This document shows positions 1 through 64,000 of a stretch of 64,000 nucleotides of DNA, piece by piece. The DNA comes from Escherichia phage EO1. The notes beneath the pieces are model-generated. The model did not search any database. It was not told the origin of the DNA and saw only the letters and a list, made by a program, of their open reading frames with translations. Location of the stretch: sequence record OQ223305.1; one strand, written 5' to 3'. Position 1 is the stretch's first letter. The number at the start of each line of letters is the position of its first letter. Made by a program: the position numbers and the translations under genes.

Positions 1-705
1 TCAGCTTTTGAAAATGGTGACCGTATACCAGAAGGCATTACAGTTTATCGTGCTCAAAGTATGACTGCTCCTATATATGAAGCGTTAGTTAAAAATAAAG
101 TGTTCTATTTCAGAAATTTTGTATCTACTTCTTTAACTCCTATCATTTTTGGGCGTTTTGGAATTACACATGCTGGTATTGGTCTTTTAGAACCAGAAGC
201 TCGTAACGAATTGACAGTTGATAAAAATGAAGAAGGAATAACTATTAATCCAAACGAAATAAGAGCGTATAAAGAAAATCCTGAATACGTTAAAGTTCAA
301 ATAGGATGGGCAATTGATGGAGCTCATAAAGTTAATGTTGTATATCCAGGAAGTCTCGGAATAGCAACAGAAGCTGAAGTTATTCTACCACGAGGATTGA
401 TGGTCAAAGTTAATAAAATAACTGATGCTTCTAATAATGACGGAACAACATCTAATAATACAAAACTCATTCAAGCTGAAGTTATGACTACGGAAGAACT
501 CACCGAATCAGTAATTTATGACGGTGACCGTCTAATGGAAACTGGTGAAGTAGTTGCAATGACAGGTGATATTGAAATAGAAGACAGAGTTGACTTTGCA
601 TCATTTGTTTCATCAAATGTTAAACAGAAAGCAGAATCATCTCTCGGAATTATTGCGTCTTGCATAGATATTACAAACATGCCTTACAAGTTCGTTCAAG
701 GATAA
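1..705 (+). CDS. Alt-like ADP-ribosyltransferase paralog, 5' end outside window
   Basis: Frame is open from nt 1 (..GITVYRAQS-M..). Shares ART-type motifs with the downstream alt product (YRAQS, FVSTSL, EAEVILPRG) and a similar C-terminal tail (DGDRLMETGEV). Confidence 0.6.
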   Translation, partial: SAFENGDRIPEGITVYRAQSMTAPIYEALVKNKVFYFRNFVSTSLTPIIFGRFGITHAGIGLLEPEARNELTVDKNEEGITINPNEIRAYKENPEYVKVQIGWAIDGAHKVNVVYPGSLGIATEAEVILPRGLMVKVNKITDASNNDGTTSNNTKLIQAEVMTTEELTESVIYDGDRLMETGEVVAMTGDIEIEDRVDFASFVSSNVKQKAESSLGIIASCIDITNMPYKFVQG

Positions 706-708
706 ATC

Positions 709-2766
709 ATGGAACTTATTACAGAATTATTTGACGGCGCTTCGGCGCCGGTTGTTAACTTAAATCCTAAGCATAAAATACCTCAAATTTTTGCTATTCA
801 AGCCGGTGAAGAAAGCGTGCTTCCTGGATTTAGATTTTGTACATACACCTCTGGCGGTGATACAAATAAAAACGTTAAGCCAGGCGATAAAATGATGCAT
901 ATCGTAATGATAGGTGTCAATGAGAAACTATCATTAGTTAAACTTAAAAACTTGGGTGGAAATCCAATTGGTGTTATTAATGCGGTTTTTGATACTGCTC
1001 TTCAAACAATGAAACAGTATAAAATTGACGCATGCCTGTTCCGCGTACTAAAGAGTAAAACAAATGGCGCAGCTCGACAAATTCAAGTTATTGCTGACCG
1101 TTTAGTACGTACTAAAGGAGCAGGTCGATATGTTCTTTTAAAGGAAATCTGGGATTACGATAAAAAGTATGCATATATTATGGTTTACCGTAAAAATGCC
1201 AATTTAGAAGACATTCCAGGTGTACCTCCTATTTCAACTGAGTTATTCACAAAAGTTGAATCAAAGGTTGGTGATGTTTATGTAGACGTTAAAACAGGTA
1301 ATGCTGTTCCTAAAGCTGTTGCTGTTGCCGCTTCTATTGCTTTAGAAAATGATAAGCGCACGGATCAAGCTGTTATTCAGAAAACTAAAATTAGTCGTCG
1401 ATTAGCAGCACAAGCTCAATACTCTACTGTCGATGCTTCACTTCAGGGCGATAGTTTCGCTGCTAAGAAATATCAAGAGTTTGAATCTAAAGTTCCGGTA
1501 TATAAAGCAGAAGGACCAATGAACTCTGGCGTTATTCAGATTGGTTCAAACTTCGGCAAAGGAGCTATCGGTGGTATGAGGAGTGCTTCTCGTTTTAAAT
1601 CTAGTGATTATGAACTAGAAAGCTTCCGAAATCATATTGCATTGGCCCATGCGCGTTTACGTGATCCATCTATTAAATTACAGAGCGATATAACATATCA
1701 AGGTTCTCAGGAATATTTAAAGAATAAAGAATTTTTTGATTATAAAACTGATAAAATTTTAAGCGATCTTGCTGACATTAATATTTCTAATAGCTTTGAT
1801 GTTATTAAGAAAATTGTCAATGATTTAGTTAAAGGTTCTAAAGCCACGCCAGATGAAAAGGTAGCTATTATTCAATTTGTCATGAATGGCATTTATAAAT
1901 TGATTAATGAGTCTGCTTCTCAAGCGTATGAATATGCAAGTACTGAAGTACCCCCAAAAGGATTAACTCGGGCTGAGTCTGATGTAATTGAAGATTATTG
2001 CGCAGATTCATATGTTGAAATGAACTCGTTCCTTTTAGGTAAACCGGATTCTACTCGTGAAGAATATATGGAACGAGCTATTAAACACATCGAGACGATG
2101 GATTCTGCTTTTGCCAAAGGATCAGTTCTTCCTCCAGGAACTACGCTTTACCGTGGCCAAGAAGTTACCTTTAAAACTTTACGTCATAATATTGAAAATA
2201 AAATGTTCTATTTTAAGAACTTCGTATCCACATCGCTTAAACCAAATATCTTCGGTGAGTATGGTAAAAACTATATGACTCTAGATGATTCCAGTGCAGT
2301 ATTTTCTGGTGAAGGAGAAGGTTCAATTGACGCAGAAGATTTGATGCATATGGGCAGTCATTCTGCTTATGCGAATGAAGATGCTGAAACTAGCGTGGGT
2401 ATGGTAATTAAAGGAGCTGAGCGAATCAAAGTTATCGTTCCGGGTCATTTATCAGGATTTCCGTCAGAAGCTGAAGTTATTTTACCACGTGGAATTTTGC
2501 TGAAGATTAATAAAGTGAGCACGTACATGATGAAAGAAACTGCTTATAACAAGTATTTAATCGAAGGTACAATCGTTCCTCCTTCTGAACAATTAGAAGA
2601 ATCGGTATATGATGGCGATCATCTGATGGAAACTGGTGAAGTTCGTCCAATGGCTGGATTTAATCAATTCCTTGTAGAAGAATCAAAAGAAGAGGAAAAC
2701 GAAGTTTCTCAAATCTTGGCTTCTTTGGTTAACATCAACGGAATGTCTAAAAAGTTCAAAATGTAG
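709..2766 (+). CDS. alt: Alt ADP-ribosyltransferase (virion-packaged, modifies host RNA polymerase)
   Basis: 685-aa ORF, ATG at 709 with AAGGA RBS. Motifs LYRGQ / FVSTSL / SEAEVILPRG. Length and position next to gene 54 match T4 alt (about 682 aa, recalled). Confidence 0.85.
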   Translation: MELITELFDGASAPVVNLNPKHKIPQIFAIQAGEESVLPGFRFCTYTSGGDTNKNVKPGDKMMHIVMIGVNEKLSLVKLKNLGGNPIGVINAVFDTALQTMKQYKIDACLFRVLKSKTNGAARQIQVIADRLVRTKGAGRYVLLKEIWDYDKKYAYIMVYRKNANLEDIPGVPPISTELFTKVESKVGDVYVDVKTGNAVPKAVAVAASIALENDKRTDQAVIQKTKISRRLAAQAQYSTVDASLQGDSFAAKKYQEFESKVPVYKAEGPMNSGVIQIGSNFGKGAIGGMRSASRFKSSDYELESFRNHIALAHARLRDPSIKLQSDITYQGSQEYLKNKEFFDYKTDKILSDLADINISNSFDVIKKIVNDLVKGSKATPDEKVAIIQFVMNGIYKLINESASQAYEYASTEVPPKGLTRAESDVIEDYCADSYVEMNSFLLGKPDSTREEYMERAIKHIETMDSAFAKGSVLPPGTTLYRGQEVTFKTLRHNIENKMFYFKNFVSTSLKPNIFGEYGKNYMTLDDSSAVFSGEGEGSIDAEDLMHMGSHSAYANEDAETSVGMVIKGAERIKVIVPGHLSGFPSEAEVILPRGILLKINKVSTYMMKETAYNKYLIEGTIVPPSEQLEESVYDGDHLMETGEVRPMAGFNQFLVEESKEEENEVSQILASLVNINGMSKKFKM

Positions 2767-2826
2767 TTTACAAGTCCCTCGTGTTGTGTTATAATAATCT
2801 TACTGACATAACATGAGGAACACAAA

Positions 2827-3117
2827 ATGAAATCTTCTTTGCGCTTTTTAGGTCAAGAACTTGTAGTTGAAGGCGTTATTCCTGCTGATAATGCTTTTAA
2901 TGAAGCAGTTTATGATGAATTTATCAAAATTTTTGGAACAGATAAAAAGTTCGGAATTTTTCCTTCTGAAAATTTTTCAAAGCCAGAGCAGACTGAAAGC
3001 ATTTTCCAAGGTGTAGTAACAGGTAAATTTGAGTCAGAAGCTCCGGTAAAAATTGAAGTTTATATTGAAGACAGTTTAGTTGCTTCAGTTGCTGCTTTTA
3101 TTTCATTCCGTAAATAA
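2827..3117 (+). CDS. hypothetical protein (alt.-1 position)
   Basis: 96-aa ORF, ATG with GAGGAA RBS, followed by a terminator hairpin. Confidence 0.5.
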   Translation: MKSSLRFLGQELVVEGVIPADNAFNEAVYDEFIKIFGTDKKFGIFPSENFSKPEQTESIFQGVVTGKFESEAPVKIEVYIEDSLVASVAAFISFRK

Positions 3118-3121
3118 AAAC

Positions 3122-3143
3122 ATGGGGACCGAAAGGTCCCCAT
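3122..3143. terminator. bidirectional hairpin terminator between convergent alt.-1 and gene 54
   Basis: GGGGACC-GAAA-GGTCCCC stem-loop, T-rich on the minus-strand side. Confidence 0.6.
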
Positions 3144-3145
3144 TG

Positions 3146-4111
3146 TTATATTGCTCCTAATATTTTACTTTGCGAGTTGACAATTCCCGTCATAGTATTA
3201 ATGTTTGAAATGCTTCCTGCAGTTCCTCCTAATCTACTAAGTCGTGAAAGCGAATTAGATAGTCCAGTAACACCTCCACTATTTCCGAGAACGCTTTGAA
3301 TGCCATTTATAGCAGCAGATTCAAGCCACTCAAGCGCAGCTTGTCTATCAACTGCTCCAGCCTGCATAACTCTATACGCAAAAGTAACATCAAATGTAGT
3401 TATTTGGTTATCTCCATCATATGATAACTCAGGAGCGCTCACTGACACTGGAATGCATCCGGTGAACATCACTGCAGTATGAGGTAATCCATTACGAGCG
3501 TGAAGATTAACCTGAATGTCTGCCTCGACATCTTGTGGCAAAGCGCGCAGTCCAGTTACTGGGTCTTGAACAGCGTTAACCCAGTCTTGCATTGCACGAT
3601 AATTACATGCTTCTGAATCCATTCTAAATGAAATAACCAAAGGGTCTAATTCTCTCCCAGTTATACGAATATTAGGAGAATTATAGTTCCAGTCAGTTTC
3701 ATAGGATAATCTATTCTCTGGCATTTTTACAGAATATATCATCAATCCAGATGAGTTATATGCCATATTAAAGAAGTCAATTAAATATGTACCAACTGTA
3801 AATGAGCCCAATAAACTTTGAACTGTACGTTGACTCATGGCACCAATAAGATATTTACTAACTCCTGATTTTCTTATCAGTTTTTGTGTGCCAGCAGTAA
3901 TTAGCGTGGTAATTCCCTGATTAATATCGCCTTGAGTCAATCCTAACCAATCTGAATTTAAACCCAAGTTATTATAAGAAAAGTTGCTAATTGAACTTAT
4001 CAACGAAGAGCTTTTAGTTGATGGAGTTGTCGCAAAAACGCAGCTAAACATATTATTACGTTGGAAATCTGCGTTTATTGCTTGATTATTAAATTCCTCT
4101 AAAGAATACAT
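3146..4111 (-). CDS. 54: baseplate tail tube initiator gp54
   Basis: 321-aa ORF, ATG start. Synteny 54-48-29 and length match T4. Confidence 0.8.
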   Translation of the reverse strand: MYSLEEFNNQAINADFQRNNMFSCVFATTPSTKSSSLISSISNFSYNNLGLNSDWLGLTQGDINQGITTLITAGTQKLIRKSGVSKYLIGAMSQRTVQSLLGSFTVGTYLIDFFNMAYNSSGLMIYSVKMPENRLSYETDWNYNSPNIRITGRELDPLVISFRMDSEACNYRAMQDWVNAVQDPVTGLRALPQDVEADIQVNLHARNGLPHTAVMFTGCIPVSVSAPELSYDGDNQITTFDVTFAYRVMQAGAVDRQAALEWLESAAINGIQSVLGNSGGVTGLSNSLSRLSRLGGTAGSISNINTMTGIVNSQSKILGAI

Positions 4112-5205
4112 TAAAAAGTCCCCGCATATAAAGAAGCACGGTTTAACGTGATAATTTCTCTCATAGTAATCTCGAGAGTAAATGTACTAGGGAGGTTTGG
4201 AGCAATAGCTAATCCGTTAAAGTTACCATTAGGTGTTTTATCAAATCTGATGCTTTGTATTTGGCATGGGCCAAATATTTCCGTTTTTCCATCAAACTTA
4301 GATGTTGCACCAAAGTTTTTCACCATCCAAATTGTCGGGTTTGAAACTACTAGAACGTTAGTTAAGCTCGATGTCATTTTCTCAAATAGTGTTTTATTTT
4401 TAGCTGCGTCTTCCGGAGATAAAGGTTCAATTAACGTAGAACGATACCAATCATCTAAATACCCCTTTATTTCAGCAGCATATTGAGATTTACCCGTTTC
4501 ACCATAAGAAAAATAGTTAAAATATTGATAGATATTAATAATAGCCATTAAATCTTCTGTGGAACGTGGAGTCAAATCCCATGTAAACACTTTAGTTCTA
4601 TTCTCAGCACCGCCATACATACTTCTAGCTGTCGTATAAATCTGTTCATTATTATCAGCCATTATACCTTGTGTTATACTTTCCAGTGCCCCAAATACTG
4701 CAGTTGAAGCAATATTACTTAGCACACCAGTAGCAGTACCTCCGCCTCTGCTGATAAGACTTTCTTGAACATCATTAAATCTATGTGATGATGTATCAAC
4801 ATCGGATTTAGATCTTGGTAAAAGAATATTTGCAACAGGTGCTTTACTTATTGTTCCTGAATTATTATCTGATATTAATCCATTTGACAGTTTTGATACT
4901 GTATTACTGATAGTGTTTCTGGCTGTACGTAAAATACTCGAAGATGAAGAAGAGTAGTTAGATCTCATCGATCTAAGACTTCCAGAATCCCTAGATGACA
5001 TATTGTATGCAGTAAATAATAATCCATTCTTATATAGATCTGTTACCTGGAAGTCCCCTGTAGTGTCATTACCACTAGCACGCCCAGTTGGAAACTGGGC
5101 AGTGTATGTTTTAGTTGCTACTTCTGATTTAGTACTCTGTCCGGCTGAAATTTTCTCACCGGACTTTTTAATTAAATCAGCAGTTATTTCTTTAACAATT
5201 GCCAT
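4111..5205 (-). CDS. 48: baseplate tail tube cap gp48
   Basis: 364-aa ORF, ATG start. Length and position match T4 gp48. Confidence 0.8.
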   Translation of the reverse strand: MAIVKEITADLIKKSGEKISAGQSTKSEVATKTYTAQFPTGRASGNDTTGDFQVTDLYKNGLLFTAYNMSSRDSGSLRSMRSNYSSSSSSILRTARNTISNTVSKLSNGLISDNNSGTISKAPVANILLPRSKSDVDTSSHRFNDVQESLISRGGGTATGVLSNIASTAVFGALESITQGIMADNNEQIYTTARSMYGGAENRTKVFTWDLTPRSTEDLMAIINIYQYFNYFSYGETGKSQYAAEIKGYLDDWYRSTLIEPLSPEDAAKNKTLFEKMTSSLTNVLVVSNPTIWMVKNFGATSKFDGKTEIFGPCQIQSIRFDKTPNGNFNGLAIAPNLPSTFTLEITMREIITLNRASLYAGTF

Positions 5206-5213
5206 ATTATTCC

Positions 5214-6986
5214 TTAATTAACTCCAGTCGCATCAAATACACCAGGAGCAGTCGTGCTCGTTACGGGTGTCATATTATGAACGACAGTATTTTTCTTAAC
5301 AACATTATTAGTATTATTGATCGAAGGAGATGCTTGTTGAACAGGAGCTTGCTGTGCTTTGTTCTTTTCTATTACCTGGACTTGTTTTGCTTCTGGCGAT
5401 TTAGCAGAAGTTTCAGGTTTGGCATTAGGCTGATTTTTCTTGAGCTCTTGATAAGTAGCATCAATTTTAGAAAATCTAGCAGCAAGTTCTTTTTTAACTG
5501 CCGGTGAATTATTTAAATCCGGGTCATCCATCCGTTTTTTAAGGTCTTCATAGGCAGCTTCAACTGATTTAACCGTTGAGTCTTTACTCATATCAGCCGA
5601 ATCAGCGTATTTTTCAAAACGAATCATCGCGGCACGGGCTTCATTAGCCTTCATTAAAGCATTTTTTCTTTCTTCTGGTGAAAGTTGCTTTAATTTTTCT
5701 TCTTCTGCTGTGCGTTCTTCGTCGGTAGTTAGTGCTTCTTTATTATCAACGCCACGAATCCAGTTAGATGCACGAGTTTTCCAATTAGCAATTTTATCTA
5801 ATCCTTTTGCTATCGGACCAAGGTCTCCGTTCATTCGTTTATCTTGATAATTTGCAACTTTTTCCTGGTCTTCTTTATTGAGAGATGCTCCAGTAGAATT
5901 TTGGAAATTTTCTAGTGCTCTTCCTTCTACTTCATCAGCAGTATCCTTCATACCAGGAATGACTCGAAGAATTGCCGCAGATAATTTAGCCATTCCAAGC
6001 TGAATAAGTTCTCCTAAATTATAAAGAACCTTTCCAAGCCCTTCTACAATAGCTACCGTCAAACCGCCCCAATCTCCCTCTTCCCAGAATTTTTTAATTT
6101 CATCAATAGAACTAAAGATGCTCTGTAATAAAGGACCCCATGTTCCGGTTTCGCTAGAGAATTTAGTAAAGTCTGTACTAAACAAATCCCAAGCCTGTGA
6201 AAATTTATCTGACCAATATTTGAAATGAACCATCAACAGGTCTATTCCAACAACAACAGCCAATATCATTGCAGTCATTTTAGCAGCTTCAATAGCAGCA
6301 CTGACGGTATACTTAAATAGCATGCTTGATATTTTATCAGTAATTGAAATGGATTTCTTAAATCCGAAATCAACAGTCTTTGTTAATTTATCTAAAGCTT
6401 GAGATAATTTTAAGTTAAATGCGTCTTTTTTCTGTTTTTCTTCTGGTGATTCTTGTTTGGGTTCAACTGGCTGAGGGGCAGGGAAAAAATCAGCATCAGG
6501 ATCATTATTAACTGCTTCAGGAGCTGGTAATAAAGGACCCACAGATTCAGCTGTATCGTCCTCAACAACTTTAACAGGAATAGCGCTTTCAACTGTGGCT
6601 AAACTAGTTCCTGTTTGTTGAATTCCGGCTGTCTGAATTTTTTGCTCTAGTAAACTTGTTAATTTATCTAATTTGCTCCCGAGTGATTCACCGATTTCTT
6701 TATTAATATTATTGCCAATTTCAACAGTTTCAGCAATTAACTCAGAACCAGCAGTAGTATCACTCACTGCGCTTTCTACATTGTCAATTGCTCCAATTAT
6801 TTCATTCGATTTTTCTTCGACAGTTTGAGCAATTAATTCAGAAGCAGCTTGAGCATCATCCAATTTCGTAGATATATCGTTAAGTCCAGATAAAGTGTTA
6901 GAAGCGGATTTAGCCGCTTCCTGTGTTGGTTTATTATCTGAAATAACTTTTCTACGCATCGTTTGCATTTCTTGTGGCTTTTTCAT
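5214..6986 (-). CDS. 29: baseplate hub / tail length determinator gp29
   Basis: 590-aa ORF with long helical, low-complexity middle. Length and synteny match T4 gp29. Confidence 0.8.
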   Translation of the reverse strand: MKKPQEMQTMRRKVISDNKPTQEAAKSASNTLSGLNDISTKLDDAQAASELIAQTVEEKSNEIIGAIDNVESAVSDTTAGSELIAETVEIGNNINKEIGESLGSKLDKLTSLLEQKIQTAGIQQTGTSLATVESAIPVKVVEDDTAESVGPLLPAPEAVNNDPDADFFPAPQPVEPKQESPEEKQKKDAFNLKLSQALDKLTKTVDFGFKKSISITDKISSMLFKYTVSAAIEAAKMTAMILAVVVGIDLLMVHFKYWSDKFSQAWDLFSTDFTKFSSETGTWGPLLQSIFSSIDEIKKFWEEGDWGGLTVAIVEGLGKVLYNLGELIQLGMAKLSAAILRVIPGMKDTADEVEGRALENFQNSTGASLNKEDQEKVANYQDKRMNGDLGPIAKGLDKIANWKTRASNWIRGVDNKEALTTDEERTAEEEKLKQLSPEERKNALMKANEARAAMIRFEKYADSADMSKDSTVKSVEAAYEDLKKRMDDPDLNNSPAVKKELAARFSKIDATYQELKKNQPNAKPETSAKSPEAKQVQVIEKNKAQQAPVQQASPSINNTNNVVKKNTVVHNMTPVTSTTAPGVFDATGVN

Positions 6987-7516
6987 TCAAATAATCCAAT
7001 AATATTGCCAATTCCGGTTATTGGACCATTAGGGCCAGGAATTGCTAAAGTTGTAAAAATATCATTTGCCCATTTTAAAACGAATGCTGGCATCTCAAGA
7101 AAATTAATTTCTTTAACTTCATCATTGACCTTAAGCAAGCATTTGGATAACATATCGCTCACCGTTAAAAATTGTTCAAATTTTCCAGGAGGTCTAAAAT
7201 AAAATGTATTTCCTTGGTATTGAAATTCCAATCTTTGGCATACATAAACATCATTAATGTCATAAGTATAACCATCTATTTCTTTACGAGATTTAATCTT
7301 TCCATTAAATTCCAATAGATGAATAGAAACGAAATCAACTTCTGCCGGTGATAAATTCGGACAAATAGAATCAATAAGAAGTTTTAAATTTTCATCAGGA
7401 CCTTTAACATCTTTTAAAATGTTATAATGTTTAAGACCCATTTTAGGAATAGAAACTTCTTTATTGCTTATTGGAAGAACTACTTTCTTCAGTGGTAGTA
7501 TCAGATTTAAATTCAT
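6983..7516 (-). CDS. 28: baseplate hub distal subunit gp28
   Basis: 177-aa ORF, ATG start, overlaps the 3' end of gene 27. Length matches T4 gp28. Confidence 0.7.
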
Positions 7517-8636
7517 TTTTAACCTTAACTGGGTCTATTGTTTCCAGTTTCGTTGCATTAGTGAACATATATAGATGAGTTACTGAATTATTATTTGATA
7601 ATTCATGGATGACTTCATCAACGTAAAATTCTGTTTTAAATTGGTTTTTACTATCGTTAAAAATAATTTTAACGCCAGGTGTCAAGTTAAAATTACCGAC
7701 AGTAGAACATTTAGCATAGCCATCGTATTGTGCCATAGTTTGAAGACGAATAGCTTCTTCATATCCATTCCTATAAGTCATTTCAGAATAAGCACCTGAC
7801 CTTGATACCACAATAGAGTTTTCTCCCTTTCCTGTAGTAATCATTGGCAATGAAGAATCTAAAAATGAATGCGCATAAATAGTAGCATTTTTCATTGGGT
7901 CACGTTTATGAGGATTCGATTTAGTCAACCAAACGAAATCATATGCTAATGGATATTTTAATTCTTGGATGAATTGACCTATTAAAGATGGCTCACCGAC
8001 AATCATTGGATACGGTTCTTGATTTATCATCATATCATAGTCCATCATGTTAACTCCCATGATGTCTTGCCACACAAATACAAATTTGTCACTTCCTACA
8101 GCTAGAGCAACTTCTCTAACATACGACAAATAGTTTTCAAATGTGCTAGTCCATGGAATATCAGGAACATAAGCATTTATAGCATTTATTGCTGGAGTTA
8201 ATAACGTGCGATCCTGATAAATGACACCAAGCATTTCCTTTATAGATTCACCTGCATCAGAGAAAAACGGTCTGCCAAATTTAAGATTTTCTATAGAATG
8301 AATAGTTCCCAATTCAATAGCAATGATGTTATCACCCTTTGAATCTACAGATACAGAAAAATGCTTACATCCATAAATTCGTGTTTTAACATTATTAATA
8401 TCGTTTGCATTAGCTACAGAAATCTGAATTATTTCATTTCCATCCATTTTTGTATGGATATTTTTAGAATCATAAAACTGCAGCATTCCTTCATTTCGGC
8501 CATAAAGAGAATCCCGCATAGTTAATGTGGTAATAGTAGCAGCTAATTCAACAAATCTATTATTACTCCAAGCGTCGTAGCTATCAAATAATTTAACGCT
8601 GAGATTTGGATATCCTGGGCGTTGCAACATACTCAT
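7461..8636 (-). CDS. 27: baseplate hub subunit gp27
   Basis: 391-aa ORF, ATG start. Length and synteny match T4 gp27. Confidence 0.8.
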
Positions 8637-9385
8637 TATTGTTTATCCTTCTCAATCAGTTTTAATACGAATCCGCGCTCAGCAGGAATCATTTTCATTA
8701 TTGAATTTAAGCTATAATTACTTTTTACGAGCGTGTGATTGATTTGATAAAAAGTAAATATTTCATCTGGGTTAACTAATAGCTTAAACACATCTACTAT
8801 ATCAGTGTATTTTTTTACATACTTATTACAGCATGACATATGCAATGTTAAATTAATAGGATTCATTGCATCGAGAATTTTTTCTAATGTTTCTATCTCG
8901 ATGGCATCAACAAGTTCTATTTGGCTTGATTCGCTAATTTCATTCCAATCATACCACATTTCATCTACTTGAACGGAATGAATATTTTCAGTAATCATCT
9001 TTGCTTTATTTTCATAAAACTCAGAAGGAAACTTTAATTTAATTTTAACATTAGCTACATCAAAAACAGGTTCCTTTAATTCTTTTTGATATATTTCAAA
9101 TGGAACTGTCTTTTCTTTTTTACATTTTGGACATACAAATGTGACCGGTACTTTAGTTTTACCTATTGACCCTACAAATACCTGCAAAAATATAAATGGT
9201 TGCCAAGTCTTCGGATAGTCTCCAAAATAATCAGCAATTAAATCAGCAATTATTTCTTTTTGTTCTTGTGGTGACCGATGTTCTATATCGTTTCGAACTA
9301 ACAAAAAATCTCGATAATCTTCTACCGTAAATGGTTTAAAACGATGAACACCATCTGGTAATTTACAACGAATAATGTTTGCCAT
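8636..9385 (-). CDS. 51: baseplate hub assembly catalyst gp51
   Basis: 249-aa ORF, ATG start, Cys-rich (CPKCKK). Length and position match T4 gp51. Confidence 0.75.
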
Positions 9386-9402
9386 AGATGCTCCTTTTAT
9401 TC

Positions 9403-9414
9403 TATTTATAAATA
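9403..9414. promoter_or_regulatory. overlapping divergent late promoters (TATTTATAAATA) for genes 51 and 26
   Basis: Palindromic element reads TATAAATA on both strands, each about 20-30 nt upstream of a start codon. Confidence 0.6.
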
Positions 9415-9435
9415 TGATAAATAAAGGAGCTAAAT

Positions 9436-10062
9436 ATGTATGAATACAAATTTGATGTGAGAGTTGGTTCTAAAATAATCAACTGTCGCGCATTTACTCT
9501 TAAAGAATATCTAGAACTTATTACTGCTAAAAAGAACGGTTCAGTAGAAGAGATCGTTAAAAAGCTAATCAAAGAATGCACAAATGCAAAAGATTTAAAC
9601 CGCCAAGAATCAGAACTACTATTGATTCATTTATGGGCACATTCTCTTGGAGAAGTTAATCACGAAAACTCCTGGAAGTGCACCTGCGGAACTGAAATAC
9701 CAACCCATATAAATCTATTACATACACAAATAGATGCACCAGAAGACCTCTGGTATACACTGGGTGACATTAAAATTAAGTTCCATTACCCTAAAATTTT
9801 TGATGATAAAAATATAGCCCACATGATAGTATCATGTATAGAAACGATTCATGCTAACGGTGAAAGCATTCCAGTTGAAGACTTAAATGAAAAAGAATTG
9901 GAAGATTTATATTCTATCATCACAGAGTCAGATATTGTAGCTATAAAAGATATGCTTTTAAAGCCTACTGTTTATTTGGCTGTTCCAATTAAGTGTCCAG
10001 AGTGTGGAAAAACTCACGCTCATGTAATAAGAGGACTCAAAGAATTCTTTGAGCTATTGTAA
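9436..10062 (+). CDS. 26: baseplate hub subunit gp26
   Basis: 208-aa ORF, AAAGGAG RBS. Length and synteny match T4 gp26. Confidence 0.75.
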
Positions 10063-10460
10063 TGGCAAATATTAATAAGCTTTATTCTGACATTGACCCA
10101 GAAATGAAAATGGATTGGGACAAAGACGTTTCCAGATCTCTTGGATTAAGGTCAATTAAAAATAGCCTTTTAGGAATTATTACAACCAGGAAAGGGTCAA
10201 GGCCATTTGACCCAGAATTTGGATGCGATTTATCTGATCAGCTTTTTGAGAATATGACTCCTCTTACTGCTGATACTGTTGAGCGTAACATTGAAAGCGC
10301 AGTAAGAAACTACGAGCCACGTATTGATAAATTAGCAGTTAATGTAATACCGGTTTATGATGATTATACTCTGATAGTAGAAATACGCTTTTCAGTCATC
10401 GATAACCCTGATGATATTGAGCAGATAAAACTACAACTGGCTTCCAGTAACAGAGTATAA
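10062..10460 (+). CDS. 25: baseplate wedge / sheath initiator gp25
   Basis: 132-aa ORF, start overlaps gp26 stop. Length matches T4 gp25. Confidence 0.8.
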   Translation: MANINKLYSDIDPEMKMDWDKDVSRSLGLRSIKNSLLGIITTRKGSRPFDPEFGCDLSDQLFENMTPLTADTVERNIESAVRNYEPRIDKLAVNVIPVYDDYTLIVEIRFSVIDNPDDIEQIKLQLASSNRV

Positions 10461-10486
10461 TGCTTCACGTATAAACGTGGTATAAT
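10457..10486 (+). promoter_or_regulatory. MotA-dependent middle promoter for uvsY
   Basis: MotA-box-like ATAATGCTTCA at 10457-10467, then 13 nt, then TATAAT at 10481-10486. Confidence 0.6.
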
Positions 10487-10526
10487 GAATCTAAGTCCAT
10501 CCAATAACAATTGAATAGAGAACAAT

Positions 10527-10940
10527 ATGAGATTAGAAGATCTTCAAGAAGAATTGAAGAAAGATGTGTTTATAGATTCGACTAAATTACAGTATGAAGC
10601 AGCTAATAATGTGATGTTATATAGTAAATGGCTCAATAAGCATTCAAGTATTAAAAAGGAAATGCTTAGAATTGACGCGCAGAAAAAAGTTGCTCTTAAA
10701 GCTAAATTAGACTACTACTCGGGACGAGGAGACGGTGATGAATTTAGTATGGACCGTTATGAGAAATCAGAAATGAAGACAGTTCTATCAGCTGATAAGG
10801 ACGTTTTAAAAGTTGATACTTCATTACAATATTGGGGAATTTTATTAGATTTCTGTAGCGGAGCTCTTGATGCTATTAAATCACGCGGATTTGCTATTAA
10901 GCATATTCAAGACATGCGAGCATTTGAGGCTGGAAAATAA
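10527..10940 (+). CDS. uvsY: recombination mediator UvsY
   Basis: 137-aa ORF. Sequence MRLEDLQEELKKDVFIDSTKLQYEAANN matches recalled T4 UvsY. Confidence 0.9.
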   Translation: MRLEDLQEELKKDVFIDSTKLQYEAANNVMLYSKWLNKHSSIKKEMLRIDAQKKVALKAKLDYYSGRGDGDEFSMDRYEKSEMKTVLSADKDVLKVDTSLQYWGILLDFCSGALDAIKSRGFAIKHIQDMRAFEAGK

Positions 10941-11164
10941 TGAAATATAGCATTGATGATGCTTTTAATTATGAAGAAGAATTTGAAACGGAAATTCAAT
11001 TCTTAATGAAAAAGTATAATCTCAAGCGTCAGGATATTCGTATCCTGGCCGACCATCCATGCGGTGAAGATGTACTTTATATTAAAGGAAAATTTGCCGG
11101 ATATCTTGATGAATATTTTTATTCCAAAGATATGGGCATTGATATGCATATGAGAGTTATATAA
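10940..11164 (+). CDS. hypothetical protein (uvsY.-1 position)
   Basis: 74-aa ORF, ATG overlaps uvsY stop (TAATG). Confidence 0.5.
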   Translation: MKYSIDDAFNYEEEFETEIQFLMKKYNLKRQDIRILADHPCGEDVLYIKGKFAGYLDEYFYSKDMGIDMHMRVI

Positions 11165-11167
11165 ATA
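11160..11167 (+). promoter_or_regulatory. late promoter TATAAATA
   Basis: Exact TATAAATA about 25 nt upstream of the 11193 start, with GAGGAG RBS between. Confidence 0.5.
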
Positions 11168-11192
11168 GATATATAATTTAGAGGAGACAATC

Positions 11193-11360
11193 ATGTCAGA
11201 TAAGATTTGTGTTGTCTGTAAAACTCCAATCGATTCTGCATTGGTTGTTGAAACAGACAAAGGTCCTGTACATCCTGGGCCTTGTTATAATTACATTAAA
11301 GAACTACCAGTTTCAGAAAGTTCGGAAGAACAATTAAATGAAACACAACTTTTGCTATAG
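11193..11360 (+). CDS. small CxxC protein (uvsY.-2 position)
   Basis: 55-aa ORF below the track threshold: MSDKICVVCKTPIDS..PGPCY. GAGGAG RBS, terminator hairpin downstream. Confidence 0.4.
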   Translation: MSDKICVVCKTPIDSALVVETDKGPVHPGPCYNYIKELPVSESSEEQLNETQLLL

Positions 11361-11383
11361 TGTGACCTTTAGTCTATAGTTTT

Positions 11384-11412
11384 GGCCCTTCCTTTTTGGT
11401 TGGGCCTTTTTT
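11384..11412 (+). terminator. rho-independent terminator
   Basis: GGCCC..GGGCC stem followed by TTTTTT. Confidence 0.55.
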
Positions 11413-11415
11413 AAT

Positions 11416-11646
11416 TTAAAAGCTTTCTTCTACTTCATCGTCTGAATCTTCTAATTCAGCTCTTTTTCCTGCCAAAGCATCTCTCACAGAGATGTCATCA
11501 GTGTCTTTTAATTCAGTTTCTTTAACTCTTTTCTTGTAATAAGCTTCAAGTTCTTCTAGACCTTCTAATGTTTGACATGATGCAATTTTACCCATAAATT
11601 CATCAATAGAAGCTTCATAAAGAAATTGTTTAAATTCTAGTAACAT
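11416..11646 (-). CDS. uvsW.1: UvsW.1 (helicase accessory protein)
   Basis: Track ORF starts at a TTG (11658). First in-frame ATG at 11646 gives 76 aa, matching recalled T4 UvsW.1 length, with GGAG RBS. Confidence 0.55.
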   Translation of the reverse strand: MLLEFKQFLYEASIDEFMGKIASCQTLEGLEELEAYYKKRVKETELKDTDDISVRDALAGKRAELEDSDDEVEESF

Positions 11647-11671
11647 CTTTTTCTCCAAAGGGCCGAAGCCC

Positions 11672-13183
11672 TTATAAATTAACTGTTTTCATTACGTAAT
11701 TAAATTTTTCATCTGCGTAGCGCTGAATACGATCAATTCCGTGTTTTAAAAGATAGTTCAAATGAACGTATTTCTTTTTCGTATTAGCAGATTTTGGCTT
11801 AACACCGCAATCATCAATGAGGTCCCATACCGTTGCGATTGTTTTAGAACCATGCTTACGTAATACGCGACCTATTGTTTGCAATACAATAATTTTAGAT
11901 TTAACACCGTGTGCTAAAATAACGTGATGCAGATTTTTAACTGAAATACCAGTAGAAAATACACCATAACTAGCTACTATAATTATTCCTTTACCGTTTT
12001 CAGCTAGGGTTTTCATTACGTTGCGTGTTTCGGTATCAACTTCCCCTGATACGTAATAAACTTTATCGTATTCATTTTTAATTAAATCGAAAATAGCTTT
12101 ACCGTGCGATACGTGTTTAAACATGACAAAAGCGTTTTCATCTTTTTGTGCAAGTTTAATAGCTAATTTAGCGATCCATTTATTTCTTTTACTGAGCCCA
12201 GTAATAATTTTTATTTCTTCTTGGTAAGTTTTTCCCTTTAATTTAGTAGTGAACTCATCGGGATAGCGAAGAAAAATACTATTAATTTTTAACTCAGTTA
12301 CTTGTCCATCTTCCATTAATTTAGAAGTCGTTACTGGCTTAAATATTTCACCAAACATTCCAACATACTGCATGATATTAGCTTTGCCATCACGCAATGA
12401 ACCTGATAGACCAAATTTAAACATGCAGTTATTTAAACCTGATATGATAGATGAAATACTTTTTCCTGTAGCAAGATGGCATTCATCATTCATCATCATT
12501 CCAAACTGTGAGAACCATTCTTTCGGTTGTTTTACTACAGTTTGCCATGTACCAACAACGACTGGTGCATCATTTTTATATTTATCATCTTTTGATGCTC
12601 CGCCGCCAATTTTCTTTATCATTGCATGACTGAATAAACGATAATCAACAAAGTCATCAGCCATCTGAGTTGTCAGAGCAGTTGTTGGAACAATGATAAG
12701 AATTTTACCTTCATAATTTTCCAAATAATAACGTGCAAGCAAAGCTTGAATTAAAGATTTACCTGCGGATGTTGGAAGATTAAGAATTCTACGACGATTA
12801 ACTAATCCTTCGAACACTGCATCTTTTTGATACCAATGCGGTTCAATTCTTTTATTTCCTGAATAGATTTCTAATTTAGAAAGCCATTCATCAAAATCTT
12901 TTCTTGATAATTCTTCTTTTTCGTTAATTTGTGGGTCAATCCAGGCTTTATAGCCAAAGTTATCACAGAACTTTTTAATTTGCCCGACTAAGCCGAACGG
13001 AAGAAGGCGATTATAATCTAAAAGACGGATTCGTCCATCCCAGTGACCATATTTGTATTTCGGATTAAAACGATACCCATCAGCTTCAAAGCTAAAGAAA
13101 TCACGGAGTTCATGAAATGTACTTTCTTCACAATCAATTCTCACGTGACTAAAATCATAAAAATGTACTTTAATGTCAGTCAT
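11672..13183 (-). CDS. uvsW: UvsW DNA/RNA helicase
   Basis: 503-aa ORF with Walker A PTSAGKS and DECH box (MNDECH). Length matches T4 UvsW. Confidence 0.9.
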   Translation of the reverse strand: MTDIKVHFYDFSHVRIDCEESTFHELRDFFSFEADGYRFNPKYKYGHWDGRIRLLDYNRLLPFGLVGQIKKFCDNFGYKAWIDPQINEKEELSRKDFDEWLSKLEIYSGNKRIEPHWYQKDAVFEGLVNRRRILNLPTSAGKSLIQALLARYYLENYEGKILIIVPTTALTTQMADDFVDYRLFSHAMIKKIGGGASKDDKYKNDAPVVVGTWQTVVKQPKEWFSQFGMMMNDECHLATGKSISSIISGLNNCMFKFGLSGSLRDGKANIMQYVGMFGEIFKPVTTSKLMEDGQVTELKINSIFLRYPDEFTTKLKGKTYQEEIKIITGLSKRNKWIAKLAIKLAQKDENAFVMFKHVSHGKAIFDLIKNEYDKVYYVSGEVDTETRNVMKTLAENGKGIIIVASYGVFSTGISVKNLHHVILAHGVKSKIIVLQTIGRVLRKHGSKTIATVWDLIDDCGVKPKSANTKKKYVHLNYLLKHGIDRIQRYADEKFNYVMKTVNL

Positions 13184-13212
13184 GTCTAAATACCATGTAA
13201 TAAATATATCTA

Positions 13213-13220
13213 TATTTATA
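13213..13220 (-). promoter_or_regulatory. late promoter TATAAATA for uvsW
   Basis: Plus-strand TATTTATA, i.e. TATAAATA on the minus strand, about 30 nt upstream of the uvsW start. Confidence 0.55.
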
Positions 13221-13233
13221 CTGAGGAAATATT

Positions 13234-13914
13234 ATGATAGATAAAGATTATATTGCAGAGCTGAAGGCTCTTGATGATAATAAAGAAGCTAAGGCTAAAT
13301 TAGCTGAATATGCTGAACAGTTTGGTATAAAGGTCAAAAAGAATAAATCTTTTGATAATATCGTTATTGATATTGAAGAAGCCCTCCAGAAGCTCGCTAG
13401 TGAACCTATGCCAGAGACTGATGGGTTATCTATTAAAGACTTAATTAATGCTGCTGATGCTGCAGAGGGATTAAAATATGACGATGAAGAGGTCAATCCA
13501 GAAGCAGCACTTCTGATTGATTCTCCGGTTAAATCTGACATTAAAATTGAAGTGGTAGAAACGGATAAAATTCCTGAAAATATCGATGTTTTGATTGAAG
13601 ATACTCCTTTTGTTGAAGAAAAATTCGAACAGGCTGTAGCTGAGATTATTGAATCTGAAAAGCCGTCTGTATTTACTCTTCCGGAAAACTTTAGTCCGAA
13701 TCTTCAGCTGATTGGGAAAAATCCAGGATTCTGTACTGTTCCTTGGTGGATTTATCAATGGATCGCTGAAACTCCGGATTGGAAATCTCACCCAACTAGT
13801 TTTGAACACGCGTCGGCACACCAAACTTTATTTAGCTTAATTTACTACATTAATCGTGATGGATCAGTTCTAATTCGTGAAACACGCAATTCTTCTTTCG
13901 TAACATTAAAATAA
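13234..13914 (+). CDS. inh: Inh, inhibitor of prohead protease
   Basis: 226-aa ORF between uvsW and hoc. Length and position match T4 inh. Confidence 0.7.
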   Translation: MIDKDYIAELKALDDNKEAKAKLAEYAEQFGIKVKKNKSFDNIVIDIEEALQKLASEPMPETDGLSIKDLINAADAAEGLKYDDEEVNPEAALLIDSPVKSDIKIEVVETDKIPENIDVLIEDTPFVEEKFEQAVAEIIESEKPSVFTLPENFSPNLQLIGKNPGFCTVPWWIYQWIAETPDWKSHPTSFEHASAHQTLFSLIYYINRDGSVLIRETRNSSFVTLK

Positions 13915-13923
13915 GGATAACTT

Positions 13924-15054
13924 ATGGCTTTTACAGTTGATATAACTCCTAAAACACCTACTGGAGTTATAGATCAGACTCAGCAGTTTACTGCTACACC
14001 CAGTGGTGAAACTGGAGGTGGAACTATTACCTATGCTTGGACTGTAGATAATGTTCCACAAGATGGAACTGAAGCAACTTTTAGTTATGTACTAAAAGGA
14101 CCTGCCGGTCAAAAGACTATTAAAGTAGTTGCAACAAACACAGTTCCAGATACTGATGCTGAAACAGCAGAAGCTACTACAACTATCACAGTTCAAAATA
14201 AGACACAGACAACTACCTTAGCTGTAACTCCTGATAGTCCTGCTGCTGGAGTGATTGGAACTCCTGTTGAATTTACTGCTGCTTTAGCTTCTCAACCATC
14301 AGGCGCATCTGCTACGTATCAATGGTATGTTGACGACTCTCCTGTTAGTGAAGCAACTTCCGCTACATTTAGCTATACTCCAACTACAAGTGGAGTAAAA
14401 AGAATTAAATGCGTAGCTCAAGTAACAGCGACAGATTACGATACAAAAGAAGTTACTTCTAATGAAGTATCACTGACTGTTAATAAGGAGTCAATGAATC
14501 CACAGGTTACATTGACTCCTCCTTCTATTAACGTTCAGCAAGATGCTTCGGCTACATTTACTGCTAATGTTACTGGCGCACCTGACGCAGCACAAATTAC
14601 TTACTCGTGGAAGAAAGATTCTTCTCCTGTAGAAGGGTCAACTAACGTATATACTATCGATACCTCATCTGTTGGAAGTCAAACTATTGAAGTTACTGCT
14701 GTCATTACAGCAACTGACTATGATAGCAAAACAGTTAAAACAACAGGTCAAGTTCAGGTAACTGATAAAGTTGCTCCGGAACCAGAAGGTGAATTGCCTT
14801 ATGTTCATCCTCTTCCACATCGTACTTCAGCTTATATCTGGTGCGGTTGGTGGGTTATGGATGAAATCCAAAAAATGACTGAAGAAGGTAAAGATTGGAA
14901 AACTGACGACCCAGATAGTAAGTACTACTTGCACCGTTACACCCTTCAGAAGATGATGAAAGACTATCCAGAAGTTGATGTTCAAGAATCACGTAATGGA
15001 TACATCATCCATAAAACTGCTTTAGAAACTGGTATCATCTATACCTATCCATAA
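13924..15054 (+). CDS. hoc: Hoc, highly immunogenic outer capsid protein
   Basis: 376-aa ORF with repeated Thr/Ser-rich Ig-like modules (..ATFSYV.., ..ATFSYT.., ..ATFTANV..). Length matches T4 Hoc. Confidence 0.8.
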   Translation: MAFTVDITPKTPTGVIDQTQQFTATPSGETGGGTITYAWTVDNVPQDGTEATFSYVLKGPAGQKTIKVVATNTVPDTDAETAEATTTITVQNKTQTTTLAVTPDSPAAGVIGTPVEFTAALASQPSGASATYQWYVDDSPVSEATSATFSYTPTTSGVKRIKCVAQVTATDYDTKEVTSNEVSLTVNKESMNPQVTLTPPSINVQQDASATFTANVTGAPDAAQITYSWKKDSSPVEGSTNVYTIDTSSVGSQTIEVTAVITATDYDSKTVKTTGQVQVTDKVAPEPEGELPYVHPLPHRTSAYIWCGWWVMDEIQKMTEEGKDWKTDDPDSKYYLHRYTLQKMMKDYPEVDVQESRNGYIIHKTALETGIIYTYP

Positions 15055-15058
15055 TATC

Positions 15059-15079
15059 AGGGGCTTCGGCCCCTTTCTT
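15059..15079 (+). terminator. rho-independent terminator after hoc
   Basis: GGGGC-TTCG-GCCCC hairpin followed by TTTCTT. Confidence 0.65.
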
Positions 15080-15142
15080 CATTTTGAAAGCACACAAAAC
15101 ACAATCAGAAAACGATGTATATAATGGCACCAACTCGATAAC

Positions 15143-15358
15143 ATGAGATTGATTATGAGAACTGAGGTTGTGGTGTTTACACTCCATGAGTCTGGAAAGT
15201 CATTCATTGAAATTGCTCGTGAATTGAACTTACAGGCAAAAGAAGTGGCTGTATTATGGGCTCGAGCTATGACTGCTAAGAATAAATTTGAGACTCGAGA
15301 AAAAGTTGTCTATAGAAAAAGACATATTAATAAAAAGGTGAAAAATGGAACAGTATGA
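15143..15358 (+). CDS. hypothetical protein
   Basis: 71-aa ORF, weak RBS. Confidence 0.4.
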   Translation: MRLIMRTEVVVFTLHESGKSFIEIARELNLQAKEVAVLWARAMTAKNKFETREKVVYRKRHINKKVKNGTV

Positions 15359-15623
15359 TCTTTATGAAAATGAATCTTTCGCTAATCAATTACGCGAAAA
15401 AGCACTTAAAAGTAAACAGTTTAAACTAGAGTGTTTTATTAAAGATTTTTCGGAACTTGCTAATAAAGCAGCTGAACAAGGTAAAACATATTTTAGTTAT
15501 TATTGTACTGCTCGCGATAAATTGATTACTGAAGAAATTGGTGATTGGCTGAGAAAAGAAGGATTTAGCTTTAAAGTCAATAGTGATCAGCGTGATGGTG
15601 ATTGGTTAGAAATTACATTTTGA
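15345..15623 (+). CDS. hypothetical protein
   Basis: 92-aa ORF, AAAGGTG RBS. Confidence 0.45.
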   Translation: MEQYDLYENESFANQLREKALKSKQFKLECFIKDFSELANKAAEQGKTYFSYYCTARDKLITEEIGDWLRKEGFSFKVNSDQRDGDWLEITF

Positions 15624-15632
15624 GGATTAATT

Positions 15633-16637
15633 ATGTTTAAAAAGTATAGCAGTCTTGAAAATCATTACAATTCTAAATTCATTGAAAAACTTTATAGTTT
15701 AGGATTGACTGGCGGCGAATGGGTAGCTCGTGAAAAGATTCATGGTACAAATTTCTCATTAATTATTGAGCGCGATAAAGCAACTTGTGCTAAACGTACT
15801 GGACCGATTCTTCCTGCTGAAGATTTCTTTGGGTATGAAATTATTTTAAAGAATTATGCTGATTCCATTAAAGCAGTGCAAGATATTATGGAAACTTCAG
15901 CAGTTGTATCTTATCAAGTCTTCGGTGAATTCGCTGGGCCTGGTATTCAGAAGAATGTCGATTATGGCGATAAAGATTTTTATGTATTTGACATTATTGT
16001 TACTACCGAAAGTGGTGATGTGACTTATGTCGATGATTATATGATGGAATCATTCTGTAATACATTCAAATTTAAAATGGCTCCACTTTTGGGTCGTGGT
16101 AAATTTGAAGAACTTATTAAATTGCCAAATGATTTAGATTCTGTCGTCCAGGATTATAATTTTACAGTAGACCATGCTGGATTAGTTGATGCAAATAAAT
16201 GCGTTTGGAATGCCGAAGCAAAAGGTGAAGTATTTACCGCTGAAGGTTATGTATTGAAACCTTGTTATCCTTCTTGGATGCCTAACGGAAATCGTGTAGC
16301 TATTAAATGCAAGAACTCTAAATTTAGTGAAAAGAAAAAGTCTGATAAGCCTATTAAAGCTAAAGTTGAGCTGTCAGAAGCTGATAATAAATTGCTGGGA
16401 ATTTTAGCTTGCTACGTTACACTGAACCGGGTAAATAACGTTATTTCTAAAATTGGCGAAATTGGTCCAAAAGATTTTGGAAAGGTGATGGGACTAACTG
16501 TTCAAGATATTTTGGAAGAAACTTCTCGTGAAGGTATTACTTTAACTCAAGCGGATAATCCTTCTTTGATTAAAAAGGAATTAGTTAAAATGGTACAAGA
16601 TGTACTTCGTCCGGCTTGGATTGAATTAGTGAGTTAA
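15633..16637 (+). CDS. rnlB: RNA ligase 2
   Basis: 334-aa [19 protein letters not shown].., nucleotidyltransferase lysine motif EKIHGTNF. Length matches T4 Rnl2. Confidence 0.85.
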
Positions 16638-16643
16638 ATAAAA

Positions 16644-16661
16644 AGGGACCGAAAGGTCCCT
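16644..16661. terminator. bidirectional terminator between convergent rnlB and gene 24
   Basis: AGGGACC-GAAA-GGTCCCT hairpin with T-runs on both strands. Confidence 0.7.
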
Positions 16662-16666
16662 TTGTT

Positions 16667-17950
16667 TTATTCATCAACGATAATTTTTGGTAGCTTAACA
16701 CCTAATAAAACAGACAAATCTGAACGACCCGCCATTTTATCCATGTCTCCACCATCAATTATTCTTGCTTCTTTTTCATCTTTTGCTACAGTGTAAGGAT
16801 TTGCAGATAAAGCATATCTAACCAATAAACCGATAGATGGCTGCAAACTTTCTGGATCGACTACAACTTTAAATGCACCTACATGTTCAGGGTCATCTAA
16901 GTCAAGACCTTCTGTATACGGAGCATAGAAAATTGATCCGACAATTTCTTTTTCACCGATATTTTCTACTACACCAACGATTACATAATCTAATGGGCTG
17001 TTAGTATCGCAATAAAGCGGTAAACCATTAGCTAAGAACCCATAGGCATTTTGTGAAAGATATTTATCATCTTCTGGTTTATGTTTTAACCAACCTGATG
17101 CAGCAAGAATCGCAGCGGCACGAGCTGAAGCAACACAGAACGTTGCAGTATAAGTTGATTCTTTTTGGATATGCGAAACCATTTCACATACCATTCGGTA
17201 TAATGAACGACCAGCTTCAGGTGCAGATGCATAACTCAAATCAATGAATCCGGTATCAGTAATTCCTGTAACTTTATAGCGTTTTGATACTGTAATCAAA
17301 GACTGTAGAATATCTTTATTGATTTCATCCGCCATTTCAGTTGCAAGCAAATCTTCCAAGAAATTAGGAGCATCGAATCCATTTGCTTCTAAATCTTGTG
17401 CTAATTCAACTGTGATACCAGTTTTAAGTTTACGAGATTTAACAGCGGTTTGCCATTTATTAATCTGGAATCTAGCATCCGCAATTTCGCTATCAGAGCT
17501 TTCAAATTTGCTTGTTACTGCAGCATCAGAAAATAGACGAACCTTTAAAAGAACAATTGCAATCTGAAGAGCTAATTCTAAATCACTTTCTTCAATGGTA
17601 GCAAATGGTGTATCTTCTAATACTTTATAAACGATATTATTATATTTGAATAAATCGCCTTTATTGAGAGTTAATTTAGACTCTTCTGTTAATTCTGTGA
17701 TTTGTTCTCGGTCTACGTACCCAGCTTCGCCAGCGTAAGTAGCACCAGTTTTAAATGTAAATTCGTTATCTGGGTTAAGGTATTTGATACCATAAAAAGC
17801 AGCAACAGGTTGATTAGTTCTTTGCGTTGCTACAATGTCAGAATATATTAATTTAGTGGTAGCGCGAGTCAAAGCAACGAGATTTGGGCGACCGATTGAG
17901 TTGCTATTCGTTGTGGTTGATTCGCGCAGAAGTTCGTTGATTTTAGCCAT
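16667..17950 (-). CDS. 24: head vertex protein gp24
   Basis: 427-aa ORF, a capsid-fold paralog of gp23. Length matches T4 gp24. Confidence 0.85.
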   Translation of the reverse strand: MAKINELLRESTTTNSNSIGRPNLVALTRATTKLIYSDIVATQRTNQPVAAFYGIKYLNPDNEFTFKTGATYAGEAGYVDREQITELTEESKLTLNKGDLFKYNNIVYKVLEDTPFATIEESDLELALQIAIVLLKVRLFSDAAVTSKFESSDSEIADARFQINKWQTAVKSRKLKTGITVELAQDLEANGFDAPNFLEDLLATEMADEINKDILQSLITVSKRYKVTGITDTGFIDLSYASAPEAGRSLYRMVCEMVSHIQKESTYTATFCVASARAAAILAASGWLKHKPEDDKYLSQNAYGFLANGLPLYCDTNSPLDYVIVGVVENIGEKEIVGSIFYAPYTEGLDLDDPEHVGAFKVVVDPESLQPSIGLLVRYALSANPYTVAKDEKEARIIDGGDMDKMAGRSDLSVLLGVKLPKIIVDE

Positions 17951-17977
17951 TGCGCTTTCCTTTTAGTTTATATGATT

Positions 17978-17985
17978 TATTTATA
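17978..17985 (-). promoter_or_regulatory. late promoter TATAAATA for gene 24
   Basis: Minus-strand TATAAATA about 28 nt upstream of the gene 24 ATG. Confidence 0.55.
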
Positions 17986-18000
17986 CCATAAAAACAACTA

Positions 18001-18020
18001 AAGGGACCCGAAGGTCCCTT
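18001..18020 (-). terminator. terminator hairpin downstream of gene 23
   Basis: AAGGGACC-CGAA-GGTCCCTT hairpin. Confidence 0.6.
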
Positions 18021-18033
18021 AAATCGTCAAAGA

Positions 18034-19599
18034 TTAGATACCTTTAACATATACACGGCGGAAGTAAGCGTTTTTACCAAGGCTATTCAGAATAGAAGGC
18101 ATACCGCTCTGGATGCGAGAAGCCGGAGCCTGAGCAGCGGATTCTGCAAATGGGTTGATACCGATACCGTAACGAGTTTTGAATCCCATTACTGGTTGGA
18201 AGTTCTTCGGATCGGAACCACGCAGCGGAGTCAGAGCTACATATGGAGCATAGTAAATACCAGCATCCATTTCGTTCGGACCTTTATAACCTACAGTGAA
18301 ATAATCCTGTTTAGCATACTGGTCGATATATACACGGTATTTACCACCCAGAACACCAGCAAATACTGACTTGGTAGTATCAGTGTTAAAGCCTGTAGCC
18401 AGACCCTGTGCAGCATAAGAAATGCCAGTATCAACTGAAGCCAGAACGTTAACTACGTTACGGGAAGCGATAATGAAGTTACCTTCACCACGACCGGTCT
18501 GACGAGCAATTTCAACTGCTTCTTTGTCAATCTGGAACAACAGAGCTTTAAAGGATTCACCCGCCCAGCGAGCACCACGAATATCAATCGGATCCTGGAA
18601 GTCAAATACACCAGCTTTAGAACCCGGAGTTAGGGTCATACCAGATTTACCAACCTGAGCTGAGTAGTTAATCCAATCAACAACTTCACGGTTGATTTCC
18701 AGCATGATTTCGGTAGCCAGAATACCAGACAGTTCAGCATCAGCATCCATACCGTGAACAGCGCGGAGGTCTTGTGCTAATTCGATAGAGTAAGCAGCTT
18801 TCAGCTGACGAGATTTAGCTTCGATAACTTGTTTATCGATACGGAAGCCCATTTCATTCCATGGGTTATCGGTAGAACCGTTGAAACCTTCCTGAAGTTC
18901 AGCGATAGAAGTAGCCATACCTTCAGCGATTTCTACCAGTACACCAGCTTCCATTTGTTTCTTAATTTCAGCATCTAATTTAGCTGCATCAGTTGCGCTT
19001 GCACTAATTGTTACTTGAGCAGAAGCCTGCAGATACACAGTACCAGTGTCCTGGAAGAAGTGAGTATAGATATCACCTACTGTGGTTTCTGTGCTAGCAG
19101 CCAGAGCCGGGAATTTCTTAGCAGCACCCTGGCCAGAGAACATTGCATCTGGACCATACATTGGGTGGAATGCTTCTTTAGCACCGGAAGCGATTGGGTC
19201 TTTACCATATACTGCACGCAGTGCGAATACCTGGCCAGTCGGGCTGTTCATCGGCTGAACACCACAAATATCGAAAGCAATCAGGTTAGGAATAGCACGA
19301 CGTACCATACCCATAACAGCTGGGCCAATCTGAGTTACTGCGCCAGAAGTCTGACCAGCAGCGATGTTAGTAGCATTGTAACCGTGGTCACCACCGATTT
19401 CAGCTTCTGTTAAGAAAGAACCGAACGCCTGAGCGATTTTTTCGTCTTTGTACTCTGGAGCTGTCTGGAAATCTTTTTCCTGGTTTTCAAAGATTTTAGC
19501 GATAATCGCTTGTTTGCTATTAGCAATTTCCGGTAAACCTTCACCTTCCAGTAATGGCTTCCATTTGTTCAAAAGTTCAGCTTTAGTTTTGATAGTCAT
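18034..19599 (-). CDS. 23: major capsid protein gp23
   Basis: 521-aa ORF. N-terminus MTIKTKAELLNKWKPLLEGEGLPEIANSKQAIIAKIFENQEKDFQ matches recalled T4 gp23. Confidence 0.95.
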   Translation of the reverse strand: MTIKTKAELLNKWKPLLEGEGLPEIANSKQAIIAKIFENQEKDFQTAPEYKDEKIAQAFGSFLTEAEIGGDHGYNATNIAAGQTSGAVTQIGPAVMGMVRRAIPNLIAFDICGVQPMNSPTGQVFALRAVYGKDPIASGAKEAFHPMYGPDAMFSGQGAAKKFPALAASTETTVGDIYTHFFQDTGTVYLQASAQVTISASATDAAKLDAEIKKQMEAGVLVEIAEGMATSIAELQEGFNGSTDNPWNEMGFRIDKQVIEAKSRQLKAAYSIELAQDLRAVHGMDADAELSGILATEIMLEINREVVDWINYSAQVGKSGMTLTPGSKAGVFDFQDPIDIRGARWAGESFKALLFQIDKEAVEIARQTGRGEGNFIIASRNVVNVLASVDTGISYAAQGLATGFNTDTTKSVFAGVLGGKYRVYIDQYAKQDYFTVGYKGPNEMDAGIYYAPYVALTPLRGSDPKNFQPVMGFKTRYGIGINPFAESAAQAPASRIQSGMPSILNSLGKNAYFRRVYVKGI

Positions 19600-19617
19600 T
19601 TGTGTTAACCTTTAAAA

Positions 19618-20427
19618 TTAGAAACGAGATGCGACTTTCGCATATACACTTACAATATCTTCTGCACCAGGTGCAGCTTTATCTTCTACAGCTTCAGTGA
19701 CGAAATTCAGTCCGGCTGCTTCAGTATCAGGAGTATTTATACCCTCAGTAATAGTGCTTTCATCTTTATTAGACTTCTTCACCATTTCTACGATGGCACT
19801 CAATTTATTTGAGAATTCATCTGAATAATCCATACCTTCGACCAGAGCAGAGACTTTTTCTTTTTGAGACTCAGTCAGATCTTTAGTACTTTCGCTCAAT
19901 GCCACTTCACGCTGCACATAATTGATATATGCGTCACGCTTATTGAGTTCTTCGAACAGACGAGCTGATTCTTCTTTATGTTCTTGCAGCTCTTCTTCCA
20001 TTTCAGCTACAACATCAACTGATTCTTCTGGAACAACAACGTTGTGTTCAACAAAGAGCTCTTTTAATCCACCAAGCATGGATTCAAACAGTTCGGCTTT
20101 GATGCCTTTATCAACTGCTAATTTATTTTCAGCGAGCCATTCTTTCGCAAGATGGTCAATGAATTTAGAAGCTTGCTCAGCGATTTTCTTCTCAGCTTTT
20201 TCTTCGGCTTCTTCTTTATTTTTTTCTACTTCTTCTTCTGCTTTTTCAGCAATTTTAGCGATATGAGATTCAGCTAATTTAACGGCGTGCTGCTTGACGG
20301 TAGCTTCGAATACAGTGCCGAAAGTTTCTTTTGCTTCCGGAGAAATATTAACTGATTCGAAAATACTATCAAGAGCAACGGAAGCATCAATTTTTTGCGC
20401 TTCAGCAATCAGTTGTTCTTTAAGCAT
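19618..20427 (-). CDS. 22: prohead core scaffold protein gp22
   Basis: 269-aa acidic coiled-coil ORF. Length and position match T4 gp22. Confidence 0.85.
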   Translation of the reverse strand: MLKEQLIAEAQKIDASVALDSIFESVNISPEAKETFGTVFEATVKQHAVKLAESHIAKIAEKAEEEVEKNKEEAEEKAEKKIAEQASKFIDHLAKEWLAENKLAVDKGIKAELFESMLGGLKELFVEHNVVVPEESVDVVAEMEEELQEHKEESARLFEELNKRDAYINYVQREVALSESTKDLTESQKEKVSALVEGMDYSDEFSNKLSAIVEMVKKSNKDESTITEGINTPDTEAAGLNFVTEAVEDKAAPGAEDIVSVYAKVASRF

Positions 20428-20454
20428 TTTGTAGTCCTGTTGTTTAGATAATAA

Positions 20455-20462
20455 TATTTATA
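20455..20462 (-). promoter_or_regulatory. late promoter TATAAATA for gene 22
   Basis: Minus-strand TATAAATA about 28 nt upstream of the gene 22 ATG. Confidence 0.55.
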
Positions 20463-21096
20463 ACGCTTTTTTCATGGCCTCTGCGAGAGCCATATAGGCG
20501 TCATCGGCACTTGTATCGGCTTCCGCCGTCTGTGATTCGGTAATTTCCTTAGGAGTTACCCATGCATCTGGAGCACTTGGACCCCATACTGCATCAACAC
20601 CTACAGTTAATTTGAATCCTTCGTTTACGATACGATAACCTTTATTTGTGTCAGTCAATGAACCTAATCCACGAGAAGAAACTCCTGGAATCCATCCGGC
20701 ACGAATATTAGCTGCTAATTTATCTCCAGGACCGTGGTCACCTTCAATAACACGAGCTCGTCCGTATACGTCATTTCCTTTCCACCACATATCTTCTATA
20801 ATGATAGCGGCTTGCATCGGGTCAACATTAGCGCGTGGAGGATGATTTAATTCTCCGAGAGCTTGTTTAGTTAAAACTTGCTCATTAATATAGTCTTTTA
20901 CCGCTTTTTCTAATATGCGTTTTGGATAAAGACGTTTATTTCTATTGACGACTTCTGCTTGCATGAATATTCCTTCGATGTATAAACCCGGTTTTAAACC
21001 TAAGTCTTTTCCATCGTGGGATTCGAGCATTGGCACACCATCAATAATTTCGCCAGGTTGACCCCAAGTTTCAATTAGTAATTGGGGTTCATTCAT
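20458..21096 (-). CDS. 21: prohead protease gp21
   Basis: 212-aa ORF. Length and synteny match T4 gp21. Confidence 0.85.
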   Translation of the reverse strand: MNEPQLLIETWGQPGEIIDGVPMLESHDGKDLGLKPGLYIEGIFMQAEVVNRNKRLYPKRILEKAVKDYINEQVLTKQALGELNHPPRANVDPMQAAIIIEDMWWKGNDVYGRARVIEGDHGPGDKLAANIRAGWIPGVSSRGLGSLTDTNKGYRIVNEGFKLTVGVDAVWGPSAPDAWVTPKEITESQTAEADTSADDAYMALAEAMKKAL

Positions 21097-21521
21097 TAGC
21101 TTAATCCTAATGCTTTACGGCGTTTAAGAGCTTTTTTACGCTTACGCTGAGCACGAGATTGACCTGCTGGATTGGCAATCTTCGTTTTGGTAGCTTTGCG
21201 AGCAATTTGTCTACGTTTTGCTTTAGACAGCCCAGTGGTTTGAAATGCATTACGTTCGCGTGTTTTGCGATCTTTAGTACGTGTAATTTCACCACGAGCT
21301 GAAACGTGCTTAACAATGAATTCATTTAACGGCATGTTTTCATTAATAGAAGCTAATGCAACTGCTAAATCAGTTTCATCATCAAGCATATTCTCGACAA
21401 TTGTATTTATATCGTCTTTATTTAAAGCAGAAGACAATTCGTCAAAGCGACCCTGTGCTTCAGGAATAAGTGCTTCGACATTCTCGAGAACTAATTCATG
21501 AGTTTCAGGGATCAGAAGCAT
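21096..21521 (-). CDS. 68: prohead core protein gp68
   Basis: 141-aa ORF with basic C-terminus. Length matches T4 gp68. Confidence 0.7.
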
Positions 21522-21753
21522 TATTCATCATCCTCGTCTTCGTCAGAGTCTTTGTCTTTTTTGTCGTCTTTATCATCACCATCTTCGTCATCATCTTCGT
21601 CTTCAGGTTCTTCACCTTCGATTAAGAAATTACGAGCGATAGCGATTTTTTCTTCTTTAATTAAATCAATCGTTCTTGCAGCCATGGCTTCAGCAAAGAA
21701 TTTACGAGCGGCTACGAGGTCGTTTGATTTAATAGCTTCAATTAAACCTTCCA

Positions 21754-21754
<1 letters not shown>
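21521..21754 (-). CDS. 67: prohead core protein gp67
   Basis: 77-aa ORF with highly acidic D/E-rich tail. Confidence 0.65.
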
Positions 21755-23379
<1,625 letters not shown>

Positions 23380-23388
23380 TTAAGCAGG

Positions 23389-23406
23389 ATGGGGATTTCT
23401 CCCCAT
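23389..23406 (-). terminator. hairpin between genes 19 and 20
   Basis: ATGGGGA-TTTC-TCCCCAT stem-loop with a weak U tract. Confidence 0.4.
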
Positions 23407-23411
23407 TCATT

Positions 23412-23903
23412 TTATTCCCAATAATCGAGAGCGAGAGTTACTTCAAAGGTTTGGATTTCATTGTTTGAATCCCAATCTAACTGAAGTTCACCCACGTTAG
23501 TAGGCCACAGGCCTTTAATTTCGACTTCTTTTGTTACAGTTTTAGCGTCACGAGCATATTGGCGTACAATAGCACTCTTTTTATACTCTGCTGGTTTTCC
23601 ACCAGTAATTTCGTTTCCTTGCCCAGCAGCAATGCTTTGCCAGTCAACAAACTTCTGACGAGCATCATGTGCCTCATCGTTCATTACTGTAATAGTCCAG
23701 TCATCGAATGTACGATCGCCTGCTACGTTAATTTTACGGTTCATAAATCCGACTGGAATTTTTTCTACAATACCAGCTGGTAAAGCAGTGGCTTTACATT
23801 GAAACGTAAAATTTTGTCCAAGATAAGAAATTTCTACTTGGAATAAGTTAGGTCGAGCAAAATCACCAGATTCAAACGCTCGTGTTACATCATCTACAAA
23901 CAT
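23412..23903 (-). CDS. 19: tail tube protein gp19
   Basis: 163-aa ORF. Length and position match T4 gp19. Confidence 0.85.
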   Translation of the reverse strand: MFVDDVTRAFESGDFARPNLFQVEISYLGQNFTFQCKATALPAGIVEKIPVGFMNRKINVAGDRTFDDWTITVMNDEAHDARQKFVDWQSIAAGQGNEITGGKPAEYKKSAIVRQYARDAKTVTKEVEIKGLWPTNVGELQLDWDSNNEIQTFEVTLALDYWE

Positions 23904-23927
23904 ATTAGCCTCTGTAGTATTTATATC

Positions 23928-23935
23928 CCTATGTT
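23928..23935 (-). promoter_or_regulatory. late promoter TATAAATA for gene 19
   Basis: Minus-strand TATAAATA about 25 nt upstream of the gene 19 ATG. Confidence 0.55.
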
Positions 23936-24019
23936 TAACCTAGGGCATATAGAATTAAAGAATTAAGGATATAGTGTATTTATATGGCCTGCCGAAACAG
24001 GCCTTTAGAATGCACCGTA

Positions 24020-25999
24020 TTAACCTGCAAGACCAGTTAACTCATCGAAATCTGCACCTGTAGCAGTTGCTACGAAGTTCAAGGTAATGTAGTTAATGCT
24101 TCTAGCCGGTTGGATGTAGAATGTTGCAACAAACTCATTTCTATCAATTACTGACGGAGTGTTATTTGTTGTATCGCAAACTACACGATATTCATAAATT
24201 CCACCGAGAGCTTTAATTCCCTGTAAGTATTGGGCAGTTTCTGTGCGGAATGATGAACGAGTAAACGCGTTGTTTAATTCGAACAAACGATATTTTGAAC
24301 TACGTCCGATATTCGTTTTCAACATATTAAACAGACGACGAACGTTAATACGATCAAATGGAGAAGGAACAGAAGTAGCTGTTTTATCACCATATAATAC
24401 GTAACCATCACCACCTGTACCAGTTACTGGGTTGATAGCTTCTTGATATAAACGGTCGCGCTGAGCTTGGCGAGTTTCAATAGCAAGTTTAATAACGTTA
24501 AGAATCTGGCCGCGATTATAACCAGCTGGAGACATCCAAGTCTGAGAAACGTTATCGGTTCTTGCACATAAACCGGCAATATCAGCTGCTAATGGAACCC
24601 AACGATTGACATCATTATATTTGTCATACTGATATTTGTAGTTACCATCAATTGCTGCGTAGGTTGAACTGATATTAAAGTTATTATCAGTGTATGAACC
24701 TGTTGCAGTTCTCCAATTGACTAAGTTATCAACAGCGCGAGTTACAGGAATTCCAACTACAGTTTCGCGCGGTGGTGAGCACAATACTAAGCAATCCTGG
24801 CGAGCATCCCCAATTGAAACGACGTGTTTTTGGACAGTAGATGCTGTTTCTAAAGATTCACCGGCACAAGAACCCGCAATAAACAACTGAACGTCAACAG
24901 ATTCACGGTCAGCAAAGAAGTCCCAAGCTTCCATCAAATCTCCTGCTGTTACTTCAGCATTTGATGATAATCCACCAGACAGAGTTAAAATTCCAGAGAA
25001 TCCTTCTGGCCAGTTTTGTGCAGTTGCGAAAATATATTCTGAACCACCTTTTGCGAAAAAGTCATCAATGTAGATGTTACTATCGTAAATATCTTTTTCA
25101 CCACGCTTTGTTGAAAGAACAACGCTTTGAACAATAGCATCATTACGACGAACTATAATAGCGTATTGCGAATCAGTTTGTGGTCCATATCCAAACACTG
25201 CTTTGGCAGTAGATGCACGTGTTCCGCCACCTGGATAAATTGGGAGTAATGCAGAAGCACCTTTTGCGTAGTCAGCTTTAGATACGATTTCAATTTCGAT
25301 TTTATCGCCCAACTCGCCCGGATAAAGAGCTACTACTCCTGGAATTCCATATTTTTCGAGATTTGTTTGAAATTCAACCGCTGTCATAGCAGCTTCGGCA
25401 TTTTCAATTTCAGCTAATAAAATACCAGAATCAGTAATAATTTTTCCAAGAGTTATTACTGCAGCTAAACCAGAGGAAGACGAAGAAATTTCCGCGGTCC
25501 AGTTAGAACCTAATGCTGGATATTCACCGACTTCTTTCGCTTTAGCGATAATTTTTGCAGTAGGAATATTAATTTTCTTAATTTTTCCATCAGCATCTAC
25601 TTCGGTAATTTTACCTTCCGTTTCAATGTCTTCTGAAACATACTTAACTGTGATTTTATCTCCAACCGCGTAGTTACTACCTGGGGTAGAAATAGTGTAT
25701 TCAATATTACCAGCAATCGGAGATGAGTTTTTAGCGGTATCTCTATCGACAGCACGCACAACTCGCAAATCATTTCCGTATTGTAAGAAATTCATTGCAG
25801 ACATAAAATAGTCAGCAGTTTCAGCTGTAGGTTGACCAAAAGTATTAACTAAATCTACTTCATTTGTAACCTGTTTGATCTGAAAAGCAGGACCCCACTG
25901 GAATTTACCGGCCAAAGCTGCTGTACCAGTAGAGTTATTAACCACGGTGCTTTGAACCGTAGTTTCTTTGAGCTCAATGCCCGGAGATAATAAAGTCAT
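24020..25999 (-). CDS. 18: tail sheath protein gp18
   Basis: 659-aa ORF. Length and synteny match T4 gp18. Confidence 0.9.
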   Translation of the reverse strand: MTLLSPGIELKETTVQSTVVNNSTGTAALAGKFQWGPAFQIKQVTNEVDLVNTFGQPTAETADYFMSAMNFLQYGNDLRVVRAVDRDTAKNSSPIAGNIEYTISTPGSNYAVGDKITVKYVSEDIETEGKITEVDADGKIKKINIPTAKIIAKAKEVGEYPALGSNWTAEISSSSSGLAAVITLGKIITDSGILLAEIENAEAAMTAVEFQTNLEKYGIPGVVALYPGELGDKIEIEIVSKADYAKGASALLPIYPGGGTRASTAKAVFGYGPQTDSQYAIIVRRNDAIVQSVVLSTKRGEKDIYDSNIYIDDFFAKGGSEYIFATAQNWPEGFSGILTLSGGLSSNAEVTAGDLMEAWDFFADRESVDVQLFIAGSCAGESLETASTVQKHVVSIGDARQDCLVLCSPPRETVVGIPVTRAVDNLVNWRTATGSYTDNNFNISSTYAAIDGNYKYQYDKYNDVNRWVPLAADIAGLCARTDNVSQTWMSPAGYNRGQILNVIKLAIETRQAQRDRLYQEAINPVTGTGGDGYVLYGDKTATSVPSPFDRINVRRLFNMLKTNIGRSSKYRLFELNNAFTRSSFRTETAQYLQGIKALGGIYEYRVVCDTTNNTPSVIDRNEFVATFYIQPARSINYITLNFVATATGADFDELTGLAG

Positions 26000-26027
26000 T
26001 TTTAATCCTCTTTAATATGCTTTAATA

Positions 26028-29168
<3,141 letters not shown>

Positions 29169-29209
29169 GATTTCTCCTAATCTGGGCTTTAATTAGTTTA
29201 TAATATTTA

Positions 29210-30911
<1,702 letters not shown>

Positions 30912-30913
30912 TT

Positions 30914-30942
30914 AAAAAAATCCTTTGGGGCCTTGCGGCCCC
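30914..30942 (-). terminator. rho-independent terminator after wac
   Basis: GGGGCC-GCAA-GGCCCC hairpin followed by a T7 run on the minus strand. Confidence 0.6.
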
Positions 30943-30945
30943 ATG

Positions 30946-32403
30946 TTATGCTGGTGATAAAAAGGTAGAAAGTAGTACCCATTCGCCGTCTTTACGAACG
31001 TAAGCTTGGCCATCTTTTGGAGCTTCAGGGATATAACCTGCTTCCTGTAAAGTCTGAACATCCCCCTGTAATGAAGATACATTACTTTTAATACTACGCA
31101 TTTCTTGATTAATAGAAGAAATGTTAGTTTCATTAGCTTTTATTGAATTAGTTAATCCGCGCTCTTCTACTGTTGAACCATTTGGATTTGTGCCGCTTAC
31201 TAGTTTATTTAGTGCAACAACTTGGCCTTTAATTCCAGTAGTGTTATTACCAATTTCAACTTGTAAGTTTTGAACATCATTGTTCAGTCTATTAACTGAA
31301 GTTTCAACAGTTGAAACCCTATTTAAAAGAGACCCAGGAGGAGAAGGCTGACCTCCACTAGAATCAGTTCCAACGATTTGGTTTAGCCATGAAACGTTTG
31401 CTCGTAGTCCAGATGAAGTGTTTTCACCAACAATTCCATTTAAAAACTCAATTGATGTTGTATTATCTTTAATTTGACCTTTAATACTAGAAGGAATATC
31501 ATCTGAGCCAATTGACGTTTCAATGACAGTCAATCGTTGTTTAATACCTCCGCTTTTATTTAGTTCATCATTTAAAGCTGAAATTTCTTGTGTATTAGTG
31601 TTAACATCTGTGATTATTGAAGTATTTCCTGGATATCCAATAGAAGTTTTGATAGATTTAATTTCGGAACTAAGATTAATCTGCGATTGATCTAAATTAT
31701 GAACACGTGAATATATGCTTTCACTGAATGAAGATGGTCTTTGTCCAAGTTCTTGTCTAAGATTTCCAACTTCAATTGTCAGTGAACCTACATCAGATTC
31801 AATAAATTTTTCTTCCAAATCACTTAGACGTATTCCTTGGGAAGTTATAGCATCTGTATTATTAATGATGCGGTGCTTCATACCCGTGCTGCTATTTCCT
31901 ACAACAGGAAGACCATTGATGTCTTGCCCAGCATATTGTCCTAATTCCCTTTTAATCCATAACAAATCATTTCTAATCGTTCTATAAACTGAATTTGCTT
32001 GCGAATTAAATGGACCAATATCAGAAAGAATATTATCAACCGTAGTATTTGTGCCATTTAATATATCAGTATGTTCATTCGTGAGTGTCTTTAAATTTGA
32101 TATATCATTTTTATTAACACTGATCTGTGATAGCGCTTCTATATCTCCTGATACATCTAAAATGCCTTGAATGGTTTTAATATCTTCCTGAGATGTTTCA
32201 ATGGCAGTTTTAAGAATTCCTACATTTTCGTCGAGAACCTCGACATTTTTAAACACAGAAACAGTTGGTCTATTCATTGACCCATCGTTTCCATACTTAG
32301 TACTAGCTCCTAATATTTCTTCACCATTTTTAATCCATGAAATACGTTCCTGACCTTCGCCAGGAACGCTATCAACAAAAGGTAACTCTTTTAATTCAAT
32401 CAT
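30946..32403 (-). CDS. wac: fibritin (whiskers) Wac
   Basis: 485-aa coiled-coil ORF ending with the foldon [30 protein letters not shown]. Confidence 0.9.
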
Positions 32404-32412
32404 TTGTAATCC

Positions 32413-33963
32413 TTAGTAATGAATTTTAATAATATAGTTTAATGATATATTCCATGGTCTAGTTTCATAACCAATTAATCCTTCACGATTAAGTGTACCA
32501 AGGGCATCTCTCGGTCCACCCAATTCAAATCCATCATTAGTGAAGTATGAAGCATTATCCCAGTCGGCATATTTTCTAGTTCCAAGATATCCTTGATAAA
32601 CGGACGCACCAAATGGAGCTTCATGTCTTTGGTATTCTCCCCAACCACCAGCATGTTTATGGTATGACATTTGTTGTGCCTGAACGCCACCAACATGCAT
32701 TCCGTCGCATCCTACACCAAGTCTATCCTTCCCATAGCCATCTTGTCCTCGTTGATTTAAAATATGACCGCCCGTGCCAGCTCCTCTGACGAAAAGACCT
32801 CTCATATCAGGAATGCCAGGGTTATTCCAATCACCACCAAATCTTGTTCCAACTGTGTTTCTATAATCAGGATATTGATCTCCTGACACTGTTCCACCAT
32901 GGCACATAATCCAACCCGGAGGTGCTGAATCTCCCGCAAACATCATAATAGTTCCAACTGGAACCCTTTCTGACGCATATCTTTCAGTGGCAACAGGTTG
33001 ATCGCCATTTTTCCACATTCCGCCGCGCGACCAAATTCCGTTTGCTGTAAGATGGTCTAAATTTAAAGAACCATTAATAGTTTGTCCACCACGAGTATTA
33101 ATTACATCTGCGTTCCATGCTAATGCACCAGAGCTATCACCTTCAGGGGCAATACCGGCTTGCGTCGTTAATTTTACCACCCCACGCATAGAACCAGTAG
33201 CTCCTCGACCATTTAGTGTTTCACCTGTTACTGCAACATCTCCTAAATTACTGTTAATTTCCGATTGTGTTCCTAAACGTATAACACCCTTATATTCTTG
33301 TGTTGCAACAGAATTCATAAAGGTATACGGAGAAATTGCATATCCTTCGCGGAGAGTTCCTTGACGAGTTTGCGCAACAGTAGATAATTGAACTACACCT
33401 CTCACAGATTCTGATGCAGTATCTTCGGAAGGAGCTATTTGTGAAATTAATTTTATTGCAAGTTTTTGCGTTTTTAATGGAGTCATTGCCGTAGTATCAT
33501 CAACTCCAGCTAAAGCTGCAGGTGTAGATGATATTTTAATAACCCCATTTGATGACTCAGACGAATATCTATTTTGGAACACATCGTCAGTATGGTATTT
33601 CAGTTTTTGCGGCGTTATTGATGAATTATTATCTGAGCCTTCTAATGTTTCTTCATTTGTTGAATAGCGCGTTAAACCATACTTAGTTTCAGTAGCATTT
33701 GGATACAATAATCTTGTTGCTAATGTAGCTGGTGTAACGATTTTAGAATTATTAGTTCCATCTAAAACCTCTTGCTCTGACGCAATCATTGCTATTCCTT
33801 TAACTTCCATAGTTGCATCAGGAATACCATTTACGCCGATATTACTTATTTTTGATAATGCAGACTGCACTGTCGTGACAGTGTCAGGAAAATTCGATCC
33901 TACTGGATCGAATTTAACATATTTTGATTCATTTGATACGTGCTGATATGTATTGTTACTCAT
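32413..33963 (-). CDS. 12: short tail fiber gp12
   Basis: 516-aa ORF. N-terminus [13 protein letters not shown] matches recalled T4 gp12 (about 527 aa there). Confidence 0.8.
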
Positions 33964-34619
33964 GCTATTCTCTCAAAATAATAAAATACTGTAGGTTGTG
34001 TGTGACTATCTAGCGTGACAGTTTGCGCACCTAATAATTGCCAAGTTCCGTATCCAGGTTTAGAAGGAGAAATTATTTCCTGTTTGAAAGTAATTCCTTT
34101 ATCAGAGTATTGTTCTAAGATATGTTCTTGGTTATCTAAATACTTAACTTGTATTTTATTTCCTATGGTAGGATGGTCTTCAAATGAATCAATTGCAATA
34201 AATTTTGCAACCATTTCCTGTAGAGCTGTTCTAACGGCACTGGTAAATTCGATTGAAGTCATTCCGTTAGTAGCTTTAACAGGAATGCCAAACATGTTAA
34301 CAATAACTGGGTCTCCGGGTTTAGCTGAAGTATCAGTAACAGTTCCTTCAAATGACCAATAGTCTGTTTGCTGCACGCCAGTAGGAGATACGCCGCTTAT
34401 ATTAACTAATACAGCTCCAACTTGTTGCTCTGCCATATTTCTAACATCATTGATAGCAGATTCTACATTTGGGTCATAAAAACCCTTTGCTATTTGTGAA
34501 ATTGTTACAGCGCCTACTGGCTGATTATTCATAACCGAAATATCATTTTTCTTAGTTCTAAAACCAAGAAAATCTGCTAAGCGGGAAATAACTCCCGCTT
34601 TATTATTAAGTAAACTCAT
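33960..34619 (-). CDS. 11: baseplate wedge / short tail fiber attachment gp11
   Basis: Track start at 34637 is a TTG. ATG at 34619 gives 219 aa ([20 protein letters not shown]), matching recalled T4 gp11, and overlaps the gp10 stop (TAATG). Confidence 0.8.
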
Positions 34620-36424
34620 TATGCAATCCTTATCCAACGGTATACAGTAATAGACGGTTGAATATTACTAATATTAGCAGGAGGAGTATGTGAAGAGTTT
34701 GTTGTTGCGTAATCTTCACGGTATTTTGTATATATAGGACCAGTTTCATCTGGGTCATATTGGCAACCTCCAATAATAACCGATCCATTTTCGTCTTCAA
34801 TTAAAACTCTTTCGTCGGTTTTAGTTGCAGGAAGATTTGCGTTTTCAAGCGTTACTGATGTTGTTCCAACCGTTCCACCGGCAGTATGTGAAGGATTTCC
34901 ACTAGAATCTAAATCATTATTGTTTAAAGCAAAGTTTGGATCCGTAACATCATCATTCCATCCTACTAAAACTTGTCCTTTACCAAATAATTTCCATGAA
35001 CCAAATCCCATATAAGTCACCGGATTATTTGGATTTATAGCATTTTCATAAATTGAACCTACAGGATAAATGCTATCGAAAATAGATGATATTGAATTAT
35101 ACGTTCTAGTATAAGAATCAACTTTTTCAACATTTGGCCAACCGATTTTATCGAAATCTGTTAAGGCCACATCACCAGTAACTTCAGTAGATGATCCTTT
35201 GCTAACATAGCGGTCATCAGTCAATTCAATAATGTCATCTTTTTCTAAAAGAGTTCCTAAATCGTTATTGAACCATGTTATAACGATAATGTCACCGGAT
35301 TCAAATTTTCTATCAAATAAAAGACTGGTAGGTTTTCCATCTTCATATTCTATAGAATAATCTGTGTTTGATTCTTTCCATTCGCCACCAAGAGATATAC
35401 ATCCTTCTTGTGTATCTGAACTAGCGCCTTCACACAAAAACAGAGGATATCCAGCTGTTCCAGCCTGCTGTTGTAAAATTCCATTAAAACGAACCTCAAG
35501 AGAGTTAGGATTAATGGGTTCACCAGGAATTAATCCAAATGCAGAAAATGGAATTGATTTCATCGCCGATAAATCAGTAACATAAATGCTTCCTTCTAAA
35601 GAAGTCTTTGATGTTAGTTTTGAATCTAGTACTTTTATTTGGCGTCTAGTATATGAACTTCTCCATTGTGATACACCATCCATAAATGTTTCAATTTGAA
35701 CAGTGTCACCAATATTACAAGGCTGTCTTAATCGAATATTAAATCCATCAAGAGGAACTAATTCGCCTTCATTTTCGCCCGGAGAGCCAAAGTCACTGTT
35801 TTCGCTAAATACATCACCGTAATACAATTCGTTACCACGATGTTTTACTCTGATGTTATTGACATTATAACTAGTTCCATTAAAAACATCTAAAAAGTCT
35901 GTTTGCCCTTGAACTTCGACTAAAAATTCTTTACGAGCTACATTACTAATGTCTGAACTAATAATTTTATCAATTTGCTTATTTTTGACATACTCCCAGC
36001 GTCCTGGAGCGCAATAAACGAGCTCTAAATCACTAAATTGAATATTAATTTCAACTGACGATGACGACCCTTTAATTGTATCTCCGGAAGCAGCTACTAA
36101 AGTAACTGGATTGATGTTCCATGTAGCGAATACGTCTCTAGCTCTAATTACCTTGTTGTAATCATTAACAGTTCCTTTAGGAAGTTGTAGAGTTACTCTT
36201 CCAGACGAAGTATTAATGGCATATGATTTTCCCCATTCTGCCGTTAGTGTTTGTCCAGATGAAGCATTATAAGTTTTCCAGGCACCGGCTGAATATGGAA
36301 CATCTCCATCACCAAGTTCATAATAAAGTTCATCAAAGTTTTCATTTATTTTTATACCACCTTTACGCAGGTAGTCACCGGTACCATCATCAACAACATT
36401 ACCGATATTAATATTTTGTTTCAT
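34619..36424 (-). CDS. 10: baseplate wedge gp10
   Basis: 601-aa ORF. Length and synteny match T4 gp10. Confidence 0.8.
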
Positions 36425-37290
36425 TATTGAGCCACCCCGATTTTCTGCGTAGCGATAACTTTAACTGCTGCTCTCATACCGACAGTTGAAGAACTTATAG
36501 TCGCCGTTACATAATTTTCTTTAATACTAAATGCAATATTAGCGATTTCGTCTTCTTCGGTTTCATTCCCAACCCGCATGACAGCATATTCAGAAGAAAT
36601 GACCGTTGAATTAACAGTATCTACAAGAATATTTATTTCTGCCGTTTTAATTTTTCTTCCATCTACCGATTGACACGTAACTAGTAATTTAGCCATATTG
36701 TATTCAGTACGATGAAATAATGGAATGTCAACTGATCCGGATGTAGAAATATTCCATGTACCTTCAGCCGGTGATTCCTTTTGGCCAAACATACTTTCAA
36801 TAGAATAATTCCAAACTGACGTAGAATTATCAGATGAAATACAACGTAAAGTAACTTTACTATATGGGCTAGTTACTACCAAATTACCTGAAACACCTTT
36901 AATTGAATCAATCGCTTGAATCGTTAAAGGATTGGTAACTGATATAGATCCATTTGAGTTAATAAATTCAACGCAATCACCAAGTTCGCCTCTTTCAATG
37001 ATAACTTTAACACCTACAGCAGAGGTATCAATATCGTGTCTAGTACCAACTTTCACCGGAGTTGCGTACTCTGTGATAGAATGCTTTTGATAATATCCAG
37101 TAGCATGGATAATTTGGCCGTCAGCACCAGTACCATTTGCTACTGCCATTTTACGCTGATCGCCAAACGCGTTATAAATTGCATTAAAATCACTATTAAT
37201 TTTATTACCACCGTCGAATAAGATATCACCAGTAGAAGCGTTACCAATTTCGCCGGTATCAATCAATTTCTTTGGTTCTTGAATGAACAT
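36424..37290 (-). CDS. 9: baseplate wedge / long tail fiber connector gp9
   Basis: 288-aa ORF. Length matches T4 gp9. Confidence 0.8.
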   Translation of the reverse strand: MFIQEPKKLIDTGEIGNASTGDILFDGGNKINSDFNAIYNAFGDQRKMAVANGTGADGQIIHATGYYQKHSITEYATPVKVGTRHDIDTSAVGVKVIIERGELGDCVEFINSNGSISVTNPLTIQAIDSIKGVSGNLVVTSPYSKVTLRCISSDNSTSVWNYSIESMFGQKESPAEGTWNISTSGSVDIPLFHRTEYNMAKLLVTCQSVDGRKIKTAEINILVDTVNSTVISSEYAVMRVGNETEEDEIANIAFSIKENYVTATISSSTVGMRAAVKVIATQKIGVAQ

Positions 37291-37314
37291 AGCGGTTTCC
37301 TTATGAGTTTATAG

Positions 37315-37322
37315 TATTTATA
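37315..37322 (-). promoter_or_regulatory. late promoter TATAAATA for gene 9
   Basis: Minus-strand TATAAATA about 25 nt upstream of the gene 9 ATG. Confidence 0.55.
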
Positions 37323-37329
37323 AAGAAAA

Positions 37330-37347
37330 AGGGAGCCCATGGGCTCC
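37330..37347 (-). terminator. rho-independent terminator after gene 8
   Basis: GGGAGCC-CATG-GGCTCCC palindrome followed by TTTTTCTTT on the minus strand. Confidence 0.7.
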
Positions 37348-37353
37348 CTTAAT

Positions 37354-38358
37354 TTAAAATGTAAACAGAATATTGATTTCTTCCGTTTGATCCATTGCCA
37401 TAATAATAGGTGGCCTATTTTCCATATAAATCATTTCGCCCGAATGCCTCATTAAATCTTCCGGATCATAGTAATCCTTTTCAGCTTTAACGTTTGGGTC
37501 ATTTGGATGAACTTTAGCTTCAAGAGGATTCGTGATTATCGATATTTGTCTAAATCCTTTATTTCCTGGCAATGCAGCTTCAGGAAAATAAACTGAATCT
37601 AAGTATGCTTTAAAACGAATAGTATTTGCCTTAACCCGGTAAATTAATCCAAAATCATCTTGCTGCCAAGTGAGGTTATCTTCATACCCCCATCTAGTCG
37701 GATCTTCTTTTAATTCCTCAGGCCAAGGAACCACGATATATTCATTCGTGCATCTGTTTATAGATACATCAGGCGGAATCTCAAAAAGATATTCCCATAC
37801 ATACCCGTCTCCAGGTTCGATTGTTCCTTCCGCGTCTCCTCGACCTTCAGGAGGAGTCATTGACCTAACAGAAGGAGTCCATTTTCCACCTAGCTTAAGG
37901 CATTCATCCTTATTAGTTAAAGACTCAATTGAGCACATTCCAGTATCAGGAACATCTAAACAACGATATACTAACCAGCCTGCGCCTGATTCGGTAGCGT
38001 TGTAAGGAGCTGAGTTACACACTACAATATCGTTAATTCTAAATGTGTATGGATCCGGATATCTAGTATCTCCCCAATCTCGACGAGGAATAACTGCATC
38101 AAGCATAGATGGAAGAACCTTCACGGTTCCCATCATATGAGTCCACATGTCAGTTACACCTAACACAGAATCGGTGGGATAAGGTGGGGCAAATCCCACC
38201 TCATTTTCGTTTGATGACCACGGTTCTGATCTTCCAAATGTAATAAAGATAGTGTTTTTATCCGGACCACTTCCAATTGAATTATAAAAATTCAACATTT
38301 TTTCTGTTCTAAATTTTGAAGTAACTATCGCACGATAGATAACACTTGAATCATTCAT
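37354..38358 (-). CDS. 8: baseplate wedge gp8
   Basis: 334-aa ORF. Length matches T4 gp8. Confidence 0.8.
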   Translation of the reverse strand: MNDSSVIYRAIVTSKFRTEKMLNFYNSIGSGPDKNTIFITFGRSEPWSSNENEVGFAPPYPTDSVLGVTDMWTHMMGTVKVLPSMLDAVIPRRDWGDTRYPDPYTFRINDIVVCNSAPYNATESGAGWLVYRCLDVPDTGMCSIESLTNKDECLKLGGKWTPSVRSMTPPEGRGDAEGTIEPGDGYVWEYLFEIPPDVSINRCTNEYIVVPWPEELKEDPTRWGYEDNLTWQQDDFGLIYRVKANTIRFKAYLDSVYFPEAALPGNKGFRQISIITNPLEAKVHPNDPNVKAEKDYYDPEDLMRHSGEMIYMENRPPIIMAMDQTEEINILFTF

Positions 38359-41300
38359 CTATTTTAACCTGTGTTGGATTTTCAGGGTCTCTTGGATTTC
38401 CTATATTATCTTTTAGACGTTTATTAACTAAATCCCTAAATTGCGCAAATGTTGTTCCAGATGCATCAAATAGAGGACTCATTAATTTACGTCGTTCAGA
38501 CGGCAATTGACCTTGAAATATTGAATTATTATTTTCAGCATTATAGTCATCAGGAAGAGGATATTCTACACCAGCCATTGGGCCAGGTTCATAAATTGCT
38601 TCGCCTGTTACCGAATCATGCTCAATTTCACCGGTTGGAGTCAATTTAGCTACTCTATCAGCATATTCAGTAGGCAATCCAGAATCCCATTTATAGTTTT
38701 TGTATTTATTAATTATAGTCTCTGTGTGTTTAAGGGTTAAACCAACATTAATAAACATTGTTAAAAGAGTAATTGCTATAAATCCAAATCCTACTGGATG
38801 AACAAAACGAATAACGTCAGATTTCCAGCGGGAAGAAGGTAAATTGGATTTAATTTTCATTACATAATATGATCTACTTCTATTAATATAGTCTATATTA
38901 TTTTGAAGCAAATCCTTTCCTTTAACCCCGCGAATAATTTCGCCTTCGAAACTAGGGAGTCTTTCTGCTTTAACTTCTTGACCGGCAATTAATCTTCCCA
39001 AAAGATTATGAATAGTTACGGTCCATTGCAATTTACCATTAGAATAGCTTCTTTCTATATAAGTAACATTACATCTTCCTGTAGCTGTATAAATCGTTTG
39101 TCCTACTAAATCTTCAGTCAAAGAATCAGATTGAACGATTATATCATATTCAGTACCAGCCCCAGATTCAATTTCAATTTCAACTTCTTCATTATAAAGA
39201 ACTTTAAAAAGAAATTTGTATGATGCTTCAATTCCTTTAGTAGAATAAAAATCATAGCTACGTGATTCAAAAAATCTTGCAACAGCATCGCGTTTATCAG
39301 CATTTAAATAAATGTTTCTTTTATATATCTCTGACCACAAATATTCCCACGCGTGCTCTTCTCGCGGATATTGGTTACGAATTAAATTTCGTAAATTGTT
39401 ATACTGAGTTCCATATCCATCAGAAAGATATTGAATATATGCTTCGCAAAATGCTTCAAAATTCGAATCCTGTAACAAATAAGAATCAGGCATCATTGTG
39501 CCAATTAATGGTCTTAAATCAGGGTCAGCTAATCCACGTTCTTCTTCTGGTGACCAAGGAGTTTCGCGCTCTTGGTTTTGTAAAAATGCTTTTAAAAATA
39601 CTTCAGTTGGTTTCCAAATAATTTCTACTGTATCTCTCACACGATAGTTAAAATCATAATAAGAAATTATTTCGCCAGAAGATTTGTAGAAAAGCATTCC
39701 AGATGCATATTTTTTAAATCCGGTGAATTTAACATTTGGCATTACTATAGTGCAATCGCCATCATCCCAGTATTCATGAACTAATCTATCTGGTGATGTT
39801 TCCGGAATATTTTCTATAACTTTAGTGTATTTTAAATCAGCATAAACTACTACAGCTTTATCAGAGTTGTTTATCCAGCACCGTGTATTAGACTTTTTAG
39901 ACCAGTTAAAGAATGGTTCTGCATAGTATTTCATTGGCTGAGGCGTAAAAGTTTCCCAATCAGACTTTTCATCTGCTATAAATGCCATCATATGATAATG
40001 CTTATCAGCTAACCATTCACGAGGAAATTCATATTTAACGGCACCGATTAACTGATATTTTGCTACAGTTTCAGAGTCATTAACAATATTATCACTTAAA
40101 AATTTAAAATTACTCGAAGATAGAGAAACTAATTTACCATCAGTTGACATATTCGCATACCCAGGTTGAATACGTCTTCTTTCTTCTTCAGTGTTGCCAA
40201 AAACTCTTTTCCACGTTTTTGTGTCATGATTTAAAACATATATTCCTTTATCAGCAGAATCAATTATTTTTGACGTTCTAGGATTAGCATTTAATGTTTC
40301 AACTTCGCCAATAATAAGAGCAAAAACTTTATCACCGATAGAATCCATTTTATAGCATACTGCTTTAGGATTTCCAGTTATAGTCATTGTATCAGGTTCA
40401 AAAAGTCTTTCCGAGTATGTTGGTGATAACGGGTCAGAATCTATAGGTGCATTACTCGTTTTTATATATCTAACTTTATCTCTGGCAACAACATAGATAT
40501 AATCATCCGTACAAGTAATGGCTTCAGCTATACGATATACATTCGCTGGTAAAGTCGCATAAGTAGCGAAGATTTCAACATCGAATCCTAAATGAAGTTG
40601 GTCTCCTAATTTAGCAAATGTTATATCCTGCGAACTGAATCTGACATCATCTGCTGACCATCTAACATCAGTAGATTTGCGACCATAGAAAATCTTGTCG
40701 TATCCTAGAACGTATGTTGTGTTTGCAGATTGGTAATATACAGTCTTAGATAAAGGATATCCTACACGGTCATTGAAGAGCTTTACAGCTTTCCAAGTTT
40801 GTCCTTTATCATTTGATACTTTAACTACGGGTTGATAGCGCTCAAAAAGATATAGAATCCCTTCTGATTCCATCAAATAAACTCGGTTAATATCCTTACA
40901 TACTTGCTGAATAGAACCTTGTATTTCATGATACTCGTTTTCACCAATAATAAAATTACTGATTGATGAGACATCAGCATACGATGGGCTGAACTGAAAT
41001 GATTCATTCATTAACGCAGCCATTATTGTGTCATTATTGAAATTGACATAATTAGAATTATTAAGAGTGAACTTTTCCTGAATGAATTTATTAGCTAATT
41101 GCATTTCAATCATATTTTGAAATGTGTAAGCATTCGTAGCAAAAGTTTCAAACTCTTCGGTATAAATCCAATCAGACTGCTCAAAATCTTGCGCAGCCGT
41201 AGATACTCTAATAACATATGATGTCAGTGGATCAGCATCATCAAAAAAGAAACTATTATTTGCTGTATATCCTAAATTAATCCAACGATATTGATTACTC

Positions 41301-41449
41301 GGGAGATTTTCCCCCGAGTTTGTTTTTGTCTCAGCGATTTCTACAAAGTAGTAGAAATTAGCACCAACGTCATCCCAGCGTACTTGCACCTGATTTGCGG
41401 ATAACTTGGAAATTCTGAGACTAGTGACTGAAGGTGCTTTTACTGTCAT
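38351..41449 (-). CDS. 7: baseplate wedge initiator gp7
   Basis: 1032-aa ORF. Length identical to recalled T4 gp7. Confidence 0.85.
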   Translation of the reverse strand: MTVKAPSVTSLRISKLSANQVQVRWDDVGANFYYFVEIAETKTNSGENLPSNQYRWINLGYTANNSFFFDDADPLTSYVIRVSTAAQDFEQSDWIYTEEFETFATNAYTFQNMIEMQLANKFIQEKFTLNNSNYVNFNNDTIMAALMNESFQFSPSYADVSSISNFIIGENEYHEIQGSIQQVCKDINRVYLMESEGILYLFERYQPVVKVSNDKGQTWKAVKLFNDRVGYPLSKTVYYQSANTTYVLGYDKIFYGRKSTDVRWSADDVRFSSQDITFAKLGDQLHLGFDVEIFATYATLPANVYRIAEAITCTDDYIYVVARDKVRYIKTSNAPIDSDPLSPTYSERLFEPDTMTITGNPKAVCYKMDSIGDKVFALIIGEVETLNANPRTSKIIDSADKGIYVLNHDTKTWKRVFGNTEEERRRIQPGYANMSTDGKLVSLSSSNFKFLSDNIVNDSETVAKYQLIGAVKYEFPREWLADKHYHMMAFIADEKSDWETFTPQPMKYYAEPFFNWSKKSNTRCWINNSDKAVVVYADLKYTKVIENIPETSPDRLVHEYWDDGDCTIVMPNVKFTGFKKYASGMLFYKSSGEIISYYDFNYRVRDTVEIIWKPTEVFLKAFLQNQERETPWSPEEERGLADPDLRPLIGTMMPDSYLLQDSNFEAFCEAYIQYLSDGYGTQYNNLRNLIRNQYPREEHAWEYLWSEIYKRNIYLNADKRDAVARFFESRSYDFYSTKGIEASYKFLFKVLYNEEVEIEIESGAGTEYDIIVQSDSLTEDLVGQTIYTATGRCNVTYIERSYSNGKLQWTVTIHNLLGRLIAGQEVKAERLPSFEGEIIRGVKGKDLLQNNIDYINRSRSYYVMKIKSNLPSSRWKSDVIRFVHPVGFGFIAITLLTMFINVGLTLKHTETIINKYKNYKWDSGLPTEYADRVAKLTPTGEIEHDSVTGEAIYEPGPMAGVEYPLPDDYNAENNNSIFQGQLPSERRKLMSPLFDASGTTFAQFRDLVNKRLKDNIGNPRDPENPTQVKIDE

Positions 41450-43428
41450 TGTGATATAGGCTCCAAATCGATAGTTAAGTATTGTGGACGTAAGTCATTT
41501 TCAAATACAATCAGTGAACCATCGCGAGTAAAGATAACATCATCGGTTGGGTCAGAATATAATTCAATAGTCTGAACTTCAAATTTTTCAGATGTTAAAT
41601 TAATTTTAGCGATATTCCAATAAATCATGTCAGCTGGATAATTTATTTCACCGATAACATAGTATTTGTCGCGTCCATCAGAATTTGCTAATTTGTTAAA
41701 ATCGTTGCCTGTATACGGCTGAATGTTTTCATTTTCTGTAACATCGCCAGAAGCAAATGGACCAATAATAACTTTACCAATTCCTTTAGAATCTCGGTCT
41801 GTTGATACTATACGAACGTCATATAATACATCTTCTTCTAAACCAGTATCAGGATTTACAACCTTTCGTCCAGAATTAAATGAAAACGTATTAGATTCCA
41901 TAGAACGGTCTTTTATTTGATTATTGTATTTAATACCTGCTTCAGGAGTTTTATAGAAGTTTTGTACTTCACGAACAATTTGAATTGTCGCTGATGAACC
42001 AATGATAGAATGATCTGCATCATCTACATATGTCAACATCTTAGACTTGGCAAAAGACGAGTTAAAAATTTCTACATCTTCGGTATAATAACGATCAATT
42101 TTATCAATTATTTGACCTTCGAGCCACTGTTCGGATTCTTGCAGCTTATTTAAAGCATATGTGACTTTTAAATTAGTCTTAATAAAAAGATAATTAGGAG
42201 AAATAATTGATGGCGTAATAGGAGCTAAATTATAGTCTTTGAGATAATTTTTAATATCTTCACGTTGTACAGTAGTTAAATACAATCCTGATTTAGGTTT
42301 AGCAGCAATAAATGCATACCCAGGTTTAGTAGAATCAGTGAAAGTCTGAACAGCTTGAATAATAGAACCAAATCTCTCTGAAACGAATGTATCGTAGTCA
42401 GTCGCAGTTACGCATCGTTGTTGGGTTTCGCGTTTAATAGTACCCAATTCGCGAATACGCTCAATATCTTCTGGATCACCGCCGCCATCTGCCCCAACAA
42501 AATCTGGGTCATCGTTTGGATTTTCATTAATATTGATGACAGTTATATTTGTTAATGTATCTGCGTATGAAAATCCGACTGCTCCGTTCGCGTCAGCACC
42601 ATTAGTACTGATGTACTCAATAACAATCGTAGAGTTCTGGGTAGGTTTAAGACCTCCAATATAATTAGCGGTCAATGCTCCTTCTGCCGCATTAACGGAA
42701 ATCTCACCTTCACCAAAATAAAATTCAGTATTTCCATCAATAGTTTCACGCATGTAGTAAATTGTTGATGTAGAACCAGCATGAACCATTGACTTTCTTG
42801 TCCAGTTAATCCATTCTGCTCCATCAACATACAGCTTAACTTGGTTTCTATCAATATTTTTATCATAAATGATAATAGGTGTTAATTTATCATAAATGAT
42901 TTCAGTTCTTACTATACGTCCCTGGGCCAATTTTAAACGTGGAAAATATTGGTTATTTTTATCACGAATAGCAATAACGTCTTCGGTAGAAACGAAGTTA
43001 TATGGATTAACAGAAGTATCTTTTGCATATGCTAAAAAGCGAGTTCCGCGAGGAATAGTAATGTAATTCCTATTCAATGCGTCGGTGCATGTTAACATAA
43101 TTTCGGTCTGCGCAGCGGATTTTGAAGTAGGTAAATATCCGTTATCTTGTGCAGCTTGAACAACTGAACTTCGTAAGTTAGCAGTACGCATAAAGCTTTC
43201 ATACACAGCAGCATTACCAAACTGCTGAATGTACAATGTATTATAAGCCAAAAGGTCACACAGAACGTTTAATCTTGAGCCTTCAAAATCATAATCCAAA
43301 AATTCATTTTGGCCATTAAGCCATTCAATGAGGTTTTGTTTTATTTCAGCAAACGTACCCCCGACGAATATCTCGGGAATAGCATTTGCTGTTCTTGTTA
43401 ATTGATAATTTACAGGGGTATTTGCCAT
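41446..43428 (-). CDS. 6: baseplate wedge gp6
   Basis: 660-aa ORF. Length matches T4 gp6. Confidence 0.85.
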   Translation of the reverse strand: MANTPVNYQLTRTANAIPEIFVGGTFAEIKQNLIEWLNGQNEFLDYDFEGSRLNVLCDLLAYNTLYIQQFGNAAVYESFMRTANLRSSVVQAAQDNGYLPTSKSAAQTEIMLTCTDALNRNYITIPRGTRFLAYAKDTSVNPYNFVSTEDVIAIRDKNNQYFPRLKLAQGRIVRTEIIYDKLTPIIIYDKNIDRNQVKLYVDGAEWINWTRKSMVHAGSTSTIYYMRETIDGNTEFYFGEGEISVNAAEGALTANYIGGLKPTQNSTIVIEYISTNGADANGAVGFSYADTLTNITVININENPNDDPDFVGADGGGDPEDIERIRELGTIKRETQQRCVTATDYDTFVSERFGSIIQAVQTFTDSTKPGYAFIAAKPKSGLYLTTVQREDIKNYLKDYNLAPITPSIISPNYLFIKTNLKVTYALNKLQESEQWLEGQIIDKIDRYYTEDVEIFNSSFAKSKMLTYVDDADHSIIGSSATIQIVREVQNFYKTPEAGIKYNNQIKDRSMESNTFSFNSGRKVVNPDTGLEEDVLYDVRIVSTDRDSKGIGKVIIGPFASGDVTENENIQPYTGNDFNKLANSDGRDKYYVIGEINYPADMIYWNIAKINLTSEKFEVQTIELYSDPTDDVIFTRDGSLIVFENDLRPQYLTIDLEPISQ

Positions 43429-43436
43429 TTTAAATC

Positions 43437-43730
43437 CTATTTAATGAATACTTTAGATGATGCCTGAGCCACAGTATCACCGCATGATATTGGATCAGCC
43501 ATTTGAACAGCTTTCTTTCCAGTGACATATACCTTAGAAGTTCTAGGTTGTGTCACTCCGCCATGTGTTTCATATGGCTTTTTAATTTCTGTATGTTCTG
43601 TAATTGGATCGCCTGCTACTAGAACAGCAATTCCTCCAGTGAATACTTTACTTTGTGTAGCATTCACAACTGTTGGAGGCCACGCTTCATGGCCAGCAGT
43701 AACACACTTATCATAACTTAATCCTGACAT
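43437..43730 (-). CDS. 5.4: PAAR-repeat spike tip protein gp5.4
   Basis: 97-aa ORF with PAAR-like Gly/Val/Thr repeats. Length matches T4 gp5.4. Confidence 0.8.
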
Positions 43731-44285
43731 TTATGGCCTCTCATACACGTAGCTTCTCAGTTTATTAGCCCAACGACTCCAATTTCCAACTATAGTTTTA
43801 GTATAATTTTTAACGAGAGTTTTTCTTATTGGAGCAGGAGGATCCGTTGGTTCGGTAGTATCAAAAGATGACCTAGAATTACTGCCAGAACCTCCAGATT
43901 CACTTTGTTCTTGGTAGTCATATATTAATGTTACTTCGTAAGTGAATGTCTTCTGGAGATTCTGAGGAGCTTTCCACAAATACAACTGAGTGTCAGAATC
44001 AGTAGGAAGTTCTTCCCATGAAGCAGCAGTTTTAAATTCATCATCTAAACGATATTTCAATGCGTCATTTCCAAATCCAAACACAGATTCATACGTTCCA
44101 TATAAACGATTTTCTTCTACTAAAACCCCAGGAGTTTCTTCGTAACTAGTTATATTTATAGATACTAACGTTTCACCTGTTTCTAATTGAGCGGTAAAGG
44201 TGACGTCGATAGAAGAACCTTCCATGGATTCTCCTAAATCAGCGCTCATTGGAAGTATATTAGCCAATGTCAATCCTCGATCCAT
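43731..44285 (-). CDS. 5.1: hypothetical protein gp5.1
   Basis: Track start at 44288 is a TTG; the next codon is ATG (44285). Start remains uncertain. Confidence 0.55.
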
Positions 44286-45987
44286 CAATTGTGTATTGAC
44301 CAGATGAAATAGAACTCATAGATGCCATTTTTTCTGTCCAATCACCACCAACGTCCCAATCAACTGTCCCAGCAACTTTCCAAGAAAGATTTCCATTTAC
44401 TGTATTAGTCTGGTTTCCTTCAACTAAAGTGGTAGCATCTCCTTTAACTGTAATGTCAGCATTACCTTCAACTACAATAGTAACATTACCTTTGACTAGG
44501 ATAGTTCCATTACCTTCAACCGTCTTAGTTTCATCGCCGCGGACAAATATTGTGTTGCTTCCATCTATTTGGTGAAGACGATTATCCATGTTGTAGTAAA
44601 TTTCTGATCCACCGACGTTAGTCTTTTTATCGCCGGCTACCAAAAAATTACCGTCAGCATTTGTTATATCATACAAATTATCAACAGTTTTTCTCGTTCT
44701 TCTTCCTGATGGTGATACTTCCTCATATGTTCCAGTCGGATGAACTAATCTGTATCGTTCTTGCCCAGGGGTATCATCAAATTCCTGAATATGACCGCTT
44801 TCAGTTTCCATTGTGTGAACATATGGATATTCACCTTTATATGAAGAAACAGGTTCTTTAAATAAAATTCTCGAATCATTCGGAATAGGAGGGTCAGCTG
44901 GATCAGAAGACTTTGCTACAGTAGCAGCCATTGCTGACAAAGACTTAGCTGGTGTTTTCACTTCAATACCGTATGATTCCAAATTACCTGTAAGAATAAT
45001 CATGGTAACACGAGATGCACGGCCTTTTGTTTGTTGATACCACAATGAATCACGACCAGCTTTATATGCTTTTTCCCAATCTCCGGCTAACATAGCAGTT
45101 AACATTGTGTTAAATTTAGCTACACCGCCAACGCCCATTTGGAATGCCATATTTTCTAATGCCATTTGACGAGAACGATTAACTGCCTGCCAAACTGGGC
45201 CAACTTTAGAATGTGATTTAATGTCACGTTGCATATCAGCCAAATCACGTTCAAATAAAGCTACCGCTTCTTCCATTGTAATGGAACCTGGATTTCCTGT
45301 AATTTCACGACCAACTTGTTTTGATAAAACTTTATTAATTTGAGTCATATCACGAACTGGCTGCTTCATGATAAGATGACCAATACCAATTGTCGGATAT
45401 CCTTCGGTATCCCAATAAACTTTTAGTCTTAATCCTTCATCACGGCGAAGCATTTCAGCCATTGACATATTTGGATTATCATCAGTTGGAATCTCTGATA
45501 GTGGTCTATCATCAGGATTTATCGCAGTGTCTAGATTGCTATCTTGGATAATATTAGAAGACGAATCATATCCTACTTCTCCGCCTTGGTTTAATACGTT
45601 AGTATCATTTCCTAGACGTCTAGGATACTGTCCAGTTGGGTCAGAAAATCCTTCAAGTCTATTAGGCTTTTCGCGAACTATTCCACCATACGTGCCAAGG
45701 ACAATTCCGTTAGTTTTCCATTTGTCTAAAAAATGACCATAAACTCTAGTTCCTTCTACTGGTCCAGTAACGGAGCCTCCAATTCCAGACATTGCTGCGG
45801 AAGTTATAGGTTGAATAACTGACATCCACGGTAATTTATCAGTTGGAATACCCATTACGTCGCCTTGTGCTCTTTGAGGTGGATGCAGACCAACCACACG
45901 AACACGAACACGACCTAATTTTAATGGGTCCATTCTATCTTCAACAACACCAACAAACCAATTAAGGTTATTACTTATCATTTCCAT
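44260..45987 (-). CDS. 5: baseplate hub / cell-puncturing spike with lysozyme domain gp5
   Basis: 575-aa ORF with T4-lysozyme-like motif VYWDTEGYPTIGIGHLI and a C-terminal beta-helix repeat (VXGXXXXX). Confidence 0.9.
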   Translation of the reverse strand: MEMISNNLNWFVGVVEDRMDPLKLGRVRVRVVGLHPPQRAQGDVMGIPTDKLPWMSVIQPITSAAMSGIGGSVTGPVEGTRVYGHFLDKWKTNGIVLGTYGGIVREKPNRLEGFSDPTGQYPRRLGNDTNVLNQGGEVGYDSSSNIIQDSNLDTAINPDDRPLSEIPTDDNPNMSMAEMLRRDEGLRLKVYWDTEGYPTIGIGHLIMKQPVRDMTQINKVLSKQVGREITGNPGSITMEEAVALFERDLADMQRDIKSHSKVGPVWQAVNRSRQMALENMAFQMGVGGVAKFNTMLTAMLAGDWEKAYKAGRDSLWYQQTKGRASRVTMIILTGNLESYGIEVKTPAKSLSAMAATVAKSSDPADPPIPNDSRILFKEPVSSYKGEYPYVHTMETESGHIQEFDDTPGQERYRLVHPTGTYEEVSPSGRRTRKTVDNLYDITNADGNFLVAGDKKTNVGGSEIYYNMDNRLHQIDGSNTIFVRGDETKTVEGNGTILVKGNVTIVVEGNADITVKGDATTLVEGNQTNTVNGNLSWKVAGTVDWDVGGDWTEKMASMSSISSGQYTIDGSRIDIG

Positions 45988-46561
45988 AAGATTTCTCCAT
46001 TATACGTATAAGGTCGTTCATAAATGAATTGATGTCTGATTTTGCTATTATTTTTATTTGACGAAGTTTTTCATTTTCAAGAACAGCAGCTTCATACGTA
46101 TCGACCGCAGCAAGTGCTCCTTCATATTGAGGATATTTTCTAGCTTTATCGCCTTTGTCATACCAAACATATGGATTATCATCGTATGATATTAAATTAT
46201 AAAATTTTTCACCATTCTCATTCACATGATATACTATTTGGTCTCCACCTACATTTTTGTATTTTTGGATAGATGCTTGATAAGCAGCTTCTTGCGAAGT
46301 AATCCATCCATAATACGGATCATAATTATCATTACACATCAATAAAACCCAATACAACTGTGGATTTCCATATATAGCGTTTGCTAATTCTTCCGGGCGT
46401 GGTGAACCTTTAATATAATAAGTACGTAAACGGTATCCCGCAAGAGCACGTTTGAAATAGTCTTTATAGTTTCTAAAAATATCTGTCATAGGAATAGTCG
46501 GCGCGTTTTTATTCACCGTTTTGGCCGCATATTCAATCGGATCAAAAAATGTAAAGAGCAT
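45971..46561 (-). CDS. 53: baseplate wedge gp53
   Basis: 196-aa ORF. Length and synteny match T4 gp53. Confidence 0.8.
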   Translation of the reverse strand: MLFTFFDPIEYAAKTVNKNAPTIPMTDIFRNYKDYFKRALAGYRLRTYYIKGSPRPEELANAIYGNPQLYWVLLMCNDNYDPYYGWITSQEAAYQASIQKYKNVGGDQIVYHVNENGEKFYNLISYDDNPYVWYDKGDKARKYPQYEGALAAVDTYEAAVLENEKLRQIKIIAKSDINSFMNDLIRIMEKSYGNDK

Positions 46562-46574
46562 GGGCCCTCCTGTT

Positions 46575-46597
46575 TATAAATATATTATCTATTTATA
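46575..46597. promoter_or_regulatory. divergent late promoters for gene 4 (+) and gene 53 (-)
   Basis: TATAAATA on the plus strand at 46575-46582 and on the minus strand at 46590-46597, in the 47-nt gap between divergent starts. Confidence 0.6.
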
Positions 46598-46608
46598 AGG
46601 AGAATCCA

Positions 46609-47061
46609 ATGGCATATTCTGGAAAATGGGTTCCTAAAAATATATCAAAATATAGAGGTGACCCTAAAAAAATTACGTATAGATCAAATTGGGAAAAATT
46701 CTTTTTTGAATGGTTAGATAAAAATCCAGAAATTATTGCATGGGGTAGTGAAACAGCGGTAATTCCTTATTTTTGTAATGCAGAAGGGAAAAAACGTAGA
46801 TACTTCATGGATATTTGGATGAAAGATTCTTCTGGACAAGAATTTTTTATTGAAATAAAACCTAAAAAAGAAACACAACCACCAGTTAAACCGGCACATC
46901 TAACAACTGCAGCGAAGAAAAGATTTATGAATGAAATTTATACATATTCCGTTAATACTGACAAATGGAAAGCAGCTCAAGCTTTAGCTGAAAAGCGTGG
47001 AATAAAATTTAGAATTCTAACAGAAGATGGATTAAGAGCTCTTGGCTTTAAGGGGGCATAA
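46609..47061 (+). CDS. 4: head completion protein gp4
   Basis: 150-aa ORF. Length and position match T4 gp4. Confidence 0.8.
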
Positions 47062-47885
47062 TGGCTATTTTTCAAATAATTAATGAAAGCACTCCCCAAG
47101 TTCCAAAGGTTAAGCAATCATTAAACGAAAAGAAATGGATTCAGATAGGTCTTGAATACAAAAAGGCCAAAGCAAAAGGAATGACAGGAAAGCAATTTGC
47201 TGAAGAAAGAGGAATCAAATACTCTACGTTTACTTCGGCAATGTCAAAATATGCTTCAGGAATTAAAACGGCTGAAAAGATTCAAAAGCTTGAATCAAAA
47301 CCAATGAATAAACTCAATAAGCAAGAAAGACAACTGCTTATGATAAATTCATTCAGGCAAACATTGCGCGATAAAATTCGTAATGAAGGTGCAGCAATTA
47401 ATAATAAAACCAGAAAGTGGTTTGCTGAAACTATTAAGCAGGTAAAAGGACATAAAGTTGTTCGCCCGCAGCCGGGACGAATATATGCTTTTGCTTATGA
47501 TGCTAAACACAAAGAAACTCTTCCTTATTGGGATAAATTTCCTTTGATAATTTACCTCGGTTTAGGTAAACACAATTTAATGTACGGATTGAACTTGCAC
47601 TATATTCCACCTAAAGCTCGTCAGCAATTTCTAGAAGAGCTTTTAAAGCAATATTCGAATACACCTACTATTACTAATAAAACGAAATTAAAAATTGATT
47701 GGAGTCAAGTGAAAGGATTTAGGGGTGCAGACCAAATGATTAAGGCATATATACCCGGTAATATTATGGGTAGCCTTGTTGAAATCGCCCCGAAAGACTG
47801 GGCGAACGTTGTATTAATGCCACTTCAGCAGTTCGTTTCAAAAGGAAAACGTTTCTCTGCAAACAAAGTCTGGTCAAATATCTAA
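47061..47885 (+). CDS. 2: DNA end protector gp2
   Basis: 274-aa ORF. Length matches T4 gp2. Confidence 0.8.
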
Positions 47886-47991
47886 TTCTATTATCTTCCA
47901 TTCTTTTCTATTGTTTGTTCTAATTGGAATTGAATGGAAGGGACTTAGACCCATTATACCACCAACATTTATAAAGCATTATGAGGAATAT

Positions 47992-48522
47992 ATGTCGCAA
48001 GCACTACAACAAATTTTTAACCAAGCAAATACAACTAACTTTGTAGTATCAATACCGCATAGTAATACTACATCTGCTTTTACTTTAAATGCTCAGTCAG
48101 TTCCTATTCCGGGAATTAGGATACCTGTTACTGATACCGTGACTGGGCCTTTTGGACTAGGCCGAGCACAGCGTCCAGGAGTTACATTTGAGTACGACCC
48201 ACTCATCGTGAGATTTATAGTTGATGAAGAGCTTAAGTCATGGATAGGAATGTATGAATGGATGCTAGGAACTAGTAACTATCTTACAGGCGAAAATACT
48301 GCCCAAAAAACAGGTCCTGAATACATTACGCTTTACATTTTAGATAATAGTAAAACTGAAATCGTGATGTCAATAAATTTTTATAAGCCCTGGGTTTCTG
48401 ACCTGTCTGAAGTAGAATTTAGCTACACAGAAGATTCAGACCCAGCCTTAGTATGCACAGCAACGATTCCTTATACGTATTTTCAAGTAGAAAAAGATGG
48501 AAAAATTATAGCAGAAGTTTAA
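47992..48522 (+). CDS. 3: tail completion / sheath stabilizer gp3
   Basis: Track ORF begins at 47911. Internal ATG at 47992 with GAGGAA RBS gives 176 aa, matching recalled T4 gp3. Confidence 0.7.
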   Translation: MSQALQQIFNQANTTNFVVSIPHSNTTSAFTLNAQSVPIPGIRIPVTDTVTGPFGLGRAQRPGVTFEYDPLIVRFIVDEELKSWIGMYEWMLGTSNYLTGENTAQKTGPEYITLYILDNSKTEIVMSINFYKPWVSDLSEVEFSYTEDSDPALVCTATIPYTYFQVEKDGKIIAEV

Positions 48523-48546
48523 TGTTTCAGTTTCATGTGTTATAAT
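48517..48546 (+). promoter_or_regulatory. sigma70-type early promoter upstream of gene 1
   Basis: GTTTAA, then 18 nt, then TGTTATAAT (extended -10). Confidence 0.5.
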
Positions 48547-48571
48547 CTTAACTAAATTTGAGGAGAAACAT

Positions 48572-49296
48572 ATGAAACTAATCTTTTTAAGTGGTGTAAA
48601 GCGTAGTGGAAAAGATACTACTGCAGATTTTATTATGAATAATTATTCTGCAGTTAAATACCAACTTGCTGGTCCTATTAAGGATGCATTAGCTTATGCA
48701 TGGGGAGTATTTGCAGCAAACACTGACTATCCTTGCTTAACTCGTAAAGAGTTTGAAGGAATTGACTATGATCGTGAGACTAATTTAAATCTGACTAAAT
48801 TAGAAGTAATCACGATTATGGAACAAGCATTTTGCTATCTTAATGGTAAAAGCCCAATTAAGGGTGTGTTTGTTTTTGATGACGAAGGACAAGAATCAGT
48901 TAATTCCGTAGCATTTAACAAGATTATTGACGTTATAAATAATATTGAAGATCAATGGTCAGTCCGTCGTCTGATGCAAGCCCTAGGTACGGATTTGATT
49001 GTTAATAACTTCGACCGCATGTACTGGGTAAAATTATTTGCTTTAGATTATCTTGATAAATTTAACTCAGGTTATGATTATTATATCGTTCCTGATACTC
49101 GTCAAGATCATGAAATGGATGCGGCTAGGGCGATGGGTGCTACAGTAATTCATGTAGTTCGTCCTGGTCAAAAATCCAATGATACACACATTACAGAAGC
49201 TGGATTGCCAATTCGTGATGGTGATTTAGTAATTACAAACGATGGTTCTCTTGAAGAACTTTTTTCTAAAATTAAAAATACACTAAAGGTACTATA

Positions 49297-49297
<1 letters not shown>
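48572..49297 (+). CDS. 1: deoxynucleoside monophosphate kinase gp1
   Basis: 241-aa ORF with P-loop GVKRSGKDT. Length matches T4 gp1. Confidence 0.8.
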
Positions 49298-50006
<709 letters not shown>

Positions 50007-50014
<8 letters not shown>

Positions 50015-50036
50015 GCTGATGAGGTAGTGATACTAT
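50007..50036 (+). promoter_or_regulatory. T4-type early promoter
   Basis: GTTTAC, then 18 nt, then TGaTACTAT. Confidence 0.6.
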
Positions 50037-50066
50037 TATCTCATCAAAATTAATTGGGAAAATAAA

Positions 50067-50324
50067 ATGAAAACTTTCAAAGAGTTTGCTACAAAAACTA
50101 CTATCACTGAATCTTCTCACGGTATGGAAGTAAAGCTTGGAATGGCTTTAGCTGAAGCTGAGCGTCTTTTCTCTCGTATTAAAGAACTTGCTGCTGCAGT
50201 CGATCCTTCATCTTTTAAAGGAGACCAAACTAAAGTTAAAGCACTTTTAGCGTTATGCTCCGATGCAGGAGAAATTGCTAAAAATGGTTCTAAGATGAAG
50301 AAACGATTAGAAGATTTAAAATAA
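50067..50324 (+). CDS. internal protein (IP) family member with capsid targeting sequence (ipI position)
   Basis: 85-aa ORF. N-terminus MKTFKEFATKTTITE-S resembles the recalled IP capsid-targeting consensus MKTYQEFIAE with an IxE cleavage motif. It sits next to 57B, where T4 ipI lies. Confidence 0.6.
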   Translation: MKTFKEFATKTTITESSHGMEVKLGMALAEAERLFSRIKELAAAVDPSSFKGDQTKVKALLALCSDAGEIAKNGSKMKKRLEDLK

Positions 50325-50344
50325 TTTCACAAAGTTGTTTACAT
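50313..50344 (+). repeat. 32-bp direct repeat, copy 2
   Basis: Identical to 49983-50014. Confidence 0.8.
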
Positions 50345-50366
50345 AGGGTTTTAGTTGTGATACTAT
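50337..50366 (+). promoter_or_regulatory. T4-type early promoter
   Basis: GTTTAC, then 18 nt, then TGaTACTAT, then GAGGAG RBS. Confidence 0.6.
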
Positions 50367-50394
50367 TACCCTATCAACTACTGAGGAGAATAAA

Positions 50395-50580
50395 ATGAAA
50401 CGCTGTGAATTAATTCGAAATGTTGCTATTGCAATTTCTGCTTCTGCTTTTAGTTTTTCAATGTTTGTTGGATTTATATGCGGATTATTGACTACAGCAG
50501 AAAATGTTTTTTCACTTGTAGTAGCATTTTTAATTGGTTTAATTGCTATCGTTATGGATAAAATTTCTAAAGGTGAATAG
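50395..50580 (+). CDS. small membrane protein (two predicted TM helices)
   Basis: 61-aa hydrophobic ORF (AIAISASAFSFSMFVGFICGLL, LVVAFLIGLIAIV) with GAGGAG RBS. Confidence 0.45.
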   Translation: MKRCELIRNVAIAISASAFSFSMFVGFICGLLTTAENVFSLVVAFLIGLIAIVMDKISKGE

Positions 50581-50581
50581 A

Positions 50582-50962
50582 ATGTACAAAGTGTATGCGG
50601 ATTATCAGGCTAATCCATCTGAAAAACCAGGTTGTCAAATTGGATGGGCTCATGATACTTTGCTTGAAGCAGTAGATGCTGCTCAAAAATTGGGATATAA
50701 ATATGTAGAGATTGTTCAACCGTCAGGAAAAGTTATTACTCTTGAAGAGTTCAATAACATTAAACCAAACTTTTTACTTTTTGCAGGTGATAATTATTAT
50801 CCTCGTGGTGGATATGCTGATTTAATAGCGAAAGCCGCTACCGAAGATGAACTCCGTGACATTATCAAAGAAAATGAAAACAAACCAGATTATGGTTCTA
50901 ATCGCTTTGATTGGTGGCAAATTGTAAATGCCAATACTCACACTATTGTTGATGAAGGCTGA
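50582..50962 (+). CDS. hypothetical protein
   Basis: ATG at 50582 with AAGGTGA RBS, within the track ORF that begins at 50543. 126 aa. Confidence 0.45.
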   Translation: MYKVYADYQANPSEKPGCQIGWAHDTLLEAVDAAQKLGYKYVEIVQPSGKVITLEEFNNIKPNFLLFAGDNYYPRGGYADLIAKAATEDELRDIIKENENKPDYGSNRFDWWQIVNANTHTIVDEG

Positions 50963-50964
50963 TA

Positions 50965-51252
50965 ATGATTCTTTATGCTAAAGTATCATCCATTGAAAAT
51001 GGATATAAATACGATCAAGACGCGGCTAAAGCTTTGATTGATGATTATGGTATTTTAACATATTTTGAAGTTGAAAAGGTTTACATTGACCGTTCATCTT
51101 CACAAGTTAAATTAGTAAAGGAAGACCGTAAATTTAATACAGTAAATTTTGATTTCTTCATTAAAACAGAAAAAGGTCCTCTTGAATATGATATTTTCAA
51201 GAATCCTTTGAGTCTTGAATGCATCGTAAATATGTATTATCATAAATGGTAA
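50965..51252 (+). CDS. hypothetical protein
   Basis: 95-aa ORF, ATG 2 nt after the previous stop. Confidence 0.45.
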   Translation: MILYAKVSSIENGYKYDQDAAKALIDDYGILTYFEVEKVYIDRSSSQVKLVKEDRKFNTVNFDFFIKTEKGPLEYDIFKNPLSLECIVNMYYHKW

Positions 51253-51349
51253 ATATGCTTTAAGAATTATTTGTTATTATTAACTCATATCGCACTGATT
51301 AATACCCTCTATCATCAAGGGTTCTTGCTTAAGAGCCTTTGTTAATAAT

Positions 51350-51422
51350 TGGGAATTAGCCAAGTTGGTAAGGCACTGGATTTTGATTCCAGGATGCAAA
51401 GGTTCGAGTCCTTTATTCCCAG
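51350..51422 (+). tRNA. tRNA-Gln (anticodon UUG)
   Basis: Hand-folded cloverleaf: acceptor TGGGAAT/ATTCCCA, anticodon stem CTGGA/TCCAG with loop TTTTGAT, T-loop GGTTCGAGTCC. Confidence 0.8.
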
Positions 51423-51423
51423 C

Positions 51424-51510
51424 GCGAGAATGGTCAAATTGGTAAAGGCACAGCACTTAAAATGCTGCGGAATGATTTCCTTGTGGGTTCGAGTCCCACT
51501 TCTCGCACCA
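51424..51510 (+). tRNA. tRNA-Leu (anticodon UAA), type II, CCA encoded
   Basis: Acceptor GCGAGAA/TTCTCGC, anticodon loop CTTAAAA, long variable arm, GGTTCGAGTCC T-arm, 3' ACCA. Confidence 0.8.
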
Positions 51511-51515
51511 AATTT

Positions 51516-51589
<74 letters not shown>

Positions 51590-51635
51590 ATTTATGACTC
51601 GTCGTGAGACGCTCAGTTCTTTATTAGGGACTGAT

Positions 51636-52244
51636 ATGCATTTTTATCTTTATAAAATAACAAATAAAATTAATAATAAAGTTTATATTGGTGTGCATTC
51701 TACCGAAAATTTAGATGATGGATATATGGGTTCTGGCAAATTATTAAAAAGAGCCCAAGACAAGTATGGTATAGAAAATTTCTCTAAAGAAATATTAGAG
51801 TATTTTGATGATAAAGAATCTATGCTTGAAGCCGAGAAAAATATTGTCACAGAAGAGTTTTTAAATAGACCAGACGTGTATAATTTAAAACTTGGCGGTG
51901 AAGGTGGATGGGACCATATAAATAATTATCCTATGACAGATCAGCAACGTGAATTAATTTCATTGGGTGTTAAAAAGGCGCATTCTAACGGAAAATTAAA
52001 AGGATGGTCTTCAAATGGATTAATGAAGAATGGCTTTGCTGGTAAAACTCATTCTCAAGAAGCTAAACGTAAAATAGCAAAAGCAAACGAAGCAAAAGTT
52101 TCTGCGGATGAAAGAAAAAGAAGAATAGAAATTTCTAAATTATATGATTTTTCTAAGCGTGGTGAATTATCTAAATATGCTAAGCATATTGGCGTAAGTC
52201 ATACTCAAGCAAAAAGAATTCTAAATCAAATTAACAATATATAA
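51636..52244 (+). CDS. segB: GIY-YIG homing endonuclease (SegB-like) inside the tRNA cluster
   Basis: GIY-YIG motif near the N-terminus (YLYKITNKINNKVYIGVHSTEN) and a basic C-terminal DNA-binding region. ATG at 51636 with AGGGA RBS is preferred over the track start at 51594, which abuts tRNA-Gly. Confidence 0.75.
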   Translation: MHFYLYKITNKINNKVYIGVHSTENLDDGYMGSGKLLKRAQDKYGIENFSKEILEYFDDKESMLEAEKNIVTEEFLNRPDVYNLKLGGEGGWDHINNYPMTDQQRELISLGVKKAHSNGKLKGWSSNGLMKNGFAGKTHSQEAKRKIAKANEAKVSADERKRRIEISKLYDFSKRGELSKYAKHIGVSHTQAKRILNQINNI

Positions 52245-52249
52245 TATTT

Positions 52250-52339
52250 GGAGGCGTGGCAGAGTGGTTTAATGCACCGGTCTTGAAAACCGGCAGTCGC
52301 TCCGGCGACTCATAGGTTCAAATCCTATCGCCTCCGCCA
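52250..52339 (+). tRNA. tRNA-Ser (anticodon UGA), type II
   Basis: Acceptor GGAGGCG/CGCCTCC, anticodon stem CCGGT/ACCGG with loop CTTGAAA, long variable arm, 3' GCCA. Confidence 0.8.
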
Positions 52340-52344
52340 GTTTT

Positions 52345-52420
52345 GCTGATTTAGCTCAGTAGGTAGAGCAACTCACTTGTAATGAGAATGTCGGCGGTTC
52401 GATTCCGTCAATCAGCACCA
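52345..52420 (+). tRNA. tRNA-Thr (anticodon UGU)
   Basis: Acceptor GCTGATT/AATCAGC, D-arm TAGCTCAGTAGGTAGAGC, anticodon loop CTTGTAA, 3' ACCA. Confidence 0.75.
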
Positions 52421-52421
52421 A

Positions 52422-52496
52422 GGCCCTGTAGCTGGAAGGTTCAAGCAAGCGACTCATAATCGCCAGATGGTGGTTCAATTCCACCCAGGGCCACCA
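52422..52496 (+). tRNA. tRNA with CAU anticodon (Met, or lysidine-type Ile as annotated in T4)
   Basis: Acceptor GGCCCTG/CAGGGCC, anticodon loop CTCATAA, T-loop GGTTCAATTCC, 3' ACCA. Confidence 0.75.
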
Positions 52497-52509
52497 AATT
52501 AAGAATTAA

Positions 52510-52596
52510 GGGGAGTTATCCCGTAGAGGTAGCGGTGTGGACTGTAAATCCATTGTCATTGCGACTCGGGTGGTTCGACTCCATCACTCCCCACCA
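52510..52596 (+). tRNA. tRNA-Tyr (anticodon GUA), type II
   Basis: Acceptor GGGGAGT/ACTCCCC, anticodon region ACTGTAAATC identical to the bacterial tRNA-Tyr loop, long variable arm, 3' ACCA. Confidence 0.75.
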
Positions 52597-52600
52597 ATTT

Positions 52601-52675
52601 GGATGTGTAGCTCAATGGCAGAGCGATCGCCTGTTAAGCGATTGGTTATAGGTTCGAATCCTATCACGTCCGCCA
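52601..52675 (+). tRNA. tRNA-Asn (anticodon GUU)
   Basis: Acceptor GGATGTG/CACGTCC (one G-U pair), anticodon stem ATCGC/GCGAT with loop CTGTTAA, T-loop GGTTCGAATCC, 3' GCCA. Confidence 0.75.
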
Positions 52676-52789
52676 AATTTGTGACAACTGTCACATTAAT
52701 ATCTACTTGACGCGATTATAGGGGTTGAACTGATCACTCTTCTCTTAATTTCGTGTGAAGACATCTTGATTGTTGGAGTAGGTATTAAT

Positions 52790-52865
52790 GTGGCCGTAGT
52801 TCAGTTGGTAGAACTCGAGATTGTGATTCTCGTAGTCATGGGTTCGACCCCCATCGGTCACCCCA
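52790..52865 (+). tRNA. tRNA-His (anticodon GUG)
   Basis: Acceptor GTGGCCG/CGGTCAC, D-arm GTTCAGTTGGTAGAAC, anticodon stem CGAGA/TCTCG with loop TTGTGAT, 3' CCCA. Confidence 0.75.
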
Positions 52866-52869
52866 ATTA

Positions 52870-52945
52870 CGGGGCATAGCTCAGAAGGAAGAGCAAGGAC
52901 CTTCTAAGTCCTAGGTCGTAGGTTCGATCCCTACTGCCTCGACCA
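52870..52945 (+). tRNA. tRNA-Arg (anticodon UCU)
   Basis: Acceptor CGGGGCA/TGCCTCG, anticodon stem AGGAC/GTCCT with loop CTTCTAA, T-loop GGTTCGATCC, 3' ACCA. Confidence 0.8.
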
Positions 52946-52963
52946 ATTATAAGTGAGGAAAAT

Positions 52964-53314
52964 ATGAAAGGTAATGTTTATTTAGTAGTTCATGATTTAA
53001 CATTTTACTTCAATGAATATGAAAAACATATCTCATTTCGTGAAATTAATTTACTTTATCAACACGCGGATTATATTTATATTCAAAACGAATTTGGTCA
53101 TTGGCAATTTCTCAAAAATCGTTCATTTGGCTTAGATGGTTACGAATACTTTGAACGTAAAGACCTTTTAGATAAAATTCCGTTATCTACGCAATATCAA
53201 AATCACAAATCTTTATATAAATGCCGTCCAATTCGAAATGTTGAATCCGCGTATGAAGCAATTGATTTATGGCGTGAACGCCGTAAACAGATTTATGCTT
53301 TAAAAGAATATTAA
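52964..53314 (+). CDS. hypothetical protein
   Basis: 116-aa ORF with GTGAGGAA RBS, right after tRNA-Arg. Confidence 0.45.
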   Translation: MKGNVYLVVHDLTFYFNEYEKHISFREINLLYQHADYIYIQNEFGHWQFLKNRSFGLDGYEYFERKDLLDKIPLSTQYQNHKSLYKCRPIRNVESAYEAIDLWRERRKQIYALKEY

Positions 53315-53623
53315 GAAGCCGGGTCGCTACCGGTAAGTCGTCGGACTGATGTTCCCTGAGTAAGGAATTGCGTTAATAATCTTTGCGTTTATTGATGCCC
53401 TCTTACATCACAGCAGAAACGGCGCACCGAATTATCGATTCGAGGAAATATCTTTGCCGTAAGCCGAGTAGCGTTTTTGACGGAACGTTCGGATATGGTC
53501 GAGATATGGCCTTTTAAAAATATTGAGTAGCGTCAACTGCTTAATAACCGGGTTCGAATCCCGGCGTTTCGTACAAACACTTGCCTTAGCAGGTGGAACC
53601 CCGACAAGGTTGCCGCAAGGCTT
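53315..53623 (+). ncRNA. candidate structured stable RNA / tRNA-like element (unclassified)
   Basis: About 310 nt with no ORF of 60 aa or more on either strand and visibly GC-richer than flanks. Contains a canonical T-arm (CCGGG-TTCGAAT-CCCGG, 53548-53564) whose 3' flank CGTTTCG can pair with CGGAACG at 53481-53487. Ends at a strong terminator. Confidence 0.3.
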
Positions 53624-53651
53624 AGCCCCGACCGAAAGGTTGGGGCTTTTT
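53624..53651 (+). terminator. rho-independent terminator (copy 1 of a repeated hairpin)
   Basis: AGCCCCGACC-GAAA-GGTTGGGGCT 10-bp stem followed by TTTTT. 25 nt are identical to 54191-54215. Confidence 0.8.
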
Positions 53652-53701
53652 GGTATAAATATAGTAGTATATTAAATCCACGAATTAAAACAGGAAATAA
53701 G

Positions 53702-54175
53702 ATGAAATCATATACTCAATTTTTAAATGAAGCGGTGTTAAATGAAGCATCTAGCACCGAAATTCAAGCTGTCGCAAAAGCAGCCATTGCAGCGGGTAAA
53801 TATTCTTATAAAGATGCTTCTGATGAATCGCGATTCCAGTTCGCACGCGACATGAAAGCGGAAGGATTTACGGGAAATGCAGTTAGTATGGCCTGGAAAA
53901 GTTTAGTTGCTACTGGCGCTGCTTTTGCAAAGGCTTCGGGTAAACCTGCTCCTAAAGCAGATCCTAAAGCTGCACAAGAAAAAAATATTGTTAAAGGAAT
54001 TATCGCTAAATATGAAGCTATCCTTAAAGAGCTTTTAGTAATCAAAACCGAAGGCCAAAAGCTAGCTCGTGCTTATAGTTTCAAAGATAACCCACATGCT
54101 CATGACCTAGAGTATGTTGAAGATCTCCAAAAAATCATCAAAGACCGCATTTGGTCTGCTAAACAAATCAAATAA
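53702..54175 (+). CDS. internal protein (IP) family member with capsid targeting sequence; Ala/Lys-rich
   Basis: 157-aa ORF. N-terminus MKSYTQFLNE-A resembles the IP capsid-targeting consensus with an LxE cleavage motif. AGGA RBS. Bracketed by two copies of the same terminator. Confidence 0.55.
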   Translation: MKSYTQFLNEAVLNEASSTEIQAVAKAAIAAGKYSYKDASDESRFQFARDMKAEGFTGNAVSMAWKSLVATGAAFAKASGKPAPKADPKAAQEKNIVKGIIAKYEAILKELLVIKTEGQKLARAYSFKDNPHAHDLEYVEDLQKIIKDRIWSAKQIK

Positions 54176-54182
54176 CATTCTT

Positions 54183-54211
54183 AGCCCTAGCCGAAAGGTT
54201 GGGGCTTTTTG
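54183..54211 (+). terminator. rho-independent terminator (copy 2 of the repeated hairpin)
   Basis: AGCCCTAGCC-GAAA-GGTTGGGGCT followed by TTTTT. Confidence 0.8.
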
Positions 54212-54342
54212 GTATCTAGGCCTTTCCAGGCCTCTCTAGACATCATTTAGTTTCTACCCTTTATAATATATTATCCTATCCTTTGATTTCCCCTCCCTGC
54301 CCTAGAATTCCCCAAAACTTTTTAAAAATTTTTCACAAAACT

Positions 54343-54373
54343 GTTTACACCCTTGTCATTCCATGGTACTATA
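54343..54373 (+). promoter_or_regulatory. T4-type early promoter
   Basis: GTTTAC at 54343-54348, then TGgTACTAT around 54364-54373. Confidence 0.55.
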
Positions 54374-54415
54374 CAACTATCAACTACTGATACAGAAAAC
54401 AACTTGGAGAATGAA

Positions 54416-54679
54416 ATGGATAATTATGGTGAACTGTTCAACTTCTTTATGAAATGTGTTTCAGAAGATTTTGGTCGTACAGTGAATGATATTAAAGTTA
54501 TCGGTCCTGACCATCCGATGTTTGAAACTTACGCAGTAATGGGTAATGAAGATGGTCAGTGGTATACTGTAAAGGTTGTGATTAACATGTTCACAGCAGA
54601 AGGTTATGTTAAACTGTCTTCTAAAGTTTACCATGATAACGACGAAATCGCAGAAGAATATTTCAATAATATGAAATAA
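54416..54679 (+). CDS. hypothetical protein
   Basis: Track start at 54353 is a TTG inside the promoter. ATG at 54416 with GGAGA RBS gives 87 aa. Confidence 0.45.
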   Translation: MDNYGELFNFFMKCVSEDFGRTVNDIKVIGPDHPMFETYAVMGNEDGQWYTVKVVINMFTAEGYVKLSSKVYHDNDEIAEEYFNNMK

Positions 54680-54747
54680 TTGTGTACAAACACCAAGGAT
54701 GGTGTTATTATAGACTTATCAAAACAAATACAGAAACGGAGAAATAA

Positions 54748-54924
54748 ATGACTACTTTAATTATTTGGTTCGACGAGAATGAAGAAACATACTGCGTGAA
54801 TATTGGTGAAAGCCCAATGCCAGAGTTTGAATCTTCAGATAAAAATTCGGTTGTATCCTGGGCTGAAGGTTATAAAGCAGCAAAAGGCGATGTCGAAATA
54901 GTTTATAAACTCTTTGGAGTATAA
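54748..54924 (+). CDS. hypothetical small protein
   Basis: 58-aa ORF below the track threshold (MTTLIIWFDENEETYCVNIG..), GGAGA RBS. Confidence 0.35.
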   Translation: MTTLIIWFDENEETYCVNIGESPMPEFESSDKNSVVSWAEGYKAAKGDVEIVYKLFGV

Positions 54925-54969
54925 TACTCCCACGGATTATAAAACCCTTAATTAACTAAAGGAAATGCT

Positions 54970-55563
54970 ATGAACATGCTGAAGAAAATTGTTGAGTTTA
55001 TTCGCACTAAACTTGGTTCTGCTATGGCTAAAAATCTATCTGTTGAAGAGCAGTATACTGCCGCAGCAGCAAAATTGCTTGATAAAATTAAAGATCTAAA
55101 AACTGCTTCTGTTAAATCTATTAATGAAGAAAAGCGTATTCGTGAACTTATTGTCGAAAAGAATAAGCAGGCCGAATCAAAAGAGCGTGAAATTCGCAAG
55201 CTCCTTTCGGAAGGTCAAGATGTAACAATGCATGCTAAACTTGGTTTACTATATCGTCGAACAGCTGAGCAGTTGACTACTAAAGCTGATGGTTATGCTG
55301 AAATGCGAATTGAAATCGCCAAGAAAGTAGTTGAGTTAGATGATGCTCGCCAAGAACTTGCAGTTAAATTGGAATATATCCGTGAAACTCGCGCCGCGAA
55401 TGCCCTTGGAATTAGTACTGCTGATGATGTAGTTGAAATTGCAGCACTGACTAAGGTTGATATTGAAGATACTCTTGCTCGAGTTGAAACCTTTAATGGT
55501 AATATTTCTGGGGTTGAAACTACCTCTGCCGATGTTCAGGAATATATTAATTCTCTGAAATAA
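54970..55563 (+). CDS. coiled-coil protein, function unknown
   Basis: 197-aa ORF, strongly helical with heptad-like charge pattern, AAAGGAAA RBS. Confidence 0.5.
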
Positions 55564-55568
55564 TGATA

Positions 55569-55584
55569 AGGGGCTTCGGCCCCT
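55569..55584 (+). terminator. GC hairpin (weak terminator or RNA stability element)
   Basis: AGGGGC-TTCG-GCCCCT, same stem family as the hoc terminator, but no U tract. Confidence 0.4.
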
Positions 55585-55604
55585 ATTACTTGGAGTAAGT
55601 AGGA

Positions 55605-56213
55605 ATGAAAATGCAAAGTGATTTCAATTCAATGTTTGAAGAGTTCCAAAGACAGGTTGATGTTCCAGACCAATTATTAAATGCTCTTAAACGTATGGCA
55701 GAAGGACGTAATTATTATTGGGGTTCTTCATATGAAACTGTTGAAAGTCTTTCTGGAAGATTTTCTAGAGGTAAAAAGTCTTTAATACGTCCTGGAATAC
55801 TTATTAACAGTATTGAATCAATTCATTTATTAACATGCGATTTTGACGTTGAATTTACTGATTTTGTTTCTCCTGAATGGACGGTCTGTTATTTAAACGA
55901 CGATTATGATTATCTTGGCGTTTATAGTTTAAGTGATGCATGGTTTAAACGTAATTTACAAAAGTCAAATTTATTCTATATTGATACTACTGTAAAATTT
56001 CAGGGCAAGAAATATTTCTTTACTCTTATAGTTGACTCTGAAACAAAATATGAAAATAAACGTATTCTTAGTAAAAAGAATATCTTAACTACTGTCGATG
56101 ATCTTTTTGATAAATTCGTAGAAAATCCCAATTTTGAAAGCGATTTATTATTAGAAAAATTTGTTAAGGAATGCAGAGAATATGTCAAAACCATCACTAT
56201 ACCTTCCAAGTAA
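55605..56213 (+). CDS. hypothetical protein (first gene of a tandem family sharing a 3' junction module)
   Basis: 202-aa ORF. C-terminal ..EKFVKECREY.. is encoded by TTTGTTAAGGAATGCAG, which carries the RBS of the next gene. Confidence 0.5.
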   Translation: MKMQSDFNSMFEEFQRQVDVPDQLLNALKRMAEGRNYYWGSSYETVESLSGRFSRGKKSLIRPGILINSIESIHLLTCDFDVEFTDFVSPEWTVCYLNDDYDYLGVYSLSDAWFKRNLQKSNLFYIDTTVKFQGKKYFFTLIVDSETKYENKRILSKKNILTTVDDLFDKFVENPNFESDLLLEKFVKECREYVKTITIPSK

Positions 56214-56574
56214 ACCGTTGAAGTATGAATTAAAGCGTCAGATAATTTCTACTGATGTGTTAATAGGTCCTGTGGTAGCTGTATCATTTGTGATTCTGCT
56301 GATTGCTGGAATGGTTATAGACGTTATGACTGATATTGGATCTAATACAATATTTGCGTCAACGCTAATTCTTCCATTGGTAGTTCCGCTTTTATTAGTA
56401 CCTATAAATTGGATAGGATATTGGTATCAAGGAAGACACTATCGTAAACGTGTACGTGATTGGAAAGCCCAGTGCAAAAAGATTAAAAAAGAACATCAGC
56501 TTAAACTTGCTGCGTATGAATTTGATGAAATTATGAAATTTGTTAAGGAATCACGATGCAAAAGCCAAAACTAA
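56182..56574 (+). CDS. small membrane protein, paralog family member
   Basis: Track start at 56161 is a TTG; ATG at 56182. Two TM helices, then a basic segment and ..FVKESRCK.. tail. Confidence 0.45.
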   Translation: MSKPSLYLPSKPLKYELKRQIISTDVLIGPVVAVSFVILLIAGMVIDVMTDIGSNTIFASTLILPLVVPLLLVPINWIGYWYQGRHYRKRVRDWKAQCKKIKKEHQLKLAAYEFDEIMKFVKESRCKSQN

Positions 56575-56930
56575 ATAAAGTCAAATATTCTCTTCCTGAG
56601 TCATTTTTAATTTTTGCTGTAGCGTTGGCTACAGCTCTTGCGGGTAGTCTTTTTGGATTGTTAATTGACTGTCTTATTTTAAACATCCGTAGTAACGTCA
56701 GCGGTATAATAGATATAATAGAAGTTTGGAGTGAACTTCATTATACTATAGCGATTTCATTATTTTCATTCTTTGGTACAATGTTATATTTTCATTATGA
56801 TAATTTTAAAATAAATTGGCAAAGAAAAAAGGATTACAAAATACAATTAAAGGAATATAATAGCTACATGTCTTATATTGAAAAAGAATCAATGGAAGAG
56901 TTTGTGAGTGATTGTAGGAAAATTAAATGA
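56556..56930 (+). CDS. small membrane protein, paralog family member
   Basis: 124 aa, two TM helices, tail ..EEFVSDCRKIK. Start overlaps the previous gene. Confidence 0.45.
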   Translation: MQKPKLNKVKYSLPESFLIFAVALATALAGSLFGLLIDCLILNIRSNVSGIIDIIEVWSELHYTIAISLFSFFGTMLYFHYDNFKINWQRKKDYKIQLKEYNSYMSYIEKESMEEFVSDCRKIK

Positions 56931-57415
56931 TTTTAAAAACTCGCTGGTATGATTTAGATGACGGGGATGATGGCATTTCAGTTGATAGAGTTGACTGGAA
57001 TGGCTGTTCCGAAGATATGAAAAATTTGCTGATTAGGGAGTTTAGAATGGGATATCAACCAGTTAAGCCATCTACTGCAACAGATGATAAATTCGTGTGT
57101 ATTCATAATGGTCGCGCTAAATTAACGAACGCTGATTGGTTCACAGATAAAATTATGATTCTATGGTATATTATTAGTCTTCCTGTGACATCATTCGTAT
57201 TTTACTTTTTTATAAAAAATCCAATGGACAGAATAGGAGATTGGATTCTTTTAACCATACTTGTTAATATTTTTACTGCAGCAATATTATCTGGGATATG
57301 GTACACGTTCATTGAAATGCCATGGCGTTTACGCAGACAACAAAAGATTTTTGATGAAAAGAAATATACCCAAAATTTAAATAGCTTTATCACTGAATGC
57401 AGGAAATTAAAATGA
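56927..57415 (+). CDS. membrane protein, paralog family member
   Basis: 162 aa, two TM helices in the C-terminal half, tail ..FITECRKLK. ATGA overlaps with both neighbours. Confidence 0.45.
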   Translation: MILKTRWYDLDDGDDGISVDRVDWNGCSEDMKNLLIREFRMGYQPVKPSTATDDKFVCIHNGRAKLTNADWFTDKIMILWYIISLPVTSFVFYFFIKNPMDRIGDWILLTILVNIFTAAILSGIWYTFIEMPWRLRRQQKIFDEKKYTQNLNSFITECRKLK

Positions 57416-57852
57416 AAACATTATCAGCTGGTATTATCTTTATGACAGAAGATAAAGATTTATTTATGGGACGAGTTACTGGTTCTCGTAAGCCTGGAAT
57501 GATGGCACATCGCTGGGATATTCCAAAAGGTCGTGTAGAAAATTCTGATTTAAGCGCATTAGATGCAGCACGAAGAGAATGCTCAGAAGAGACTGGTTTT
57601 AACAATTATAATCCAGACCTTCTAGAAGACCTAGGTGTATTTAAATATTCTAGTAATAAAGACTTACAGTTATTTTATTATACGATTCCAGTAGAGCATG
57701 AGATGTTCAGAAATTGCCGTTGTGAGTCTTATTTTGAAAATAAAGATGGCGTTATGATTCCAGAGATGGATGCTTTTGCTCTTATTCCTCGTACTCAGTG
57801 GCAATATGTGATGGGTCCTTCACTTTACCGAATAATGAACAGCCTCTTTTAA
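57412..57852 (+). CDS. nudE: Nudix hydrolase NudE
   Basis: Nudix box GRVENSDLSALDAARRECSEETGF. ATG at 57412 with AGGAAA RBS is preferred over the track start at 57397. Lies just upstream of e, as in T4. Confidence 0.75.
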   Translation: MKTLSAGIIFMTEDKDLFMGRVTGSRKPGMMAHRWDIPKGRVENSDLSALDAARRECSEETGFNNYNPDLLEDLGVFKYSSNKDLQLFYYTIPVEHEMFRNCRCESYFENKDGVMIPEMDAFALIPRTQWQYVMGPSLYRIMNSLF

Positions 57853-58383
<531 letters not shown>

Positions 58384-58387
58384 AGTT

Positions 58388-58417
58388 GTTTACTTTCTCC
58401 TAGAATTGTGATAGTAT
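58388..58417 (+). promoter_or_regulatory. T4-type early promoter upstream of denV
   Basis: GTTTAC, then 18 nt, then TAGTAT with upstream TG, then GGAGGGA RBS. Confidence 0.55.
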
Positions 58418-58442
58418 ATTCACAGTTACTTGGAGGGATAAA

Positions 58443-58859
58443 ATGACTCGTATTAATTTGACTTTAGTATCTGAACTTGCTGATCAACATTTAATCGCAG
58501 AATACCGTGAATTGCCGCGTGTTTTTGGTATAGTTCGTAAGCATGTGGCAAACGGTAAGCGCGTTAAAGATTTTAAAATATCTTCTAAATTTATTTTAGG
58601 TTCTGGTCATGTTACGTTCTTTTATGATAAGTTAGAATTTTTGCGAAAGCGTCAATCGGACATTATAACGGAATGCTTAAAACGCGGGTTTAGTATAAAA
58701 GATACTGAAGTTCCTGACATCGGCGATATTCCAGCAGAATGGAAAAATGATTATAATCCATGCAAATCAGCTATTAAATTGAGTCAACAACGACTTGATG
58801 AAAAAATTTTAATGAAACCACATTGGTATAAGTATTACGGTAAAAATATTTACATTTAA
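58443..58859 (+). CDS. denV: endonuclease V (pyrimidine dimer DNA glycosylase)
   Basis: 138 aa. [36 protein letters not shown] matches recalled T4 endonuclease V. Confidence 0.9.
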
Positions 58860-58868
58860 AGGAAACCC

Positions 58869-59342
58869 ATGAAAACATATCAAGAATTTATTACTGAAGC
58901 AGCTATTAATTCTCAAATTATTGCTGAATCTTTTACTGATCTTTTGAAATTTAAAAAAGGTCAAAAAATCACTGCTGTATTGGATGATGGTACAGAAGTT
59001 GAGATGGATGTACAGGGATATAATTATGCAGTAGATGGAAAACTGTATAATAAATCTCATGCTAAATTTGATTCATTTGACGACTTTGTTAATACAGTTG
59101 AAGATGAAAAAACTCGTCGATCCATTGCAACTGGTGATGCTAAGGTTCTTATGGCACATGGTCATGAACGCATTCGCGCTAAACAGAATAAAATGGGTGA
59201 AGATAATTTTGCATTAGTTGGTTATCAATCTGGTAAACAAACTTATGGCTATCAACGTACTGCTACCATGTATAATAAAAATGGTAAAATCGCCTTTGTG
59301 AATAGCAAAGGTTCTGTTCAGTATGTCAAATCATTCAAATAA
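58869..59342 (+). CDS. internal protein (IP) family member with capsid targeting sequence
   Basis: 157 aa. N-terminus MKTYQEFITE-A is almost the canonical IP capsid-targeting sequence. AAAGGAAA RBS. Confidence 0.6.
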   Translation: MKTYQEFITEAAINSQIIAESFTDLLKFKKGQKITAVLDDGTEVEMDVQGYNYAVDGKLYNKSHAKFDSFDDFVNTVEDEKTRRSIATGDAKVLMAHGHERIRAKQNKMGEDNFALVGYQSGKQTYGYQRTATMYNKNGKIAFVNSKGSVQYVKSFK

Positions 59343-59371
59343 GCAAATAAGAAATATGGGAACAAGCTGGA

Positions 59372-59389
59372 CCTCATGATTCTATGAGG
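59372..59389 (+). other. RNA hairpin in the GC-richer IP / P-loop intergenic region
   Basis: CCTCAT-GATTCT-ATGAGG stem-loop with no U tract, in a 105-nt non-coding gap. Confidence 0.3.
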
Positions 59390-59447
59390 GATTCCCGCCA
59401 ACCTGTAATAAGGTCGAGCCCAAGTGCGGTAATGGGTAAATACAGAA

Positions 59448-60035
59448 ATGGAAAATTCATGCGCCATGGAATGGCCCAAATTTAGAGATAACAAAATGAG
59501 AACATTTTTAACTGGTCCTTATCTATCCCTGATGAATGCTTTTACACACCATTCTGATGCTAGAGTAGAAGAAATTTGTAAAAACGATTATATCCCACCA
59601 TTTGAAGACTTACTCAAGCAGTATTGCACACTTCGATTAGATGGTGGCAGACAATCCGGTAAATCAACTGCTGTGACTAACTTTGCTGCTAATTGGCTGT
59701 ATGATGGTGGAACAGTTATTGTTCTTTCTAATACTTCAGCTTACGCTAAAATTTCTGCAGGCCACATTAAAAAAGAATTTTCTCGTTATTCTGGCGATGA
59801 TATTCGATTCCGCTTATTTACCGATTCTGTCCGTAGTTTTATCGGTAATAAAGGAAGCAAGTTCAGAGGTTTATCGCTTTCACGAATTTTGTATATAATT
59901 GATGAGCCTGTTAAAGCTCCTGATATGGATAAAATTTACGATATTCATATTGAAACTGTACATTACTGTTGCAATAGTAAATGCTGCATTGGTGGTATTA
60001 CTCGTCCACAGTTTTTCATAATCGGAATGCAATGA
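59448..60035 (+). CDS. small P-loop NTPase (Walker A GGRQSGKST, Walker B ILYIIDE)
   Basis: 195-aa ORF. Start uncertain, with an alternative ATG at 59496. Walker motifs and spacing resemble a terminase-type ATPase core. Confidence 0.5.
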   Translation: MENSCAMEWPKFRDNKMRTFLTGPYLSLMNAFTHHSDARVEEICKNDYIPPFEDLLKQYCTLRLDGGRQSGKSTAVTNFAANWLYDGGTVIVLSNTSAYAKISAGHIKKEFSRYSGDDIRFRLFTDSVRSFIGNKGSKFRGLSLSRILYIIDEPVKAPDMDKIYDIHIETVHYCCNSKCCIGGITRPQFFIIGMQ

Positions 60036-60361
60036 TGACAGACACACAGCTTTTCGAATATCTTTATTTTTCGCCAAAAACTATTAAAAATAAATTGGTG
60101 AATCATTTTGAAATTTTGGCAAATAATAACGTCTTGAGCGAATTTTATCCTAAGCAATACAAATTACAAAAAGGCGTATTCAAAGGATGCAGAGTTTTGT
60201 GCACTGCTCCTAATGCAAGATTAATGAATAAAATTCCATATTTTACCATGGAATTTATTGATGGACCTTTTAAAGGACTAATCACCCAAAGTTTAATGGC
60301 ATATGATTCTGAGCCATTTTTAATTAAAGAACAGTCTTGGATAAATTTATTTTCTAATTGA
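60032..60361 (+). CDS. hypothetical protein
   Basis: ATG at 60032 overlaps the previous stop (ATGA). 109 aa. Track ORF from 59981 is an upstream extension. Confidence 0.45.
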   Translation: MMTDTQLFEYLYFSPKTIKNKLVNHFEILANNNVLSEFYPKQYKLQKGVFKGCRVLCTAPNARLMNKIPYFTMEFIDGPFKGLITQSLMAYDSEPFLIKEQSWINLFSN

Positions 60362-60367
60362 GGTTAT

Positions 60368-60730
60368 ATGAAAGCATATCAAATTCTTGAAGGCACACAT
60401 AAAGGTACTATTTATTTTGAAGATGGTATTCAAGCACGAATTATTGTCTCCAAAACCTTTAAAGAGGACTCTTTTGTAGACCCAGAAATTTTCTACGGTT
60501 TGCATGCCCGTGAAATTGAAATTGAGCAACAGCCTACAGTTAAAATTGAAGGTGGTCAACACCTGAACGTTAACGTTCTGCGTCGTGAAACTCTGGAAGA
60601 TGCAGTTAAGCATCCGGAAAAATATCCGCAGCTGACCATCCGTGTATCCGGTTATGCAGTTCGCTTTAACTCTCTGACTCCGGAACAGCAGCGCGACGTT
60701 ATCGCTCGTACCTTTACCGAGAGTCTGTAA
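60368..60730 (+). CDS. autonomous glycyl radical cofactor (GrcA/YfiD-like)
   Basis: C-terminal about 60 aa ([60 protein letters not shown]) match recalled E. coli GrcA, including the RVSGY glycyl-radical motif. That segment uses CTG/CGT/CCG-rich codons unlike the rest of the phage. Confidence 0.8.
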
Positions 60731-60951
60731 TGGCAAAGATAATTATTGAAGGTTCTAAAGATGTGCTAAATGCTTTCGCCGAGTGGTTTAGTAATTCAGG
60801 CGAACAGCAATTTAATGAAGCATGGAATATGGGTGATATTGATGGAATTTATCCTACGACAGAAATTTCTGCTCAGGGATATGGCATTCATGAACCTATT
60901 CGTTTAGTTGAATATGATTTAGGTACTGGTGAGGAAGTAAAATATGATTGA
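60730..60951 (+). CDS. hypothetical protein
   Basis: 73-aa ORF, start overlaps the previous stop. Confidence 0.4.
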   Translation: MAKIIIEGSKDVLNAFAEWFSNSGEQQFNEAWNMGDIDGIYPTTEISAQGYGIHEPIRLVEYDLGTGEEVKYD

Positions 60952-61210
60952 AGATATTAAGGGTTATAAGCCACATACTGAAGAGAAAATCGGTAAAGTG
61001 AATGCTATCAAAGATGCTGAAGTTCGTTTAGGACTTATCTTTGATGCTTTATATGATGAATTCTGGGAAGCACTAGATAATTGTGAAGACTGTGAATTCG
61101 CAAAGAATTATGCTGAAAGTCTTGATCAGTTAACTATTGCTAAAACGAAACTCAAAGAAGCCAGTATGTGGGCTTGTCGTGCTGTGTTCCAACCAGAGGA
61201 AAAATATTAA
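60944..61210 (+). CDS. hypothetical protein
   Basis: 88-aa ORF with GAGGAAG RBS. Confidence 0.4.
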
Positions 61211-61488
61211 TGGCTCAATTAAGCGCAGGGTTTGGTTATGAGTATTATACTGCCCCTCGTCGTGCATCTGTTGCTCCTAAGAAAATTCAAAGTCTTGATG
61301 ACTTCCAAGAAGTAGTCCGTAAAGCTTTCCAGGACTATGCACGTTATCTTAAAGAAGATTCACAGGACTGTCTCGAAGAAGATGAAATTGCTTACTATAC
61401 GCAGCGTCTTGAACAGCTCAAAAATCTACATGAGGTTCGTGCAGAAGTTTCAAAGTCTATGAATAAATTGATTAGATTTAAAGAATAA
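61210..61488 (+). CDS. hypothetical protein
   Basis: ATG at 61210 overlaps the previous stop (TAATG). 92 aa. Track start at 61168 is an upstream extension. Confidence 0.4.
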
Positions 61489-61490
61489 CT

Positions 61491-61520
61491 GTTTACTTTT
61501 CCTCTTGACTGTGGTATAAT
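61491..61520 (+). promoter_or_regulatory. T4-type early promoter upstream of regB
   Basis: GTTTAC, then 18 nt, then TGGTATAAT (extended -10), then AGAGGAG RBS. Confidence 0.65.
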
Positions 61521-61547
61521 TTTTCTATCAGTTAAGAGGAGAATAAC

Positions 61548-62009
61548 ATGACTATCAATACAGAAGTTTTTATCCGTCGAAATAAGCTTCGTCGTCACTT
61601 TGAGTCGGAGTTTCGTCAAATTAACAATGAGATTCGTGAGGCATCAAAAGCAGCAGGGGTCTCATCGTTTCATCTAAAATATTCTCAGCATCTTCTTGAT
61701 CGTGCAATTCAACGGGAGATTGATGAGACATATGTTTTTGAATTATTCCACAAAATAAAAGACCATGTTTTAGAAGTTAATGAATTCCTGAGTATGCCTC
61801 CGCGTCCTGACATTGACGAGGATTTTATTGATGGGGTTGAATATCGTCCTGGGCGTTTGGAAATTACAGATGGAAATCTTTGGCTTGGATTTACAGTTTG
61901 TAAGCCTAATGAGAAGTTCAAAAACCCGTCACTTCAATGCAGGATGGCAATTATCAACAGTCGTCGTTTACCAGGAAAGGCTTCTAAAGCAGTAATTAAA
62001 ACTCAATGA
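61548..62009 (+). CDS. regB: RegB site-specific endoribonuclease
   Basis: 153 aa. MTINTEVFIRRNKLRRHFESEF.. and length match recalled T4 RegB. Confidence 0.75.
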   Translation: MTINTEVFIRRNKLRRHFESEFRQINNEIREASKAAGVSSFHLKYSQHLLDRAIQREIDETYVFELFHKIKDHVLEVNEFLSMPPRPDIDEDFIDGVEYRPGRLEITDGNLWLGFTVCKPNEKFKNPSLQCRMAIINSRRLPGKASKAVIKTQ

Positions 62010-62016
62010 GGTAAGC

Positions 62017-62562
62017 ATGAGAAAAGCACTACTCGCTGGTCTATTGGCCATTTCAATGATGGCACATAGCTCCGAGCATACTTTCAGTAATGTCCAACTC
62101 GATAACATGCGTTACGCGTATCAATTCGGGGAACAATTTTCTAAGGATGGAAAATATAAAACACACAAAAATATCCACAAGAGCGGATTAGGTCATATAA
62201 TGGCTGCTATTTTATGGCAAGAAAGCTCTGGCGGAGTTAATTTAAAATCTAAACCAAAGCATCACGCCTACGGAATGTTCCAAAATTATTTGCCTACTAT
62301 GCGAGCAAGAGTTAAGGAACTTGGTTATAATATGACCGATGCTGAAATAAAAAGAATGTTGAATAAACGGTCCAATTCAGCTTCCTGGGCGTACATTGAA
62401 CTTTCTTATTGGTTAAATATACATAAGGGCGATATAAGAAAAGCAATATCCTCTTATAATTCGGGATGGAATGTTAAAGCAGGTTCTAAATATGCTTCTG
62501 AAGTCCTAGAAAAGGCTAATTACCTTAAAAATAATAAACTTTTGGAAATAGTAAATGACTAA
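62017..62562 (+). CDS. secreted protein with lytic-transglycosylase-like motif
   Basis: 181 aa. N-terminal signal-peptide-like MRKALLAGLLAISMMAHS. The segment AILWQESSGG..YGMFQ resembles the SLT catalytic ES..GLMQ signature. Confidence 0.45.
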   Translation: MRKALLAGLLAISMMAHSSEHTFSNVQLDNMRYAYQFGEQFSKDGKYKTHKNIHKSGLGHIMAAILWQESSGGVNLKSKPKHHAYGMFQNYLPTMRARVKELGYNMTDAEIKRMLNKRSNSASWAYIELSYWLNIHKGDIRKAISSYNSGWNVKAGSKYASEVLEKANYLKNNKLLEIVND

Positions 62563-62896
62563 AATTTTGGTTTTATGTATAGGATTAATTTCATTTTCTG
62601 CGTTAGCAGATACATCATATACTGAAATTAGAGAGTATGTAAACCGTACTGCAGCGGATTATTGCGGGAAAAATAAAGCATGCCAAGCTGAATTTGCACA
62701 GAAATTAATATATGCATATAAAGACGGAGAAAGAGATAAATCAAGCAGATACAAAAATGATACATTGTTAAAACGATATGCTAAAAAGTGGAATACCTTA
62801 GAATGTTCAGTTGCGGAGGAGAAAGATAAAGCCGCTTGTCATTCAATGGTTGACCGTTTAGTAGATTCTTATAATCGAGGATTGAGTACTAGATGA
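62555..62896 (+). CDS. small secreted Cys-containing protein
   Basis: 113 aa. Signal-peptide-like MTKILVLCIGLISFSALA and four Cys. Confidence 0.4.
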   Translation: MTKILVLCIGLISFSALADTSYTEIREYVNRTAADYCGKNKACQAEFAQKLIYAYKDGERDKSSRYKNDTLLKRYAKKWNTLECSVAEEKDKAACHSMVDRLVDSYNRGLSTR

Positions 62897-63372
62897 TTGT
62901 AAAATATATCAAGGGCGATATTGTCGCCCTATTTCTTCAAGGTAATATTATTGCGCACGGGTGCAATTGTTTTCATACTATGGGTTCAGGTGTAGCGGGT
63001 CAATTAGCAAGAGCCTATCCCAAAATTTTAGAAATAGATAAAACTACTACCGAGTACGGTTCTCGTGATAAATTAGGCGATATGTCTATTGTTTTTAAAC
63101 ATAGTCCTACGGGATTTGGTATATGCTATAACCTGTATACACAATACGAACCGGGTCCTAATCTTGATTATGGTGCTTTAGTAAACTGCATGATAGAATT
63201 AAATCTACAGGCAGAAACCCTTTTGTTTAAACCAGTAATTTACATTCCACGCATAGGTTGCGGTATTGCTGGCGGCGATTGGGATAAGGTTTCTAAATTA
63301 ATCGACATGTTTACTCCTGATATTGATTTAATAGTGGTGGATTATGAAAGTACATTACCCGCATCCGTTTGA
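62893..63372 (+). CDS. macrodomain protein (TARG1/OARD1/DarG-like)
   Basis: 159 aa. Motifs KGDIVALF..IAHGCNCFHTMGSGVAGQL and PRIGCGIAGGDW..LIVVDY align with recalled OARD1/TARG1 (KGDLFA..LAHCISEDCRMGAGIA, PRIGCGLDRLQW..ITVYTL). Confidence 0.65.
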   Translation: MIVKYIKGDIVALFLQGNIIAHGCNCFHTMGSGVAGQLARAYPKILEIDKTTTEYGSRDKLGDMSIVFKHSPTGFGICYNLYTQYEPGPNLDYGALVNCMIELNLQAETLLFKPVIYIPRIGCGIAGGDWDKVSKLIDMFTPDIDLIVVDYESTLPASV

Positions 63373-63556
63373 TCCTAAAAACAAAGTGGAAATTATTCGT
63401 CAATGGGAACGCATTTGCCGTACTAAATGCCCAATTAATAGTCCACATGATGTAGATAAAGACTATATTGGAACATTCGTTGAATATACCTTTATTGATA
63501 GGAAAGGTCGTAAACAACATGTAGAAGAATATTGTTTAAAGGTTACATGGTTATGA
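63344..63556 (+). CDS. hypothetical protein
   Basis: 70-aa ORF with GGTGG RBS, overlapping the end of the macrodomain gene. Confidence 0.35.
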   Translation: MKVHYPHPFDPKNKVEIIRQWERICRTKCPINSPHDVDKDYIGTFVEYTFIDRKGRKQHVEEYCLKVTWL

Positions 63557-63759
63557 GCCAAACTAGTATTCTTAAAAATGCCCACTGCGAAAAGTGTGAA
63601 TGGCCAGTTGTTTTTGCTTTATGTAATGATGAAATGGCTTGTGATTTCGATTATTGGTGCTATTGTTCCAATAAAGGATGCATCAATCATAAAGGTGAAG
63701 GATTTTATTCAGGATTTTATCCTTATCCTGATTTCGTTAAAGAAGGTAAACCGAAATGA
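63547..63759 (+). CDS. small Cys-rich protein (possible zinc binding)
   Basis: Track start at 63532 is a TTG. ATG at 63547 with AAAGG RBS. Contains CEKCEW..CNDEMACDFDYWCYCSNKGC. Confidence 0.35.
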   Translation: MVMSQTSILKNAHCEKCEWPVVFALCNDEMACDFDYWCYCSNKGCINHKGEGFYSGFYPYPDFVKEGKPK

Positions 63760-63929
63760 ATAGTTTTGAGTTACAATATGAAGTGTTACGTGAGCTTGAT
63801 AATTTAATTGAACTCGCTGTCAATAAAGGTTTTGCCATTGGAATCGGTCAAAAAGATACTGGTCATTTAACTATGGAAATATTTAAGCAAAAGCGAATTA
63901 TTTTAAAACTCCTGGAAATTAATATATGA
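63756..63929 (+). CDS. hypothetical small protein
   Basis: 57-aa ORF below the track threshold, ATGA overlap with the previous gene. Confidence 0.3.
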   Translation: MNSFELQYEVLRELDNLIELAVNKGFAIGIGQKDTGHLTMEIFKQKRIILKLLEINI

Positions 63930-64000
63930 GTCTGAGTAAAGAACAAAAAGATAAATTGTTTGAGCTTATCCATGAACTTCTAGATGAGCATACAGAAGCA
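63926..64000 (+). CDS. hypothetical protein, 3' end outside window
   Basis: ATG at 63926 overlaps the previous stop. Frame is open to the window end (MSLSKEQKDKLFELIHELLDEHTEA..). Confidence 0.25.
   Translation, partial: MSLSKEQKDKLFELIHELLDEHTEA

Follow-up and report, generated by a model that had tools for sequence, protein, structure and literature searches.

The tk.4 locus

The window analysed here is a stretch of 64,000 nt from Escherichia phage EO1 (record OQ223305.1). Towards its end lies a series of genes on one strand, tightly packed or overlapping, from regB to an equivalent of tk.3, with a macrodomain gene in between (Table 1). The region 61500-64000 shared 99.2% identity with Escherichia phage PE37 and 95–99% with over 450 further Tequatrovirus (T4-like) genomes. 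The gene order regB, vs.1, vs, macrodomain gene, tk.3 is that of T4 (regB, vs.1, vs, tk.4, tk.3), making the macrodomain ORF the positional orthologue of T4 tk.4. The two proteins shared 58% identity (E 1e-70) and an identical N-terminus (MIVKYIKGDIVALF). The gene is real and correctly read: it codes for Tk.4, the macrodomain of T4-like phages to which the name AdfM was recently given, and as tk.4/adfM it has already been described. An earlier note on this DNA, made from the sequence alone, had recognized here a 159-aa ORF with two glycine-rich loops. The ORF runs exactly from 62893 to 63372 on the plus strand, and both motifs are present.

Table 1 Features of the 64,000 nt window, in window coordinates.
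Feature	Position	Strand	Details
Alt-like transferase gene, truncated at the window edge	1-705		Pfam ADPrib_exo_Tox, E 2e-19
Alt-like transferase gene	709-2766		Pfam ADPrib_exo_Tox, E 6e-20
Promoter-like site upstream of regB	61492..61520	+	TTTACT, 17 nt, TATAAT, with TG; consensus scan
regB	61548-62009	+	
vs.1	62017-62562	+	
vs	62555-62896	+	
Macrodomain protein CDS, tk.4/adfM orthologue	62893..63372	+	159 aa plus stop, ATG-to-TGA ORF
ATGA overlap of vs stop codon and macrodomain gene start codon	62893..62896	+	from the sequence
Divergence island	62920..63400		per-gene and 60-nt sliding nucleotide identities
Loop 1, catalytic and distal-ribose loop (predicted)	62956..62997	+	aa 22-35, HGCNCFHTMGSGVA; H22, G23, N25, G33 invariant
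N80-L-Y-T83-Q84 motif, end of central strand	63130..63144	+	hhalign and MAFFT alignments
Loop 2, diphosphate-binding loop (predicted)	63247..63282	+	aa 119-130, PRIGCGIAGGDW
tk.3 equivalent, DUF7202 protein	63344-63556	+	

The ATGA overlap with vs suggests translational coupling of the macrodomain gene. The promoter-like site upstream of regB may be the start of a transcript carrying regB, vs.1, vs, the macrodomain gene and tk.3, which is plausible from the sequence. The promoter call is weak, because in the consensus scan the number of promoter-like sites in the region did not exceed the shuffled expectation. A terminator-like hairpin was found inside the 5′ end of the macrodomain gene, with a folding z-score of only -1.97, in a stretch that is identical in all alleles.

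Many GenBank and RefSeq records carry a version of the protein of 130–131 aa, for example the 131-aa CDS in the RefSeq record of PE37 and the 130-aa protein of SHFML-26/11, which begins at Met30. A start at Met30 loses strand 1, plus H22 and N25. The long start giving 159 aa is supported by three observations: T4, SCS4 and ELT1 have identical DNA at the start and the same long start annotated, residues 1–29 can be matched to the first strand and first loop in TARG1, DarG and SCO6735, and residues 2–25 were confidently modelled by AlphaFold2. The ATGA overlap with the vs stop codon supports it as well. Anyone cloning the gene or predicting its structure from the shorter annotation, in which strand 1 and the catalytic His and Asn are missing, would be misled.

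Fold and class of the encoded protein

The protein scored 32 bits with the Pfam Macro domain (PF01661; gathering threshold 22 bits, E 1.3e-7, profile positions 2–117 of 118) and matched PHROG 335 with an E value of 1e-71, far more than chance would give. By tblastn, matches were found in 2,859 of the 50,697 phage records searched. The AlphaFold2 model, calculated from an alignment of 55 homologues, had a mean pLDDT of 94.1 and showed a confident three-layer alpha/beta/alpha architecture, matching solved macrodomains. Its best Foldseek match was human TARG1 (E 7e-10, TM 0.81).

Profile-profile comparisons of the phage family gave a probability of 98.6% both for human TARG1 (hhalign, E 1e-15, gapless across the T83-K84 region) and for SCO6735 (E 8e-16), and of 97.5% for Thermus aquaticus DarG (E 5e-12). 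The TARG1 and Mycobacterium tuberculosis DarG sequences used were matched against PDB chains, those of T. aquaticus DarG, BT1257 and SCO6735 were recovered from HMMER alignments, and that of PhiKZ gp104 was taken from the methods section of a paper. In the fold and class comparison, the values were 18.4 for BT1257, 17.9 for M. tuberculosis DarG, 17.4 for Poa1p, 16.9 for TARG1 and 16.8 for T. africanus DarTG, with coronavirus and other macrodomains coming next (13.7). The closest relatives in structure and sequence were TARG1, DarG, SCO6735/BT1257, Poa1p and ALC1, apart from the MacroD, viral and PARG classes. Since its nearest relatives in this comparison are members of the TARG1/DarG-like (ALC1-like) class, placement of the phage protein in this class is supported, in line with the assignment to the TARG1/OARD1 subfamily made in the earlier note.

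Within the class, two more specific identities were rejected. DarG was the sole PADLOC match (E 5e-7, model positions 3–144 of 329), and the best NCBIfam match was the DarG equivalog NF048014, with 27.7 bits against a cut-off of 250 and to the macrodomain part of the model only; both matches fall far short of membership. The protein is not a DarG: besides the low score, it has Q84 in place of Lys80 and is a single domain. A C-terminal DarT-binding domain is absent from the 159 residues, and the adjoining genes are vs and tk.3, with no darT among them. Nor is it TARG1 (OARD1) proper, having Gln84 for the catalytic Lys84 and Ala126 for Asp125 of the dyad. A DarT partner was also sought beside a bacterial homologue, Pelagimonas P0094, and none was found there; this gene stands by itself, its chromosomal neighbours being unrelated.

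The active site carries glutamine in place of lysine

The first glycine-rich segment, IAHGCNCFHTMGSGVAGQL, spans aa 20–38, and the second, PRIGCGIAGGDW, forms loop 2. In the alignment of 55 homologues, H22, G23, N25, G33, Q84, G122 and G124 were invariant. N-x-Y-[TS]-Q was present in 120 of the 120 best homologues, and H-G-[CA]-N-C in all of these except records annotated from a downstream start.

Gln84 lies at the position of the catalytic lysine, which is K84 in TARG1, K80 in DarG and K78 in PhiKZ AdfM. By hhalign, T83-K84 of TARG1 aligned with T83-Q84 and D125 of TARG1 with A126; a joint MAFFT alignment agreed. The surrounding motif N80-L-Y-T83-Q84 aligned with N76-F-P-T79-K80 of DarG, Y80-L-I-T83-K84 of TARG1 and N81-M-I-G-Q85 of SCO6735. 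This mapping rests on alignments and not on distances in the model. A single-sequence HMMER alignment with BT1257 had put N-x-Y-T-Q five residues out of register, with a Lys at the catalytic position; MAFFT and hhalign alignments with SCO6735 and BT1257 overturned this reading, giving Gln on Gln plus a loop insertion. The hhalign alignment with PhiKZ gp104 was off by one at this place, and the multiple alignment put K78 in the Lys/Gln column. The suspicion in the earlier note that the TARG1 lysine is not conserved was well founded: in the alignments, Q84 stands at K84, and A126 at D125.

A glutamine at this position has a precedent. SCO6735 of Streptomyces coelicolor has Gln85 there; its Q85A variant is inactive and N27S nearly so. 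The enzyme is quicker than DarG or TARG1 at hydrolysing thymidine-linked ADP-ribose, and it can rescue cells from DarT (PMC9411070). TARG1-like enzymes, SCO6735 among them, also take uracil-ADP-ribose in RNA as a substrate. In the mechanism proposed for SCO6735, which is based on molecular dynamics and mutagenesis and not on a substrate-complex structure, water is positioned by the Val25 backbone and the distal ribose is held by Gln85. K34, and K89 on a longer mobile loop, position the DNA (PMC9411070).

Most of these residues have counterparts in the phage protein. Q84 is conserved in the Q85 column, N25 aligns with N27 of SCO6735 (and N22 of DarG), H22 with H24 (and H23 of Poa1p), and G122 and G124 with G126 and G128; G23 occupies the V25 column, its position being aligned. 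The DNA-positioning lysines are not conserved. K34 is replaced by S32 (Ser or Ala across the phage family), and K89 is missing because the mobile loop that follows the Gln has five or six residues fewer in the phage family; this loop contains no lysine and has no counterpart of the segment bearing K89. Of the residues probed in the Poa1p structures, H23 is conserved (H22), S30 is conservatively changed (T29) and F152 is not conserved (A126).

Because SCO6735, with Gln85 at this position, needs the Gln and cleaves thymidine-linked ADP-ribose, the phage protein is probably better read as a “Gln-type” hydrolase than as a binding-only module. From the missing lysine the earlier note had envisaged either a binding-only or a mechanistically distinct variant; the SCO6735 precedent (PMC9411070) favours the second, and the first appears unlikely.

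Comparison with known macrodomains

T4 Tk.4 occupies the same slot in the cluster regB, vs.1, vs, tk.4, tk.3, tk, belongs to the same length class (155 aa, against 159 aa in the window) and starts with the same 14 residues. None of the family-invariant residues, among them H22, N25, Q84, G122, G124 and W130, differs between the two. Their overall identity is nevertheless only 58% in amino acids and 63% in nucleotides, between flanks with 95–99.6% identity. They differ in loop 2, which reads GAGIGKGNW in T4 and GCGIAGGDW in the window, the latter being the consensus of the family and of SCO6735, and in a four-residue C-terminal extension of the window protein.

SCO6735 (PDB 5E3B) and BT1257 from Bacteroides (2AFC/2FG1) are likewise stand-alone, single-domain proteins with Gln at the position of the catalytic lysine. 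They have the H-x-C-N motif and the PRIGCG[LI]AGGxW loop in common with the phage protein, whose loop 2 (PRIGCGIAGGDW) is nearly identical to PRIGCGLAGGTW in SCO6735 and PRIGCGLAGGKW in BT1257. However, overall identity to the phage protein is only 26–28%, and both are bacterial chromosomal genes, not phage genes.

DarG (T. aquaticus 5M31/5M3E, M. tuberculosis 5M3I) has in common with the phage protein the conserved Asn and the N-x-x-T before the catalytic position. DarG and PhiKZ gp104 also follow a shared biological logic, the removal of DarT2 marks from DNA, but both keep the catalytic Lys where the phage protein has Gln. DarG further possesses a domain at its C-terminus that binds DarT, and darT lies next to its gene; the phage protein has neither. 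PhiKZ gp104 belongs to another lineage, and only the name AdfM links it to T4 Tk.4. Human TARG1 (4J5S) resembles the phage protein in the PRIGCG start of loop 2, with about 20% identity and both residues of the catalytic dyad replaced. Yeast Poa1p (6LFQ–6LFU), the source of the “phosphatase” label, carries an H-[GS]-C-N-C motif; by sequence, only its N-terminal half and loop 2 align.

Role in infection

A match of tk.4 to the SMART A1pp domain (“A1pp phosphatase”) was reported for T4-like phages in 2006 (PMC1524935), and is noted in T4, T2 and T6 records. Recently, when T4 was put through a transposon screen on a host with DarTG2, tk.4 was the single significant match, the gene being dispensable without DarTG2; a clean tk.4 knockout was DarTG2-sensitive, and the gene was named adfM, for anti-DarT factor Macrodomain (November 2025 preprint, bioRxiv 10.1101/2025.11.20.689424). 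To the authors, enzymatic removal of ADP-ribose from DNA “seems likely”, and the DarTG2 phenotype was measured for the T4 allele only (10.1101/2025.11.20.689424). The name AdfM was also given, in a 2026 Cell Reports paper, to PhiKZ gp104, a DarG2-like macrodomain with N23 and K78 that strips DarT2 marks from DNA in vitro (PMC13309987). Our literature search found no published biochemistry on T4 Tk.4, and in the CmdTAC paper macrodomains appear in the reference list only. The proposal of the earlier note that the gene could reverse a host ADP-ribosylation defence is supported by the T4 orthologue, which T4 needs for growth on a DarTG2 host (10.1101/2025.11.20.689424).

We consider it most likely, with a probability of about 0.7, that the gene product is a single-domain orphan macrodomain, ALC1-like and of the Gln type, that removes ADP-ribose added by host DarT2 from thymidines in phage ssDNA. 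It would be expressed together with its pre-replicative neighbours regB, vs.1, vs and tk, and the protein would act as an orphan “antitoxin” against host DarTG2, whose DarT2 toxin would ADP-ribosylate thymidines in single-stranded phage DNA. The ADP-ribose would be bound in the cleft between loop 1 (HGCNC...GSG) and loop 2 (PRIGCGIAGGDW), and hydrolysis of the ribose-thymine bond would let replication continue. Catalysis is predicted to differ from that of TARG1 and DarG, which use a lysine: the invariant Gln84, held by Asn25, would position the distal ribose, and water would do the chemistry, as proposed for SCO6735. From the phenotype of T4 and the conserved residues we infer that the window allele, 58% identical to the tested T4 protein, has the same activity, and that this activity is enzymatic.

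Alternatively, the protein could be an ADP-ribose-1″-phosphate phosphatase similar to Poa1p, clearing small ADP-ribose derivatives from RNA repair or host immune signalling and not acting on DNA. PHROG 335 and RefSeq label it “phosphatase”, the H-x-C-N-C motif is common to Poa1p, in which the residue aligned with H22 (H23) was chosen for mutagenesis (PDB 6LFS), and the authors of a comparative-genomics survey made the case that ADP-ribose derivatives of low molecular weight are what most phage Macro domains act on (PMC9503650). The label, however, comes from the 2006 SMART A1pp match rather than from an assay (PMC1524935), and the H-x-C-N motif is equally common to SCO6735, a DNA de-ADP-ribosylase. 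Where Poa1p has F152 the phage protein has A126, and the middle of Poa1p fails to align. The sole genetic phenotype of the T4 orthologue is moreover specific to DarTG2, a DNA-modifying system, and we regard a phosphatase role as improbable. Phosphatase and DNA de-ADP-ribosylation activities are not mutually exclusive.

Protection could also come about without catalysis, through direct blocking of DarT2 or sequestration of the ADP-ribosylated substrate. The phage protein lacks the lysine that TARG1 and DarG use in catalysis, and the Q85A variant of SCO6735, although catalytically dead, inhibits DarT in vitro, more so than DarG K80A or TARG1 K84A (PMC9411070). On the other hand, the catalytic residues Q85, N27 and G128 of SCO6735 have invariant counterparts across the phage family, and this invariance argues for a maintained active site. 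A protein of 159 aa has no DarG-like C-terminal toxin-binding domain, and binding to modified DNA would presumably not restore replication. We give this explanation little credence.

Alt, ModA and ModB are arginine-specific ADP-ribosyltransferases, and the substrates of the TARG1-like class are esters of acidic residues and thymine/uracil N-glycosidic links; cleavage of arginine-linked ADP-ribose is not known for this class. The linkage thus does not fit the suggestion, also made in the earlier note, that the protein reverses or tunes the ADP-ribosylation of host proteins by the phage's own Alt, ModA or ModB, which we consider very improbable. The two Alt-like genes that the earlier note had counted are indeed present in the same window (Table 1), and SCO6735 and TARG1 do take ADP-ribose off proteins as well (PMC9411070), but the Alt genes lie 60 kb away with no linkage and their products are packaged virion proteins, the family extends over many genera among the 2,859 phage records, a bacterial homologue stands alone, and T4 tk.4 is dispensable without DarTG2 (10.1101/2025.11.20.689424).

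Two alleles of tk.4 in T4-like phages

The macrodomain gene coincides with an island of divergence. Nucleotide identity to T4, SCS4 and ELT1 was 62–68% inside the gene and 91–99.6% in regB, vs.1, vs and tk.3. Gene by gene, the identity to T4 was 97% for regB, 99.6% for vs.1, 96% for vs, 63% for the macrodomain gene and 91% for tk.3, the drop beginning about 30 nt into the macrodomain gene and ending at its 3′ end. Synonymous sites between the two alleles were saturated at the 63% nucleotide identity. The T4-type allele is present in T2, T4 and T6 alike, and the window allele was found at an identity of at least 90% in about 312 phage records; PE37 and teqskov carry the window allele. SCS4 is an intragenic recombinant, with the first ~50 residues of the window type and the remainder of the T4 type.

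Two such forms of an anti-defence gene hint at diversifying pressure, or at exchange that has occurred repeatedly. The two alleles could also be arms-race variants that differ in specificity, the window allele countering another DarT2 lineage than the T4 allele does, or another base-ADP-ribosylating toxin, such as a modifier of uracil in RNA. We regard this as a rather unlikely, speculative extension. If it were true, the Gln-type chemistry would give the phage a hydrolase mechanistically separate from the host's Lys-type DarG.

Implications

The gene itself adds little that is new: it had been recognized as a macrodomain gene by 2006, and in 2025 DarTG2 resistance was linked to its T4 copy. 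What the comparison adds is the existence of two Tequatrovirus alleles whose products are only 58% identical, within otherwise near-identical DNA. It also groups the T4-type AdfM with the glutamine-type SCO6735 and not with the DarG-like lysine enzymes, which predicts that Q84 and N25 mutants would be dead. Judged from their sequences, the two phage proteins named AdfM, T4 Tk.4 and PhiKZ gp104, would use different active sites.

Divergence of tk.4 and its surroundings

The macrodomain gene of phage EO1, the counterpart of T4 tk.4, shared only 62–68% nucleotide identity with T4, ELT1 and SCS4, in an island with sharp edges. The flanking regB, vs.1, vs and tk.3 were 91–99.6% identical to the same phages. 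Tequatrovirus tk.4 genes fell into two main alleles, of which the SCS4 gene (L006, the SCS4 record, 1501-1968) is an intragenic recombinant.

The stretch 3' of tk.3 (window 63557-64000) could not be aligned with T4 (about 25–31% identity), and matched PE37, SCS4 and ELT1 at 96–99%. Its two small ORFs appear to be counterparts of the RB32ORF111c/110c-type genes, which lie between tk.3 and tk.2 in T6 and T2 and are absent from T4.

Features in the EO1 window and in compared records (L001, RefSeq PE37; L004, Pelagimonas phthalicica chromosome)
Feature	Position	Details
Alt-like ADP-ribosyltransferase gene	window 1-705	PF03496, E 2e-19; cut by window edge
Alt-like ADP-ribosyltransferase gene	window 709-2766	PF03496, E 6e-20
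vs.6 equivalent	window 60368-60730	120-aa ORF; glycyl-radical motif RVSGYAVRF at end
Terminator-like hairpin	window 62912-62930	20 nt into tk.4; G+C-rich AGGGCGATATTGTCGCCCT, then T-rich tail
Divergence island	window 62920-63400	tk.4; nucleotide identity vs T4, ELT1, SCS4
Small ORF downstream of tk.3	about window 63553-63759	
Small ORF downstream of tk.3	about window 63756-63929	
Shortened tk.4 annotation, PE37	L001 4481-4873	omits region of window 62893-62979
Bacterial macrodomain relative	L004 6001-6459	HGCNC / NxYTQ family

The hairpin inside tk.4 was unchanged in T4, SCS4 and ELT1, with a folding z-score of only -1.97.

Other genes in the window

Two Alt-type ADP-ribosyltransferases had been proposed for this window, and both genes, arranged in tandem, indeed matched PF03496. 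The vs.6 counterpart is labelled autonomous glycyl radical cofactor GrcA in the PE37 and T4 annotations.

Start codon, homologues and active site of the macrodomain

RefSeq PE37 and the SHFML-26/11 records start the tk.4 product at Met30 (130–131 aa). A protein read from there lacks both catalytic residues, His22 and Asn25, along with strand 1. The correct start is that of the 159-aa product, overlapping the vs stop codon.

The Pelagimonas phthalicica family member (40% identity) stands alone on the chromosome, with neither DarT nor any other toxin encoded beside it.

In the literature, AdfM denotes two non-orthologous phage macrodomains with unlike active sites: PhiKZ gp104 is DarG-type, with Lys78 in the active site, whereas T4 Tk.4 and the EO1 protein are SCO6735-type, with Gln84 (codon 63142-63144 in the window).
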